Shown here: positions 1 to 64,000 of the stretch, one piece after another
How the letters are laid out: each line of letters begins with the position of its first letter
How positions within the stretch are numbered: position 1 is the first letter of the stretch
Assembly: GCA_965248195.1 (NCBI GenBank)
Contig: CBDFIQ010000002.1
Coordinates: 1,856,001 to 1,920,000 of the forward strand
Direction: 5' to 3'
Length of the DNA: 64,000 nucleotides
DNA from: Longimicrobiales bacterium
GTDB lineage: Bacteria > Gemmatimonadota > Gemmatimonadetes > Longimicrobiales > Gaopeijiaceae
Notes under the pieces: generated by a model
The model's database searches: none
Seen by the model: only the letters and a program-made list of their open reading frames with translations
Told to the model about the DNA's origin: nothing
Position numbers and translations under genes: made by a program

Positions 1-1464
1 CTCCAAGAGCTCTCCGACTCGACGCTCTGGCACCGCGCCGTGGACGGGCTGATCCAGGAGCTGAATGATCCGTATGCGCAGACGTTCACGCCGGAGGAGT
101 ACGAGGATTTCCAGGAGAACAATACGGGTAACTATGCGGGCATTGGCGTTGCGATCACGAACCTCAATGAAGCCATTACGGTCACGGCGGTATTCCGAGG
201 CACTCCCGCCGACGAGGCCGGCCTCCAGGTCGGTGACCTCATCATTGGGGTGAACGACGAGAGTACCGAGGGATGGACGACCGGAGATGCGTCGAGCGCC
301 ATCCGTGGCGAAGTGGGAACGACGGTGAACCTCGCGATCGCCCGCCAAGGACTCACCGCTCCACTCAGGCCGACGGTGCGCCGGGACAGTGTTCATGTCT
401 CGGCTGCGGAAGAAGCGGGCCTCGTGGGCTCGAACGTCGCCTATATCGCGCTCGACCGTGTTGCTCGGGGTTCGACCGATGAAGTGGGGGCCCACCTTTC
501 CCGCTTCAGCGATGCGCGGGGATTCATCCTCGACCTACGAGGCAATCCGGGGGGGTACCTCGACGAATCGCTTAGCATCTCGGATCTCTTCCTCGACGAA
601 GGGGTCCTCCTCGCCAGCGCTGAGAGCCGTGTGCCGGGCGCGGCGGGCCGGAGTCGGGATGAGTCGTGGACCGCCGAAACTCCGGACCGCATTCCGGGCA
701 AGCCGGTGATCGTCCTGGTCGACCGGTACTCCGCATCGGCCTCCGAAATCATCGCCGGGGCTCTTCAGGACCACGATCGAGCCTTGGTGATCGGCGAGAG
801 AACCTTCGGAAAGGGCGTCTTCCAGAACGTGTTCCGGCTCACCGAAACACGTCACCTTCGGCTCACGACCGGCGAGTGGTATACTCCGCTGGGAAGATCC
901 CTCCATCGGCCCAGGACGGCCCAGGGTAACCCGTTCCCCGAAGAGCCCGACACGTTCCGCGTCGTCAAGACCCGGGGGGGGCGCGAGCTCGTCGCTGCGG
1001 GCGGCGTGTTCCCCGATCTCGAGATCAGCAACGACACCCTCACGGTGCTCGAGCGGGAGTTCCTCTCTCAAACCGCCCGCGCCCGTGTTCCATTGAACCT
1101 CCGCATCGAGGAGTTCGCCTTCGGTCAAGCCGAGCGGTACCGGGCCGAAGGGAACGACCCTTCACTCGATGCTGCGGCCTTCCAGCAATTTCTGACCGGG
1201 CTCGCCGAAGACGGCGCCGATCGCACGTATCTCGACAATGACGAGGTGCGCAGGTACCTGGAATACTTGATCCTTCCGCGGGTCGCGCAACGGATGGACA
1301 GGATGGGACGGGCCATGGAGCTTCGAGCCAACCGTGATCCAGTCCTCTCGGAAGCCATGCGGCTCCTGGGCGAGGTCGAGACCCAAGCCGAATTATTCGC
1401 GGCCGCGGATCGGTTGAATGCGGCCTCGCGGGACGTCCAGGTGGACGCCAGTCCAATTCGATAA
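1..1464 (+). CDS. S41 family C-terminal processing protease (CtpA/Prc-like); 5' end outside the window
   Basis: PDZ region (GIGV...GTPADEAGLQVGD), ILDLRGNPGG, SASASEIIAGALQD and GERTFGKG motifs; the frame is open back to position 1. Confidence 0.93.
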   Translation, partial: LQELSDSTLWHRAVDGLIQELNDPYAQTFTPEEYEDFQENNTGNYAGIGVAITNLNEAITVTAVFRGTPADEAGLQVGDLIIGVNDESTEGWTTGDASSAIRGEVGTTVNLAIARQGLTAPLRPTVRRDSVHVSAAEEAGLVGSNVAYIALDRVARGSTDEVGAHLSRFSDARGFILDLRGNPGGYLDESLSISDLFLDEGVLLASAESRVPGAAGRSRDESWTAETPDRIPGKPVIVLVDRYSASASEIIAGALQDHDRALVIGERTFGKGVFQNVFRLTETRHLRLTTGEWYTPLGRSLHRPRTAQGNPFPEEPDTFRVVKTRGGRELVAAGGVFPDLEISNDTLTVLEREFLSQTARARVPLNLRIEEFAFGQAERYRAEGNDPSLDAAAFQQFLTGLAEDGADRTYLDNDEVRRYLEYLILPRVAQRMDRMGRAMELRANRDPVLSEAMRLLGEVETQAELFAAADRLNAASRDVQVDASPIR

Positions 1465-1473
1465 GGCGGTATC

Positions 1474-1503
1474 CTTAGTGTGGTTTCTGGACACCACACT
1501 AAG
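1474..1503. terminator. Hairpin between convergent S41 protease and xerD; possible bidirectional terminator
   Basis: Perfect 11-bp inverted repeat CTTAGTGTGGT (1474-1484) / ACCACACTAAG (1493-1503) with an 8-nt loop; overlaps the xerD stop codon. Confidence 0.55.
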
Positions 1504-2437
1504 ACCTTGGATGGTATCTCCGATGCATGTCACGAAGGTATTTCCGGTCCAGGTGCGTGTAGATCTGAGTCGTTGAAATGTCGGCATGACCCAGAAGTTC
1601 CTGGACCGCCACCAGATCCGCCCCTCCCTCCAGCAGATGCGTAGCAAACGTGTGCCGGAGCACATGGGGAGACACCTTGCGTTCGATGCCCGCCAAACGC
1701 GCAGCCGCCTTTACGATCTTCCACACCGATGTCCTGGACAGGGGGCGTCCTCGCTGATTCAGAAAGACGCACCCGCCGCCCTTGCCCCTCTCCAAGGCTG
1801 GCCTCACCTCACGTAAGTAACGGGAAAGAGCCACGCACGCCGGGCGCCCGAGTGGAACCATGCGCTCCTTGGAGCCCTTCCCGAAGACCGTGCACAATCC
1901 CTCCTCCAGATCGAGACTGGTAAGACGCAAGCCCAAGAGCTCGGACACGCGCACGCCGGTGGCATAGAGAAATTCCAGGATCGCCCGGTCGCGCCAGTGG
2001 ACGGGTGAATCCAGTCGAGGTGCCTCCAACAGTGCAGACACGTCGGCGGCATCGAGGACGTTTGGAAGCGGCCGGGCGACACGTGGGTTTTGAAGCCCCT
2101 CCGTCGGGTCGCTTTTCAAAGCGCCCTCCTCAAGGAGAAATCCGAAATAGGTACGGAGGGCGGACTGTGCGCGGCGCACGGAGGTTGGGGCAAGCCCAAG
2201 GTCGCCGAGGTGAAAGACATAGTCTCGTACGTCATCCCCCCCCACAGACGAAGGATCGCGCCGTCCTCTCGCAGTCGCGAAGGCGATGAATTTTTCGAGC
2301 TCACGCCCATACGCGCTGACCGTCAGCGGGGACAACCCACGTTCGAAGTTCAGATAGTCGGCGTACTGTTCAGCCTGAAATTCGATCGCCTCAATCACTC
2401 GGTCATTCCGGTTCGTCACCATGCTGCCCTGGCCCAT
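1499..2437 (-). CDS. xerD: Tyrosine recombinase XerD (true start may be 2422 or 2398)
   Basis: RDRAILEFLYATGVRVSEL, GKGSKERMVP, SPHVLRHTFATHLLEGGADL, LLGHADISTTQIYTH, HPR end. Confidence 0.9.
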   Translation of the reverse strand: MGQGSMVTNRNDRVIEAIEFQAEQYADYLNFERGLSPLTVSAYGRELEKFIAFATARGRRDPSSVGGDDVRDYVFHLGDLGLAPTSVRRAQSALRTYFGFLLEEGALKSDPTEGLQNPRVARPLPNVLDAADVSALLEAPRLDSPVHWRDRAILEFLYATGVRVSELLGLRLTSLDLEEGLCTVFGKGSKERMVPLGRPACVALSRYLREVRPALERGKGGGCVFLNQRGRPLSRTSVWKIVKAAARLAGIERKVSPHVLRHTFATHLLEGGADLVAVQELLGHADISTTQIYTHLDRKYLRDMHRRYHPRS

Positions 2438-3074
2438 CCTCCGGGTCGCTATCCTTCAGATGACTCCTCCGAGATCGCACCCACCACCAGGCCAACCACA
2501 CGACAATCACCCCCGCGATGCTGGCCAACGTCCAGTTCACACGGTTTTGCATCCTCAGTAACTGGTCGATATTCCGCCCAGCGAACGCTCCGACCCAGAC
2601 GAGGGCTCCGTACCAAACCCCCGAAGCCAGCAAGAGAGGGAACGCCACCGATATGGGGCGCTGTCGGATGAGGCCCGCAAAAACGGGCGTAACGGCCCGC
2701 AGCCCTGGTAAGAACCGTGTGTAAAAAATGGCTGCCGCCCCCCAGCGCCGGTAAAACCTCCGAACGATCCCTACCTGTTTCGGATCGAGCAGGTAACGCC
2801 CGAGCCGAGTCTGGAAGAAAGATTCGCCGTAAAGGTAGGCTGCCGTGTAGACCGCAAGCGCGGAGAGCACGTTCGATGTCCAGGTCACGAGAAAGACGAT
2901 TCCCTCGCTCGCGCTTCCTCGGGCAGCCCAGAAACCGCCGAGCAGTACGAACGTGTCGGCCGGAATCAGAGGGACGAGGTTTTCGACTGCCGCCCCCACG
3001 CCCAGCACGGCATACATCAGGACGGGGGGTACGTCCCGTAGCCAGACAAGAAGCCCGTCCACCACCTCGCTCAA
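2403..3074 (-). CDS. DedA family membrane protein (probable start TTG 3074 or GTG 3065)
   Basis: ENLVPLIPAD and TRFLPGLR..PVFAG DedA motifs, several hydrophobic segments; the longer ORF-track start overlaps ispF. Confidence 0.85.
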   Translation of the reverse strand: MSEVVDGLLVWLRDVPPVLMYAVLGVGAAVENLVPLIPADTFVLLGGFWAARGSASEGIVFLVTWTSNVLSALAVYTAAYLYGESFFQTRLGRYLLDPKQVGIVRRFYRRWGAAAIFYTRFLPGLRAVTPVFAGLIRQRPISVAFPLLLASGVWYGALVWVGAFAGRNIDQLLRMQNRVNWTLASIAGVIVVWLAWWWVRSRRSHLKDSDPEDGPGQHGDEPE

Positions 3075-3076
3075 TC

Positions 3077-3095
3077 TAGAAGGCTGTTGAAGGAG
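3077..3095. repeat. Solitary copy of the MITE terminal repeat
   Basis: TAGAAGGCTGTTGAAGGAG is identical to 30988-31006 (19 bp); lies in the ispF-dedA spacer. Confidence 0.7.
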
Positions 3096-3109
3096 CGGGG
3101 CGAGCCGCG

Positions 3110-3610
3110 TTAGGAGGTCCGACGTGCGCCATCGTCTCCCGAGTGCTCCAGAAGCGCCACAGCGTGAACTGCCATGCCCTCTCCAGAACCGATCCAGCCC
3201 ATACCCTCGTTCGTCTTCCCCTTGACGGAAATCGCCTCGAGAGCGGTACCCAGCACCTCTGCGAGCCGCGCTACCATCTCTTGCGCGCTGGGGGCGATCT
3301 TGGGTTGCTCGGTGATTACCGTGACGTCGAGATTGCAAACCCGAAGGTCGGATTCACCGATGAGTTCGACCACCCGCGCCAGCAACTCCATGGAATCCGC
3401 ATCCTTCCAATCGGGCTCGGAAGGGGGGAAAAGGCGACCGATGTCACCCAGAGCCGCGGCGCCAAGTAGGGCGTCCGTGACCGCATGGGCGATGGCATCC
3501 CCGTCGGAGTGGCCTAGAAGCCCTGGGTGATTCGGAATCCGGACACCTCCGAGAACGAGGGAACGCGCCTCGTCAAAGCGGTGCGAGTCGTATCCGAAGC
3601 CGATCCTCAT
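3110..3610 (-). CDS. ispF: 2-C-methyl-D-erythritol 2,4-cyclodiphosphate synthase
   Basis: MRIGFGYDSHRF, GHSDGDAIAHAVTDALLGA, DIGRLFP, VKGKTNEGMG. Confidence 0.96.
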   Translation of the reverse strand: MRIGFGYDSHRFDEARSLVLGGVRIPNHPGLLGHSDGDAIAHAVTDALLGAAALGDIGRLFPPSEPDWKDADSMELLARVVELIGESDLRVCNLDVTVITEQPKIAPSAQEMVARLAEVLGTALEAISVKGKTNEGMGWIGSGEGMAVHAVALLEHSGDDGARRTS

Positions 3611-3650
3611 CGAGCCCATCGTATTCGCCACTCCGTTCACTTCGTGGGGC

Positions 3651-4913
3651 CTATTCCCCTCCCCAGGCCCGAATGGCCAAACAAGCGTTGTGCCCGCCAA
3701 ATCCGAAGGAGTTGGAGAGTGCAACTTCAACCGGGCGTTCGACGACACCGTGCCGGGCGTAGTCGAGGTCACAATCCGGATCTGGATCGGTCAAGTTGAT
3801 CGTGGAAGGAATCCGACCCTCCTGGCAGACCAGAGCCGTGACGACAGCCTCGACGCCGCCGGCGGCCCCCAAGAGATGGCCCGTCATCGATTTCGTGGAG
3901 CCCACGATTACCGAAAACGCCGATTCCCCCAGAACCTGCTTGATCGCCGCAGTCTCGGTCCGGTCGTTGGCCTGGGTCGACGTGCCGTGGGCATTGACGT
4001 AATCCACATCCTTCGCACTCACGCCTGCGTCATCCATGGCCATGCGCATAGCGTGTTGAGCGCCCGTTCCCTCCGGTGCGGGCATCGTGATGTGGTGCGA
4101 GTCCGCCGACACGCCGTACCCGGCGACCTCGGCCACGATCGTCGCACCGCGGGCAATGGCCGTCTCCAATGCCTCCAGTATGACGCAACCCGCTCCCTCG
4201 CCGATGACGAATCCGTCTCGGCCGGCATCGAAGGGGCGGGATGCGGCCGCAGGGTCGTCGTTTCTGGTAGACAACGCCCTCATGGACGCGAATCCCGCGA
4301 CGGCCAGAGGAGTAATCGTCGCCTCCCCTCCCCCGGCGATCATGACGTCGGCATCACCGCGCTCTATAAACCGGAACGCATCCCCGATCGCATGGGCGCC
4401 CGACGCGCACGCCGAGACCGTTGCATAGTTCGGCCCTTTCGCCCCGAAACGGATCGAAATCAGGCCTGCCGCGATGTCGGGGATGAACATGGGGATGAAG
4501 AAAGGGCTTACTCGGCCCGGCCCGCGGGCCTTCAGTTGGTCATGCTGGGCTTCCATGGTGGAGATGCCGCCGATTCCGCTGCCGAAGATCACGCCAAAAC
4601 GTTCGGGATCGACTCCCTCGGGCGCGCCCGCGAGTCCGGCGCCTCGCATGGCCTCATCAGCGGCCCCGACGCCAAACTGCGCGAAACGGTCGTACCGGCG
4701 GGCTTCTTTTTTTTCGAGAAAGGTGAGCGGATCGAAGTTCTTCACCTCGCAGGCGATTCGGGTTACGTACTGCTCTGTGGTCTCGAAGAGGGTGATAGGT
4801 CCCGCGCCGGTCTCGCCTGCCAGCAACGCACTCCAGGTCGAAGGCACGTCGTTCCCCACCGGAGTGATCGCCCCGAGGCCTGTGATGACCACCCTACGGC
4901 GGCTATCGCTCAT
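3651..4913 (-). CDS. fabF: 3-oxoacyl-ACP synthase II
   Basis: RRVVITGLG, TVSACASG, NAHGTST, GHLLGAAG, SNSFGFGGHN; follows acpP. Confidence 0.96.
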   Translation of the reverse strand: MSDSRRRVVITGLGAITPVGNDVPSTWSALLAGETGAGPITLFETTEQYVTRIACEVKNFDPLTFLEKKEARRYDRFAQFGVGAADEAMRGAGLAGAPEGVDPERFGVIFGSGIGGISTMEAQHDQLKARGPGRVSPFFIPMFIPDIAAGLISIRFGAKGPNYATVSACASGAHAIGDAFRFIERGDADVMIAGGGEATITPLAVAGFASMRALSTRNDDPAAASRPFDAGRDGFVIGEGAGCVILEALETAIARGATIVAEVAGYGVSADSHHITMPAPEGTGAQHAMRMAMDDAGVSAKDVDYVNAHGTSTQANDRTETAAIKQVLGESAFSVIVGSTKSMTGHLLGAAGGVEAVVTALVCQEGRIPSTINLTDPDPDCDLDYARHGVVERPVEVALSNSFGFGGHNACLAIRAWGGE

Positions 4914-4949
4914 GGCCAGAACGCCTCTACAACAGACCCTTCAGTGGCT

Positions 4950-5192
4950 TCACGACTCCTCGTGCTTCTCGATGTAGGCGACGGCTTCGCCCACAGTGCG
5001 CATCTGCTCCGCATCCTCATCCGGGATATCGATGGTGAACTCTTCCTCGAAGGCCATCACGAGCTCAACGGTATCCAGAGAATCGGCTCCGAGATCATCC
5101 ACGAAGGAAGCCTCGGGAGTGACCTTCTCCGGATCCACTCCCAACTCATTGATAATAATTTCTTTGACCTTCGCGGCGGTGTTGTCAGCCAT
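4950..5192 (-). CDS. acpP: Acyl carrier protein
   Basis: [20 protein letters not shown] phosphopantetheine motif. Confidence 0.97.
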
Positions 5193-5258
5193 GGTGCCTC
5201 CGTAAAAGTGAGTCCAAACGTGTTGAGTCGACTTGAACCATCTCGGATCAGGATTACC

Positions 5259-5996
5259 CTAAATGGCCATCCCTCCGTCTACCGCGACGACCTGGCCGGT
5301 AATGTAGCGGGCCGCGGGTCCCGCAAGAAAGCGCACCAGCCCACCCACGTCTGCGGGATCGCCAAAACGACGGAGCGGAATCCGAGTTTGTAGCTCTTCC
5401 AGGGCGGCCTCGGGCAGCTCTGCCGTCATGTCTGTCGTGATGAAGCCCGGCGCGATCGCGTTGCAGCGGATCCCCCGCGGCGCGAGCTCCTTCGCGATGC
5501 TCTTCGTAAATCCGATGAGGCCGGCCTTGGAGGCGGCGTAGTTCGCCTGGCCGGCGTTTCCCACGATCCCGACCACCGAGGTGATGTTCAAGACCACACC
5601 GCTTCGCCGTTTCATCATCCCCCTTGCGAGGGCGCGGGTCATGTTGAACGCCCCCTTGAGATTGACGGCGAGGACCTCGTCCCACTCCTCTTCCTTCATG
5701 CGGATGAAGATGTTGTCCCTGGTGATGCCGGCGTTGTTGACCAGAATCTCGATGGGTCCCAACTCCTCTTCCACCTTTCCGACGACCGCCTTGGCGCTTT
5801 CCGCATCGCTGACGTCGCTGCCGTAACCCTTGTGCCCGGCACCCTCGAGCGAGGCCGCCGCAGACTCGGCAGCCTCTCCGTTACGGCCCACGATGGCCAC
5901 TTTGGCGCCGGCGAGCGCGAATTCCAGCGCGATCGCCAGCCCGATGCCGCGGGAGCCTCCCGTGACGAGCGCAACCTGTCCGTCGAGTTCTGTCAT
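5259..5996 (-). CDS. fabG: 3-oxoacyl-ACP reductase
   Basis: TGGSRGIG, VNNAGITRD, GQANYAASKAG; fab cluster context. Confidence 0.95.
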   Translation of the reverse strand: MTELDGQVALVTGGSRGIGLAIALEFALAGAKVAIVGRNGEAAESAAASLEGAGHKGYGSDVSDAESAKAVVGKVEEELGPIEILVNNAGITRDNIFIRMKEEEWDEVLAVNLKGAFNMTRALARGMMKRRSGVVLNITSVVGIVGNAGQANYAASKAGLIGFTKSIAKELAPRGIRCNAIAPGFITTDMTAELPEAALEELQTRIPLRRFGDPADVGGLVRFLAGPAARYITGQVVAVDGGMAI

Positions 5997-6023
5997 AGAT
6001 CACGCCTTCAGAGATTGCCTCCT

Positions 6024-6947
6024 TCAAGGCTCCCATACTTCGAGATCTTCCGGCTCACCAAGAGATGCGCACGGGATGGCTTTCACAATCCTCCGATTCA
6101 GTCCGCGTAAGACCGAACCAGGTCCGATCTCCAGGAATCGGTCCACACCGGACTCGGCCATATTCAGGACGGAGGCCGCCCACCGTATAGGCGTGGTGAG
6201 CTGCCGCACCAATAACGCCCTTGCTGCGTCTCCTGTCGATACCGGCTCTCCGGTAACATTGCTGATAATCGGAAACGCGGGATCGTGGAAGGACTGGCGT
6301 TCGAGCCAGGCTTCAAACTCTATCGCCGCCGGCGCCATCAGCGGTGAATGAAACGCTCCAGAAACACTCAACCGAACCACACGTTTGGCGCCCCCCTCCA
6401 ACGCAAGCTCCATCGCTCGGTCCACCCCCGTGAGGTCTCCGCTGATGACTACCTGGCCCACCGCGTTGAAGTTCGCCGGGACGCACACACCTGCTTCCTC
6501 CTCGGCCCGCTCGCAGACCGAGACGACGGCTGCATCGTCGAGTCCGATCACGGCTGCCATGGTACCGGGCCGCTCGATACCGGCAGTGTACATCAGTTGT
6601 CCACGTAGGCGCACGGTGAGGACGGCGGCGGCGAAATCGAGCGTCCCCGCCGCAACATGAGCGGAAAATTCCCCCAAGGAGTGCCCCGCGGCCAGCCCCA
6701 CCTCGCCGAGACGGCTCTGGATGACCCGGTATACGGCAGTGGAGTGCACGAGCATCGCCGGCTGGGCATTTTTGGTAAGCACCAGATGGTCCTCCGGCCC
6801 CTCCCATGCGAGCTTGGAGATCGAGAACCCCAGAACGTCATCCGCCTCTTCGAACACGCGAGCGGCCTCGGGATAGGCGGACGCCAGAGATCGGCCCATC
6901 CCGACGTACTGGGAGCCTTGTCCGGGGAAGAGAAGTGCGAGGGACAC
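6024..6947 (-). CDS. fabD: Malonyl-CoA:ACP transacylase
   Basis: FPGQGSQ, GHSLGE, VSGAFHS motifs. Confidence 0.96.
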   Translation of the reverse strand: MSLALLFPGQGSQYVGMGRSLASAYPEAARVFEEADDVLGFSISKLAWEGPEDHLVLTKNAQPAMLVHSTAVYRVIQSRLGEVGLAAGHSLGEFSAHVAAGTLDFAAAVLTVRLRGQLMYTAGIERPGTMAAVIGLDDAAVVSVCERAEEEAGVCVPANFNAVGQVVISGDLTGVDRAMELALEGGAKRVVRLSVSGAFHSPLMAPAAIEFEAWLERQSFHDPAFPIISNVTGEPVSTGDAARALLVRQLTTPIRWAASVLNMAESGVDRFLEIGPGSVLRGLNRRIVKAIPCASLGEPEDLEVWEP

Positions 6948-6967
6948 GTCGTTCGGACCGCCCGTTC

Positions 6968-7960
6968 CTACCAGCGGACGGCCATGGCGCCCCAGGTCAG
7001 CCCAGCTCCGAACGCCACGAGTAAAAGGTTCATTCCCGGCTCCAGCCGGCCCTCCTCGATCGCCTCGTCCATCGCCACCGGAATGGTCGCGGAGCTCATA
7101 TTTCCATATCGGTCGACGTTTACGAACACCTTCTCCATGGGAAGCCCCGCGTAACGCGCGGTCGCCTTGATGATTCGGATGTTGGCTTGATGGGGGAACA
7201 CCAAGTCCACGTCCTCCCGCGTCCAGCCTGAGCGTTCCATCGCCTGTCCACAGCTATCCGCCATCGCAGTTACGGCATGCTTGAAGATCTCCCTCCCCGA
7301 CATCCGCAAAAGATGGGTCCGATTCCGGAGTACATCCTCGTCCATCGGGATGGCGGCTCCTCCGGCCGGCCGGTAGAGAAGGTCCGCCAGGTTTCCATCG
7401 GACTGGTGGTGGGTACCCAGGATACCTCGCTCCCCCGCCGACTCCCGCACGACCGCCGCACCCGCACCATCACCGAACAGCACGCAGGTGGCTCGATCCT
7501 CCCAATCTACGATGGAACTCAACTTCTCCGTGGCGACAACAAGGGCGATTTCGCCGCGACCCGTCGAGATGTATCCCTCGGCCACGGTGAGCGCATAGAT
7601 GAAACCCGTGCAGGCACCGAGGACGTCGAAGGCAACGGCTTTCGTAGCCCCGATGAGGGCCTGAACATCGCAAGCGGTGGCGGGAAGCCAGCGGTCAGGC
7701 GTCGCCGTCGCGACGATCAGGACGTCGACGTCCTCGGGTGCCACACCGGCTCGCTCCATGGCGACCCGAGCGGCAGCCGCACCCATATCTGCGGCGGTCA
7801 TCTCGGGGGGCGCGATGCGGCGCTCGCGAATTCCGGTTCGCTCGAAGATCCACGCATCGGTGGTCTCGACGATCGATTCCATATCTCGATTCGTCACGAC
7901 GCGGTCGGGCAGAAATCGGCCCGTCGACACGATCTCGACCAACGGATTTGTCGTCGTCAA
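6968..7960 (-). CDS. fabH: 3-oxoacyl-ACP synthase III (probable TTG start overlapping the plsX stop)
   Basis: RTGIRERR, ACTGF, LFGDGAGA, PHQAN, YGNMSSATIP, FGAGLTWG. Confidence 0.95.
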   Translation of the reverse strand: MTTTNPLVEIVSTGRFLPDRVVTNRDMESIVETTDAWIFERTGIRERRIAPPEMTAADMGAAAARVAMERAGVAPEDVDVLIVATATPDRWLPATACDVQALIGATKAVAFDVLGACTGFIYALTVAEGYISTGRGEIALVVATEKLSSIVDWEDRATCVLFGDGAGAAVVRESAGERGILGTHHQSDGNLADLLYRPAGGAAIPMDEDVLRNRTHLLRMSGREIFKHAVTAMADSCGQAMERSGWTREDVDLVFPHQANIRIIKATARYAGLPMEKVFVNVDRYGNMSSATIPVAMDEAIEEGRLEPGMNLLLVAFGAGLTWGAMAVRW

Positions 7961-8952
7961 GCCGTGCTGCCCGATTCGATGAGGCGAGCCAGTTCCCGCA
8001 CGAAGTGAGAGACCATCGACGCCTCGGCTGCTCGGTCCGCGACATGGATCGCATTTTCGATCGCCTTCGGCGGTGAGGCTCCATGGCAAATGATGGGAAT
8101 TCCGTTCACACCGAGCAGTGGCGCGCCGCCGGTCTCGGTGTAGTCCAACAACCGGAAAACTTCCTCGAGATCCTGGCTGGCGTGAGCGTCGCCCAAGGCA
8201 TTCGTCAACAGGCCCACGATGAAGCTCGCCACAGACTCGTAAAACTTGAGAAGCACGTTCCCGACGAATCCGTCACACACGAGAACGTCGCATCCACCCT
8301 CGACAATTCCGCGGCCTTCAACGTTGCCGACGAAGTTGAGACCGCTTGCCATCAACGCCTCGTATGTCGCCACAGCCAGCTCGTCACCTTTCTTCGGCTC
8401 CTCGCCGATGTTGAGAAGCGCGATACGGGGTTCGGCAATACCCATCAAGTCCTGCGCGTACACCTTTCCCAAGTGGGCGAACTGGACGAGCTGGTGTGGC
8501 TTGCAATCGACATTCGCGCCCGCATCCAAGAGCAACAGCGGACCGCCGGCGGAAGGGACCACCGTACCGATTGCTGGACGATCCACCCCCTCCAAAGGCC
8601 GGAGGATCAATAGCGATGCCGCCATGACGGCACCCGTAGACCCTGCGCTGATGAACGCGTCGGCCTCTCCTTTCTTATGAAGGCCCACGCCCACGGCGAT
8701 AGAGGAGTCAGGCTTTCGCCTCAGCACGGTCGAAGCCGGCTCGCCCGGCAAGACCCGTTCAGAGGCATGAACGATGCTCAGTCGGTCGGTCGGAAACCCG
8801 GTGTGCTTGGCTAGTTCAGCCTGGAGCACATCGGAGTCCCCGACCAGGACAATTTCGAAATTGGTTTCAGGATTTCTCAGAGCCTCGATGGCGCCGGCGA
8901 CCTCGGCCACGGGGGCCGTATCGGTCCCCATGGCGTCAAGAGCAATCCGCAC
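7957..8952 (-). CDS. plsX: Phosphate acyltransferase PlsX
   Basis: MRIALDAMG.D, LLDAGANVD, LNIGEE..KG, CDGFVGN, GGAPLLG. Confidence 0.96.
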   Translation of the reverse strand: MRIALDAMGTDTAPVAEVAGAIEALRNPETNFEIVLVGDSDVLQAELAKHTGFPTDRLSIVHASERVLPGEPASTVLRRKPDSSIAVGVGLHKKGEADAFISAGSTGAVMAASLLILRPLEGVDRPAIGTVVPSAGGPLLLLDAGANVDCKPHQLVQFAHLGKVYAQDLMGIAEPRIALLNIGEEPKKGDELAVATYEALMASGLNFVGNVEGRGIVEGGCDVLVCDGFVGNVLLKFYESVASFIVGLLTNALGDAHASQDLEEVFRLLDYTETGGAPLLGVNGIPIICHGASPPKAIENAIHVADRAAEASMVSHFVRELARLIESGSTA

Positions 8953-8976
8953 GTCGATCGATCCCGTTCCTCGAAG

Positions 8977-9159
8977 TCAGTCCAAGTCCGGGTCCAGCAC
9001 CTGCTCTCCACCGTAGTACCCACAGCTTGGGCACACTCGATGCGGGATCTTGGGATCACCACACCGAGAGCAAGTATTCGTGACCACAGGCTCAGCTTTG
9101 TAATGAGTGCGACGTTTACGCTTGCGTTGCTTCGAAGTTCTCTTCTTTGGTACAGCCAT
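8977..9159 (-). CDS. rpmF: 50S ribosomal protein L32
   Basis: MAVPKKRTSK...CSRCG...PHRVCPSCGYY. Confidence 0.97.
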   Translation of the reverse strand: MAVPKKRTSKQRKRKRRTHYKAEPVVTNTCSRCGDPKIPHRVCPSCGYYGGEQVLDPDLD

Positions 9160-9168
9160 CGGTCTAGC

Positions 9169-9678
9169 TCACCTGTTCTCGAGTGCTCGGAGGGCATCCC
9201 ACCGTGGGTCCACGCCTCCCGGCGAACACTTACATACGGACTCGTTCAGATTCTCACCACATCCGGCGCACAGACCACGACAATCGACCCGGCATTCCGC
9301 GAAGGCGGGGATGGCGAGGATCACCTCGTCACGCAGGTACGGTCCGAGGTCGATCTCTCGGACCCCCATTTCGAGGCGGTACGTTTCACTATCGTCCCCC
9401 TCCAACAGATCCGACGGCGTGAAGAGAAGTGTGATATCGATTTCGACCTGCCGGTCAACACGATCGAGGCATCGACGGCATTCTTGGCCCACTGTACCCA
9501 CCACCCCACCCCGCACAAGCAACTCGCCTGAGCCCGCCCATGTGGCGTTCAGGACAACCTGAAGGGGCTCTTCGTACGCGAACGGAAACCCCTCGAAGAG
9601 GTCGTCCTCCGCCTCAAACCGCCCCTCGACTCGTAGCGTTCGCCGTCGCTCCAGGTCACCGAGATCGACTTTGAGCAT
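9169..9678 (-). CDS. DUF177/YceD family protein
   Basis: CRRCL, CRVDCRGLCAGCG.NLN...C.C, DPRW motifs; directly upstream of rpmF. Confidence 0.92.
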   Translation of the reverse strand: MLKVDLGDLERRRTLRVEGRFEAEDDLFEGFPFAYEEPLQVVLNATWAGSGELLVRGGVVGTVGQECRRCLDRVDRQVEIDITLLFTPSDLLEGDDSETYRLEMGVREIDLGPYLRDEVILAIPAFAECRVDCRGLCAGCGENLNESVCKCSPGGVDPRWDALRALENR

Positions 9679-9731
9679 AGTCGGAAAAGCTATCCCAAGC
9701 CCCAGGGGGAGTCAACGCGGCCCGAAGCCTT

Positions 9732-10151
9732 CTACAGGCCGAGCCTTTGATGCGCAGAAAAGAAAAACGCGATCTCGGCTGCAGCGTTTTTGTCCGAGTC
9801 GGAGGCGTGAATCGCATTGCGCTCTTTCGATTCCGCAAACAGCTTGCGAACCGTTCCATCATCGGCCTCGGCCGGATCGGTCGCCCCGACCACCGTACGA
9901 AGCTCGGCGACCGCATTCTCGGCCTCCAAGACCATGGAAATCACGGCGCCCGATGTCATGAAGGTCACCAAAGAGTCGAAGAATGGGCGCTCCTTGTGGA
10001 CGGCGTAAAACGCTCCCGCCTGGACCGTGTTCATCCGGGTCATTTTCAAGGCCCTGACCGCAAAGCCGGCAGCTTCGAGGTGGGCAAGAATATGTCCCGC
10101 TTTACCGGACTGCACCGCATCCGGTTTTATGATTCCGAGCGTAAGGCTCAT
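9732..10151 (-). CDS. ndk: Nucleoside-diphosphate kinase
   Basis: IIKPDAV, FYAVHKERPFF, GATDP, NAIHASDS. Confidence 0.96.
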   Translation of the reverse strand: MSLTLGIIKPDAVQSGKAGHILAHLEAAGFAVRALKMTRMNTVQAGAFYAVHKERPFFDSLVTFMTSGAVISMVLEAENAVAELRTVVGATDPAEADDGTVRKLFAESKERNAIHASDSDKNAAAEIAFFFSAHQRLGL

Positions 10152-10157
10152 TTACGT

Positions 10158-11105
10158 CTATTCCTCAGGCTTGAACGAAGTATCGGGGAAAAGCCACCGA
10201 AGGACTCCCCCACGTGTGAGTAGGCCGACCACCTCTCCCTCTCGGATTACCGGAAGCTGTTCGACATCCCGATTCACCATGATCGACGCCGCCTCGATAA
10301 GGCTCTGTTCTTCCGAGACGCACATTACGGTACGGGTCATGATTTCCCTCGCCGTCAGCTCCACCCGGGCGGACTCAGAGCTCCCCCCGACGCTTTCTAC
10401 TCGGGCCTGCGAGACGAGCTCATTCAACGTCTCCCCGGTCGTGATGACGCCGAGAAACTCGTAATCCTCGCCCACCACGGGAACTGCCTGGAGCCCCCTT
10501 CTGACCATCAGATCCGCCACCTCGGAGTATGGCGTATCGGGATACACCCGGTACTGGATGGGCTCGACCACGTCCTCCACAAGAAGACTCCGATGGGGAT
10601 CGAGATCCATGAACCCCGCTACCCTCAAAACGCCATGGGCGGATCGGGCTCTCAAGAGCGGCGTCACCCTCTCTTCTTCCCGGAAAAACCGCTGCAGGGT
10701 GGGGAGCACCCGATCCCTCAGGGTAATGACGCGCCGGGGTGTAACCATTACCAAGACCATCTCGGACGCGGTTCCGGGTGTGGGAGCGCCGTCGGCGCTC
10801 GCCTCGGCGCGGCCTGCACCCGAAGCTGCCTCGGTTCCCTCCGCCGTAAATGGCGCAAGTGAAACCCCGATGACCGCAGAGATTTCCTCGACGGCCTCGG
10901 ACTCCGCGAAAACCACCACGACGCGCTCGTGTACACGATGGATTTCTCCAGATACGCCCCCAACGAGATCTGCGGCGAGCTTCTTGGCGTCCTCGTCCGA
11001 GACCCCCGTAACGGCTCGGAACGCACTCGTCAAAGCCGACGCGAGATCCGGCGCATCGAGCGGCACGAGGATCGCCCCGCGGCGAAGCATTTCGACGATC
11101 TTCAT
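10158..11105 (-). CDS. CBS-pair protein with an N-terminal PTS-EIIA-like region
   Basis: C-terminal CBS pair (AVPVVG...GVITTGE; EIMTR...QLPVI...VGLLTRG); GGAGG RBS before ATG 11105; the N-terminal assignment is tentative. Confidence 0.7.
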   Translation of the reverse strand: MKIVEMLRRGAILVPLDAPDLASALTSAFRAVTGVSDEDAKKLAADLVGGVSGEIHRVHERVVVVFAESEAVEEISAVIGVSLAPFTAEGTEAASGAGRAEASADGAPTPGTASEMVLVMVTPRRVITLRDRVLPTLQRFFREEERVTPLLRARSAHGVLRVAGFMDLDPHRSLLVEDVVEPIQYRVYPDTPYSEVADLMVRRGLQAVPVVGEDYEFLGVITTGETLNELVSQARVESVGGSSESARVELTAREIMTRTVMCVSEEQSLIEAASIMVNRDVEQLPVIREGEVVGLLTRGGVLRWLFPDTSFKPEE

Positions 11106-11132
11106 TTGTCCTCCCACGAAGATCCGAGCAAA

Positions 11133-12020
11133 CTAAGCAGAAAGCACGCCCTGGATCAGGCCGACAATATCAGCGGGGCGTTTGGCCACCGCGATGCCGT
11201 TCTCCGCAAAGGCCTTCATCTTTTCTTCCGCGGTCCCCGAGGAACCACTGATGATCGCACCTGCATGACCCATGCGGCGGCCCGGGGGAGCGGTCTGGCC
11301 GGCAACGAATCCTACGACGGGGACATTCAGATTCGCGCCCACCCACTCAGCCGCCTCCTGCTCATCGGTACCCCCGATTTCCCCGATCATGACGATCGCT
11401 TCCGTATCGCCGTCGGCGGCGAAGGCCTCGAGCGCATCGACGAAGTTCGTCCCGATGAGGGGATCACCTCCGATCCCCACACAAGTCGTCTGCCCGACCC
11501 CCGCATTCGTCAAGAGGACTACTGCCTCATATGTGAGCGTTCCCGAACGAGAGATCACGCCGACGGGCCCTGGGGTCACGATGTCGCCCGAGATAATACC
11601 CACCTTCGCCTTCCCCGGAGAGATGACACCAGGACAGTTGGGCCCCAGGACCCGCGCCCCGTGATCACGGGCGAAGGCATGCGCCCGGGCCATGTCCTGC
11701 ACAGGGATTCCCTCGGTGATGGCCACGACCAACGAGATCCCCGCATCCGCAGCCTCCTCGACCGCGCTCGCAGCAAAGGCTGGCGGCACGTACACCGCCG
11801 AGGTGTTGGCTCCGGTCTGGTCCACCGCTTCATCCATGGAGTCGAAGATCGGCACGCCCTTACCCTCGGGACCCTCGAAGGTCTGCCCACCCTTCCCCGG
11901 GGTAACACCCGCGACCACAGCGGTGCCGTACTCCATCATCTGAAACGTGTGGAAGGACCCATCCCGTCCCGTGATGCCTTGGACCACCAACTTGGTATTC
12001 TTGTCGACTAGAATCGCCAT
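11133..12020 (-). CDS. sucD: Succinyl-CoA ligase alpha subunit
   Basis: [34 protein letters not shown]. Confidence 0.97.
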
Positions 12021-12077
12021 CTATTGTCTCTTATTACTCATCCGTGAGGAGACCCGGTCCACCGTCCCGCTGTGCCA

Positions 12078-13214
12078 CTAACCAGCGTTCACCATCTCGA
12101 CGGCTCGCTCAACCACGTCGTCCATGGACGAAAACGCCAAGAATCCGGCTTCGGCAAGAATGGCGAGCCCTTCTTCTTCGTTGGTCCCGGTGAGGCGAAT
12201 CACGATCGGAGGTGCGATGTCGATGCGCGTCGTCGCCTCCACGATTCCGCGCGCCACATCGTCACCTCGGGTAATCCCTCCGAAAATATTGAACAGGATG
12301 ACCTTCACGTTCGGATCCGAGGCAATGATCTCCAGCGCGGACACGACCTTCTCCGGGTTCGAGGAGCCTCCAATATCGAGAAAATTAGCGGGCTCTCCGC
12401 CGTAATACTTCACGAGGTCCATGGTGGCCATGGCTAGCCCCGCGCCATTGACGCAGCACCCCACATTCCCGTCTAGCTTGACGTAGCTGAGATCGGCTTC
12501 CCGCGCCTTGGTCTCGGCGGCGGGTTCCGCCGATAGATCCCTGTATTCGACCAGCTCCGGACGCCTGAAAAGCTCACTGTCGTCGATGCTCATTTTGGCA
12601 TCGATCGCCTTGACCTCTCCCGATTTCGTCGTGATGAGAGGATTGATCTCGATCAACGATGCCCCACTGGACGTGAACGCATCGTACAGCTGGCGGATGA
12701 TTCTTGCCGCCTGCTTCACAATGCCCGGATCGTCGTAGAGCGACTTCGCCAACCAATATCCCTGGTGAGACATGAGGCCATAGCGGGGATCGACGGTGAG
12801 CTTGCGGATTGCATCCGGATCGGAGTGCGCGACTTCCTCGATGTCGATCCCGCCCTCGGCCGACACGATGAACGTGGCTGCCTGGGATTTTCGGTCCACC
12901 AGGATACCCACGTACGCCTCCGTATCGATATCTTCCGCGGGAGTGACAAGAACCTTTTCGACCGTGAGATCAGCTATGGTCATGCCCAGAATCGCCTCGG
13001 CGTGCTCACGGACTTCGTCAGCGGTCGTTGCCAGCTTCACCCCACCGGCCTTGCCCCGTCCGCCAGAGTGCACCTGAGCCTTCACTACCACGGTCCCTCC
13101 ATACTGCTCCGCGATCGACACCGCCTCTTTGGGCGTGGTGGCAATCTCTCCGGGGGGCACCGGAATTCCATGGGCCCGTAGGATTTCCTTAGCCTGATAC
13201 TCGTGGATATTCAT
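12078..13214 (-). CDS. sucC: Succinyl-CoA ligase beta subunit
   Basis: MNIHEYQAK, GGRGKAGGV, NGAGLAMATMD, PANFLDIGG, NIFGGI. Confidence 0.97.
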   Translation of the reverse strand: MNIHEYQAKEILRAHGIPVPPGEIATTPKEAVSIAEQYGGTVVVKAQVHSGGRGKAGGVKLATTADEVREHAEAILGMTIADLTVEKVLVTPAEDIDTEAYVGILVDRKSQAATFIVSAEGGIDIEEVAHSDPDAIRKLTVDPRYGLMSHQGYWLAKSLYDDPGIVKQAARIIRQLYDAFTSSGASLIEINPLITTKSGEVKAIDAKMSIDDSELFRRPELVEYRDLSAEPAAETKAREADLSYVKLDGNVGCCVNGAGLAMATMDLVKYYGGEPANFLDIGGSSNPEKVVSALEIIASDPNVKVILFNIFGGITRGDDVARGIVEATTRIDIAPPIVIRLTGTNEEEGLAILAEAGFLAFSSMDDVVERAVEMVNAG

Positions 13215-13255
13215 GCGAGCCTAATGTCAGATGGTAAGGGGAAAGCCCGTGATTC

Positions 13256-16018
13256 CTAGTTGACCGCGCCTGAGGAGAGTCGCTCGAGCAGGGCCCGGAG
13301 TTCGGCGAGCGCCTCTCCGAAACGCTGAAAATCTCCGGTTCGCAGGGCGGCATCCGCCGCCTCGAGGAGCGCCAGGGCCTCAGCAGGCCATTGGTCGGTG
13401 TCCAGGGAGGGAAGATCTGACGAGGCTTCTGGGAAGAACAACTGAGGGGCAGCCGCATCGGCGAGCCGGGCCAGCGCCTGGATCGATTCCTGAAGCGTTT
13501 CCTCCATCGTGACACGGTACCCGTCGCTCACAACGAAGCGCCTCAGTTCGGGGATCGCATCCTCCTCGGCCGCGAGGAACACGGGCTCCATGTAGAGAAG
13601 CGTCCGGTCGACCGGTACTAGATGCAGATGCCCCGTCCACACCTGGCTTCCTCCGGTTCTCCAGAGCGAGAACTGTTGTGAGATCACCGGATCCTGCTCG
13701 ATCAGCGCCTCCACCTGACGTGGCCCCGGTACCTGATCCTCGACGGGAACGTCGAACAAAACGAGTTCGCCGTATCGGTCGGGCTCGCTCGAGGCGGTCA
13801 AGATGGCGGTTAGATTTTGCCGTCCACGTGGCACGAACACGGAGGTGAGCAGAAAGTCCCTTTCCTCCTCTCCCGGCAGCCGATACAGCCCGTACTCCGG
13901 CTGATAGGGCACGGGGGTCGTCCCCTGAGCCAACTCCTGGGGCAGGGTCCAGACATCCTGCTGGCCATGGAAGAGTGGAGCCGTCTCCTGGTGGTATTGA
14001 AAAAGGACCCGGGCCTGGAGGCCCAGCATGGTCCGGGGGTAACGGATGTGGTCGCGCAACCCCTCCGGCATGTCACTCAAGGGCCGAAACAGCGTAGGAA
14101 AGCCTCGAGCGTACGCCTTGAGCAGTGGATCCACGTCGTCGACGATGTAGAAAGCCACCTCGCCCGTGACTCCGTCGATCGTGATCTTCACGCTGTTTCG
14201 GGCGTACCTGACGGGCCTTCCCGCCTCGAGATCGTGCAGAGTCGACAGGGGGAAAGAGCTAGTGCCCGTGAACCCCTCTAGAATCCAGACGATCCGCCCC
14301 TCGTAAATGACCGGGTACGGTGCCTCGGGGAACCGGAGGAGTTGACCGGAGATTTGTCCCACGCGCTCCAGAACGTCCCTTCGGAAAACGAAGCGGCTGG
14401 TCCGATTCACCTCCGAAGCGAAGAGCAGATTCGCATCCCTGAAGCGCCAGGCGAGCGCGAGCGTCTTCAGGGGGGAGTCGAGTTGTATTCCCTCGGGAAA
14501 GTCGATACCGGCCCGTCGCGCACCCCCGTCCCCACCCGCGGGATCCCCCATATCTTCAGGATTGACCACAGCATAGACCTGGCGGCGCGCTCCCACGTAT
14601 ACATTCGGACGAGTCAGCCTGAGAGCTTCTGGTGCCGTCTCATTCGCCGAAAATTCCGGGGGGATCCCAGACACGAACATCGTGGGACGCCCCTCGGGGG
14701 TACGGACCGTCGCCGCGCTGACGACCGCTCCCATCCCTCGGATGTAGTCGTCCCGGAGATGTATATTCTGCCAGTTCGGATCCTGGATTCCCCTCGGAAG
14801 AACCTCTCGTACAGCTATCGCTACCGGGACCAACCCATCCGGACCCTCGTAGCGATCCACGGTCACGCCCGAAAAATCGTAATATGGGAAACGGGCCTCC
14901 AACTCTCTGTAGGTCGTCAGAAGCGCCTGCGAGCTCCAAACGGGAAGCCCCTCGAACTGGGAGGCCGCCGCTTGCCAGTCCACGTCGGGGGTCCGCTCGT
15001 AGTCGAACTCACGCCGCTCCAGATTCGTCAGGTCGAAGCCCATCCGAGTGAACCGCATGTTCTCGAGGATGAACGGCGATTCCCGTTCTAGTTCATTGGG
15101 CTCTACACGAAAGCGCTGGATAAACGAGGGATACGCCTGTCCCACGGCCAGCCCACCCACGATCAAGAGTCCGGAGGCAACGATGAGGGGCAGCGGGCGA
15201 TTCTTGAAACCGCTCCACAGCGCAGCGGCGGACACGGAAAGAGCGAGCAGGCCGAGGATACTGTATGCCGGCATACGCGCCTCGGCGTCGGTAAATCCGA
15301 AGATTCCCTGTACGCCAGAGGTGCCGTTGAGCAGAAGGACGTAACGCGCGAGCCAGAACTGCGCCGCCAACATGAGGCAGAACGCAGCGACGATAACCGC
15401 GAGGTGCACCCGGGGTCGTTCCTCGACCACGAATCGCCCTGGCCCCCATTGGAGGGCCCCGGTGGCCGCATATCCAACCGTGACGAGCGCAAAGACGAGG
15501 AAGGCAGCGAAGAGCCCGAGGGTCACGACCAGTCTAAGAAGAGGCAACAAGATGACGAAAAACGTCAAATCCTTTCCCAGGAAGGGATCCGTCACGCCCC
15601 ATTCCGGTGCATTCAGAAGATAGAGAAGGTTGAGACCCATAGACCCAGGGACGGAGGCCCCAAACCATGCCCCGAGCAACGCGGAAAGCACCGCCACGCT
15701 CCAAACCACAACGGTCTCGGAGATTTGCTCCGAGATCACGAGGTCGCCCACCCGGCGCTTGATCTTGATTCCACCGAGCGAACGGGCGATGAACCGCAGG
15801 TTGAAGAAGCACAGCACGCCCACCAACCCGAATACGATCAGGCGTGCGCCCCACTCCCAGACAACCCGAGTCCAGAAGACCGACGAGTAGCCCAGGGAGT
15901 CGAACCACAGGATTTCGATATAGGCGTTGGCTGCGATCCGCCCGACCACCAGGATCGTCAGCAACGCGATCACCAGCGCCAGCAAGAGGCGCCCCCCCCT
16001 CAAATCTCGGATTTTCAC
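13256..16018 (-). CDS. UPF0182 family membrane protein
   Basis: 920 aa; LWF..LGY..VFWT, DP..GKD..FF, VEPNE..RE.PFI, YARNSVK..DG, RYP, GP.QV motifs. Confidence 0.9.
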   Translation of the reverse strand: MKIRDLRGGRLLLALVIALLTILVVGRIAANAYIEILWFDSLGYSSVFWTRVVWEWGARLIVFGLVGVLCFFNLRFIARSLGGIKIKRRVGDLVISEQISETVVVWSVAVLSALLGAWFGASVPGSMGLNLLYLLNAPEWGVTDPFLGKDLTFFVILLPLLRLVVTLGLFAAFLVFALVTVGYAATGALQWGPGRFVVEERPRVHLAVIVAAFCLMLAAQFWLARYVLLLNGTSGVQGIFGFTDAEARMPAYSILGLLALSVSAAALWSGFKNRPLPLIVASGLLIVGGLAVGQAYPSFIQRFRVEPNELERESPFILENMRFTRMGFDLTNLERREFDYERTPDVDWQAAASQFEGLPVWSSQALLTTYRELEARFPYYDFSGVTVDRYEGPDGLVPVAIAVREVLPRGIQDPNWQNIHLRDDYIRGMGAVVSAATVRTPEGRPTMFVSGIPPEFSANETAPEALRLTRPNVYVGARRQVYAVVNPEDMGDPAGGDGGARRAGIDFPEGIQLDSPLKTLALAWRFRDANLLFASEVNRTSRFVFRRDVLERVGQISGQLLRFPEAPYPVIYEGRIVWILEGFTGTSSFPLSTLHDLEAGRPVRYARNSVKITIDGVTGEVAFYIVDDVDPLLKAYARGFPTLFRPLSDMPEGLRDHIRYPRTMLGLQARVLFQYHQETAPLFHGQQDVWTLPQELAQGTTPVPYQPEYGLYRLPGEEERDFLLTSVFVPRGRQNLTAILTASSEPDRYGELVLFDVPVEDQVPGPRQVEALIEQDPVISQQFSLWRTGGSQVWTGHLHLVPVDRTLLYMEPVFLAAEEDAIPELRRFVVSDGYRVTMEETLQESIQALARLADAAAPQLFFPEASSDLPSLDTDQWPAEALALLEAADAALRTGDFQRFGEALAELRALLERLSSGAVN

Positions 16019-16019
16019 G

Positions 16020-17387
16020 TTATACGGCCACCCCCTTCGTCCGCAGCCAAGATTCCATCTCGCCGCGAATCGCTGTCAGTTGCTCCTCCGTCTCGGCCTC
16101 ATAGCGCACGACGATGATCGCCTGCGTATTGGACGCTCTGAGGAGGCCCCATCCACCCTCGAACTGGACCCGCGCGCCATCGACGTCGATCACGTCTCGG
16201 GTCTCCCTGAAGTGATCCTGTGCCGCCTCCATGATCGCGAACTTGGTCTCCTCGGTCACGTCGATGCGCAACTCCGGTGTGGACACATACACCGGAAAGT
16301 CGGAGACCATCTCCGAAAGAGTACGCCCGGACCGTACGATCAGGTCCACGAGCCGGCAGGCCGCGTACGGCGCATCATCGAACCCGAGGTAATTGTCGGC
16401 CACACAGATGTGGCCGGACAGCTCGCCCCCGAGCGCCGCGCCGGTCTCCCTCATCTTCTCCTTGATCAAGGAGTGCCCAGTCTTCCACATAATGGCGTCC
16501 CCACCGGCCTTCGTAAATTCGTCCGACACGACCTGAGAACATTTTACGTCGAAGACGAGCCGTTGCCCCGGCCCCCGGGCGCGGAGGATGTCGAGCCCGA
16601 ACAACAAGAGCAGAAGGTCTCCGCGAACGATCTGGCCATGCTCGTCAACAGCCCCGATGCGATCCGCGTCTCCGTCGAACCCGATGCCCAACTCTGCCCC
16701 TTCGCGGCGTACCGTGTCGATCAAGTCCACGAGGTTCTCGTCCACCGTGGGATCCGGATGGTGATTGGGGAACGTCCCATCGGACTCGCAATACAGGGGA
16801 ACCACCTCGGCGCCCAGCGCTTCGAGTAACTCGACCCCCACCAGCGATCCGACGCCGTTTCCGCAATCCAGCACCACCTTCACGGGCCGCGAGAGATCAA
16901 ATCGTCCGGCCAGATCGGCCAAATAACGACCCAGGACGTCGACACGTTCGGAGGCTCCCGAGCCTTCGTTGAATTCCCCCTCGAGGATCGCGTGCTTCAC
17001 CGCTTGAATCTGGTCGCCGTAAACCGACATCCCCTGGAGCGTCATCTTGATGCCGTTCCATTCGGGCGGGTTATGGGAACCCGTGACCTGGATGCCACCA
17101 TCCGTGGGAAGGGTCTTCTCGGCCCAGTAGAGCGTGGGCGTGGGGACGGTCCCGATATCCACGGCGTCGGCGCCGGAACTGTTGAGCCCTCGGATCAGGG
17201 CTTCGGCTAGGGCCGGAGAAGAAGGGCGGTTGTCCTGCCCGACAGCGATCCGAGGGTGCCGGCCGAGTCGTTGAGCGGCCAGGGTCGCATAGGCCCGCCC
17301 GACGCCCTCGGAGACCTCGGGGGTCAGCTCATCGTCGACAAGACCACGGATGTCGTACTCACGGAAGATATGTTCAAGCGCCGACAT
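16020..17387 (-). CDS. Phosphomannomutase/phosphoglucomutase (AlgC-like)
   Basis: IFREYDIRG, TGSHNP, FDGDADR, GELSGH, RASNT. Confidence 0.93.
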   Translation of the reverse strand: MSALEHIFREYDIRGLVDDELTPEVSEGVGRAYATLAAQRLGRHPRIAVGQDNRPSSPALAEALIRGLNSSGADAVDIGTVPTPTLYWAEKTLPTDGGIQVTGSHNPPEWNGIKMTLQGMSVYGDQIQAVKHAILEGEFNEGSGASERVDVLGRYLADLAGRFDLSRPVKVVLDCGNGVGSLVGVELLEALGAEVVPLYCESDGTFPNHHPDPTVDENLVDLIDTVRREGAELGIGFDGDADRIGAVDEHGQIVRGDLLLLLFGLDILRARGPGQRLVFDVKCSQVVSDEFTKAGGDAIMWKTGHSLIKEKMRETGAALGGELSGHICVADNYLGFDDAPYAACRLVDLIVRSGRTLSEMVSDFPVYVSTPELRIDVTEETKFAIMEAAQDHFRETRDVIDVDGARVQFEGGWGLLRASNTQAIIVVRYEAETEEQLTAIRGEMESWLRTKGVAV

Positions 17388-17423
17388 GGAACCGTCGCAA
17401 GTTGAAGTGCGTGTCTGTGCGAG

Positions 17424-18932
17424 CTACGGTGCCAGACCGAGTAGCTCCGGGCCCACCGCGGAAAGCCCACTGACGCTCGACCGCGCCAAATCCATGGTGG
17501 CTCCGGGAAAAACGCCGAGATACACGATCAGGACCACTCCGGTAATCAAGGCCAGGCGCATGGCGACCGGTACATGGATCGGCTCGCCCGCGACACCGTT
17601 GGGCGCATCCGTCATCCACATGAACCACGCCACACGAAGGTAATACCAGTAAGAAGCTACGGTCGTGAGCACCAGGATGACCGAGAGGTAGACCATGTTG
17701 GCCTCCATCGCGCCCTGAAGGAGAAATACCTTCCCGATGAAGCCCGCGGTGCCGGGAAAACCGGCCAGAGAAAGTAGGAAAACCGTAAAGAGGACACCGA
17801 GTAGGGGGTGCCTCCAACCGAACCCTGCGTATTCCTGGATCTCGAGACGCTCCTCTCCTTGACCCGACACCAGAATGACGATGCCGAACGACCCGATATT
17901 CATGAACGTGTAGATCAGCAGATAGAACAGGAGCCCCGCAGCAGCCGTTTCATTCGCAGCGACGATCGCCACCATGAGATAACCCGCGTGAGCGATCCCC
18001 GAGTAGGCGAGCATCCGCTTTACGCTCATCTGAACTGTGGCGACGAGATTGGCGACCACCATCGTGAGGACGGCCAGCCACCAAAGAATCGCCCACCAAC
18101 TCTCATAGGCGCCCACGAAAGCCACTGAAAAGACGCGAAGGAAGGCCAAAAACGCGCCGGCTTTCACTGCCACGGACATGAAGGCCGTAACCGGAGTGGG
18201 TGCCCCCTCATAGACATCGGGCGTCCACATATGGAACGGAACCGCAGAGACCTTGAAGGAAAACCCAACCGCGAGAAGCGCAATGCCGAACACGAGAAGC
18301 GCGCCATGCGCGTCTCCGCTCGCAACAGAATCCGCGATGGCCGAAACATGCGTGCTGCCCGTTGCGCCGTAGACGAGCGCTATCCCGTAGAGAAAAAACC
18401 CGGTGGAGAAAGCGCCCAGCAAGAAGTACTTGAGTCCGGCCTCGGCCGATCGGGGATCCCTCCGGTTGATGGCGGCCATTACGTACACCGCGACAGACAT
18501 GATCTCCAAGCCGAGGAAGATGACGATGAGATCGCGAGCAGCGGCCATGATCATCAATCCCACGGTCGAATAGATCAGCAACCCGTAAAATTCCGCCGCC
18601 TGCAGGCCCTGCCGCTGAACGTAGCTCTGACTGATCAGGACTCCGAGCAGGGCGCCGGAGAGAATGATCCAGTTCGAGAACAACGCGAAGCGGTCCAGCG
18701 CGATCATCGAATGCGTTCCCACTTCTGTGACACTGTAAAGCCAAAAGTTCGCAAGCGCGGCCGCGAGGATCCCCAGCACGGTAAGCGATCCCAGGTCGGC
18801 GGATGTCCAGGGACCGCCGGAGCGGCGGGGACTGACACCGACGAGGAGGATTACCATCCCCCACACCGACAGGATGATCTCCGGTGCAAGCGCTACGATG
18901 AAATGGGCCTGATGACTGAAATCAAGTTCCAT
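17424..18932 (-). CDS. nuoN: NADH-quinone oxidoreductase subunit N
   Basis: EAGLKYFLLG, FKVSAVPFHMWTPDVYEGAP, KRMLAYS; operon order. Confidence 0.95.
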   Translation of the reverse strand: MELDFSHQAHFIVALAPEIILSVWGMVILLVGVSPRRSGGPWTSADLGSLTVLGILAAALANFWLYSVTEVGTHSMIALDRFALFSNWIILSGALLGVLISQSYVQRQGLQAAEFYGLLIYSTVGLMIMAAARDLIVIFLGLEIMSVAVYVMAAINRRDPRSAEAGLKYFLLGAFSTGFFLYGIALVYGATGSTHVSAIADSVASGDAHGALLVFGIALLAVGFSFKVSAVPFHMWTPDVYEGAPTPVTAFMSVAVKAGAFLAFLRVFSVAFVGAYESWWAILWWLAVLTMVVANLVATVQMSVKRMLAYSGIAHAGYLMVAIVAANETAAAGLLFYLLIYTFMNIGSFGIVILVSGQGEERLEIQEYAGFGWRHPLLGVLFTVFLLSLAGFPGTAGFIGKVFLLQGAMEANMVYLSVILVLTTVASYWYYLRVAWFMWMTDAPNGVAGEPIHVPVAMRLALITGVVLIVYLGVFPGATMDLARSSVSGLSAVGPELLGLAP

Positions 18933-18938
18933 GCCCGC

Positions 18939-20549
18939 CTACTCCACCGTTTCGGCGCCGGATGCGGTTCGGTCGAGGATCACGTCCGACGCATCGATCG
19001 CGACCGAATCTTCTCGACTGGACTCGATGAGGGCCGCCCCCGGCGGGGCCGCGGCGTACACGCGCTCGAGCACCATCTGGACGCTGGGCTCCATCCTTCG
19101 CAGCAGTGGTGTCGGATGCACGCCGATCACGATCATGAGAGCGATCATCGGCGCCAGAATGGTTATCTCGCGGCGGGACAGGTCTTGAACGGCTCGGTTC
19201 TCCGGTTTGTCCAGCGCGTTGAGGAAGACACTCTGCACCATCGGCAGCATGTAGTACGCGGCGAAGATGACCCCGCTTGCCGCGAAGATGGCCAGGCCTG
19301 GATGGAGCTCGAAGGTACCGAGGAGCGTGAGGAACTCCCCGACGAACCCGCTGGTGCCCGGCAACCCGATCGAGGCCAGTGCGGTGATCACGAACGCCGT
19401 GGCCAGCCAGGGTGCCACACGCCCGATACCACCGAAATCCTCGATCAGCCGGGTGTGGCGGCGCTCATACAGCATGCCCACAAGGAGAAAGAGGGCCCCC
19501 GTGGAGATCCCGTGGGAGATCATGACCAGCAACCCCCCTTGCAGTCCGTTCGGGTTGAGGGCGAATACGCCGATGACGACGAACCCCATGTGTGCCACGG
19601 AAGTGTACGCCACCAGCTTTTTCGCGTCGGGCTGAACGGCCGCCACCAATGACGCGTAGATGATACCCACGACACCCAGCGTGAGCATGAGCGTTACTAC
19701 GGTCGGATGTTGAGCGGCAACGGGAAAGAACGGCAACAGGAATCGCACGAACCCGTAGGTCCCCATCTTGAGCAGGACTGCCGCCAGCACGACGGACCCG
19801 GGCGTCGGTGCCTCTACGTGCGCGTCCGGCAGCCAAGTGTGGAACGGAAAAACGGGAACCTTGATGGCGAACGCCAATGCAAAAGCCCCGAACAACCACA
19901 TCTGCTCTGCCGGCGTCAGGGGAATCTGGAGTAGGTCCACGAAGGCGAAAGACGCCACGCCGAGCAGCGCCTTGCCCCGGGCGTATATGTATAGAATTCC
20001 TACGAGCATCAGGAGGGATCCGACCGCCGTGTAGAGGAAGAACTTGATCGCGGCATAGACCCTCCGCTCTCCTCCCCAGATTCCGATGATGAAGTACATC
20101 GGAACGAGCGTGAGCTCGAAGAACACGTAGAAAAGAAACAGGTCCACGGCCGAGAACACTCCCACGACCCCGACCTCGAGCAGAAGCATGAGGGCGTAGA
20201 ACGGCTTTTGTCGCTTCTTGATGTAGTTGAACGACCCCAGGATGGCGAGCGGGGTCGTGAAGGTGCTCAGCATGACCATGAACAAGCTGATCCCGTCGAG
20301 GCCGAGTGCGTAATTCACACCCCACGCGGCGATCCACGGCCAGCTGCTCGCGAGTTGATAACCCCCGCCCAGAGCCGGATCGTAGGCCCACCAAAGTCCC
20401 ACGCTCAGGACGAAGACCACGAGGCTCCAGCGCAGGGCAAGGACCTTGGCCCGATCTTCGGCAGCCCAGAGGACGTGGACCATCCCGACGAGCGGAAGCC
20501 AAATCAGTGCGTGAAGCACCCAGCTGTCGTATGCCAGTGCGTTCAACAT
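18939..20549 (-). CDS. nuoM: NADH-quinone oxidoreductase subunit M
   Basis: FYVFFE, PFHTWLPDAHVEAPT, LLKMGTYG, LPGTSGFVGEF. Confidence 0.95.
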   Translation of the reverse strand: MLNALAYDSWVLHALIWLPLVGMVHVLWAAEDRAKVLALRWSLVVFVLSVGLWWAYDPALGGGYQLASSWPWIAAWGVNYALGLDGISLFMVMLSTFTTPLAILGSFNYIKKRQKPFYALMLLLEVGVVGVFSAVDLFLFYVFFELTLVPMYFIIGIWGGERRVYAAIKFFLYTAVGSLLMLVGILYIYARGKALLGVASFAFVDLLQIPLTPAEQMWLFGAFALAFAIKVPVFPFHTWLPDAHVEAPTPGSVVLAAVLLKMGTYGFVRFLLPFFPVAAQHPTVVTLMLTLGVVGIIYASLVAAVQPDAKKLVAYTSVAHMGFVVIGVFALNPNGLQGGLLVMISHGISTGALFLLVGMLYERRHTRLIEDFGGIGRVAPWLATAFVITALASIGLPGTSGFVGEFLTLLGTFELHPGLAIFAASGVIFAAYYMLPMVQSVFLNALDKPENRAVQDLSRREITILAPMIALMIVIGVHPTPLLRRMEPSVQMVLERVYAAAPPGAALIESSREDSVAIDASDVILDRTASGAETVE

Positions 20550-22727
20550 TTAGAGCACGATCATCGAGAGTATGGCCAGCACACCCACGGTCAGGATAAA
20601 CGCGTAGGTGTTCACCTGACCCGTCTGGAACAGGCTGGCCACCCACCCCAATGCTCGAGTCCCGTTGCCCACCAGATTGACGGTCCCGTCGATGATCGTG
20701 GCATCCACGACCCGCCACAGGACTCGCGAGGTCGTCAGGACGGGATCCACCACCCACCGGTGGTAGAACTCGTCTACGTACCACTTGTTGAGGAGAATGC
20801 GGGAGAGGCCCGTCGGCTCCGCATCCTCGGCCGCCACCGGCACTGTTTTGCTCCCGAGGAGCCAAAAGGTGGCCAAGACCACAGCCAGGGCCGCGAGGAA
20901 CGAGATGAGCCCCCACACCCACTCTCCGCCCCCGAGGAGGGGGGCGGCCTGCGCGAGCTCGCCCAGGTTGGTTTCCTGTACGCGGTGGGCGGCTTCGGTG
21001 ACGGGCTCGAGCCAGTCGTGGAGCCACTCGCCCATCGGAAGCCTGCCAAATCCCCCCAGTATGGACTCTCGTAGATCCGTCGACACGTTGATCCATCCTC
21101 CGAAGGCGGACAGCGCCGCCAGGATGACGAGAGGAATCCACATCGTCCTCGGGGCTTCGCGGAGATGCTGGGCCTCCGCCGATCCGGTTCGGTTCTCGCC
21201 GTGGAACGTCATGACCATCAGTCGCGCCATGTAGAACGCGGTCAGCATGGCCGCGACCAGCGCAAGGATCCAGTAGACCGTGTAGAAGCCCGCGTACGGC
21301 GCGTTCTCTGCGCCCGCCATGGCACCCGTCATCCAGATGATTTCGTCCTTCGAGAAGAAGCCCGCGAAGGGCCAGATCCCTGCGATCGTCAATGTGGCGA
21401 GCCACATGGTGGCATACGTGATCGGCATGTACGCCTTGAGTCCACCCATATTACGCATGTCCTGGGCGTCCCAATCCTTGTTCGTGTGATGCAGCGCGTG
21501 GTGCATGGAGTGGATGACGGCCCCCGCGCCCAGAAACAGGAGCGCCTTGAAGAAGGCGTGCGTCATGAGATGGAAGATGCCCGCCGTGTACGCCCCCACG
21601 CCGACACCCAAGAACATGTAGCCCAACTGGGAGATCGTGGAATAGGCCAAAACCTTCTTGATGTCGTTCTGCTTCAAGGCGATCGTCGCGGCGAAGAGCG
21701 CCGTAAGTACACCGATCCCGGCCACCATGGCGCTGCTCAGCGGTGCGAGTGCGAACAACACGGAGGACCGCGCCACGAGGTAGACCCCGGCGGTCACCAT
21801 GGTGGCCGCATGGATGAGGGCGGACACCGGCGTCGGACCCGCCATGGCATCGGGCAGCCAAATGTAGAGCGGGATTTGGGCGCTCTTACCCGTTGCAGCC
21901 ATGAGAAAAAACAGTGTCACCATGGTGACCACCGGGTCGCCGTACGTGAAGACGGCCTCGGCCTGGCCAAAGATGCCGGCGAAGTCCACCCGGTCGAAAA
22001 TGATGTACAACCAGAAGATCGCGACCAGGAAGCCCAGGTCACCGATCCTGTTCACGATGAACGCCTTCTTCCCGGCGGAAGCCTTAGCCTCGTCGCTGAA
22101 CCAGAATCCGATCAGGAGATACGAGCAGAGCCCCACACCCTCCCAGCCGATGAACATGATCGGATAGTTGGCTCCCATCACCAACACCAGCATGAAGAAA
22201 ATGAACAGGTTCAGGTATGCGAAGTACCTGGGGTAACCCGGATCATCCCGCATGTACCCGACGCTGAACACGTGGATCAGCAACCCCACTCCGGTGATGA
22301 TCATCATCATGATCATCGAGAGCTGGTCGAGCTGGATGGCGGCCGCCACGTCCAGTCGATCTCCGGAAAAATCTTCACCCGTGGTGATCCACGACCAATA
22401 GCTACGGATCACAGGCTCGTGCAGCTCGGCACCCAACATCCCGATGAAGTTCACCAGGGTGAGCAGGAACGCGAGGAGCATGACCCCAGGGCCCACCCAC
22501 GTGGGTAGGCTGTGGGTGGCTGGCCGGCCGTTCTCGAAGAAGTCGAATTCCCCTCCGGCCCGGACCGCATTCGCGGATTTCCGGGCCGCGGACAACGCGA
22601 GGGCCCCGTTGAAGGCGAAGCCCAATAGAGGCAACACGATGATGAGCCACGGAAGGACGGGTTCCCACGCGGCGGTCGACTCCCCGAGCCCGGCGGCCTG
22701 CATCGGGAAGAGACCGAAATGCCTCAC
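20550..22727 (-). CDS. nuoL: NADH-quinone oxidoreductase subunit L
   Basis: GWEGVGLCSY, GKSAQIPL..WLPDAMAGPTPVSALIHAATMV, THAFFKALLF. Confidence 0.95.
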   Translation of the reverse strand: MRHFGLFPMQAAGLGESTAAWEPVLPWLIIVLPLLGFAFNGALALSAARKSANAVRAGGEFDFFENGRPATHSLPTWVGPGVMLLAFLLTLVNFIGMLGAELHEPVIRSYWSWITTGEDFSGDRLDVAAAIQLDQLSMIMMMIITGVGLLIHVFSVGYMRDDPGYPRYFAYLNLFIFFMLVLVMGANYPIMFIGWEGVGLCSYLLIGFWFSDEAKASAGKKAFIVNRIGDLGFLVAIFWLYIIFDRVDFAGIFGQAEAVFTYGDPVVTMVTLFFLMAATGKSAQIPLYIWLPDAMAGPTPVSALIHAATMVTAGVYLVARSSVLFALAPLSSAMVAGIGVLTALFAATIALKQNDIKKVLAYSTISQLGYMFLGVGVGAYTAGIFHLMTHAFFKALLFLGAGAVIHSMHHALHHTNKDWDAQDMRNMGGLKAYMPITYATMWLATLTIAGIWPFAGFFSKDEIIWMTGAMAGAENAPYAGFYTVYWILALVAAMLTAFYMARLMVMTFHGENRTGSAEAQHLREAPRTMWIPLVILAALSAFGGWINVSTDLRESILGGFGRLPMGEWLHDWLEPVTEAAHRVQETNLGELAQAAPLLGGGEWVWGLISFLAALAVVLATFWLLGSKTVPVAAEDAEPTGLSRILLNKWYVDEFYHRWVVDPVLTTSRVLWRVVDATIIDGTVNLVGNGTRALGWVASLFQTGQVNTYAFILTVGVLAILSMIVL

Positions 22728-22731
22728 GAGC

Positions 22732-23025
22732 TCACCACTTGAGGAGGTTGAAGCTGTCCACGTTCACCGTCTCGTAGTGCCGGAATATCGAGATGATGAT
22801 CGCCAAACCGACCGCCGCTTCCGCCGCCGCGACCGCAATGACGAAAAACACGAAGATCTGACCCTCGATGCCCACATACCTCGAGAACGCAACGAACGTG
22901 AGGTTCACCGCATTGAGCTGGAGCTCGATGCAAAGAAACATGATGATCACGTTTCGGCGCACGATCACACCCAGGGTTCCGAGCACGAAGATCATGCCGG
23001 CCAGCACGAGAGACTCGGCCAGCAC
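22732..23025 (-). CDS. nuoK: NADH-quinone oxidoreductase subunit K
   Basis: RRNVI...[15 protein letters not shown]. Confidence 0.95.
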
Positions 23026-23027
23026 CG

Positions 23028-23549
23028 TCAGGACGCCTTCTTGGCTAGGACGAGCGCGCCAACGATGGCCACGAGAAGCAGGATCCCCGTCAGCTCGAAC
23101 GCAACCACGTAGTCCGTGAAGAGCGGCCTCGCGATCGCCCCCACGGCCCCGTGTTCAAGTAACGCCGCGTCGATCGCGTCACCCGGGCCGAGATCGGTCG
23201 CGAGACCGGCCGTACCGCTCCCCAGCTGCCAAGCCAGCAGGCCACCCATGCCACCCGTCACCGCAAATCCGATGATCATCGCGACGTTGCCCCGGATGTC
23301 CCGCTGGTACTCGTGTCCCAGGTTGAGCAGCATGATCACGAACAAGAAGAGCACCATGATCGCGCCGGCATACACCATGATCTGGACCGCCGCGAGGAAG
23401 TGAGCCTCCAGAAGGACGAAAATCCCCGCCGTGCTGGCCAAGGTCGTCACCATGAACAGCAGGCTCGCCACCGGACTGGGGCTCACGACCACCCCCACCG
23501 CGCCACCGACTGCGACCGCGGCAAACATGAAGAAGAGAACTTCAGTCAC
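23028..23549 (-). CDS. nuoJ: NADH-quinone oxidoreductase subunit J
   Basis: [22 protein letters not shown]...[10 protein letters not shown]. Confidence 0.95.
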
Positions 23550-23556
23550 GCGCCCT

Positions 23557-24057
23557 TCACTCGCCAGCCGGGTCCGCTGGATCCCATAACAACGTCGACG
23601 GATGGTCTTGTTGCATCAGCCGATCCAGGTCGTAAACGAAGCGGTCCCGCGTGTATTCTGCGTTTTCGAAGTCACGGCCCACGTGAATGGCCTCGACCGG
23701 ACACACCTCCTGACACATACCACAGAAAATGCACCGGAACTCGTCGATCTCGTAGACGATAGGGTATCGGTTGCCCTGGTCGTCTTCCCCACCGACGAGA
23801 CGGATGCAGTTGGCCGGGCACACCGTCGGGCACAGACCGCACGCAACACACTTGGGCCGCCCGTCCGCATGAACCTCCATGACGTGCGTGCCACGCCACC
23901 GGGGGCTCAGTTCGGTCTGCTCCTCCGGGTACTGCTGTGTCACCGTCTTTGGGGTCAACATGTGGCGGAGCGTCAGGGCCATACCCTTGAACGCGGCCCG
24001 CAAGTAGGAGGTCCGCCCCGGATCCGGCCTCTGGATGAGTCGTGTGGTTATAGTCAT
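23557..24057 (-). CDS. nuoI: NADH-quinone oxidoreductase subunit I
   Basis: Two CxxCxxCxxxCP motifs (CVACGLCPTVCP, CIFCGMCQEVCP). Confidence 0.95.
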   Translation of the reverse strand: MTITTRLIQRPDPGRTSYLRAAFKGMALTLRHMLTPKTVTQQYPEEQTELSPRWRGTHVMEVHADGRPKCVACGLCPTVCPANCIRLVGGEDDQGNRYPIVYEIDEFRCIFCGMCQEVCPVEAIHVGRDFENAEYTRDRFVYDLDRLMQQDHPSTLLWDPADPAGE

Positions 24058-24102
24058 CTCATTATTCCATAATATCTTATGTCTATTTGTCTAATATTGT
24101 TT

Positions 24103-25401
24103 CTAATCACTAGCCGCTACCCCTTCCGCCACCATCACTCCCCGGCTACCCGCCACAGGCCCCCGCGCGACGGCTCCATGTTTCGCCGCCGCACCCTCGA
24201 TGATTCGGCCACGATCGAGGAGGAAGACGAACGCCACCGTACAGATCGCGCTGACGCCTGTGAGCGCCAGCCCGTGAGCAAATCCGGAAACGCCGAACTG
24301 GTCCAAGACCAGTATCGTCGTGGAAACGACCATGATGTACGCCAACGCAGTAGGCAGCATGATCTTCCACCCCAGCTGCATCACCTGATCGTAGCGGAAA
24401 CGTGGCACCGTCCAACGAATCCAGATGTAGAGGAGCAGGAAGAACCCTGTTTTTACGGCAAAGCCGGCGAAGGTCAACAAGGTCTTCCAAACGGCCGGAG
24501 CGGCGGCGATGGGGGCACCCGACGTATCGAAGCCCCGAATCAGTTCGCCCTGGTACCAGAAGGCATCGTCCCACGAACCGGGCAGGTCCCACCCGCCGAA
24601 GAAGAGTGTAGCCATGAGCGCCGCCGCCGTCAGCATGTGCGCGTATTCTGCGATGAAGAACATGGAAAACTTCATCGCGGAGTATTCGGTGTGGAAGCCG
24701 GTGATGAGCTCCGACTCTGCCTCGGGCATGTCGAACGGCAACCGGTTCGTCTCCGCGAACGCCGACACCACGAACAGGATGAACCCCAACGACAGCGGAA
24801 ACGCGAACCAGAGCCCCAACTGCTGTTGTTGCCATACGATCTCGGTGAGCGTGACGTTGCCGGCCATCATGAGCACCACAATCAGGCTCAGGCCGAGGGC
24901 TACCTCGTAGCTGACCATCTGCGCGGAAGCCCGCAGGGCCCCGAGGAACGCATATTTATTGTTGGACGCCCATCCCCCGATCACGATCCCATACACGCCC
25001 AGGGAGCTGACCGCGAGAATGTACAAGACACCGATCGGCACGTCGGCGATGATCATGTCGACGACCCCCCACGGCGTGGGAAGCGGCGCCGCGAAGGGCA
25101 CCACCGCGAACGCAACGAGCGCGGGACCCATCGCCAGCATCGGCCCGAGCATGAAGTAGAACTTCGAGGCCGTTCCGGGGAGCGCTTCTTCCTTCACGAG
25201 ATTCTTGAGGCCATCGGCGATCGGCTGAAGCATCCCGAACGGACCGACGCGATTGGGGCCAAGCCGGTCCTGGATGAACGCGGAAATCCGCCGCTCGGCG
25301 AGCGTCGTGTAGGCCACCGTCAGCATCACCACGCCGAACATGACGGCGATCTTGAGCGAGGAGGCCAGGAGGAGGGGCAGACCTGCAATCGGAGTATTCA
25401 C
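24103..25401 (-). CDS. nuoH: NADH-quinone oxidoreductase subunit H
   Basis: ERR....QDRLGPNRVGP, AETNRLPFDMPEAESEL, PRFRYDQ. Confidence 0.95.
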   Translation of the reverse strand: MNTPIAGLPLLLASSLKIAVMFGVVMLTVAYTTLAERRISAFIQDRLGPNRVGPFGMLQPIADGLKNLVKEEALPGTASKFYFMLGPMLAMGPALVAFAVVPFAAPLPTPWGVVDMIIADVPIGVLYILAVSSLGVYGIVIGGWASNNKYAFLGALRASAQMVSYEVALGLSLIVVLMMAGNVTLTEIVWQQQQLGLWFAFPLSLGFILFVVSAFAETNRLPFDMPEAESELITGFHTEYSAMKFSMFFIAEYAHMLTAAALMATLFFGGWDLPGSWDDAFWYQGELIRGFDTSGAPIAAAPAVWKTLLTFAGFAVKTGFFLLLYIWIRWTVPRFRYDQVMQLGWKIMLPTALAYIMVVSTTILVLDQFGVSGFAHGLALTGVSAICTVAFVFLLDRGRIIEGAAAKHGAVARGPVAGSRGVMVAEGVAASD

Positions 25402-25402
25402 G

Positions 25403-27052
25403 TCAGTCCCCAGGCCCAGTCACAGTCACGAGTGCCCCGGACGGCCCACCCTCCGAGCCGATCGACTCGTAATCCAGCCCCTTATAGGACTCCACTGCGT
25501 CGGCCACGAGACCGAAGGCCTCTTCCGCCCTGCTCGGCCCCTCCTCATCCCGGAGCGCGCCCAACAGCGCCCCGAGCACCAACCAAGCTGGGCGTGCCGC
25601 CCCGGGGCCCGACAACGCGGGCCAAAACCGTTGAACCCGTCCCGCATGGTTCGTGAACGTCCCCTCCTGTTCCGCGAAGGTAGTAACCGGAAACTGGAAG
25701 TCCGCCGAGACGAGGGCCAACGACGTGTATGCTCCCAAATAAACCACCAGTGAGGCGTTGGGTGCGAAGACCTCGGGCTGATCGTCGAGTGCGTCCCCGA
25801 GGACCAGGACCACACCGTCGTGGTCCGCCAAGTCGTCCAACCCCCCCTGCCCCGCGTTGTTGCCGACCCGGACGCATCCGAGTAGTTCCGCACCGCGCTC
25901 ATTGGGCGCCAAGCCCTTCCGGCGGGCCAGTCCCTCGTACCCTTTCAGCGCGATCTCTTCATCAGCCCGTGGAGAGCGGAAAACGAGGTCGCCGCCGCCA
26001 AGAGTTTTGACCAGCCGTGACACCGCGCCCAGATCCTCGTTCGACCAGAAGGGCGACACGACCGCTTTCACCGAAGTCTTGACCAGGTTGTCGATCCGTT
26101 CTTTCAGCGCGTCGAGCGCCGCGGTCCAGCCCATCGCCTTGTTACGGCTCTCAATGAGCATGACCGGTGCCTCCAGCCGGTCGCCCCTGTTGAGCCACTC
26201 GTAGCGGCCGCGTCCGTAGTCGCAGATCCAGTGCCCGTTCACCTCCAGGTTGGCTCGGGGCTTCATGCGGTGTACCAGGTTGTCCCGAGTGTGCAGCTCG
26301 ATGTTGCACCCCTGGCTGCAATTCGGGCAAATCGAGGGCGTGTGCTCGAGGTCCCACGCTCGGGCCTTGTGGAGGAAATCTTTTGACACGAGCGCGCCCA
26401 CCGGGCAGATATCCACCACGTTTCCGGCCCACTCGGCCTGGTCCAACCCCTCCTGGAAAAACGTATCGATCACCGACCGGTTACCACGTTCGACCACCGT
26501 GAGCAGCGGATTTTCCTCGACCTCGTCCATGAAACGCACGCACCGCGTGCACATCACACAGCGATCCCCGTAGAAGAGGACGTCCCCTCCGAAATCGTCG
26601 CGCCCCAGCACACGCTTGGCGTCGCGCCCCCGACCGTGCTCCCGGCCCTCGGCGAACACGTAGTCCTGGAGATCGCACTCCCCCGACTGGTCACAGATGG
26701 GGCAGTCGAGAGGGTGGTTCAATAGGTAGAACTCCAGCACGCCGCGCCGCATCCGCTTGGCGTTGTCACTCTGCGTGCGGACCACCTGCCCGTCAGCCAC
26801 GACGGTCGTGCACGACGCAAGAAGCTTGGGCGCGCCCTCCACCTCGACCAGACAGAGCCGGCACATGGCCGGGGACGAAAGACCTGGGTGATAGCAGTAG
26901 TGCGGCACCTCGGTGCCGGCGCCCTGTGCCGCCTGGAGCAGCGTCGTCCCCTGGGGCACTGTGACCTCTTGCCCGTCTATCGTAAGCGTCACCACCTCGA
27001 CGTTGGAGCCGTCGAGGCTGGCGCCATCGACCTCGGTGGTCTTCTTGGCCAT
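25403..27052 (-). CDS. nuoG: NADH-quinone oxidoreductase subunit G (short, ~549 aa)
   Basis: PHYCYHPGL...CRLCLVE, NHPLDCPICDQSGEC, CVMCTRC, DICPVGAL, CPNCSQGC. Confidence 0.92.
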   Translation of the reverse strand: MAKKTTEVDGASLDGSNVEVVTLTIDGQEVTVPQGTTLLQAAQGAGTEVPHYCYHPGLSSPAMCRLCLVEVEGAPKLLASCTTVVADGQVVRTQSDNAKRMRRGVLEFYLLNHPLDCPICDQSGECDLQDYVFAEGREHGRGRDAKRVLGRDDFGGDVLFYGDRCVMCTRCVRFMDEVEENPLLTVVERGNRSVIDTFFQEGLDQAEWAGNVVDICPVGALVSKDFLHKARAWDLEHTPSICPNCSQGCNIELHTRDNLVHRMKPRANLEVNGHWICDYGRGRYEWLNRGDRLEAPVMLIESRNKAMGWTAALDALKERIDNLVKTSVKAVVSPFWSNEDLGAVSRLVKTLGGGDLVFRSPRADEEIALKGYEGLARRKGLAPNERGAELLGCVRVGNNAGQGGLDDLADHDGVVLVLGDALDDQPEVFAPNASLVVYLGAYTSLALVSADFQFPVTTFAEQEGTFTNHAGRVQRFWPALSGPGAARPAWLVLGALLGALRDEEGPSRAEEAFGLVADAVESYKGLDYESIGSEGGPSGALVTVTGPGD

Positions 27053-27056
27053 CGCG

Positions 27057-28349
27057 CTACGCGGCCCCCACTCGTTCGCCACGGCGGATCAACGCCAGGT
27101 ATTCGTCTCTGAATTTCTCGATGGAGGACTCCACGGGAGCGGCCACCGAATCCGAAAGCACGCAGATGGTCGTGCCAGTCATCTGCTGGCTGAGCTCGAT
27201 CAGCGTGTCGAGGTCATCCTCGGTCCCGCGTCCGTCCGTGATGCGTTTGAGGATCGTCGTGACCCAGGCGGTGCCCTCCCGGCACGGCGTGCACTGGCCG
27301 CACGACTCGTGGGCGTAGAACGCCGCCATGCGCATGACCTGGTGCACGATGTCCGTGCTCTCGTCCATTACGATCACGGATGCACACCCCAGCATCGATC
27401 CGGCCTCGACCACCCCTTCATAGGAGAGCGAGCAGCCCTCGGCCTCTTCGGCGGACAGAAGCGGAACGGAGCTGCCACCGGGGATGACCGCCTTCAGCGC
27501 CCCATCCCCAATCATGCCGCCACACACGTCGTAGATGAGTTCCTTGAGCGGAAAGCCGAGCGGAAGCTCGTAGTTACCCGGGCGCTTCACATGCCCGCTC
27601 ACGCAGAACAACTTGGTACCGGGACTCTTCTCCGAGCCCCACTGCCGATACCACTCTGCGCCGTTCCCGACGATGTGCGGGATCGCGGCAAGAGTCTCTA
27701 CGTTGTTGATCGTTGTCGGCATCCCGAAGACGCCTACGGCGGCCGGGAATGGTGGCTTCACACGTGGCTCGCCGCGACGTCCCTCGAGAGAGTTCATGAG
27801 GCCGGTCTCTTCACCGCAGATGTAGGCACCCGCACCCGCAAAGACCGTCACATCGATTTTCTGCCCGGAGCCGAGGACATCGTCGCCGAGAAAGCCGGCC
27901 TCATACGCGTCCTCGACCGCCTTCGCCAACACCTCCGTGGCTTCGAAGAACTCGCCTCGGCAGTAGATGTACACGTGCTCGGCGCCCATCGCATAGGCAC
28001 CGATGACGCATCCCTCGATGAGCTGATGCGGCACCCAGCGCAGAAGCTCACGGTCCTTGAACGTGCCGGGCTCGGATTCGTCGGCGTTACAGAGCAGGTA
28101 ATGCGGCTTGGCCCTATCCTTGGGCATGAAGCTCCACTTGAGCCCGGTTGGAAAACCGGCTCCCCCCCGGCCGCGCAGCCCCGACGCCTTGACGATCTCG
28201 ACCACATCCTCGGGACCCATGTCCAAAGCCTTCTTCAGCGCCTCGTAGCCTCCACGGTCCTGCCAACCCTTCAGCGTCCGTGCTTCAGGGTCGCCGAAGT
28301 ACTTGGAAATAATCTGGACTTCCTTGTCGTGGCTGTACGGGTACCCCAT
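27057..28349 (-). CDS. nuoF: NADH-quinone oxidoreductase subunit F
   Basis: GLRGRGGAGFPTGLKW, NADESEPGTFKDR, AYICGEET, HESCGQCTPCREG; start placed at ATG 28349 just after nuoE. Confidence 0.95.
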   Translation of the reverse strand: MGYPYSHDKEVQIISKYFGDPEARTLKGWQDRGGYEALKKALDMGPEDVVEIVKASGLRGRGGAGFPTGLKWSFMPKDRAKPHYLLCNADESEPGTFKDRELLRWVPHQLIEGCVIGAYAMGAEHVYIYCRGEFFEATEVLAKAVEDAYEAGFLGDDVLGSGQKIDVTVFAGAGAYICGEETGLMNSLEGRRGEPRVKPPFPAAVGVFGMPTTINNVETLAAIPHIVGNGAEWYRQWGSEKSPGTKLFCVSGHVKRPGNYELPLGFPLKELIYDVCGGMIGDGALKAVIPGGSSVPLLSAEEAEGCSLSYEGVVEAGSMLGCASVIVMDESTDIVHQVMRMAAFYAHESCGQCTPCREGTAWVTTILKRITDGRGTEDDLDTLIELSQQMTGTTICVLSDSVAAPVESSIEKFRDEYLALIRRGERVGAA

Positions 28350-28351
28350 GG

Positions 28352-29041
28352 CTATTCGCCGCTCGCCGGACGGATCGGGGAAGCCACGCCAGCGTCCCTG
28401 TTCCTCAAGTGGGCGACGATCCGCGGAACCTCCTCGGTGGTCACGTTCTCGTAGTACCGTGAGTTGATCTGGACACACGTCGGAAAGCCGCAGCCTGCCA
28501 GGCATTCGGCCTCGATCACCGTGAACGCGCCGTCGATGGAGGTCGCGCCCATCTCCGTATTCGTGTGCTCCAAAAACGCCTCGAGCACGTCCTGCGCTCC
28601 ACAAAGGTTGCAGCTGATGTTGGTACACACCTGGACGAGGTGCCGCCCTACCGGTCGCTTGTTGTACATCGTGTAGAAGGTCGCCACCCCACGCACGTAG
28701 GCAGATGAAAGGTCGAGGAGCTCCCCCACGCGATCCATGGTCTCGGGAGAGATGTGCCCCCGAATCTCCTGGGCCAAATTGAGAGCCGGCAGCAGCGCAG
28801 CCCGCCTGGTGGGATACCTGGTCAGGATTTTTTCGAAGCGCGCCTCGTACGGCCCCTCGAAGAGGGGCGCCTCGGGATTCTTTTCCTCCAACATGAACGG
28901 ATACGTGGCCGATGCCGCAGGGTGTCCGCCCTCGAGCGGACGGATCCCCACGAAATCGGTCCCCCGAACCTGCTCTTCGGTCAGATCGTACTCGCCCACA
29001 TTTCCCGCCCAACCAGGGTTCCTGAAGGGGATCTCACTCAT
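28352..29041 (-). CDS. nuoE: NADH-quinone oxidoreductase subunit E
   Basis: VATFYTMY, VCTNISC, ECLAGC; ATGA overlap with the nuoD stop. Confidence 0.93.
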   Translation of the reverse strand: MSEIPFRNPGWAGNVGEYDLTEEQVRGTDFVGIRPLEGGHPAASATYPFMLEEKNPEAPLFEGPYEARFEKILTRYPTRRAALLPALNLAQEIRGHISPETMDRVGELLDLSSAYVRGVATFYTMYNKRPVGRHLVQVCTNISCNLCGAQDVLEAFLEHTNTEMGATSIDGAFTVIEAECLAGCGFPTCVQINSRYYENVTTEEVPRIVAHLRNRDAGVASPIRPASGE

Positions 29042-30243
29042 CGATCGATCTCGCCCAGCACAATGTCCAGAGAGGCGTTGATCATGATCAGGTCGGAAAC
29101 CAAGTGGCCCTCGGCCAGCTTGGCGATCACCGAAAGATTCACAAACGACGGCGGGCGAATCCGCCACCGTACCGGCTTCTCTCCGCCGTCACTTACCACG
29201 TACATCCCGAGCTCCCCCTTCGAACCCTCCACGGCGAAGTAACAGTCACCCGCAGGGACCGAGATGCCCTCCGTGATCAACTTGAAGTGGTGGATCATCG
29301 ATTCCATGTCGTTCATACAATCGGTCTTGCTCGGCAAGGAAACCCGGGGATCCGCAACATTGATCGGCCCATCCGGAAGACGCTCGAGGGCCTGCTCGAG
29401 GATGCGCAAGCTCTGCCGCATCTCCTCCATACGGACCAAATATCGGTCGTAGCAGTCTCCGTTTTCACCGATCGGGACGTCGAAATCGTACGTCTCGTAG
29501 TCGTAATAGGGATTGTCCTTGCGAAGATCGTAATCCACGCCGGAGGCTCTGAGGTTGGGGCCGGTGAAACCGTAGTTGAGCGCGTCCTCTCCAGAGATCA
29601 CTCCGATGTCGAGGGTACGCCCGAGATGGATTCCGTTTGTGGTCAGAAGAGAATCGATCTCGTCCAGTGTCTTGGGAAGGGTCTTCACGAAGTCGCGGAG
29701 CGAGTCGGTCCAGCCCTCGGGGAAGTCCGCCATCATTCCGCCGATTCGGGTGGCCGATGTGGTGATGCGTGCTCCCGTATACGATTCATGGAGCTCGTGA
29801 ATGCGCTCCCGTTCCTGAAACGCGTACAGGAAGGGAGTGAAGGCCCCCACGTCGATCGCGGTCGTCCCGAGCCAGAGCAGGTGGCTGAAGATCCGATCCA
29901 GCTCCATGCACAGCACACGGACGACCTTGCACCGCTCCGTCACCTCGAGTCCCATGAGTTTCTCGACCGCCATGACGTAGACGCAGTTGTAAATCAGGGG
30001 CGCCAGGTAGTCGATGCGGTCCGTCAGGGGAACGATCTGATTCCAGGTCCGGTACTCGCCGAGCTTTTCGAAGGAGGTATGCAGGAAGCCGATGTCGGGA
30101 GTGACCTTGAGCACGGTCTCGCCATCGAGTTCACATAGAAGACGCAGAACGCCATGCGTGGCGGGGTGCTGCGGCCCGAGGTTGATAAGCATGGGCTCCG
30201 AACGAAGATCCGACTCCCCAATCTCCAGGATTTTCTCCGTCAC
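29038..30243 (-). CDS. nuoD: NADH-quinone oxidoreductase subunit D
   Basis: NLGPQHPATHGVLR, DRIDY, KGELG, LGEIDR end; GTGA overlap with the nuoC stop. Confidence 0.95.
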   Translation of the reverse strand: MTEKILEIGESDLRSEPMLINLGPQHPATHGVLRLLCELDGETVLKVTPDIGFLHTSFEKLGEYRTWNQIVPLTDRIDYLAPLIYNCVYVMAVEKLMGLEVTERCKVVRVLCMELDRIFSHLLWLGTTAIDVGAFTPFLYAFQERERIHELHESYTGARITTSATRIGGMMADFPEGWTDSLRDFVKTLPKTLDEIDSLLTTNGIHLGRTLDIGVISGEDALNYGFTGPNLRASGVDYDLRKDNPYYDYETYDFDVPIGENGDCYDRYLVRMEEMRQSLRILEQALERLPDGPINVADPRVSLPSKTDCMNDMESMIHHFKLITEGISVPAGDCYFAVEGSKGELGMYVVSDGGEKPVRWRIRPPSFVNLSVIAKLAEGHLVSDLIMINASLDIVLGEIDR

Positions 30244-30941
30244 GGAGCGTCCTCCGCCGCCTCGTCCGTCGCGTCGGCCGGCTCCGGAGGTGCGAGCCCG
30301 GGGGCGCCACCCATCTTCAACGCGTCCGCCGTATAGTCGTCGTGATAGTCCTGGGACAGGGCGCGCTTCGTCTGTTCCGCCCTGGAAAAGCGCCCTCGCA
30401 GAGGAAAGTCCTTCCGGAGGGGATGGCCCTCTGCGTAGTTCTGCGGCATCAGAATCCGGCGAAGATCGGGGTGGCCCCTGAAATCGACACCGAACAGGTC
30501 GTAGACCTCCCGCTCGAGCCAATTCGCGGCATTCCAAAGCTCAACCACGCTGTCGAGGGAGAGCTCGTCGAGAGGCAGTTCGCACTTGACTCGCAGCGCC
30601 CGTTTGTGCGCCACGGACCACAACTGGTATACGATTTGTAGCGGTTTGCCGCCCCCGTAATCGACGGCTGTCACGTCGACCAGTAGATCATAGCGCTGCT
30701 CAGTGTCGTCCCTTAGCCACTCCAAAACCGATCGGTTACGGGCAGCATCGACGAACACCACGTGCTGATCGCCCGCCTGCACTTCATGGTGGAGGACCAT
30801 CGCGCCGAATCGGCTTTGAAGCGCCGTCACCGACGGGTGTCCTGCTGGCTCATCGTCGCTACCGCGAGGCGTACCCGTAGGGCTATCCGAGGTCTCGGGG
30901 CCTCGCTCCACCGCGTCGAACGCGGAGCCGCTCTCATCCAC
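30240..30941 (-). CDS. nuoC: NADH-quinone oxidoreductase subunit C
   Basis: ANWLEREVYDLFG..F.GHPDLRRIL, GHPLRKDFPL. Confidence 0.95.
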   Translation of the reverse strand: MDESGSAFDAVERGPETSDSPTGTPRGSDDEPAGHPSVTALQSRFGAMVLHHEVQAGDQHVVFVDAARNRSVLEWLRDDTEQRYDLLVDVTAVDYGGGKPLQIVYQLWSVAHKRALRVKCELPLDELSLDSVVELWNAANWLEREVYDLFGVDFRGHPDLRRILMPQNYAEGHPLRKDFPLRGRFSRAEQTKRALSQDYHDDYTADALKMGGAPGLAPPEPADATDEAAEDAP

Positions 30942-30987
30942 CCTGGCGGGCCCTCTTGGTGGCTCGCGAACTTTGGGAACGGAACAT

Positions 30988-31294
30988 TAGAAGGCTGTTG
31001 AAGGAGTACAGTGGGCCGCGTTGCGGATGCCACGGCCCCAGCTCCTAGGCGGAGCGACGACGCCATAGCCGTAGCTATGGCTAGGAACTCCAACAACGGA
31101 GATGGGGTCGTGCCACCGCAACCCTTCAAGTTGTAAGGTCATATCATTCATGGTCATGGGCACAGGGCGGTTGTGCGGTTGATCCTGCGTCTCTCCTCCT
31201 CGGAGTAGCTCTGCTACGCCTCGTCGTCGTTCCTTGTCTGAACGCGCACAAGCGCCCTGTGCGCGACTCGCTGTACTCCTTCAACAGCCTTCTA
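30988..31294. mobile_element. Putative MITE (non-autonomous IS derivative, ~307 bp) between nuoB and nuoC
   Basis: Perfect 24-bp terminal inverted repeat TAGAAGGCTGTTGAAGGAGTACAG (30988-31011 and 31271-31294); TTAG/CTAG at the borders; internal hairpins; no credible ORF. Confidence 0.8.
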
Positions 31295-32011
31295 GGGAAG
31301 CAAGTCCTCGGAGCGCTCCGGGCGCGTGGTCTGAGCGAGGGAGGTGAGCTGTTCCTGTTGCGTCGAGTTTCCAAACGGGCCCGCCAGCGCCTCGACCTCT
31401 TCGGCGTCAGCGCGGGGACGCCCTACGAGCGAGGGATCTTCTGCCCTGAGCCCGTAGTGCTCCGACAGGCTCTCATGGCGAATCTTCTCCTGGATCATCA
31501 TCAAGCCGTAGATGAGACCTTCGGGACGTGGCGGGCAACCGGGGACGTAGACATCGACGGGGATGATGGTGTCGATCCCCTGAACCATGGAATAGGTGTC
31601 GAACACCCCGCCTGAGCTCGCACACGCGCCCATCGAGACAGACCACTTGGGCTGCATCATCTGGTCCCAGATCCGCCTCAGGACCGGTGCGAGCTTGTAG
31701 GGAACCCGACCGGCACAAATCAGCACGTCGGCCTGCCGCGGGCTGAACGACATGCGCTCCATTCCGAAACGAGCCAGATCGAAATTCGAAGCGGCCGAAG
31801 CCATCATCTCGATGGCGCAGCACGCGGTACCGAAGGGCATGGGCCAGAGCGAATTTCGCCTAGCCCAATTAACCACGAAATCCACCTTCGTGGTGAGGAA
31901 CGTCGGGCCCCCGAACCCGAGCAGTCCGCCCTTTCGTCCCTCCGCCTGGCCCAGCGCTTCAACGTCCGCGAGGCTCAGCGGATCTCCACCCTCACCGTCG
32001 CTCAATCCCAT
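31292..32011 (-). CDS. nuoB: NADH-quinone oxidoreductase subunit B
   Basis: [35 protein letters not shown]. Confidence 0.95.
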
Positions 32012-32358
32012 TCGAGACCTCCCTTTTTCCACTCGTAGACCAGCCCCAAGGCCAAAACGGCGACGAAGAGACTGACAGCTACGAACGGACCCCACCCCAA
32101 CTCCCTCATTTCGACCGCCCACGGGATCAGGAAAATCGTCTCCAGATCAAAGACGATGAAACTGATCGCGACCATATAGAATTTGACGGAAAAACGAAGA
32201 CGAGTATCCCCGAGTGGGATCATCCCCGACTCGTACGCCATGGATTTTTGTGGGGTTGGTCGCCGGGGGTTCAGAATATGGGAGGCGATCCCCATTCCAA
32301 GCGCGTTCACGACGGAAACGCCGAACAGGATCAGAAGCGGGATGTATGATCCCGACAT
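32002..32358 (-). CDS. nuoA: NADH-quinone oxidoreductase subunit A
   Basis: [33 protein letters not shown]. Confidence 0.95.
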
Positions 32359-32377
32359 GGCGGCCTTTGGACCTGGC

Positions 32378-32395
32378 TTGTGAAATCGTTCACTT
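32378..32395. promoter_or_regulatory. Rex-like operator upstream of nuoA
   Basis: TTGTGAAATCGTTCACTT versus the Rex consensus TTGTGAA-N4-TTCACAA (12 of 14 defined positions); 19 bp upstream of the nuoA ATG. Confidence 0.65.
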
Positions 32396-32406
32396 GTGGA
32401 CTGATA

Positions 32407-32436
32407 AAGGTATTCTGAGTCTCGAACGAGTGTCAA
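32407..32436 (-). promoter_or_regulatory. Sigma70-like promoter of the nuo operon
   Basis: TTGACA (32436-32431), 18-nt spacer, TACCTT (32412-32407) on the minus strand. Confidence 0.6.
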
Positions 32437-32603
32437 CCCGATTTCGGCCTCATTTCGCCCCTCGAAAGCCTTAATATACAATCCCCGACGGGACCATCTT
32501 ATCGTCGACGCGCGGAGGGCGCGTCGCGGGGGGTGTGCGGGCCCCTCTCGATCGCTTATTCTCCCGTCGCAGTGACGATTTCCCATCAACTTGACGCAGA
32601 AAT

Positions 32604-33158
32604 ATGCCGATCAAGAGCGACCACTGGATCCGGCGGATGTCCGAAGAGCACGGAATGATCGAGCCCTTCGAGCCGACACAGGTAAAGGACGGGAACATCT
32701 CGTACGGCCTGTCTTCCTACGGCTACGACATCCGGGTGGCTGCCGAGTTCAAGGTCTTTACCAACGTCCATAACGTGATCGTCGATCCTAAGAACTTCGA
32801 CGAGCGTTCGTTCGTGGATGTAAACGAGACGGAATGTATCATCCCGCCCAACTCCTTTGCTCTGGCGAGAACCGAGGAATACTTCCGTATTCCGAGGAAC
32901 GTGCTCGTCGTGTGCGTCGGGAAGAGCACTTACGCCCGATGTGGTATCATCGTGAACGTGACCCCCCTCGAGCCTACCTGGTGTGGATACTTGACCCTCG
33001 AAATTTCGAATACGACGCCCCTGCCGGCGAAGATCTACGGGTGCGAGGGGATCGCTCAACTGCTCTTTTTCGAGGGGGACCAGGAGCCGGCCGTGGCGTA
33101 TGCGGACCGGCAGGGCAAATATCAGGATCAGGTTGGGGTGACGCTTCCGAAGTTGTAA
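32604..33158 (+). CDS. dcd: dCTP deaminase
   Basis: [36 protein letters not shown]. Confidence 0.95.
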
Positions 33159-33241
33159 TGATCGACTCTTCACCGATACTTGGGGGGTTGCCGGGATCCC
33201 GCGTGCCCGGTGTTTGATCGCATCCTACGACTGACTCCTCC

Positions 33242-34360
33242 GTGGACACGAACAACTTCGGGGGGATCGTGACCGAGGCGCTACCTGGAGATCGCAAGTA
33301 CGAGCACACTTGGACCGCCCGGCATTTCTCGCCGCCGTGGTGGTTGGCGAGCCCCCATCTTCAAACACTGGCCGGAAAGTTTCTTAGGGCCGCGCCAGGC
33401 GGGATGCTCACAACCGAACGCTTAGAGACGCCGGACGGAGACTTTTTGGACATCGATTGGATGCCCGAGACCGATCCCGCGGGACCCCTCGTGCTCCTGC
33501 TTCATGGGCTAGAAGGCCATACGAAGAGGGGATATATGGTCCAGACCTATCTGGCGCTGGCGAACCTTGGAATGCGTGCGGTGGGCCTCAACTTCCGCGG
33601 CTGTTCCGGAGAGGCGAACCGGGCCCCCCGCTTCTACCACTCAGGCGAGACCGAGGACGTCGGCTTCGTTGTCGGGCTGCTCCGCGAGCGGTTCCCGACC
33701 CGCCCGCTCATGGCGATGGGCTTCTCTCTAGGAGGAAATGTCCTCCTCAAATTCCTGGGGGAACAGGGGGCGAAGAACGCCGCTCCGGTTTCTGCGGCTG
33801 TGGCGATCTCGGTACCGTACGACTTGTTGGCTGGAGCGATCGCCCTCGAACGGGGCGGCATGGCCAGAATTTATTCGGGCTACTTCCTCCGCTCACTTCT
33901 CGCCAAGGTCCGCGCCAAGCAAGAAATCCTGGCGAACATCCTCGACCTCGACGCCGTGTGGGCCAGCGCGACGCTCCAGCAGTTCGACGACGCCGCCACC
34001 GCCAAGCTTCATGGATTCGCGGGCGCCGAGGATTACTACCGGAAATCCAGCTCAAACCGGTTCGTCCAGTCGGTCCGGACTCCGACGCTGCTCCTTCACT
34101 CCCGGGACGACCCCTTTCTGCCCCCGGCGGCCCTGCCCCTTTCCGTGATCGAGGCGAATCCATTCTTGACCCTGGTCTTTACCCGTCGCGGCGGCCACGT
34201 GGGCTTCTTCGAGGGCGGACCACTTTGGAATCCGGCCTTTTGGATGGAGGAGCAAAGTGCGTCTTTCCTTGCCAACCATCATCAGGGCACCCCAGCAACA
34301 ACCGGCGACGTGCACTCCATCGCGCCCGGATGGGTTGACCCGAACCCCGAGAATATCTAG
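33242..34360 (+). CDS. YheT/ABHD-like alpha/beta hydrolase
   Basis: HLQT, DGDFLD.DW, HGLEG, FRGCSG, GFSLGGN, DDP, GGHVGF. Confidence 0.9.
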   Translation: MDTNNFGGIVTEALPGDRKYEHTWTARHFSPPWWLASPHLQTLAGKFLRAAPGGMLTTERLETPDGDFLDIDWMPETDPAGPLVLLLHGLEGHTKRGYMVQTYLALANLGMRAVGLNFRGCSGEANRAPRFYHSGETEDVGFVVGLLRERFPTRPLMAMGFSLGGNVLLKFLGEQGAKNAAPVSAAVAISVPYDLLAGAIALERGGMARIYSGYFLRSLLAKVRAKQEILANILDLDAVWASATLQQFDDAATAKLHGFAGAEDYYRKSSSNRFVQSVRTPTLLLHSRDDPFLPPAALPLSVIEANPFLTLVFTRRGGHVGFFEGGPLWNPAFWMEEQSASFLANHHQGTPATTGDVHSIAPGWVDPNPENI

Positions 34361-34437
34361 TGTGGCGCCATCCGAAGGACACAACCCGTGCTGGCAAAAC
34401 GTGAGCACGACGCAACAATGGATGAGGGAGTAGTGGC

Positions 34438-34644
34438 ATGGCCGAGGGAACCGTGAAGTGGTTCAACGACAGCAAGGGTTTTGGGTTCATCACGCCGGAC
34501 GAGGGCGAAAAAGATTGTTTCGTGCATTATTCGGCGATCCAGGGGGACGGTTTCAAAAGCCTCGCCGAAGGGGACCGAGTACAGTTTGAAATCGGTGAGG
34601 GACCGAAGGGGCCCGCTGCAGAGAACGTGACCCGACTCGAATAA
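34438..34644 (+). CDS. Cold-shock protein (CspA family)
   Basis: [32 protein letters not shown]. Confidence 0.97.
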
Positions 34645-34688
34645 CACGGCTCCCGAGGGCGCCCGTTCGAATTCAATCCGCTGGAGGC

Positions 34689-34709
34689 GCCTCGGCCGAT
34701 GGCCGAGGC
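34689..34709. terminator. Hairpin between convergent genes downstream of the cold-shock gene
   Basis: GCCTCGGCC-GAT-GGCCGAGGC, perfect 9-bp stem; no U-tract. Confidence 0.5.
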
Positions 34710-34736
34710 AACCTTGGCCTTAAGACACCTTGGCCT

Positions 34737-35258
34737 TTAGACTGGGGGCCTGCGCTGCCCCGAGGGCTTGAAGAACACCCTTTGGTGCCAGCTCTCCCGT
34801 GCCGGACACTCCCACCGCCCCGAGCGCGCATCCTTCAGGCGGGTGACGGTATTGTCGAACACCACCGTGTCCGGACCCACCGCCCCCTCCTCCGCCAGGC
34901 GGCCGAACCCAGATCGGGAAATTCGCTGCACCTCTCCATCCGCCACGAACCAAACCGGCGTGTTATCGATGACCCGCACGCCCAAACGGCGCTCCTGATC
35001 TCTCAGCACACCGACCATCGCGTCGATGGAGCACCCTGAGGGAGGCGCGGAAGCTTCGTCGACCGCAACGAGGAGAAAACGTCCCCATCTCCAATCGCGG
35101 CCGCACGTCAGTGGAACCCCGTGCGCCACCCACATCTCGAGAAACAGATCCACGGCGCTCAAGAAGCTCTCCCGCTCGGCTGCTGCCAGGGCGCGCTCGA
35201 CCCCAAACACCCAAAGGCGTGATTCGTCGGGCAGAGCCTCGAACGGAACCATCGGCAT
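34737..35258 (-). CDS. Conserved hypothetical protein
   Basis: 173 aa; SRLWVF, W.AHG, SGCSID, VFDNTV, SWH pattern recalled from a widespread uncharacterised family; coupled to the upstream gene. Confidence 0.75.
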   Translation of the reverse strand: MPMVPFEALPDESRLWVFGVERALAAAERESFLSAVDLFLEMWVAHGVPLTCGRDWRWGRFLLVAVDEASAPPSGCSIDAMVGVLRDQERRLGVRVIDNTPVWFVADGEVQRISRSGFGRLAEEGAVGPDTVVFDNTVTRLKDARSGRWECPARESWHQRVFFKPSGQRRPPV

Positions 35259-36466
35259 CAGACCATCTCCGCGTCGGCCGTGGTGACGTCCGGGGCGGCG
35301 TCCGCACCCCCCGCAGGCTCGGCGACGTCGGGGCCGTCTACGCTGCCACCGGTTGTGGACTCTGAAGGGTTGGTAACGGCGAGGCTCGGCACCATCTGCG
35401 GGGGCGATTTATCCAAGAGTATTGCCACCCAGCGCAGATCCTCGGTGTTCTCCAACATGATCTTGACTACCATCGTGAGGGGAACCGCGAGTAGGGCTCC
35501 CACCGGACCCCAGACCCAGGCCCAGAACAGCAAAGACAGGATCACCACCAGAGTCGATAGCCCCAGCCTCCTGCCCATCAGGTTGGGCTCGATGATATTC
35601 CCAAACACCATGTTGATCGCCCCGTATCCGGCGACCACAAGCATGAAATTGATGAACGTGCCGACCCCAACCAGGCTGAGAAAGAGGGCCGGAACCGCCG
35701 CCAGAATGGACCCGACGGTGGGAATGTAATTCATGACGAATCCGATGAGTCCGAGCAGGACCGGAAAATCCAACCCCAACAACCACGCCAGCGCACCGAT
35801 CAGCAAACCGGTGGCCAGGCTCACCACCGTCTTGATACCGAGATACTCCTGGACCTCCGTGACGATCTTCGTCACACGCCTACGGTCGCTCGTCACCGAC
35901 TTCGTGGCACGCCGCCGCTCGCCTTCGCGAGGCCCCACGATCGCCCGGAACTTGAACGGGAAAACCATGGCCTCACCCAGAATGAACGCCATGATCAGCA
36001 GGACCAGGAACGCGTCGGTGAGGAAGGCCACCACGTCAGCAAGCCTCGTGGCGAAGAAGCCGACCGCAATACCAGGATCGATCAAGTCGAGGAGCCGATA
36101 TTGGTCGAGCTCGATTCCGCTCCACGCACTCAAGCCGACCACCCATGAGTCGTAAAGCGTCTGTACGCGTGTTGTATACCCCGGGAGCTGGTCCTGGAAA
36201 TCGCCCACAGCCTGCGTACCCAGCATGATGAGCGCCCCGAATAGCGCACCGATCACGAGCATCGTGAGCACGATGGCCAGAGGTGCGGGCACACGTCGGA
36301 GTTGGAGCCAAAACATGAGCGGCATGCTCATCACGGCCAGGAACAGGGCCAAGGCGAAGGGAAGAAGGATGCCCGCGCCCTCGCGTAACCCCGCGACGAC
36401 GATGACGAAGGACGCCCCCATGAGAAGGAAGCGGGCTCCAGGGGTGTTGGCTTGCATCGGAATCAT
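35258..36466 (-). CDS. AI-2E family transporter
   Basis: Multi-TM protein; NYIPTVGS, GNIIEP.LMG..LGLS, WGPVGALLAVPLT. Confidence 0.9.
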   Translation of the reverse strand: MIPMQANTPGARFLLMGASFVIVVAGLREGAGILLPFALALFLAVMSMPLMFWLQLRRVPAPLAIVLTMLVIGALFGALIMLGTQAVGDFQDQLPGYTTRVQTLYDSWVVGLSAWSGIELDQYRLLDLIDPGIAVGFFATRLADVVAFLTDAFLVLLIMAFILGEAMVFPFKFRAIVGPREGERRRATKSVTSDRRRVTKIVTEVQEYLGIKTVVSLATGLLIGALAWLLGLDFPVLLGLIGFVMNYIPTVGSILAAVPALFLSLVGVGTFINFMLVVAGYGAINMVFGNIIEPNLMGRRLGLSTLVVILSLLFWAWVWGPVGALLAVPLTMVVKIMLENTEDLRWVAILLDKSPPQMVPSLAVTNPSESTTGGSVDGPDVAEPAGGADAAPDVTTADAEMV

Positions 36467-36599
36467 CTAGCGTGTCGCATCTCCGAGAGTCATGATCGCG
36501 AACGAATAAGAGCCGAATCTTGTCGGCCAGCGCCGCCGTCCACACTACACAACAACTACATAACAAGATAACAAGGCTCGTACTAGCGGAAGCCGTCTG

Positions 36600-36974
36600 A
36601 TGCCTGAACACCGATCTCATTCCGGGGTTCCGATTCCCCATTCCAACTCCGGCCTGCTTGGCCAGTGCCGGGTGGACGTCTTTCGCTCCGGTGGCAAGGG
36701 TGGACAACATCAGAACGTCACCGAGAGCGGTGTCCGCCTCACGCATCTTCCCACCGGGACCGTGGTCACCAGCCGCCGTTTCCGTAGCCAACTTGCCAAC
36801 AAGCGGAAGGCGCTGGTCACCCTTCGCAGGAGACTCGCCGCGCTGAACACACGTAAGAAACGGCGCATCCCCACCCGCCCCACCCGCCGCGCTCGGGAGC
36901 GCCGCTTATCATCTAAACAACGCCACTCTTCGAAGAAGATTCTCCGTCGAAAACCGAAGGTGGACGACGATTAG
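36600..36974 (+). CDS. RF-1 domain peptidyl-tRNA hydrolase (ArfB-like ribosome rescue factor)
   Basis: [25 protein letters not shown], basic C-terminal tail ([15 protein letters not shown]). Confidence 0.85.
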
Positions 36975-37048
36975 GCAGTAGGCTTATCATTAACAGTAGC
37001 TTTAGACTCCCCGTTGGTTCGATTGATCCGCACTTCGAGAGGCTTTAA

Positions 37049-38176
37049 TTGAAGGAGAAAATCCGTGCGCTCTTGATCGATGATGATCAAGGGGACTTCG
37101 TCTTTACGAAGGGGCTTCTGAGTCAGATCAAGCGGCCCACCATCGAATTGGATTGGGTCCCCACGTTCGAAGAGGGGTACGATGCCATCGCCCAGGGTGA
37201 GTACGACATCTATCTCGTAGATTATTTCCTCGAGGACCGTACCGGCCTTGATTTACTCCGTGAAGCCGCGCGGCACCAACTTCAGGCGCCAGTGATCATG
37301 CTCACCGGCCGGGGCAGTCATGATGTAGACATCGAGGCGATGCAAGCGGGTGCCGCCGACTATCTCGTCAAGGGCCAGATCGAACCCGAAGACCTCGAAC
37401 GCTCTATACGATATGCGCTTGATCGTATGGAAGCCCAGCGGGCGCTCAGGGTGAGCGAGGAGCGGCATCGAGGGATGTTCGATCACCTTCCCCTGGGCGT
37501 GTATCGGTGTACTCCAGAGGGTGAGTTTTTGGATGCCAACCCAGCCCTGGTCAGGATTCTCGGCTATCCCAACCCGGCAAGCCTCGCAAGCCTATACGCC
37601 TCCACGTTCTACGTCAGCGCCGAGGACGAAGACACGTTCAAGGCTCGGCTCAGAGAATTCGGAATCGTGCGGGGCTTCGAGACAGAATTACGCGACCTGG
37701 ATGGCCGCAAGATCCGCCTTCGTAATACGGCGCGGATTCATCGGGACGCGGATAAGAAGGTGGGCTACGTCGAGGGCGTCATCGAGGAGATCTCGCGTAC
37801 GTCGCGTTCGCTCGGATTATACCAAGAGGCCGCCCGATACAGGGCACTATACGAGTGCGGCCACATCGGCATCCTCACGTTGGACCGCTCGGGAGAAATT
37901 CGAGATGGCAACCCTGCCTTCCGTGCGCTGTCGGGTTACGAGGAGGAGGATCTTTCCTCGGTGGAATATGCCCAACTTTTCGAGGAGGGGAATCGAGGGG
38001 AGGCTTTGGTGAAAATCCGGCAACTCTCGGAAGAGGGCTCCGCGGGTCGGGAAAAACTCCTTACGCTTCAAATGAAGGGCGGATCGACCCGTACCGTGAG
38101 CACCCTGGCCGTTCTCATCAGAGACTGGGACGGGGAGCCGGACCACATCCTCGTGATGTTCGAGGCAGCACCATGA
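37049..38176 (+). CDS. Response regulator, REC-PAS-PAS, no output domain
   Basis: LLIDDD, LVDY, MLTG, DYLVK receiver; two PAS-like segments (DANPALVRILGY, GNPAFRALSGY). Confidence 0.82.
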   Translation: MKEKIRALLIDDDQGDFVFTKGLLSQIKRPTIELDWVPTFEEGYDAIAQGEYDIYLVDYFLEDRTGLDLLREAARHQLQAPVIMLTGRGSHDVDIEAMQAGAADYLVKGQIEPEDLERSIRYALDRMEAQRALRVSEERHRGMFDHLPLGVYRCTPEGEFLDANPALVRILGYPNPASLASLYASTFYVSAEDEDTFKARLREFGIVRGFETELRDLDGRKIRLRNTARIHRDADKKVGYVEGVIEEISRTSRSLGLYQEAARYRALYECGHIGILTLDRSGEIRDGNPAFRALSGYEEEDLSSVEYAQLFEEGNRGEALVKIRQLSEEGSAGREKLLTLQMKGGSTRTVSTLAVLIRDWDGEPDHILVMFEAAP

Positions 38177-38233
38177 TGTTCGAGGCAACGCTGACGGACT
38201 AGATGCCCGGCAGGATTCGGCCCTGGTCGACCG

Positions 38234-39070
38234 TTACGCCAGATGTTCCTCAGCCTGATCCGGCCCGTCGGCGGCTGGATCGTCCTCGGCCCGTGGCTCT
38301 TCCATCACTTCCGTATCACCCTCGCCGGCCTCGCCGGCCTCGCCCATATCGGTATCCCTCGCGGCGGCGGGCCCGGAATCCGGCGCCTCCTCTGCTTGGG
38401 GGATGTCGGCAAGTACCTCCTCGGGCGGGGCGACCCTTCGAGCGTTCGAACCCAGAGCATGACTCAAGCATCGGTCGCTCCAATCCCGCTGACGCTCCCC
38501 ATCGTGCGGCGCTCGCCCTGCCGCCACCCAATCCCTCACCTCATTCGCATCGTCCGTGCGTTCGAGAGCATCCAACGCATCTGCCGCCAGAACCCGGAAA
38601 TCTTCGTCCGGAGCGACTTGGGCCATCATATAGATCTGTTCCCCGGCCAGATCCTGATGGTCACCTTTTTTGGCACTCGCCACATACTCGTTGAGGTGCA
38701 CCACCACGGAGGCCATATGACGGGAAGCGAGGTCGAGCCACGTCAGAGTGCAAAGCGTTCGAACCGCGTCGGGGTGGATGCGCACGATCTTCGTCGCGAG
38801 TCCACGGGCGGGCTCCGACTGCCCGTCCTCGAGCATCGCATCAATGGCGCGGCCGTAGTACTTGAGCGCCCGCGGCCGATCGCCCGCACGATCGCACAGA
38901 TCACCCGCGCGGTTGAGCGGCACCCATCTGAACCCCAATCCCGCCGACTCCGCCTCGTCCTCGAGAGCGTGCAGCATCGCATCGGTGACCGGTGCGCGCC
39001 GATCCCCGGCAGGCTCCTTAGAGCGAAACAAGCCCCAAAGTCGTTTCATCCAAGCCGGTGCAGTATTCAC
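38234..39070 (-). CDS. Hypothetical TPR-like helical protein with an acidic tail
   Basis: LNRAGDL...GD..RAL.YYGRAID TPR-like pattern; protein-like composition. Confidence 0.65.
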   Translation of the reverse strand: MNTAPAWMKRLWGLFRSKEPAGDRRAPVTDAMLHALEDEAESAGLGFRWVPLNRAGDLCDRAGDRPRALKYYGRAIDAMLEDGQSEPARGLATKIVRIHPDAVRTLCTLTWLDLASRHMASVVVHLNEYVASAKKGDHQDLAGEQIYMMAQVAPDEDFRVLAADALDALERTDDANEVRDWVAAGRAPHDGERQRDWSDRCLSHALGSNARRVAPPEEVLADIPQAEEAPDSGPAAARDTDMGEAGEAGEGDTEVMEEPRAEDDPAADGPDQAEEHLA

Positions 39071-39127
39071 AGGGAACGAACCTAGTAATCCACAGCGAGT
39101 GCCGATAGCCGGATGTTCGTGTTGCCG

Positions 39128-41695
39128 TCAAACGGACCCACGCGCTCCAGAGAATCGTCGCCAAAACCACGGCGCACGGCGAACCGCAACATCCATGAAA
39201 AAGCTAAACAGAGCCAGGGCGGAGAGCCACGGCCACAGGGGTGTGGGTACCGAGGCCGTCTCTCCGTAGTCTTCGAAAATCTCTCCCACGTCCGGTAAGA
39301 ATTCCCCTCCGGTTTGCACAGCAATCTCATTCAGCAGGTCGTTATTGGCAGGATAGAGCCGGAATTCGTCCCCATACCTGTAATAGAGAGCCTGCGAGCG
39401 GTCCTCGATACCGTTGCCCGACAACTCGAATCGATACGGCTCCTCGCCAGGAGCGCCGAGGACGTGCCGAGCCTGAAACGTTCCCGGGCCAATCTGTTGG
39501 AAGGACAAAGGCACCGCCTCCGCTCCGGGTCCGACCAGTCGTAGCTGCGGGTCCAGATCGGTACGGTAGGCACCCTCCTCGGTGAGCGCACTCACCGTGA
39601 TGAAGGCCTCATCCCCGACCCGCTCTACGACGAAATCCAACTCGCCGCCGCCGTCACGCCTCATCGTTTCTCGGACCAGTTGGGACCAAAATTTTCCATA
39701 CCCATCCCACGTCAGCCAATCGGCGGCCCAGCGGTTCTTGACGTCCGATGTAAAGACGGCGGTCCTGCCCAATCCATACCGCCACCGCGCCAGCAGTGGG
39801 TTCTCCGAATCGGATTGGATGAGCACCTCGGCGGTCTCCTTCGCCAGCGTCCTCACGTAGCCTCGGAGAGCCGGCGCCGCATCCAGGTCGATGTCGGTGA
39901 AGGCCTCGATGGAGGTGATTACCGTAGTCTCGACGGCCTCTTCCACCAACGTGGACTGCGAGGCGATCTGGGTTTCCTGGATGAAGATTCGCGGAACCCG
40001 GTCAGCGTCTTGAATGAAGTAGGCACGCCCCCTTCCCCAAGTTGCAATATTCCCCAGTAGTTCTCTATCCGCCTCCTGGCCCACCGCCACGGACGAGACG
40101 GTGATGTCCGAATCGGACATCAACGAAACGAGCTCCTCGTAATCGTCCGCGTAGGTTTTTCCATCGGACAACAGGATGATGTGCCTCACCTCCGCCTCGG
40201 AGTCCGAAAGAGCCTGGAACGCCGTCTCCAACGCCGGATAAATGTTGGTTTGGGACCCGGCAATGATGCGACTGATGAAGTCGTTCATGCGGGGCTTCTC
40301 GACGGCGAGCTGAAGCGGTACGGTCACGTAGGGAGTATCATCGAAGGTGATCAATCCAAAGCTGTGGGTCGGCTCGAGTAGATCCAGCGCCGCCTTGGCC
40401 GCTTCCTTTGACAATTCGAGTTTCGGGCCCACCATGCTGTAGGACTTATCCAGTACGATGATGAGGGCCAGGTCCTTCCGTTCTTCGTTGATCTCGAACC
40501 AGATGGGAAGTACTTCCTCGATCTCCGACCCGGCATACCCCTCTTCACCATAGCTCGACTCACCGGCGGCGAAAATGAATCCGCCCCCGGAGTCTCGGAC
40601 GTATTCGAGGATGGCGTTCACCTGATCGCTACCCAACGCGTCCATGGGTACGTCACTCAGCAGCATGAGGTCGAAATTTTCAAGAGCCGCAGCCGTCTCC
40701 GGCAGTGATTGAGGGCCCACGACGGTGACGTCCATGCCCTCCGCGGAGAGCGCGTCTCTCAGGTACTGGGCGCTGGCCAGTCGACCCTCGACGTAGAGTA
40801 TGCGGGGGCGTGCGCCAACGGAGATCGCCCGTGTATGAAGGTCATTTTGGCCGAGCGGGTCGTTCTCACTTCGGAGCTGTCCCGAAAGCGTTCCCGCGCC
40901 GCCGCCCGGAAGCCGTACCTCGAAATCGACCTCGTTGAGTCCGGGCTCGAGGCTCACCTCGCGGCTCTCGAGGGTCAGGTCGTCACCCACGAGTGCGACG
41001 GTGGCAGTGGTGGCCACGCGGCTGAACACACTTACGGTCGCGGTCACCGGCTCCTGCTCGCGGATCTCATCGGGTAGATCGATCGCTTCGACCCAGCTGT
41101 CCCCTTCCCCCCGAACCGTGGCGGGAAGCGTGAACACACGGACATCGTTTTCCTGCGCCTCCCCCAACAGCCGAGACACGTTCCCCGCATTCTCGTTGCC
41201 GTCCGTAATCAATACGAGGCGCTTGAGGTAGCGGGGATCGAAGCTCCGGAGCGCGTGCGACAGGGCCGTTTCGAGATTCGTAACGCTCTGGTCGATCGAA
41301 CGGTTGGCTCCATCGGCCGAGACTTCGACCGACCGGATCGCCTCGGCGGTAGCCACGGCCTGAGCCGACCCACCAAAGGCGAGGAAGGCCGCGTGCGCTG
41401 GATCCCCCCGGGCATTCGTCGAGGCGATCCAATCGATGGCCGTATCGACGAACGCCGGATCGATGCTGCTTGATACGTCGAGCGCGTAAACGATGGACAT
41501 CCACTTGCCCGACCGGTGCCAGACGGGCTCGATGAGGGCGGAAACCAACAAGACCACGACCGCAATCCGAAACGCGGCGGCCACCGTGCGATGCCGGCGC
41601 GACGACCCCAACGTAGAGCGCTGAGACAGCCGCCAAATGAATGGGACCGCCACCAATCCCAGAATCGGCCACCACCGAGCGAACTCGATACTCAT
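39128..41695 (-). CDS. Membrane-anchored double-VWA protein with a GATase-like central domain
   Basis: MIDAS-like LDVSSS and LDKSYSM; LITDGNEN and LLSDG; GLGRTAVFTSD...RWA.DW; ATGA coupling. Confidence 0.85.
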   Translation of the reverse strand: MSIEFARWWPILGLVAVPFIWRLSQRSTLGSSRRHRTVAAAFRIAVVVLLVSALIEPVWHRSGKWMSIVYALDVSSSIDPAFVDTAIDWIASTNARGDPAHAAFLAFGGSAQAVATAEAIRSVEVSADGANRSIDQSVTNLETALSHALRSFDPRYLKRLVLITDGNENAGNVSRLLGEAQENDVRVFTLPATVRGEGDSWVEAIDLPDEIREQEPVTATVSVFSRVATTATVALVGDDLTLESREVSLEPGLNEVDFEVRLPGGGAGTLSGQLRSENDPLGQNDLHTRAISVGARPRILYVEGRLASAQYLRDALSAEGMDVTVVGPQSLPETAAALENFDLMLLSDVPMDALGSDQVNAILEYVRDSGGGFIFAAGESSYGEEGYAGSEIEEVLPIWFEINEERKDLALIIVLDKSYSMVGPKLELSKEAAKAALDLLEPTHSFGLITFDDTPYVTVPLQLAVEKPRMNDFISRIIAGSQTNIYPALETAFQALSDSEAEVRHIILLSDGKTYADDYEELVSLMSDSDITVSSVAVGQEADRELLGNIATWGRGRAYFIQDADRVPRIFIQETQIASQSTLVEEAVETTVITSIEAFTDIDLDAAPALRGYVRTLAKETAEVLIQSDSENPLLARWRYGLGRTAVFTSDVKNRWAADWLTWDGYGKFWSQLVRETMRRDGGGELDFVVERVGDEAFITVSALTEEGAYRTDLDPQLRLVGPGAEAVPLSFQQIGPGTFQARHVLGAPGEEPYRFELSGNGIEDRSQALYYRYGDEFRLYPANNDLLNEIAVQTGGEFLPDVGEIFEDYGETASVPTPLWPWLSALALFSFFMDVAVRRAPWFWRRFSGARGSV

Positions 41696-43536
41696 ACGGT
41701 CAGTCGTCTGTGGTAGGTGACCCACTCCGCCACCACCAACAGCAGGGCCAGGAGGAGGAGGAAAATCCATAATTCCTCGCTGGGACCCGGCTCCGCCCCT
41801 GCCACCACGATCGGGGGGGCGGCCGTGATCTCGCCAGAGGCGAGGCCCGAATCGTTGACGGAGGAACGCTCGGCACTGGCCAGGTTGACGGCCACTCGAA
41901 GCCGTCTTTCGCCCTCGGCCACCACCGTATAGAGGCCCGGCTGATCCGCCAGGAAGACCGTGCGATCGGACAGCGGCCAAGCGACGATCTCGCTGCCCTC
42001 GAGGTCCGTGACGGCGGCCATAGGAAGTGGCACCTCGACCCGGCCCGGCGCTCGAGCCAGGGCAACCTGCTCATCCGTCAACCACTGCATGGCGTTCGCG
42101 AGGAAGATCGGGAAGCCCGGGTGGAGTGGAAAATTCGAATCCTCGAGCGCAAACGACACCCGTAGGATCCGATCTTCCTGGTCAGTAACCAAAATCAGCG
42201 GCAGCGACCTGTTCCCGACAACGATCTCAGAGACCGGCACCCTTCCCGGTTCACCCACAGAGGACTGTGGCCTCGACTGACTCTCCGCGGGCACCGCAAT
42301 TCGTGCCGCCCGATCGATACGTAGATCCTCCAGCGCCACGAAGCGGAGCACCCGATGAGCTGGATTCCAACCCGGTACCTCCGGAACCTCCACGACATCG
42401 AGCGTCGGGGTCAGCCACTCCACGTTGGGCGGCAAGAACAGCAAGGCCGGTCCACGCGGTGCCTGAGGGGGAGCGAAGCGATCGAAGATGTATACGTCCG
42501 CCGAGACCTGGGGGCTGTATTGGGCGGGGCGCATCACCTCCAGAGACAACCTCGGTTCGTTCGCCAATACGTTTTCGAGGTACAGGCTGCCCGGCGTGAT
42601 CAGCGCGACCCGGGTCTGAGTCCGGATCGGTAAGAACCCAAATGCGTAGTCGTCGGCAGCGAATGCGTCGGAGTCCGCCGTAACCACGGCTCGCACGGGG
42701 CCGCGCCCGAAGCCATCCAATTCGATGAACCGCGCCCGTGTCTCACCCGCCTGGAGGGTGAGCGTGTCGCGTATTCCGCCCTCAACGCTTCCAGTCAGCC
42801 GAAGTGTGATCCGCTTCGCCACGGGCGACGCATTTTTCACTTGGACAAAAGCATGGTAGCGCGTCGGTTCGGACGGTAACGCTTCGATTTCAAAAACCGT
42901 GATGCCAACATTGTGGGCAGGCTCGAACACGGAAATCAACGTCGCCTCTGGCGGAATCCCGTCCACCATTACGCCATCCGAAACGAAAAATACCTCAGAC
43001 TCGACCTCGGGCAGATCCGGGAACTCGGGCTCACCACCCAGGGACACGGTGAGTCCAGCGAGCGCCTCCAAGGCCGAGCGCCGGTCGCCGGGCTCCCTGG
43101 GCGGGGCCTGGCCCGACGTGTCGAGAATAAGGAATTTTCCGCTCGCGCTCCCTTGTCTCAAGAATCGGCCCGCATGCGCCACCGCGTGCTCCCAACGCGT
43201 GAACCCGTCCCCCGTGCGGGTTGCCATGGTAGCGGAATTATCGATCACGACCGTGATGTTGCGAATATCTCTACTTGGGGAGGAAAGCTCGGGACGCCCG
43301 ATCCCGGCGGCGACGGAAAGTGCGATCGTCAGCGCCAGCATCAGCGAGATCCACCATCGCAATCGGTCGAAGAAGGTGTTCCTCTTCTTCTCCCTGAGTA
43401 GGCGGTCCCAAAGCAACGTCGATGGAACGATGACCCGACGGGGAGGCGGCTTGAGCCAATACAGGAATACGACAGCAGCCACCGTAGAGCCCAGCAGGAT
43501 TCCCACCATCCCCGCGCTCATCCCGAGAAATATCAT
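41692..43536 (-). CDS. BatA/VWA domain protein
   Basis: N-terminal LYWLK...VPSTLLW, VIDNSATM, FPIFLAN, C-terminal TM ending in EW; ATGA coupling. Confidence 0.82.
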   Translation of the reverse strand: MIFLGMSAGMVGILLGSTVAAVVFLYWLKPPPRRVIVPSTLLWDRLLREKKRNTFFDRLRWWISLMLALTIALSVAAGIGRPELSSPSRDIRNITVVIDNSATMATRTGDGFTRWEHAVAHAGRFLRQGSASGKFLILDTSGQAPPREPGDRRSALEALAGLTVSLGGEPEFPDLPEVESEVFFVSDGVMVDGIPPEATLISVFEPAHNVGITVFEIEALPSEPTRYHAFVQVKNASPVAKRITLRLTGSVEGGIRDTLTLQAGETRARFIELDGFGRGPVRAVVTADSDAFAADDYAFGFLPIRTQTRVALITPGSLYLENVLANEPRLSLEVMRPAQYSPQVSADVYIFDRFAPPQAPRGPALLFLPPNVEWLTPTLDVVEVPEVPGWNPAHRVLRFVALEDLRIDRAARIAVPAESQSRPQSSVGEPGRVPVSEIVVGNRSLPLILVTDQEDRILRVSFALEDSNFPLHPGFPIFLANAMQWLTDEQVALARAPGRVEVPLPMAAVTDLEGSEIVAWPLSDRTVFLADQPGLYTVVAEGERRLRVAVNLASAERSSVNDSGLASGEITAAPPIVVAGAEPGPSEELWIFLLLLALLLVVAEWVTYHRRLTV

Positions 43537-44423
43537 CTGAGGAACCGGCCCTGGCGGAAAACCTGGAGAATCAGGTCCTCGAAGGGGACATCGGTCGTGG
43601 CCCGTAGGTAGCCCCAACCGTGCTTCCGACAATAGGCGCCGACTTCCTCACAGTGCTCGTCGAACTGGTCGGCGTAGGCCTCGAGGAGCGCCGGCGTAAT
43701 CCTGACGCGCTGGGAGGTCCCGAGCTCCGCATCTTCGAGAAGCACCTCGTCGGGAAGGTCGGGCTGTGCCTCCTCGGGGGTGTGGACATGGACGGCGAAG
43801 AGATCTTGGCGGAAGAAGCGGAGCATATCGAACGCCTTGGCGAACCCCTCCTCATCCAAGAAATCGGACACCACCACCACCAGTCCGCGGCGCCGGCGAG
43901 AGGAGAAGAAACCCCTGAACGCTTTCTCCATCGAGGTCGCCCCACGAGCTTCAACGGACTCCAGAAAACGGAATGCGTGCCAGACCTGGTGCTTCCCCCG
44001 ACGTGCGGAGAGCTCCTGGGCAATTCCGTCGGCGAAACCCACGAGGTTGACGCGGTCCTGGTTCAGGAGCCCGACGTAGCACAGTGCCGCTGAGATTTTT
44101 CGAGCGTAGTCGAACTTCGCGGGCGCACCGTAATCCATTGATGCACTCGCGTCGAAGAAGATGTAAATGGGAAGGTCCGCGTCCTCCTCAAAGAGCCTCA
44201 GAATCAGCTTGTCGGTGCGCAAGTACGTACGCCAATCGACGTTCTTGGTGTCTTCCCCCGATACGTATTGCCGGTAGTCGGCAAACTCGATCCCCGAGTC
44301 GGTCTTTTTCTTGGCCCGATGCTCCCCATGCAGGTGTCCGGGGATCATGTGGTTGGAGACGAGGTTGAGGTATTCGAGCTTCTTCAAGAACTCGTCGTCG
44401 AAGAGCGTTCCGTTCTCACCCAT
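43533..44423 (-). CDS. DUF58 domain protein
   Basis: EFADYRQY..GED...VDW, DASASM, VVVSDF. Confidence 0.92.
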   Translation of the reverse strand: MGENGTLFDDEFLKKLEYLNLVSNHMIPGHLHGEHRAKKKTDSGIEFADYRQYVSGEDTKNVDWRTYLRTDKLILRLFEEDADLPIYIFFDASASMDYGAPAKFDYARKISAALCYVGLLNQDRVNLVGFADGIAQELSARRGKHQVWHAFRFLESVEARGATSMEKAFRGFFSSRRRRGLVVVVSDFLDEEGFAKAFDMLRFFRQDLFAVHVHTPEEAQPDLPDEVLLEDAELGTSQRVRITPALLEAYADQFDEHCEEVGAYCRKHGWGYLRATTDVPFEDLILQVFRQGRFLR

Positions 44424-44447
44424 TCGATGAAGGCCGGGCTCCCCGAC

Positions 44448-45446
44448 TTACTCCGAGGGTTCTGGAGTGTCCTTCATGATCGCCTCCAGGATCGTGTCGG
44501 TGTCGATTCGCTCCGCCTCGCCCTCGAAGTTGAGCAGCACGCGGTGGCGCAGCGCGGGAAGCATGAAGGCACGAATATCCTCGCAGGACACATGGACACG
44601 GCCGTTGAGCAACGCGCTTACTTTGCCCCCGATCACGAGCGTCTGGGTTCCGCGCGGACTCGCCCCAAAACGGGCGTACCGCTGCGTCAGCGGGTGCGTG
44701 TGCTCCGTGTCGGGATGGGTTGCAAGTGTCAGGCGGATCGCGTAGTCCTGAATGGCTCGTGCGATCGGAACCGAGCGAGCCGTGTCGCGCATCACCAGAA
44801 TCTGATCGCGGTCGAGCACCATCTCCGCCTCGGGCTCTTCGCGGCGGGTGGTCCGATCCATGATTTCGTGCATGTGATGCGCTTCCGGGTACTCGATCTT
44901 AAGCTTGTAGAAGAACCGGTCGAGCTGTGCTTCGGGCAGCGGGTAGGTCCCTTCCATCTCGAGCGGATTCTGAGTGGCGAGAACGAAAAAAGGAGGGGGG
45001 AGACGGTGCGTCGTAGTACCCACCGTGACGCTGCGCTCCTGCATCGCCTCCAGGAGCGCAGATTGGGTCTTCGGGGTGGCACGATTGATCTCGTCGGCCA
45101 GGAGGATGTGGGTAAAGATCGGTCCTCGTTGGAACGCGAGATGTTTTTCGCCGGTGTCGCTCTCGTGCACCACGTCACTCCCCACAATGTCGCCCGGCAT
45201 GAGGTCCGGCGTGAACTGGATGCGTGAGAAAGTCAGATGCAGAACGTCCGCCACCGTCGCTACGATCTTGGTCTTTCCGATCCCCGGAATTCCCTCGAGC
45301 AGCACATGTCCCTTGGCGATCAAGCTGATCAGGGTTCCGTCGATGACCTCATCACATCCGACGATGACCCTCCCGATCTCGTCCTTGACCTTCTGAAACT
45401 GCTCAGTGAACTCACTGACCTGAGTGTCGAGTTGCGTTGTCGTCAT
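44448..45446 (-). CDS. MoxR family AAA+ ATPase
   Basis: GHVLLEGIPGIGKT, RIQFTPDLMP.D, DEINRATPKTQSALLEAMQE, EGTYPLPEAQLDRF. Confidence 0.95.
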   Translation of the reverse strand: MTTTQLDTQVSEFTEQFQKVKDEIGRVIVGCDEVIDGTLISLIAKGHVLLEGIPGIGKTKIVATVADVLHLTFSRIQFTPDLMPGDIVGSDVVHESDTGEKHLAFQRGPIFTHILLADEINRATPKTQSALLEAMQERSVTVGTTTHRLPPPFFVLATQNPLEMEGTYPLPEAQLDRFFYKLKIEYPEAHHMHEIMDRTTRREEPEAEMVLDRDQILVMRDTARSVPIARAIQDYAIRLTLATHPDTEHTHPLTQRYARFGASPRGTQTLVIGGKVSALLNGRVHVSCEDIRAFMLPALRHRVLLNFEGEAERIDTDTILEAIMKDTPEPSE

Positions 45447-47035
45447 TTTCTCTCGTCGGGCCGAATGGCCAAGAAATATTTTTTTACCAGGCTCCGGTAC
45501 CGCCAAGGAATTCGCTCGGCGTTCAACGCCGAGCCCTGGGAGTAGCGTAAGGGCGCCCGCACGTCACGGTACTGCACGATGGAAGCTTGCTGACGACTGG
45601 CCTCCTGGAAGAGATCTTCGGGGTCCAACTCCTGGTCCTCTTCTGAGTCAGGCGGGGTACCGTCCATCACCTCGAGCGCGAATTGCGCTTCCAACGTCGT
45701 GCTGGCGCCGAGTTCGAGATCACCACCTGACGGATCCCCCGTCGCATTGCCCGCCGGGCCAGTCTGGGTCCCTGGCGAGCCGCCCTCAGACCGTGTGACC
45801 TCGGAGGATGGTGCGGCCATCGACGCATCGGTTCGCTCGCCGGCGACGGATTGGCTCTGAGCCATCTGCATCTGCATCTGTCCCGGCGAACCCCCGGGCT
45901 GCTGGGCCAGTGCCTCCTGCATCGCCTGAGCCGCCTCTGCGGCCTCGTTATTCGCTTCCTGGCGTGCCCGCCCTTGAGCGATTTCCTCGAGCGCAGCCGC
46001 CACCCGGTCCATCGCCTCTTGGGCATCGGAGAGGCGGTCCTCCGACATGGCGTTGGCGGCCTCTTGCAACGCCGCGAGCAACTGGTCGATGACCGGCTCA
46101 TCGATCTCCGAGGCTTCCTGCAGACGAGCTTCCAACCCCGCCAATTCCTGGCCGTCCAGGTCGCCTAGTCGCTCGGCGAGATCCCGCAAGAGATCAGCCG
46201 CGTCTGTAAGTTCCTGGTTCATCAGAGCGTTGACGAATTCGGCTAGCTCGCTCGATCCCGCAAACTCCGCTACCAACTCGTCGAGGGCGTCGCGAGTGGC
46301 AGTCATCTCCAGATTCCCCTCGTCGAGTGCATCCTGCGCCTCCCGCAAATCGCGGAGAAGCTCGTCGAAGGACGTTTCTGCCGCTTCGAGCTCCTCAAGC
46401 GCCGCCTCGAGCAGGGCTTGGGCCTCTTCATCCAAAAGCTCGTCGCCCTCGCCATCGATGAGGTCGCGTAGCTCGTCGGCATACGCTTCCCGTTCACGCT
46501 CAAAGCGAGTGGAGTCCGATTCGGCCGCGAACGTCAGAAGCGGTCCGTCCGAGGGCACGAGCGCCATCGCCTCCACGAGTCCGAAGAGCACCAGCGCGAC
46601 CCCAAACCGCTTGGGGATCGTAACCGGGACCAGGCCCCTCGGATCCAGTCGGCGAGCCGTTTCCGCGGCACGCCCGACCAAGAGATCGGTCCAAGGTGAA
46701 GAGTCGTCCTGTCTCATGAACCAGTACGCGCTCTTTATTTCGTCGTTCAAGCCAGCGCGCAGATCGGCGACCCCGGCGGCGCGCTCGAGCTGCCTACCTC
46801 CGATTTGGGACCAGAGGAGGAACGCCGTGAAGGCAGCAGACCCGGCCGCGACGATCAGGCCGCCCGAGGGCACGCTGACCGGAACCAGGAGCGGCGCCAC
46901 TTCGATAAGCAGAAGGACGCCGAGCACCAAGCAAGTAGCGACGGAAAGGTGGCGGAGCGTCTGGTTGAAGCGAACCTTGAGATCGATACGCCTCAGCACC
47001 GTAGTGATCGTGGACCGCTCGATTGCCCTACTCAC
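45443..47035 (-). CDS. Membrane-anchored acidic coiled-coil protein, first gene of the MoxR operon
   Basis: N-terminal TMs, long E/A/L-rich helical region, C-terminal IP..YR.LVKKYF motif. Confidence 0.75.
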   Translation of the reverse strand: MSRAIERSTITTVLRRIDLKVRFNQTLRHLSVATCLVLGVLLLIEVAPLLVPVSVPSGGLIVAAGSAAFTAFLLWSQIGGRQLERAAGVADLRAGLNDEIKSAYWFMRQDDSSPWTDLLVGRAAETARRLDPRGLVPVTIPKRFGVALVLFGLVEAMALVPSDGPLLTFAAESDSTRFEREREAYADELRDLIDGEGDELLDEEAQALLEAALEELEAAETSFDELLRDLREAQDALDEGNLEMTATRDALDELVAEFAGSSELAEFVNALMNQELTDAADLLRDLAERLGDLDGQELAGLEARLQEASEIDEPVIDQLLAALQEAANAMSEDRLSDAQEAMDRVAAALEEIAQGRARQEANNEAAEAAQAMQEALAQQPGGSPGQMQMQMAQSQSVAGERTDASMAAPSSEVTRSEGGSPGTQTGPAGNATGDPSGGDLELGASTTLEAQFALEVMDGTPPDSEEDQELDPEDLFQEASRQQASIVQYRDVRAPLRYSQGSALNAERIPWRYRSLVKKYFLAIRPDERK

Positions 47036-47158
47036 CAGCGACCTTTTTCGAGGTTGGGCGCCTAGACGTATTGTGAACCATGGGGCACTCCCGGTGGACC
47101 GAGGTAGCAGGCTAAACTGACGCCACCGCAGAAGAGGAGCAAGAGAGGGCCGGCGGTT

Positions 47159-48373
47159 CTATTTCGAAACTGTGTTTCCGCCAGCGTTTTGACCACGGTG
47201 GAGGGCACTGCGAGCGGCCCGGGCGATAGCGCCATATCTGGCGGACCACCCCTCCATACTTGCGTCGCGCTCGGCCACGCCGACAGTCACGGTCAGGGAC
47301 CACTCGGCGGAGGAAGACTCAGCGCCTACACCCCTGCCGTTCTGCGCAGCCTTGGGGTGCATCGCGAACCGAAAGTTTTCGATCTCCGCTCGCAGGTTTT
47401 CGAGATCGCCGAGGACCTCGTTGCGCCCCTTCCCGGCGAAGACCAGCGCGAAATGCTCGCCACTGTAGCGGAAGGGGAGTGCGTGCCGGCCCACCATCTT
47501 CACTTCTTTGGCAATTTCTCTTAGGACGCGGTCGCTCGCGTCCCGTCCATAACGGTCGTGGAGGGTCTTGTAGTGATCGATACCCACCAGGGCCAGCGCA
47601 TAAGAGGGCCCTAAGCGCCTGATCTCGCGCCGCATGGCTCTCCGTGCTGGGAGGAGCGTGACCTTGTCATAGAGGGAGAGCGCGTAGGATTTCTCGAGCA
47701 CGTTTACGATCAGCATGAGACCGGCAATGGTCAGGTAAACCGTAGACTCCACGGATTCGGAACCGCCTCCCAGAGCCAACAGAAGCGCCACGGCGACCCA
47801 AAAGAAGCCCTTGTCCAGGCGATGGCGGCGCCAGCGGGCAAGGCCTCCGATGGCCAGGAGCGTGAACAGGCCTACGATAAGCCCCGCATCCGACAACCGC
47901 AGTCGGGAGAGGTCCCAGGGAAGGAAGGATTGCCAAGTCCATGACAAGAACTCGGGTCGCACAGCCCAGACCATGAGTCCACCGGTCAATCCCGCCAGGA
48001 TGATCGCCGGCTGAACGAGCCCCCGGGCCGAGAGAACTCCCCGATCCTTCATCGCTGTGACCACCGGGAGTAGAAACAGGAACAGCACGCCGCTGGCATC
48101 CCAGACCGACCCAACTCCCGGCTCCAGCGTGGAACTCGAAGGTCGAAGGAGCACGTCCATCATGAAGAGGCCGAGCAGGACCGCCGCCACACGGCTGCGG
48201 CGGAATCGCCAAGCGAGAAAAAACCCGGCGCCGTAGACCGCTAGCGGATACAAGCGGGTCGTCGCTACGAGCCAGGGTGTGTCCGCCGCGAAGGTGGCAA
48301 GTAGGACACTCAGGAGAAGGAAAATCAGACCGGGCCAGACCCAGCCCCGCACGACTTTTACCTTCATCAACAT
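47159..48373 (-). CDS. Multi-TM protein with a degenerate GGDEF domain
   Basis: About 8 hydrophobic segments, then YDKVTLLPARR, GIDHYK..HDRYG..ASDRVL, RYSGEHF, LTVTVGVA. Confidence 0.8.
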   Translation of the reverse strand: MLMKVKVVRGWVWPGLIFLLLSVLLATFAADTPWLVATTRLYPLAVYGAGFFLAWRFRRSRVAAVLLGLFMMDVLLRPSSSTLEPGVGSVWDASGVLFLFLLPVVTAMKDRGVLSARGLVQPAIILAGLTGGLMVWAVRPEFLSWTWQSFLPWDLSRLRLSDAGLIVGLFTLLAIGGLARWRRHRLDKGFFWVAVALLLALGGGSESVESTVYLTIAGLMLIVNVLEKSYALSLYDKVTLLPARRAMRREIRRLGPSYALALVGIDHYKTLHDRYGRDASDRVLREIAKEVKMVGRHALPFRYSGEHFALVFAGKGRNEVLGDLENLRAEIENFRFAMHPKAAQNGRGVGAESSSAEWSLTVTVGVAERDASMEGWSARYGAIARAARSALHRGQNAGGNTVSK

Positions 48374-48522
48374 GTTTTCAGGTGGGAACGCGGTGATGAC
48401 CCTCGAGCCGCACCCGGTAATCGGGGGCCCCACTCGCAGAGGGTCGAAGCCTAGTTAGAAAATTAGGAAGCGATGGGGGGCCGGGGCCAGAAGTTTTTCG
48501 GGAATCGGGGGCTTCCATCAAG

Positions 48523-49434
48523 CTAAATATTGTTTTTCTTCGTGTCCCTGATACGTCGGACATCGAGGTCAACACGGGCCCATATGCGATGCGCAACTTC
48601 AGTCGCATCCTCCTCGAATGCTTTGATTCTGTATCTGGAGATCACTCTAGTCGCGGCGGGTTCGGACCCGTCGACGTTGTGGACCGTGACCCGAATGAGA
48701 TCGCCGTCCACCTCCTCGAGATCTACCTTGAAAGAGTCCAGCATGCCGTCAGGCGAGTGAGCCGCCAGCGCACGGTGGAGATCATTCATCCAGCCGCCCC
48801 TGGTCACCGAAGACTTCCATAGAAGGCCCGGTCGGACGGACTCCCGCCGGAGATCGTCACGAGGGCGTCCCACCTGAGGTGAGGAACCTTTGAGAACCCT
48901 GTCCGTACTGCCGACTTGCGCCTGAAGCCCGGGAAACATGCTGGTTTTCGCAACCGCCTGGAGCCTGCGAACCATGCTCGCTCTTGCAACCGGATTGGAC
49001 GCTACTTTGCCATCGGCCACTGTCTGGAAGGCGGTCCGAAGGTCCTTCCGCCACCGGTCGAGTTGGTGAATCGAGAATTCATACGTAACGGTGTTCGACC
49101 CACTGATATCGAAGGGTAGCTTCTCCCCCTCGGGGATCATCTGGATGATGGGCTCGCCCGTGGCGTGTCGGAGGGCCATTCCATACATGACGTTGCCGTC
49201 GTGGCCGTGGAGGTCCGCGATCACTAGATCGGCTTCGATCAACTTCGTCACGATCCCTTCGGTGACAATACTTGGGTTCTTGTCGTGGATCGCAATCTCG
49301 GCTCGGTAACCGAACTCCTCGGCAACCGGTGCGATTACCTCATTGAAGATCCCGTCCATCCGGTCCCGGGGCTGCGAACCTCGCGGCCCGACCGGGCAAA
49401 CCACGAAACAAAATCTCCTCTTCTCCTCCGCCAT
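48523..49434 (-). CDS. Nucleoside 2-deoxyribosyltransferase/TIR-like domain protein (degenerate) with an unknown C-terminal region
   Basis: CFVVCPVG, IAPVAEEFGY, ADLVIADL, NVMYGMALRHA..EPII, LPFDI pattern. Confidence 0.7.
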   Translation of the reverse strand: MAEEKRRFCFVVCPVGPRGSQPRDRMDGIFNEVIAPVAEEFGYRAEIAIHDKNPSIVTEGIVTKLIEADLVIADLHGHDGNVMYGMALRHATGEPIIQMIPEGEKLPFDISGSNTVTYEFSIHQLDRWRKDLRTAFQTVADGKVASNPVARASMVRRLQAVAKTSMFPGLQAQVGSTDRVLKGSSPQVGRPRDDLRRESVRPGLLWKSSVTRGGWMNDLHRALAAHSPDGMLDSFKVDLEEVDGDLIRVTVHNVDGSEPAATRVISRYRIKAFEEDATEVAHRIWARVDLDVRRIRDTKKNNI

Positions 49435-49713
49435 GGCGGTGCTTCTCCTGTTCTGCTTCCCCCGTCAGCGGATCTGGAGGGTGCGGCGGAAACTTGGCGG
49501 CAGAGAGGCTATGCCGAAAGCCACAGTTCGTCCACCACCTCCAGCTCTCCGTTATCTTCCGGCCCCAGAGTGCCTTTAGAGTTCCTGTTGTGAGAAGGCG
49601 GCCGCACGCCAAGATATCACACACTCTTTCTCACTGAATGAAGATCGGGGTGTAGCCGTTGCTCCCACACCGTGCAGGAAGCTAAACCGCAAGGTCTCTC
49701 AGGTCACACCACC

Positions 49714-49741
49714 GCCACCCTCCGAACGATGGGGGTGGCCG
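49714..49741. repeat. Hairpin repeat copy 1 (terminator/REP-like)
   Basis: GCCACCCTCCGAACGATGGGGGTGGCCG, nearly identical to 50508-50537; lies downstream of the beta-barrel gene. Confidence 0.6.
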
Positions 49742-49769
49742 CTCCTTGCCCTGGCACCCAGAGAAGTAA

Positions 49770-50414
49770 CTATCCGCCCACGGAGAACGACAGACCGGCG
49801 AGAATGGAGAACGCCCGGTTCTTCACGTCATTGTCGACATCACCACTATCATCGATGTTGGTGAGGCCAAGATCGTAGAAGCCGTCAAGAACCAGAGAGA
49901 GGGTTGGGGTTAGACCGATATTCAGACCAGCACCTACCATACCACCTAAATCGACACTCTTCAGCGGTGTGTCAAGCTGAGGATCGTCGCAGTCGACGCT
50001 CACCGTTAGGCCACCCTGGCTCCTGCTTACGGTGCAGGGGCCAGTCTTGAAGCCTAGGGCTGGGCCCACGAAGAAGTCGAAGCCCACGTTGCCGGTCGTA
50101 GGTGGAGAGAACGTGAGCAAGAGTGGTATCTCAAGGTAGTTCAGCTTGAGCTTCCCCACAGCGCCAGCCTCGGTCTCTTCGCCCCCTTTCTGTACCAGCC
50201 CGACCCCAACTTGCACTCCGAGAACGTTGGACACCGGAACGTTGAAGAATCCGCCGAAGTTCACGGCCGTTCTTGAACTAGGGTTCTCGACATTGTCGCC
50301 TTCCAACGTCGCGAGGCTCAACCCGCCCCGAAAGCCGAGCGTCTGCCCTGCTACGACTGTCGGCAGAGTCAAAAGGAGAGCGGTGACTAGAACCGTCTTG
50401 AGCCGAACCCGCAT
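49770..50414 (-). CDS. Outer-membrane beta-barrel (porin/PorT-like) protein
   Basis: Signal peptide; GFRGGLSLA, QKG, LNYLEIPLL, GPALGF, YDLGL, terminal beta-strand. Confidence 0.85.
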   Translation of the reverse strand: MRVRLKTVLVTALLLTLPTVVAGQTLGFRGGLSLATLEGDNVENPSSRTAVNFGGFFNVPVSNVLGVQVGVGLVQKGGEETEAGAVGKLKLNYLEIPLLLTFSPPTTGNVGFDFFVGPALGFKTGPCTVSRSQGGLTVSVDCDDPQLDTPLKSVDLGGMVGAGLNIGLTPTLSLVLDGFYDLGLTNIDDSGDVDNDVKNRAFSILAGLSFSVGG

Positions 50415-50507
50415 GAGGGTCTCCTCGTGGTCCAGGGGGGGCGCTGATTCTATCGCTGGCGTCTAGTTAAGCGCAAACGATCCTCAGATGCCCCCTGAAC
50501 GAGAAGA

Positions 50508-50537
50508 CGGCCACCTCCGAACCATGGGGGTGGCCGT
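50508..50537. repeat. Hairpin repeat copy 2 (terminator/REP-like)
   Basis: CGGCCACCTCCGAACCATGGGGGTGGCCGT; lies downstream of the bactofilin gene. Confidence 0.6.
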
Positions 50538-50619
50538 GTTTCAGGTCGGAGGTCTCGACGGGGAACGAGCGCATGTCTGGATGGGCGGCGGTGGGTGAGC
50601 GACGCTGGACCCTTAGAAC

Positions 50620-51103
50620 TCAATCAACTCCGCCCGAAACCGGCCTCTTTCTCAAGTCGAAGCTATCATGGTCTCGGATCAGGAGCTGTCGCCAAGGGAT
50701 CTCCTCAACTCCACGAGACGGCGCTTGGCCGGGCTTTGGCGCGGTCTTGACGCTCGACTCACCTAGGGCGATCTGTCCTTGGAGCTCGGCTCCGTCCTCC
50801 ACATGCATCCGCCGGGCCTGGATCTCGCCAGAAATCCGGCTTGTTGCCTGAAGTTCGAGGTGCGCTTCAGCGTATACCGCACCTAGGACCCTCCCTGCGA
50901 TTACCGCGTCCGGGGTATAGATGCTGCCACTGACGAGACCGTCCTTGCTGATCACTACGGATTTTCCGGCTCGCACGTTGCCACGGATGGTGCCGTCGAT
51001 GTGAAGCGAACCCAGCGTCTCGGAATCTCCTTCCAGCGTCATGCCTGCTGCGATGACAGAGATCACCATCTCGGGTGGCGTCACCGGGGGCGCATTGGTC
51101 TTG
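50620..51103 (-). pseudogene. Bactofilin (polymer-forming cytoskeletal protein) whose 5' end is cut by IS3; might still start at ATG 51070
   Basis: SVIAAGMTLEGD...GSLHIDG.IRG, V.G.I...DAVIAG.V.G, EDGA.LQG beta-helix pattern; the frame runs into the IS3 left end at 51104. Confidence 0.8.
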
Positions 51104-51153
51104 TGAATCACCCCGGGTTTGCCGGAGACTCCATCAGTTGAGAGGATGGAGTC

Positions 51154-51474
51154 ATGAAAAGGAAAGGACAGTACTCCCCAGAGGTACGGGAGCGAGCCGT
51201 TCGGATGGTTTTCGAGCACGAGCCTGAGTACAGCTCACAGTGGGCGGCGATCTGCTCGATCTCGGAGAAGATCGGGTGCACGGCGGAGACGCTACGTAAA
51301 TGGGTTCGACGAGCGGAGCGAGACACGGGGCAACGGCCCGGTCTCAAGACAGAAGAGCGTGAGCGACTGAAGGTGCTGGAGCGTGAGAATCGTGAGCTGA
51401 AGCGGGCGAACGAGATTCTGCGTAAGGCATCGGCGTATTTCGCACAGGCGGAGCTCGACCGCCGAGTTCGGTGA
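51154..51474 (+). CDS. IS3 transposase OrfA
   Basis: [49 protein letters not shown]. Confidence 0.93.
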
Positions 51475-52406
51475 TGGTGGCCTTCATCGACGATTACCGG
51501 CCCACGTACGGAGTCGAGCCGATCTGCGAGGTACTGCCGATCGCTCCGTCGACCTACTACACGCACAAGGCGATGCAGGCAGATCCGACGCTACGATCGG
51601 TCCGGGCTCAGCGCGACGAGATGCTGAAGCCGGAGATCCGTCGAGTGTGGATGCAGAACTTCCAGGTCTACGGGGCGAAGAAGGTGTGGAAGCAGCTGAA
51701 CCGGGAAGGCATCACCGTGGCTCGATGCACGGTGGCTCGGCTCATGAAGGAACTGGAGCTTTGTGGGGTTACGCGAGGGCGGCGCTTCAAGGTGACAACG
51801 CACACGGCGGAGGGCGACGAGCGCCCGCTGGACCTCGTGAACCGAGACTTCAGCGCGGCACGTCCCAACGAGCTGTGGGTCTCGGACCTCACGTACGTGC
51901 GGACGGGCCATGCGTTTGTCTTCGTGGCGTTCGTGATCGATGCGTTCAGCCGTCGCATCGTCGGATGGCGGGTCTCGAACTCATTACGCAGTGACTTAGC
52001 GCTCGACGCTCTCGAGCAGGCGATCTGTGAACGCGAGGACGACGCAGACAAGCGCCTGGTGCATCACAGCGACCGCAGGGGGCAGTACCTGTCTATCCGC
52101 TACACCGAGCGCCTGGCGTTGGCAGGCATCGAGCCGTCCGTAGGCAGCCGGGGGGATTCGTATGACAACGCCCTGGCCGAGACGATCATCGGACTCTACA
52201 AGACCGAGCTCATTCGTCCACGCGGTCCGTGGCGCACCCTCGAAGACATCGAGCTCGCCACCCTCGAATGGGTCTGGTGGTTCAATCACCATCGCCTCTT
52301 CGAGCCCCACGGCCATATCCCGCCGGCCGAGTACGAAGAGTTGTATTATTCGCGTCAGGACGCTCCAGGTGAGCCTCTGACACTCAAGTCAAACAGTCTC
52401 CGATGA
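51471..52406 (+). CDS. IS3 transposase OrfB (DDE integrase core)
   Basis: [26 protein letters not shown]; overlaps the orfA stop (GTGATG). Confidence 0.93.
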
Positions 52407-52422
52407 ACCCGGGGCGATTCAG

Positions 52423-52644
52423 TCGGTACTGGATAACCTTCGCGTCATCACAGGGATCGAAATCTTCCAAACCAACCAGCTCACCTGCTCGAACATGGCA
52501 ACCGGCGGGAACGTGGCGAATGCGAATATCGCTGATCCTGAGACGACGGATAGCGACGGGCAGATCAGCATCGTGGTGAGTGGCGGGAGCTACGTGGTGA
52601 GCTTGCCCGCAAGGGGGACCTCGCAGACCTTCTTGATCAACTAG
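52423..52644 (+). pseudogene. Headless 73-codon C-terminal gene remnant abutting the IS3 right end
   Basis: Manual translation SVLDNLRVITGIEIFQTNQLTCSN...ISIVVSGGSYVVSLPARGTSQTFLIN-stop; open from the IS boundary; not in the ORF track. Confidence 0.55.
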
Positions 52645-52698
52645 TGAGTGCACGCTGAAGAGGCAGGCCGATACCGGCGGCGTTCTGAGGATGCAGAC

Positions 52699-53085
52699 AT
52701 GCGATTACTCGGCAACATTCTATGGTTTGTCTTGGGCGGCGGGATCATCGCGGGCCTTTCGTGGTTGCTGATGGGACTCTTTCTAGCGATGACGGTAGTC
52801 GGCATTCCGTTCGCAGTTGCGGCGTTCCGTATTGCAGGGTTTGCGGCCTTTCCGTTCGGGAGGGAACTCGTGGATGCGCGTATGGTCGGACAAGCACGAA
52901 TCCTTGGAACCGGGTTGACCAATCTCCTATGGATCGTTCTTGCCGGGATCTGGCTGACCATCGGACATGTGATCTTGGGTATGGCCCTTTGCCTGACGCT
53001 CATCGGCATCCCCTTCGGGTTGGCCCACTTCAAGCTCGCCAGCGTATCGTTCGCGCCGTTGGGGAAGCGCGTTGTTTCGACCTAG
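52699..53085 (+). CDS. YccF domain membrane protein
   Basis: LGNILWFVLGG, GIPFA, PFGR, NLLWI.L.GIWL, IGIPFG.AHFKL...APLG. Confidence 0.92.
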   Translation: MRLLGNILWFVLGGGIIAGLSWLLMGLFLAMTVVGIPFAVAAFRIAGFAAFPFGRELVDARMVGQARILGTGLTNLLWIVLAGIWLTIGHVILGMALCLTLIGIPFGLAHFKLASVSFAPLGKRVVST

Positions 53086-53097
53086 TGGTAGTCGAGT

Positions 53098-53463
53098 ATG
53101 GAGCCTTCTGAACAGAAAGGGCTAGAGGCGGTGGAAGGCCTCTTGCGAGTCGCTGAGTTCGAGGATGAAATCAGTGCATTAGCACGGCAGCATCGTCGGG
53201 TTGAGGTGGGCGTTCTTGTTGGGGTGGTGCTGCTGGTCGGCTCGGCCATCGGGGTGTCGGTGGGTACCCCGGGGTGGGGATTCACCCTTCTGGGGGGACT
53301 CTTGTTCCTGCCCTGGTTCCTGCTAGCGAGCCGCGCCGAGATGCAGAGAATCACTGAGAGCGCCGAGGACCTTCTTCTCCAGGTCGAGGAGGTGAAGCAA
53401 CGGGGCGGTCTCTACACACCTGACGACGCCACGGTTGAGGCTAGGCCCCCAAGAGGGCTCTAA
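53098..53463 (+). CDS. Hypothetical two-TM membrane protein
   Basis: 121-aa ORF with two hydrophobic stretches, co-oriented with the YccF gene. Confidence 0.55.
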   Translation: MEPSEQKGLEAVEGLLRVAEFEDEISALARQHRRVEVGVLVGVVLLVGSAIGVSVGTPGWGFTLLGGLLFLPWFLLASRAEMQRITESAEDLLLQVEEVKQRGGLYTPDDATVEARPPRGL

Positions 53464-53639
53464 GGTTGCGTCTTAAGGTGCTCGTGGGCATGGTGATGCG
53501 CAGCATCTATAAGGTGAAGGGAGTCAACAGGGCGTAGCCCTCCCTTACCCGTCCGGGGTCCCGGAGGGGTGGCTCGGTCCACTGGTCTGTAGCTCAAGGC
53601 CTGCGTCCGTTTTTCATCCTTCAGTACCAACGTCGCGTC

Positions 53640-53795
53640 CGATCTTGGGTGAGTCTCCTCTCACGAGGAACTCAGGCATCTATTCAGGTTTCATCCCAGC
53701 GCGGGGATGTCCGAAGATCTGCTATGCGAGCGAGGGGGGCTCAATCAGAATCTGAGGGTCGTCGTGCGACATGCTGCGCGCGGAGCTCACCCCTG
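53640..53795 (-). ncRNA. Candidate bridge/seekRNA of the IS110 remnant
   Basis: Two stem-closed internal loops found by eye; one carries GCGCAGCAT (reverse complement of the flank ATGCTGCGC), the other ATAGATGC (identical to the element end junction). Confidence 0.6.
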
Positions 53796-53825
53796 TCGTG
53801 GTACGGTCCATCATCGTGTGTCATC

Positions 53826-54027
53826 TCAGTTTGATCGAGCCACGGGTTCATCGTGCCAGACCTCACCCGTACGGAGCATCGCGTGCACAGCACGAGCGAG
53901 GCGCCGAGCGGTAGCGACCCGAGCGACCTGCCACCCGAGCCGTTGCCTGATCAGTTCGTACGACTGTGATAGCCAGCTGTCGGGCGCGTGAGTGACGTGG
54001 CTCACGACGGTCCGGACGAAGGTGCCC
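53826..54027 (-). pseudogene. IS110 family transposase, C-terminal fragment
   Basis: Manual translation FVRTVVSHVTHAPDSWLSQSYELIRQRLGWQVARVATARRLARAVHAMLRTGEVWHDEPVARSN-stop resembles the IS110 A.VA.AR(K/R)L...I.AML..G tail; not in the ORF track. Confidence 0.78.
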
Positions 54028-55403
54028 GGTCAAGTCCCGATTTGTGTGTAAAAGCGGAGGAAGCTCCTCGCCTTCGGCTAGGCTGCTTGGGCGACCTCCT
54101 GTTTCTGGAGGAGTGAGAGGTCGAGGTAACGCCGGTCGCCCCAGACGTGTGTGGTCCTGAGTGCGACGGCCGTGATGAGCCTGAGGGCGCTGGCCCGGTC
54201 CGGGAAGGCGCCGGCGGCCTTGATCCTGCGTTTGATCTCGCCGTGCAGCCGCTCGAGGCTGTTGGTGGTACGCAGCCGGGGCCAGTGCGCCTCGGGGAAC
54301 GCGTAGAACTGCGTCGCTGCCCCGAAGCCCCGCTCCAGGACCTCCACGGCCTCGGGCAGCTCCTTCTTCCAGCGTGCGCCGAACTCGCCCAGGAGCTTCT
54401 TCGCCTCGGCGAGTCCGGATGTCTGGAAGATCACCGAGACCTCACGCGCCACGCGCTTGCGTAGGCGGTGGGGGACCCTCGCCCCCACATTACGCTGCAG
54501 ATGGACCGTACACCTCTGACGGCGTGCCTCGGGCAGGAAGCGGCGGACCGCAGCTGCCAGGCCTGCGTGCTCATCGGCGATCACGAGCTCGACACCGCCG
54601 AGGCCGCGGTCCTGGAGTTGCTCGAGGAGCTCCGACCAGCTCTGCTGCGACTCCTCAGCGCCCAGCGTGACGGCCAGGAGCCGTCGGTGACCCTCAGGGC
54701 CCACTGCATACGCCACGAGCGCACTCACGTTCTCGACTTTGCGGGCCCAGCGGGCGTCCAAGAACGTGGCGTCCAGGTACAGATAGGGGTGAGGCCCCTC
54801 GATCGGCGCACGGCGCAGCCCTTCCACGGCCTCGTCGAGCCGTTTTGCCACACGACTCACCGTCGAGCGCCCAACACGCTCGCCCATCAGCGCCTCGGTG
54901 ACGTCGCCCATCTTGCGCTGTGACACGCCGCTCACATACGCCTCGACCATCATCTCGTCGAGCTCGGGGCTCCTGCGCTGGTAGCGGCCGATCACGTCGG
55001 CCGGCGAACCGTTGTCCCGGCTCCGGGGCATGGCGACCTCGATCTGCCCCAGGCTCGTCAGCAGCCGCCTCAGGTATGTGCCGTTCCTATGGTCCTTCCG
55101 GCTTCCCACCCGCTCGAAGCGGCGTGCACCTACCATGGCCTTCAGCTCCTCTTCCAGCACCATCTCGAGCGTCAGCCGGATCGCGCCTTGAAACAGCTCG
55201 CGCAAATCATCGCGTAGCTCGTCTTGCGTGGCCCGACCGATCTCCACAATCTCTTGCATCGGAAGCTCCTCTCCGGTTCCGAGCCTGCTCTGCAGACCCG
55301 GACTCCCGGGTTCATGTGACAGTGAACAACAACAGAGGAGCTTCCGTTTTTCTTTCCCTCCTGTCCAGCTTATCCGCTTTTACACAAATCTAGGGACACT
55401 ACC
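54028..55403 (-). mobile_element. IS256 family element, 1376 bp
   Basis: Imperfect 31-bp IRs GGTCAAGTCCCGATTTGTGTGTAAAAGCGGA and GGTAGTGTCCCTAGATTTGTGTAAAAGCGGA (reverse complement of 55373-55403); no flanking direct repeat. Confidence 0.93.
54078..55259 (-). CDS. IS256 family transposase
   Basis: RNGTY.R.L.T..G.I...PR.R, YLYLDA, VIADEH.GL, QRC.VH, RTTN.LER...EIKRR. Confidence 0.95.
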   Translation of the reverse strand: MQEIVEIGRATQDELRDDLRELFQGAIRLTLEMVLEEELKAMVGARRFERVGSRKDHRNGTYLRRLLTSLGQIEVAMPRSRDNGSPADVIGRYQRRSPELDEMMVEAYVSGVSQRKMGDVTEALMGERVGRSTVSRVAKRLDEAVEGLRRAPIEGPHPYLYLDATFLDARWARKVENVSALVAYAVGPEGHRRLLAVTLGAEESQQSWSELLEQLQDRGLGGVELVIADEHAGLAAAVRRFLPEARRQRCTVHLQRNVGARVPHRLRKRVAREVSVIFQTSGLAEAKKLLGEFGARWKKELPEAVEVLERGFGAATQFYAFPEAHWPRLRTTNSLERLHGEIKRRIKAAGAFPDRASALRLITAVALRTTHVWGDRRYLDLSLLQKQEVAQAA

Positions 55404-55706
55404 ATCACACCGTGGGTGTTCCATTACCGAGGCAAACGCCTGAATGACTTCCGTCGGACGTGGAACGCCGCCTGTGAGAACGCCGGAGTGCCGGGCACCG
55501 TTTTCCACGATCTTCGCCGCACTGCGGTTCGGAACCTTGAGCGCGCCGGAGTCTCACGGTCCGTTGCCATGAAGATCACTGGACACAAGACCGAGGCCGT
55601 TTATCGCCGCTACGCCATCGCAGATCAGCGTAGCCTGGAGGAGGGCCTAGAGAAGCTCGCAACCTTCAGAGCGGCACAATCACGGCACAATGAGGCCAAA
55701 GCGTAG
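55404..55706 (+). pseudogene. Tyrosine integrase C-terminal remnant, truncated by IS256
   Basis: FHDLRRTAVRNL, ITGHKT..VYRRY catalytic motifs; only ~100 codons; next to the tRNA 3' end. Confidence 0.85.
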
Positions 55707-55775
55707 TCAGTGGCGGCTGAAACGGAGGCAAGACGAATCCGCCTAATTCCCTGCCCTGCCGAACCTTACATAAAG

Positions 55776-55858
55776 TGCCGGGGGTGGGAATCGAACCCAC
55801 ATGGGATTTCTCCCGAGGGATTTTAAGTCCCTTGCGTCTACCATTCCGCCACCCCGGC
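55776..55858 (-). tRNA. tRNA-Leu (anticodon TAA); CCA not encoded
   Basis: GCCGGGGTGGCGGAATGGTAGACGC-AAGGGACTTAAAATCCCT-variable arm-GTGGGTTCGATTCCCACCCCCGGCA. Confidence 0.96.
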
Positions 55859-56010
55859 CGAACAACCATCATTCTACGCTCCGACTGCTCGTTGCCGGAA
55901 GGGCACGAAGTTTTGCCCCACCCGAACCCGGCCTCTAGGTTTCGCTCGGGTCAGGGACGCGGCACACCAACGATGGAGAGGCACCCGCCATGGCGCTCTC
56001 TAGAGGAAAT

Positions 56011-56148
56011 GTGAGTCGAGAGTCACTACGCTCCGGACTCGTCGCTCTGGTTCTCGCCGGCTGCATGGGCGACGATTGGCCCGCGCCCCCGCCCGTGTCC
56101 TTCGACGAATTTGCACAGGAGCATCAGGAGTGGCGCGGCTCGCCGTGA
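56011..56148 (+). pseudogene. 45-codon lipoprotein-like ORF, probable N-terminal remnant (DUF1684-like start)
   Basis: GAGGA RBS, GTG start, lipobox LVLAGC, then FAQEHQEWR and an early stop. Confidence 0.45.
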
Positions 56149-56179
56149 CGGCCGGCGAAAAAGGACCGGTCGAGCCGGC

Positions 56180-56611
56180 TCACTGATCGCCCGGTTCGCT
56201 TGGCCCCATCTGGACTCTCACAGTCAGGAACCAAACGATGGCTGCCGCAGCGGCGACGTGCATCAGCATGAGCACCCCGACCCCTGTAGGGGTTACCCCC
56301 GGGAAGGCAGCAGCTCCGTCGCCCAGAAGCAACATGTCTGGCAGGAACGACAGCAGCAGAACCCCAAGGGCAATCCAACGAAAGAGATACTCGGGCCTAT
56401 CCGCACGTCGACGAACGACCCCGAAGACGGCGGTCGCTCCGAGCGCGCCCACAGCTGTGAAGAAGATTGTCGGGGCCGGTCCCGCCAAGGGGGGAAACTC
56501 GGTCGGAATGTCGAGAGTGGCTAAGGCGGCCCAACGAACCGCGAGCGTCGCGATGATCGACCCGACAAGCCCCTTGAGCCCACGCGCCCACAGCCTGTCT
56601 TTTGCCGTCAT
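56180..56611 (-). CDS. Four-TM membrane protein (DUF6069-like)
   Basis: FPPL, P...FRWIAL.VLLLSFLPD, LMLMHVAAA pattern. Confidence 0.7.
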   Translation of the reverse strand: MTAKDRLWARGLKGLVGSIIATLAVRWAALATLDIPTEFPPLAGPAPTIFFTAVGALGATAVFGVVRRRADRPEYLFRWIALGVLLLSFLPDMLLLGDGAAAFPGVTPTGVGVLMLMHVAAAAAIVWFLTVRVQMGPSEPGDQ

Positions 56612-56731
56612 GTCGATAGTTCCCGAAGATGTGGCATTGAGAATGGGAAGTCATAACCGGCGTAGAAGATTTCGGTCAAGCGGTCGGTTTCGTATGCTTA
56701 CCCAACCTTCGCGAGAGAGCACCACTGAACG

Positions 56732-57391
56732 ATGAATCCGGAGCGTTTCCAGAAGCTGGCTCGGGCCCTACGCAGGCGGCAGCCAGACCTGACTGTGCTG
56801 ATGGAGCGCGTCCATAAGAGCCACAATCTTTCGGCCATCCTCCGTAACTGTGACGCGGTGGGAGTGTTGGAGGCTCACGCGATCCCCCCCGAGGAGGGCC
56901 TTCAGATTCATTTCCATACCTCGGCGGGGACGGCCAAGTGGGTTCGATTGGTCAGGCACCGCACCATCCAAGCGGCGATCGAGGAATTGAAGGGCCGCGG
57001 TTTCCGAGTGCTGGCTGCAAATCCCGGTCCCGATGCCGTCGATTTTCGAGAGGTGGACTACACAGTACCCACCGCCCTGATGATGGGGGCGGAGCTTCTG
57101 GGCCTGAGCGACGAGGCACTCGCGTTGGCGGATCTACGGATTTCGATCCCGATGGTGGGAATGGCCCAATCGTTCAACGTTTCAGTCGCTTCTGCGCTCC
57201 TGCTATTCGAAGCGTTTCGCCAACGTGATGCCGCCCAAATGTACGACGAATCCCGGATCGACCCCGAGGATATGGAGCGGATTCTGTTCGAGTGGGCGTA
57301 CCCGCGTATAGCCCGCCACTGCCGGGACCGGGGCACACCCTACCCGTCGCTCGGGCAGGACGGAGGCCTGCCGAAGATCTCCTTCGAGTAG
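56732..57391 (+). CDS. trmH: tRNA (guanosine-18-2'-O)-methyltransferase
   Basis: RRQPDLTVLME.VHK.HNLSAI.R.CDAVG, MGAE..G, IPMVGM.QS.NVSVA, LFEW. Confidence 0.93.
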   Translation: MNPERFQKLARALRRRQPDLTVLMERVHKSHNLSAILRNCDAVGVLEAHAIPPEEGLQIHFHTSAGTAKWVRLVRHRTIQAAIEELKGRGFRVLAANPGPDAVDFREVDYTVPTALMMGAELLGLSDEALALADLRISIPMVGMAQSFNVSVASALLLFEAFRQRDAAQMYDESRIDPEDMERILFEWAYPRIARHCRDRGTPYPSLGQDGGLPKISFE

Positions 57392-57394
57392 CTG

Positions 57395-58789
57395 TCAACG
57401 TATCTCCCGCCCTAATTGGTGGCGCAGGGACTCCTCCAGTCCCGGATACATGAACTCGAAGCCCGTTGTCTCGGCCACCGCGGGCTGGACTCTCTGCCCT
57501 TGCAGCAGCATCTCCTTTCCCATCTCGCCAAACAGCGCATGGACCGCCAGACCGGGTACGGGGATGAGGGTCGGGCGCTCGAGTACGCGGCCGAGCGTCC
57601 CGGTGAAGGAAGCGTTCGGAACGGGATAGGGTGCCGTGGCATTCACGGCTCCACGGATCGACGGCGTATGGATGACGTGAATGATCAGGCTCAACAAATC
57701 GTCATGATCGATCCAACTCACGTACTGCCGCCCGCTCCCAAGCCGTCCACCTACGCCGATCTTGAAGGGGAGAAGCATGGTGCCGAGCGCGCCGCCCGCC
57801 GGCGTCAGCGTGAGGCCGGTCCGAAGGTTGACGACACGGATGCCCATCCGTGCCGCGGGACGCGCGGCCTCCTCCCACGCCCCGCAGAGCTCGGCAAGAA
57901 ATCCCCTCCCCTGCCTTGCACTCTCACTCAAGGGATTATTGCCGCGATTCCCGTAGAAGCCCACGGCCGAAGCAGACACCAGCACCCTGGGAGGCCGCCG
58001 AAGACTTGCCAACGCGCGTGAAAGGTGCGCCGTGCCCTCGACCCTGCTCGCCCAGATGCGCTTCTTTTTCTCTTCGGTCCAACGCAGGCCGAGTAGTGGC
58101 TCACCCGCCAGGTGTACGACCGCGTCGAGCTCCTCCAACCCCTCCTTCTCGACCGTGCCCTCGATCGGGTCCCAAAGCGCGTCTTGGGAAGTCTGCTCTT
58201 TCCGGCTCCGGATCAGGCGAACGACATGGTGGCCCCCGGTGGTGAGCACGTCGCAAAGGGCACGGCCGATGAGGCCACTCGAACCGGTCACGGCGATCCT
58301 CAGGGGTGTGCCATCCCCGTATCGCGAAATCCGGTCGAGGTCGTTCTGGAGCCGATGGTGTCGGAAGGTGAAGACCCGCTCCAGCTCCACCTCGACACTC
58401 GACCCGCCGAGCAGACGTCCGGCGGCGCCCACGGGCAACTCCCAATCGACATGGTCCTCCACGGTGCATCCGCCCTCGCTCTCCGGCTCGAAGCGATGGG
58501 TGTGGACCCATCGAGTGAACGGTCCCCGGACCTGCTCGTCACGGAAAAGGTGGTATAGCTCGAAATCAGTGTGCAGCACCTCGATCCGGATCTCGGTTGG
58601 ACCCCGCCGCACACGAAATGAGACCCGCCCGCCCGTGGCCGGAGTTCCTTCGCGGCTCTCGATCGTGACGCTTTCCCAGGGCGGGATGAGTCGCTCGAGG
58701 GCACCTGGGCGCATATGCCACGCGAACACGTCCGCAACCGCATGGTTCAAGCGGGTTCGGTGAACGAATTCAGGCATGTCCCACGTCAA
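57395..58789 (-). CDS. TIGR01777 family NAD-dependent epimerase-like protein with an N-terminal SRPBCC domain
   Basis: VFAWH.RPGAL.RL.PPW and GPF..W.H.H.F (SRPBCC); TGSSGLIG, SASAVGFYG, G.G.QY.SWI. Confidence 0.9.
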   Translation of the reverse strand: MTWDMPEFVHRTRLNHAVADVFAWHMRPGALERLIPPWESVTIESREGTPATGGRVSFRVRRGPTEIRIEVLHTDFELYHLFRDEQVRGPFTRWVHTHRFEPESEGGCTVEDHVDWELPVGAAGRLLGGSSVEVELERVFTFRHHRLQNDLDRISRYGDGTPLRIAVTGSSGLIGRALCDVLTTGGHHVVRLIRSRKEQTSQDALWDPIEGTVEKEGLEELDAVVHLAGEPLLGLRWTEEKKKRIWASRVEGTAHLSRALASLRRPPRVLVSASAVGFYGNRGNNPLSESARQGRGFLAELCGAWEEAARPAARMGIRVVNLRTGLTLTPAGGALGTMLLPFKIGVGGRLGSGRQYVSWIDHDDLLSLIIHVIHTPSIRGAVNATAPYPVPNASFTGTLGRVLERPTLIPVPGLAVHALFGEMGKEMLLQGQRVQPAVAETTGFEFMYPGLEESLRHQLGREIR

Positions 58790-61700
58790 TCGGCAGTGGG
58801 TGCCGCCTTGCTCGTACGGGATTCCATCGGGAAAAGCGTGGCGAGGAATGCCCGAACCCGCGGCATGAAGTTGTCATCCTTGATTACCACGGCGGATGCC
58901 TTGTCGGCCAATTGGGCCTCTTCCGCCGACGTGAGCCGTTTGCCGGTCATGGCGACGACGGGAAGACCCTTGTGATAACGGCTCTCGCGCATTCGGTCGA
59001 GGAATTCGAAGCCGTCCATCACCGGCATCCGCAAGTCCAGTAGGACCGCAGCGGGGGTGTCCCTTTCGAGAAAAAGTAGGGCCTCCTCTCCGTTCGACAC
59101 GCAGTGGACGTCTAGATCGTCCACCGCCAATCCCCTCTCGAGGAGCGTCTGAATGTCAGGATCGTCGTCGATCAGCAGTACCCTCCGCCCATGCTGATTC
59201 ACGAGCTGCCGCCACAAAATACGTAAGACGTCCGACCGCTCGATCGGCTTCGTCAGCAGATCCACCGCTCCAAAGAGTCGTCCTCGCCCCTCGTTGGCCG
59301 CGACGCTCGCGATGACCACCGGAATATGACTCACCTCCGGATCCGCCTTCAGCCTCCGCAGCACCTCCCAACCATCCACGTCGGGCATGTGTAGGTCGAG
59401 CATCACGAGATCCGGTCGGTGCGTCAGGACCATCTCGAGCCCCACGGTTCCCGATGAGGCCTGAAGAACCTCGCAACCGAAATCGGCGAGGTAGTCCTCC
59501 ATCAGTACGAGAGAGTCCGGGTCGTCGTCGATTGCCAGCACTTTGAAATGCTTGACCTCACCTCGCGCCTCACGCGGGCCAGTCTTTTCCTGCCCCGAAT
59601 TTCCCTTCCCGGAGCGAGTAGCCGCGTCGACATTGTCATCTGCAGCGGCCGCGCCAACCGTCAACGGCTCGACCTCTTCTCCATCGGGTCTCTGCGAACC
59701 CCGTTGGAGCGCGGTCTCCGAGGGGCTCCCAGAGCTCTCGAATGATGGAAAGACGATCTTGAACGTGGCGCCCTGGCCCACCTCACTCTCGACCGTGAGG
59801 TCGTACCCCATCAGGCGGCACATCGAGCGCGAGATCGCGAGGCCGAGGCCGGTGCCGCCGAACTGGCGTGTCGTCCCTGCTTCCGCCTGTTGAAACGCCT
59901 CGAAGATGGCCCCTAGGCGTTCCTTGGGAATCCCGATGCCGGTGTCAATGACGGAGACGCTAGTAGGCTGGCCAGTCGCCTCATTGATCTCGATCCGGAC
60001 CACGATCTCCCCCGACTCGGTGAACTTGAGCGCGTTTCCTACCAAGTTCACGATGACCTGCTTCAGCTTCGCGGGGTCTGTTTCGATTTCCTCCATCGTC
60101 TCGGGACCCTCAACGCGAACCTCCACCTCGGCCATACGGCTCCGAATCTGACCTTCGACGAGCGCCAACGCCTCATGAGCGAGGTTGCCGACGTCGACCG
60201 TCATGAGTTCCAGCTCCATGCGTCCGGACTCGACCTTTGCCAAATCGAGGATCTCGTTGATGAGCCCGAGTAGGTGGTTCCCATTGACCTGGATTCGATC
60301 CAGGAGGCCGAGCTCTGGGGACTTCAGGTTCTTCTTCTTGTTCTTCAGCAAGATGTTGGCGAAACCGATCACCGAGTTGAGCGGCGTACGCAACTCGTGG
60401 CTCATGTTCGCCAGAAACTGGCTCTTGGCCCGATTCGCGGCCTCCGCCTCGTTCTTGGCCGACACGAGATCCACCTCGGCCCGCCTCCGCCGCGTGATAT
60501 CCTTTCCGAACACCACAACTCCGGCCGAGTCTGCTTGGTCTCGGATCGGGCTGAAGAACAACTCGAGGTGTCGAAGCTCGCCATCCATCTCTTCGGAACG
60601 GATCTTGGACAAGCGCCCTGTCCTCATTACCTCGTCGTAAGCCTGTTGGAACCATATGGCTTGGTCGCTCGGATAAAGATCTTCCGGACCATCCCCTACG
60701 CTGGGCTCAAAACCCGTTCGCGACTCGACCGCCAGAGCGAAAGCAGCATTGAAGGTGATGAGTGCGTGATCGGAATTCACGGACCAGATCACGTCACCGG
60801 TACTTTCAACCAACGCATTGAGGTTGGCCCGTGAGCCCGCGAGCTCCCTCTCGGCCATGACGGTTTCAGTGACGTTCCGGATGATCGAGCGGACGGCCAC
60901 GACCTCTCCGCTGACCCGGCTGCAGTTGGCACTGATCGCACAGATGACGGGATCTCCGTCACCCGTATGTAACTCCGAGATGAAGCGCTCCATCGAGCCT
61001 CCCTCGGCGAGCCGCCGAAACGCTGTCTCGAGTTCGACCCGATTGGAGGGGCGAAGCAAGGAGTACAGGTTCTCACCCTTGACGGCCTCCTCCTCGAACC
61101 CGAACGTGGCCGTCCAAGCGCGATTGACGTAGGCCAGCGACCCCTCGGCATCGGTGATTTGAATAAGGTCGTTCGCGTTGTCGAGGAAGTCGCGAAGCCG
61201 CTGCTCGGTCTCGCCACGAACCTCCACCTCGCGAGCCATCGCGAGGTTCGTCTGGCGCACCGTCTCCAGTGCGGACGCCTCCGAGCGGAACGTCACGAAG
61301 ACGCTGATCATCAGCCCCGCCAGCACGCTCACGTCGGACCCGATCTTCAGGAGATGTGCGGCATCGGCGATTCCGTCGAACTCGCTCGTCGCGTACGCCA
61401 TATACATCCCGTGCAGGAAAACACTGATCATGAGCGAGATGAGCAGCCAATACTGGAAGGGTTCCGTGCGCCAATCTCCACGGCGGAGGTAACCCACCCA
61501 AGCGGCGAAGAAGAAGGTAGCCGGGATGAACTCGGCCGGCCGCCACACAACGAACTCGGGATTATACGCGGGGGGGAGGGGAAAGAAGGTGAACACCAGG
61601 AAGAAGGCGGTTGTCAAGACCGCGGCCAAGACGTAGACGAACAACTCCTGGGCGTGGGATGGCTCCGAATCGGATTCGTCCGACCCGAGAAAAACGCTCC

Positions 61701-62130
61701 CGAATAGGAACATCGACAAGAACAACCTCGAGGCCGTCCAAGTCCACGCGGCGCCGTCCGCGGTCTGGAGCCCAGTCGAGCCCCCGCCGATGAGCCCCGA
61801 AGTCATGACGGCGTGGTACCCATTCAGCAGTCCGGTACCGAGGAAGCCAGTACCGATGAACAGGAAGGTTTCCTGCTTCTTACTGTAGAAACGGACGAGA
61901 GAAAGGCTCCCGACGATCAGGGCCAGCGTCGTGCTGATGAATTCCCAGATGACGTGGCGGGCCTCGTTGTCAGCGAAGGGAAAGCGCCTGACGATGATCG
62001 CGAAGACGAAAAGAACCCCCAGGATCACCCAGTAGACGGTGGCCGACCGCTCCTTGTGAGGGTCCTGGGAAGAATCACCGGCCATCATTGAAGGCCCGCG
62101 CAAGGGTCCGTCGGAGCCGGATTCGCTCAC
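58786..62130 (-). CDS. Hybrid sensor histidine kinase (multi-TM sensor, 2 PAS, HisKA/HATPase, 2 REC)
   Basis: FLANMSHELRTPLN, NLVGNALKFT, DTGIG, GGTGLGL; receivers LAIDDD...LDLHMP and LLIDDD...LDLRMP. Confidence 0.93.
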   Translation of the reverse strand: MSESGSDGPLRGPSMMAGDSSQDPHKERSATVYWVILGVLFVFAIIVRRFPFADNEARHVIWEFISTTLALIVGSLSLVRFYSKKQETFLFIGTGFLGTGLLNGYHAVMTSGLIGGGSTGLQTADGAAWTWTASRLFLSMFLFGSVFLGSDESDSEPSHAQELFVYVLAAVLTTAFFLVFTFFPLPPAYNPEFVVWRPAEFIPATFFFAAWVGYLRRGDWRTEPFQYWLLISLMISVFLHGMYMAYATSEFDGIADAAHLLKIGSDVSVLAGLMISVFVTFRSEASALETVRQTNLAMAREVEVRGETEQRLRDFLDNANDLIQITDAEGSLAYVNRAWTATFGFEEEAVKGENLYSLLRPSNRVELETAFRRLAEGGSMERFISELHTGDGDPVICAISANCSRVSGEVVAVRSIIRNVTETVMAERELAGSRANLNALVESTGDVIWSVNSDHALITFNAAFALAVESRTGFEPSVGDGPEDLYPSDQAIWFQQAYDEVMRTGRLSKIRSEEMDGELRHLELFFSPIRDQADSAGVVVFGKDITRRRRAEVDLVSAKNEAEAANRAKSQFLANMSHELRTPLNSVIGFANILLKNKKKNLKSPELGLLDRIQVNGNHLLGLINEILDLAKVESGRMELELMTVDVGNLAHEALALVEGQIRSRMAEVEVRVEGPETMEEIETDPAKLKQVIVNLVGNALKFTESGEIVVRIEINEATGQPTSVSVIDTGIGIPKERLGAIFEAFQQAEAGTTRQFGGTGLGLAISRSMCRLMGYDLTVESEVGQGATFKIVFPSFESSGSPSETALQRGSQRPDGEEVEPLTVGAAAADDNVDAATRSGKGNSGQEKTGPREARGEVKHFKVLAIDDDPDSLVLMEDYLADFGCEVLQASSGTVGLEMVLTHRPDLVMLDLHMPDVDGWEVLRRLKADPEVSHIPVVIASVAANEGRGRLFGAVDLLTKPIERSDVLRILWRQLVNQHGRRVLLIDDDPDIQTLLERGLAVDDLDVHCVSNGEEALLFLERDTPAAVLLDLRMPVMDGFEFLDRMRESRYHKGLPVVAMTGKRLTSAEEAQLADKASAVVIKDDNFMPRVRAFLATLFPMESRTSKAAPTAD

Positions 62131-62507
62131 GTTGATCTAGCGAGCAAACGCTCAATGGCCCCCGTGAGAACTTCTTCATCGATGATCGGCTTCGTGACGT
62201 ACTCGTCGAAACCCATCTCGAGGTACCTTTCCCGATCGCCGGACATGGCATGGGCGGTCAGCGCGATAACGGGGAGGTGACGCAACGGCTCCTGAGACCG
62301 GACCCACTGGAGGACCTCGGCACCATCCATGCCCGGCAGAGAGATGTCGAGCAGAACGAGGTCGGGAATGTCATCGGCCAGGCCGTCCACGACCTCCATT
62401 CCGTTCTCGTACTCGGAGATCTCGTACTGGTCCTCGAGAATGGCCTGAACTAGGAGGCGATTGTCTTCGTTGTCCTCTACGACCGCGATCTTAGGCTTCA
62501 TTGCCAT
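62127..62507 (-). CDS. Single-domain response regulator (DivK/CheY-like)
   Basis: VVEDN, LLDISLPGMDG, IALTAHAM.GD, TKP. Confidence 0.92.
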   Translation of the reverse strand: MAMKPKIAVVEDNEDNRLLVQAILEDQYEISEYENGMEVVDGLADDIPDLVLLDISLPGMDGAEVLQWVRSQEPLRHLPVIALTAHAMSGDRERYLEMGFDEYVTKPIIDEEVLTGAIERLLARST

Positions 62508-62859
62508 CTCCCTCGACGATCACTTCCAACTCCTGAGCGGCCTGCGAGAAGGCCTGCTCGAGGTTGGGAATGAGATCACGAACTCGTTGGAGGTCGCCGC
62601 CCGATGCGGCCGCCTCAAGCTCACTTGCGATCTCCTGGAGGAGTTGCGCACCGACATTGGCAGCGCTGGACTTCAGAGAATGCGCGCCTCGCTCGGGGAC
62701 GACGAGATCCTCGCCGTCCATGGCCCCGCGAATCTGGTCGACCCGCGTGGGACCGTTTTCCAGGAACAGTCGAACGATCTCTTTTGAAAGATTCACACCG
62801 CCCCAGCCCTCTAACCTTTTGAGGGCGGCCGGGTCGATGATGGTGGGATCTATAGGCAT
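62491..62859 (-). CDS. Hpt domain protein
   Basis: AHSLKSSAANVGA phosphotransfer motif. Confidence 0.92.
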   Translation of the reverse strand: MPIDPTIIDPAALKRLEGWGGVNLSKEIVRLFLENGPTRVDQIRGAMDGEDLVVPERGAHSLKSSAANVGAQLLQEIASELEAAASGGDLQRVRDLIPNLEQAFSQAAQELEVIVEGDGNEA

Positions 62860-62929
62860 GGGTTCTCAGTTCAATGTTTTTCCCCCGGAGCGTTCACCTT
62901 GGCGCATCGCTGACGGGCCGCGATCGATT

Positions 62930-63676
62930 TCAAGTTTCCCTCTCCGGGTGATGATAGAATGGCCCGTCTTTATGGGGTAGGAGCTGATCGACGAGTCCGG
63001 ACCCGGTTTCCCAGGCATCGAACTCCTCGACCAAATCTCGGTCCCATCGATCTCCGGCGGAGCGAAGACGACCCTCGAGCCACTCAGGGGCCCCAAAACC
63101 GATGGCCCGACGATAAACCTCCGCCACCTCAAATATCTTGTCCGCATACCCACCCACGTCAAGCGCGACGGTTGGGAGGCTGGAGTGCACACCCCGCATC
63201 GTGAAGATGGGGCAGAACGCTCTGTGGGGTTGCTCCGGCGCGACCACCTTGGAGATGCGTGCGAAATTAACCGCATCGCGGGCGATTTTTCCCGTCGCCT
63301 GGTGGTCCGGGTGCCGAAACCCTCGGGCCCAGGCGTCCCCCCACGTAAGGAGGCCATGGGGTCGGATCTCCGCCATCACCCGGGCGACCTCGTCGCCCGC
63401 CTCAGGCGTCGCCTGGACCGCGGAGTCCGGAAACGAAAGGAAGCGTCCCTCGACGCCCAAACACTCCACCACCCGCATGCCCAGCTCCATACGGCGCTCG
63501 GCGACTTCCGCCTTGGGGAGGGGGCCGAAAGCGTCGGTCATTTCCCCTCGTGTGAGCCAGAGCACTACGACCCTCGAGCCGGCAGCGCGTTGGGCGAGTA
63601 AAGCGCCGGCACAGAGCACCTCATCGTCCGGGTGCGCAAGCACCGCGAGGAGCGTCGGCGGGCTCGGCGTGTTCAC
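62930..63676 (-). CDS. PIG-L family deacetylase
   Basis: AHPDDE, TRGE, HPDH motifs. Confidence 0.9.
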   Translation of the reverse strand: MNTPSPPTLLAVLAHPDDEVLCAGALLAQRAAGSRVVVLWLTRGEMTDAFGPLPKAEVAERRMELGMRVVECLGVEGRFLSFPDSAVQATPEAGDEVARVMAEIRPHGLLTWGDAWARGFRHPDHQATGKIARDAVNFARISKVVAPEQPHRAFCPIFTMRGVHSSLPTVALDVGGYADKIFEVAEVYRRAIGFGAPEWLEGRLRSAGDRWDRDLVEEFDAWETGSGLVDQLLPHKDGPFYHHPERET

Positions 63677-64000
63677 TAGACTGCGTCCGCTCCACCGCCC
63701 TCGGCCGCTCCACCGTCCTTGGCCGCGCCTCCCTCCTTGGCCGCGCCTCCCTCCTCGGCCGCACCTCCCTCCTCGGCCGCACGTCGGATCAGCCGAATCG
63801 CCTCCGCGATTCCATCCGGATGCCGAAATACTGCCGCCCCGGCCACAAGCACCGAGGCCCCCGCCTCGCCCGCTTCGCCCGCGGTATCGACGTTTATGCC
63901 GCCATCCACCTCGAGTTGGGCGCCGTCTGCACCGGATTCGTCGAGCATCGCCCGGAGTCCACGAATTTTTTCGGTACTCGCTGGGATGTACGCCTGCCCA
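63676..64000 (-). CDS. rpe: Ribulose-phosphate 3-epimerase, 3' part (5' end outside the window)
   Basis: GQAYIP...EKIR, EVDGGIN, AGA.VLVAG.AVF. Confidence 0.9.
   Translation of the reverse strand, partial: GQAYIPASTEKIRGLRAMLDESGADGAQLEVDGGINVDTAGEAGEAGASVLVAGAAVFRHPDGIAEAIRLIRRAAEEGGAAEEGGAAKEGGAAKDGGAAEGGGADAV
63691..63780. repeat. Five imperfect 18-bp tandem repeats encoding (AAxxGG)5 at the Rpe C-terminus
   Basis: Units start at 63691, 63709, 63727, 63745 and 63763, each ending GGCCGC on the + strand. Confidence 0.9.

Follow-up and report, generated by a model that had tools for sequence, protein, structure and literature searches.

The analysed window is a stretch of 64,000 nucleotides, in which positions 53506-54027 hold the right-hand 522 bp of a 1459-bp IS1111-type element; all features of this element given below lie on the minus strand. 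At 53826-54027 is the 3' tail of an IS110-family transposase gene (residues 280-345). The 66-aa tail peptide matches the IS110-family model NF033542 (E 5.6e-7, model positions 291-342) and is 100% identical to residues 280-345 of a complete 345-aa transposase in the same genome, which upholds the view of an earlier note on this DNA that the peptide is IS110-like; the ten strings quoted in that note are all present where it placed them. Pfam by itself gave no recognition of the tail peptide, and a PDB sequence search returned 0 matches. The complete transposase scores 194 bits against NF033542 (cut-off 140), carries PF01548 and PF02371, and contains the DEDD residues D7, E54, D92 and D95 as well as the S260-G261 motif.

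The genome contains 12 left ends and 11 right ends of this element, with 7 intact 1459-bp copies elsewhere in attC-like repeats plus fragments, and 3 further full-length copies are interrupted by other elements, with junctions identical to those of the intact ones. In intact copies a left end of 95 bp stands against a right end of about 327 bp, a long non-coding region 3' of the gene. The window copy is interrupted by an IS256-like element, the first 930 bp of the IS1111 element having been replaced, and its private changes relative to intact copies are a 2-nt linker insertion (53732-53733) and a 9-nt deletion (at 53606/53607). Because the left end and the catalytic domain are both absent, this copy is an immobile remnant that cannot move itself, while the core of its RNA is intact yet redundant.

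The IS256-like element (54028-55403, minus strand) is 1376 bp long, encodes a 393-aa Mutator transposase and shows no target duplication here; in the genome as a whole, 57 of 103 complete copies are flanked by 8-9-bp duplications. The simplest cause of the missing duplication would be a deletion at this copy, and a search of the genome for the reciprocal IS256 junction holding the lost 5' part did not find it. The element has 109 left ends in this genome, nearly all more than 99% identical, indicating a recent burst that struck several IS1111 copies and an integron integrase. A tyrosine-integrase C-terminal fragment follows at 55416-55858, adjoining a tRNA gene (anticodon TAA, Leu, assigned by eye); the surroundings are probably what remains of an island that held the IS1111 copy and lost its inner part by a deletion at the IS256 copy. 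A complete-looking IS3-family element with two ORFs (HTH_Tnp_1 and rve) lies at 51154-52406.

Ends, core and target site

When filled sites are compared with empty ones, the element shows extensions of 7 bp on the left (TGATCTT) and 3 bp on the right (AGA), subterminal repeats of 13 bp, and no target duplication at insertions. In the window, AGA occupies 53506-53508, setting the right end of the element at 53506, and the right subterminal inverted repeat (53509-53521) matches the left one of intact copies at 11 of 13 positions; the repeats are also present in relatives. The core TG (53504-53505) and the right half of the target together span 53487-53505. Empty sites, including those in public sequencing runs (loose ends at 2496), read GATTC-TG-CTGCGC and rule out both ATG and GAT as the core, so that the A of the ATG at or within which the earlier note placed the core is the element's last base. 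All 12 left ends in the genome read TGATCTT-ATAAGG. None of the 12 begins with ATGTCC, as had been predicted from GGACAT (53712-53707), a string that sits in a variable helix and is no guide.

These ends follow the rule for IS1111 elements given by Siddiquee et al. (2024, PMC11187229), which specifies subterminal inverted repeats with 7-bp left and 3-bp right extensions. As described there, ISEc11 and ISPa11 share with the present element the subterminal repeats, the 7+3 extensions, the lack of duplication, the long downstream non-coding region, a top-strand match placed before a bottom-strand match, natural re-aiming, and a transposase (here 345 aa) with the motif GL-P----SG. Unlike these shared features, the protein sequence is distant, being 25% identical to an ISEc11-family protein over 226 residues. 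Its best plasmid matches are haloarchaeal and rhizobial IS110-family proteins at 31-34% identity, and it is 32% identical to the one haloarchaeal relative compared.

Nine copies are inserted in hairpin repeats of ~100 bp with the form TAAC...GTTA, each 13 nt after TAAC. Among the 20 empty relatives of the repeat that we found, the 14-nt match is perfect in 2 and has one mismatch in 6. On each side, 7 of the 10 sites adjoin a mechanically called ORF on the opposite strand. A fragment of a broken integron integrase, close to one repeat array, scores 238.7 bits, below the cut-off of 265. The repeats are thus integron attC-like, a site type that the earlier note had missed, and the element inserts at one position within them, opposite to the cassette genes. 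Of the 9 positions of the top-strand guide described below, 8 agree with the window copy's own flank, which is similar to two partial attC-like sites elsewhere; an attC profile does not score this flank. In L045, a relative of 90% identity, both guides have changed and the insertion point lies 3 bp further along the same attC-like repeat as that used by the intact copies; L046, L048, L018 and L020 share this aim, which is found on at least two branches. The right flank of another relative, L029, reads like the guide-RNA region of a related element, which suggests an insertion into another copy's RNA gene.

Relatives of 85-99% identity also occur in sediment RNA libraries, in the form of contigs that give neither strand nor ends nor level. 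The attC-like repeat itself (L001, positions 2504-2600) has by far the highest summed contig depth in two sediment RNA libraries, which points to a repeat family abundant in those communities.

Structure and guides of the downstream RNA

Relatives were drawn from 40 genome loci and the best 80 of 99 metagenome loci, mostly Gemmatimonadota where named and 47-97% identical, and one own copy was added to them. Both ends were present in 59 of these loci; removal of redundancy left 45, and anchoring succeeded for 43. L029, L035 and L112 were left out for their aberrant right ends and L016 and L100 for failed anchors, the tree was built without 5 frameshifted rows, and the leader tests excluded L006 and L037.

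In the comparative structure 94.5% of cells are paired and 16 of 30 pairs show changes on both sides, as high a count being reached in 0 of 500 shuffles; the stems therefore covary, a check that the earlier note had proposed. Folding of single sequences is not above chance (z -1.68; also -0.83 and -1.35). The target-binding domain, equivalent to a seekRNA, spans 53735-53793 and consists of an outer stem, an internal loop and an inner hairpin. This hairpin (53758-53770) has a 5-nt loop and pairs GTCG with the second CGAC, with 12 compensatory changes, whereas the version with a 2-nt loop proposed earlier is equalled by 323 of 500 shuffles. The donor domain comprises an inner helix (53685-53714, helices 5-6 of the covariation analysis), which contains GGACAT, and a second helix with a conserved GATCGG (53639-53674). 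In its supposed closing stem, GATCTT/AAGATC, both-side changes occur in 0 of 4 pairs, and the 5' strand of that stem is the best candidate for a right-donor guide. Two GC-rich hairpins are predicted by folding at 53530-53568, ahead of a -35-like box. A model derived from the alignment scores the window copy at 146 bits against 150 for intact copies, a similarity to be expected from the way it was built, and recovers all 13 near relatives that had been held out, two only in part. Rfam has no family over the RNA.

Two target guides lie in the first domain. The top-strand guide CGCGCAGCA (53772-53780) pairs with the core TG and the right flank, and the bottom-strand guide GATTCTG (53746-53752) equals the left flank plus core. 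Over six positions the top guide matches the right flank 229 times (106.5 expected; maximum 138 in 5000 permutations), with 41, 40, 35, 37, 36, 40 and 30 of 43 relatives agreeing at +1 to +7 (permuted 33, 17, 16, 14, 12, 15 and 13) and chance level at +8 (8 vs 8.5). The bottom guide matches the left flank 191 times (97.2 expected; maximum 124 in 5000 permutations), with 29, 38, 41, 41 and 42 of 43 agreeing at -5 to -1 (permuted 13, 14, 14, 20 and 37) and chance values at -6 to -9. These permutations ignore kinship among the relatives; with one row per distinct guide (29 rows) the counts are 152 vs 65 for the top guide and 125 vs 62 for the bottom guide. When every RNA column is compared blindly with flank and end positions by mutual information, guide-flank pairs take the first nine ranks.

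Covariation with the flank therefore bears out GCGCAGCA, which the earlier note had picked as the top-strand target guide, and across the 43 relatives the guide does not stay constant while flanks vary. The ninth pair of that match is not guide covariation, since the top guide is always followed by a U, however the end reads. The bottom-strand guide had been overlooked, only two of the four guides having been found. The central proposal, that the downstream non-coding end encodes a seek/bridge RNA programmed for its site, is upheld by both guide covariation and stems. That the matches are due to chance or mere shared ancestry, as their length of 5-9 nt, their post hoc discovery and the unremarkable single-sequence folding might suggest, is a notion to which we give practically no credence, and it is refuted for the target guides by the agreement of 29 different guide/flank combinations, by sharp edges with neighbouring flank positions at chance, and by two guides of opposite sign (identity vs complement).

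The second domain carries the donor guides. The left-donor guide ATAGATG (53677-53683) equals the right end plus core, and at the variable position it follows the right end in 42 of 43 relatives, in three states, in keeping with the match to the element end that had been noticed before. The candidate right-donor guide, CAGATCT (53715-53721), pairs at 5 of 7 positions with the left end TGATCTT. In the 43 bacterial relatives it is too constant for covariation (174 vs 174.0 expected), and T-to-C changes in the left end are not mirrored in it; a further candidate, the 3' AAGATC(G), was rejected for lack of covariation.

We also examined the 11 top plasmid matches (haloarchaea plus one alphaproteobacterium), of which 9 haloarchaeal loci were usable; L128, a near copy of L127 whose right end is lost, was left out, and the rhizobial matches L123 and L136, along with L131, gave no clear ends or model match. 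The 9 haloarchaeal relatives have the same repeats, 7+3 ends and guide grammar, yet the RNA lies in the left end. This grammar is seen upstream of the gene in L122, L124-L130, L132 and L133, two of which use an AG core with matching guides. Left ends differ among these haloarchaeal loci, and the first 7 nt of the donor domain change along with them (39 vs 26.1 expected, 0 of 5000 permutations), which places the right-donor guide of the present element at 53715-53721.

A putative handshake-like AT (53744-53745) follows the bottom-strand target guide and equals the left end's first two bases after the core. In the haloarchaeal relatives the handshake-like positions track their partner DNA (17 of 18 vs 12, p 0.0016; 7 of 9 vs 3.4, p 0.004). 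Among near relatives the target-side position mismatches in 9 of 43, the donor-side signal is not significant (38 vs 36.2, p 0.08), and the tree has only a few changes of donor or handshake state. In IS621, according to PMC11208158 and PMC13626964, each loop has its handshake bases behind the second guide, and these bases pair with the strand that is exchanged first. Since the handshake-like bases come here after bottom-strand guides, the RNA is most likely the IS621 bridge architecture read in opposite DNA polarity. In that case the bottom strand would be exchanged first, the left junction keeping the donor's core and the right junction the target's. Among 57 junctions the left core is TG in all 57 and the right core is TG in 54, AG in 2 and CG in 1, a weak asymmetry that comes from two sister lineages.

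A different account would have only domain 1 (about 60-80 nt) act as a guide, as a seekRNA for the target, with the protein reading the ends through the inverted repeats and domain 2 serving as scaffold or precursor. An 82-nt RNA sufficed for ISEc11, according to PMC11187229; the right-donor guide lacks covariation in the 43 bacterial relatives, and a GATC/GATC helix can mask this guide; and two relatives (L028 and L076) appear, by eye, to keep this helix with donor pairing broken. We nevertheless consider this account improbable, given that the left-donor guide tracks the right end in three states, that both donor guides track the ends in haloarchaeal relatives, and that an ISEc11-family copy (L134) also has both donor matches, by eye, in a longer RNA region.

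The family of the element as judged by sequence features, its ends, core and target, the guide-flank covariation, the RNA stems and the loss of the left end are established here. Taken together, we are confident in reading the window copy as a left-truncated IS1111-type RNA-guided element whose two-domain RNA, probably with four guides, is aimed at its site. The ends of an intact copy would join into a circle, where a junction promoter would presumably drive transcription of the transposase gene and of the right end. An RNA of ~160 nt with two domains (window 53635-53795) would be processed and bound by the DEDD/serine transposase. Domain 1 would pair with both strands of GATTC-TG-CTGCGCG, through the top-strand guide first and the bottom-strand guide second, and domain 2 would pair likewise with the joined ends. 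Recombination at the TG core, presumably with the bottom strand exchanged first, would then insert the element without duplication at one position of an attC-like repeat, opposite to the cassette genes.

Leader complement and candidate promoters

A segment of the right end (53592-53604) is the complement of part of the transposase leader hairpin in intact copies, namely its apical loop and 3' arm. It lies ~86 nt from the right end, just after the private 9-nt deletion, and complements the leader 22-40 nt upstream of the start codon. Own leader/right-end pairs score 26.9 vs 15.7 for cross pairs (0 of 10000 permutations), and the complement exceeds the 95th percentile of shuffles in 41 of 43 relatives. 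A perfect 9-mer complement occurs in 29 of 41, in 28 different sequences, centred on the loop of the leader hairpin. This hairpin has a mean z of -3.9 and buries the ribosome site in 41 of 41 predictions. In locus L001 (1037-1190) a long leader hairpin over the ribosome site is accompanied by a conserved antisense -10/-35-like pair in codons 10-20.

Codon 10 has A at its third base in 35 of 37 relatives (background 8.6%), which makes this the most constrained of 216 fourfold sites; in the antisense direction the base is the last T of a TAcgTT with a TTG 18 nt upstream. This constraint suggests a candidate promoter within codons 10-20 that may drive an antisense RNA, as in ISPpu9. Mismatches in the leader hairpin favour the antisense strand (113 A-C vs 41 G-U), an excess that is partly compositional. 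Sense-versus-antisense folding energy was discarded as evidence, being composition-driven and favouring antisense for the guide core too. The sequence TTGACT (53522-53527), at fixed spacing in relatives, may be the -35-like half of a circle-junction promoter; TTGAC is conserved among relatives and the predicted junction -10 (GATCTT) is weak. A scan for consensus promoters and terminators found none.

The complement could instead work as DNA, in the form of a second inverted repeat that the transposase binds or that serves in single-stranded intermediates, with no RNA-RNA pairing involved. The duplex has no excess of G-U over A-C (23 vs 29), terminal repeats likewise vary between elements yet stay inverted, and co-folding frees the ribosome site inconsistently. 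On the other hand, the centre of the match falls on the apical loop of the predicted leader hairpin, and bulges interrupt the match, a pattern like that of antisense kissing pairs. We regard a DNA-level role as a serious contender that still falls short of even odds. Somewhat more doubtful is the wider proposal of a deep IS1111-type branch, spanning Gemmatimonadota and haloarchaea and sharing one RNA grammar at either the right or the left end, in which the reversed seekRNA is a bridge RNA of flipped polarity with bottom-strand handshakes and whose bacterial members add guide-tail/leader-loop pairing and antisense RNA feedback.

Comparison with known systems and implications

Two older studies, by Tetu and Holmes (2008) and by Partridge and Hall (2003), may describe internal repeats. 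Both the RNA class and attC targeting are already published. As in IS621 (Durrant 2024, PMC11208160; Hiraizumi 2024, PMC11208158; and PMC13626964), there are two domains, a 2-nt core, four guides of which the right-donor one is a candidate here, and handshake bases, here putative, 3' of each domain's second guide. In contrast to IS621, the RNA is in the right end, the guide order is reversed relative to the gene, the handshake-like bases match the bottom strand and the donor domain has several helices. By eye, the right end of the ISEc11-family copy L134 matches each of this copy's two ends at places further downstream than the target loop, top then bottom; unlike the element studied here, an ISEc11-family copy shows no leader/right-end complement evident by eye. 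ISPpu9, an IS110-group element according to PMC8450116 and PMC12288879, likewise has a structured transposase leader over the ribosome site and an antisense RNA across the leader, which is only predicted here. Its Ssr9 pairs with Asr9, whereas in the present element a downstream segment just 3' of the guide RNA complements the mRNA leader itself.

ISKpn4, ISPst6 and ISPa25 are likewise directed by RNA guides to one fixed position of integron attC-type repeats. The IS1111-attC targets in Table 1 of PMC13604230 place insertion 6 nt before GTTAG in the element's orientation. In contrast to ISKpn4 and ISPa25, insertion here is 13 nt after TAAC, at the repeat's other end, with unrelated guides. Since most relatives are directed to sequences of other kinds, attC targeting seems to have been gained independently of ISKpn4, ISPst6 and ISPa25, as judged by target position and guides. 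In the literature searched, where subscription papers were thinly covered, nothing was found for IS1111 elements on bottom-strand handshakes or leader/right-end pairing. Relative to that literature, the bottom-strand handshake-like bases, the distinct attC position, the leader/right-end complement and the candidate antisense promoter appear to be new.

These observations provide a clean natural series of re-aimed guides on the IS1111 side of the bridge recombinases, which has been studied less, with 29 different targets in 43 relatives, and the assignment of four guides and handshake-like positions makes the question of seekRNA versus bridge RNA directly testable. They also suggest that RNA-guided elements reached integron cassette sites more than once. 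The leader/right-end complement points to possible self-control of the element by RNA pairing, and, if true, such feedback would couple guide supply to transposase translation.
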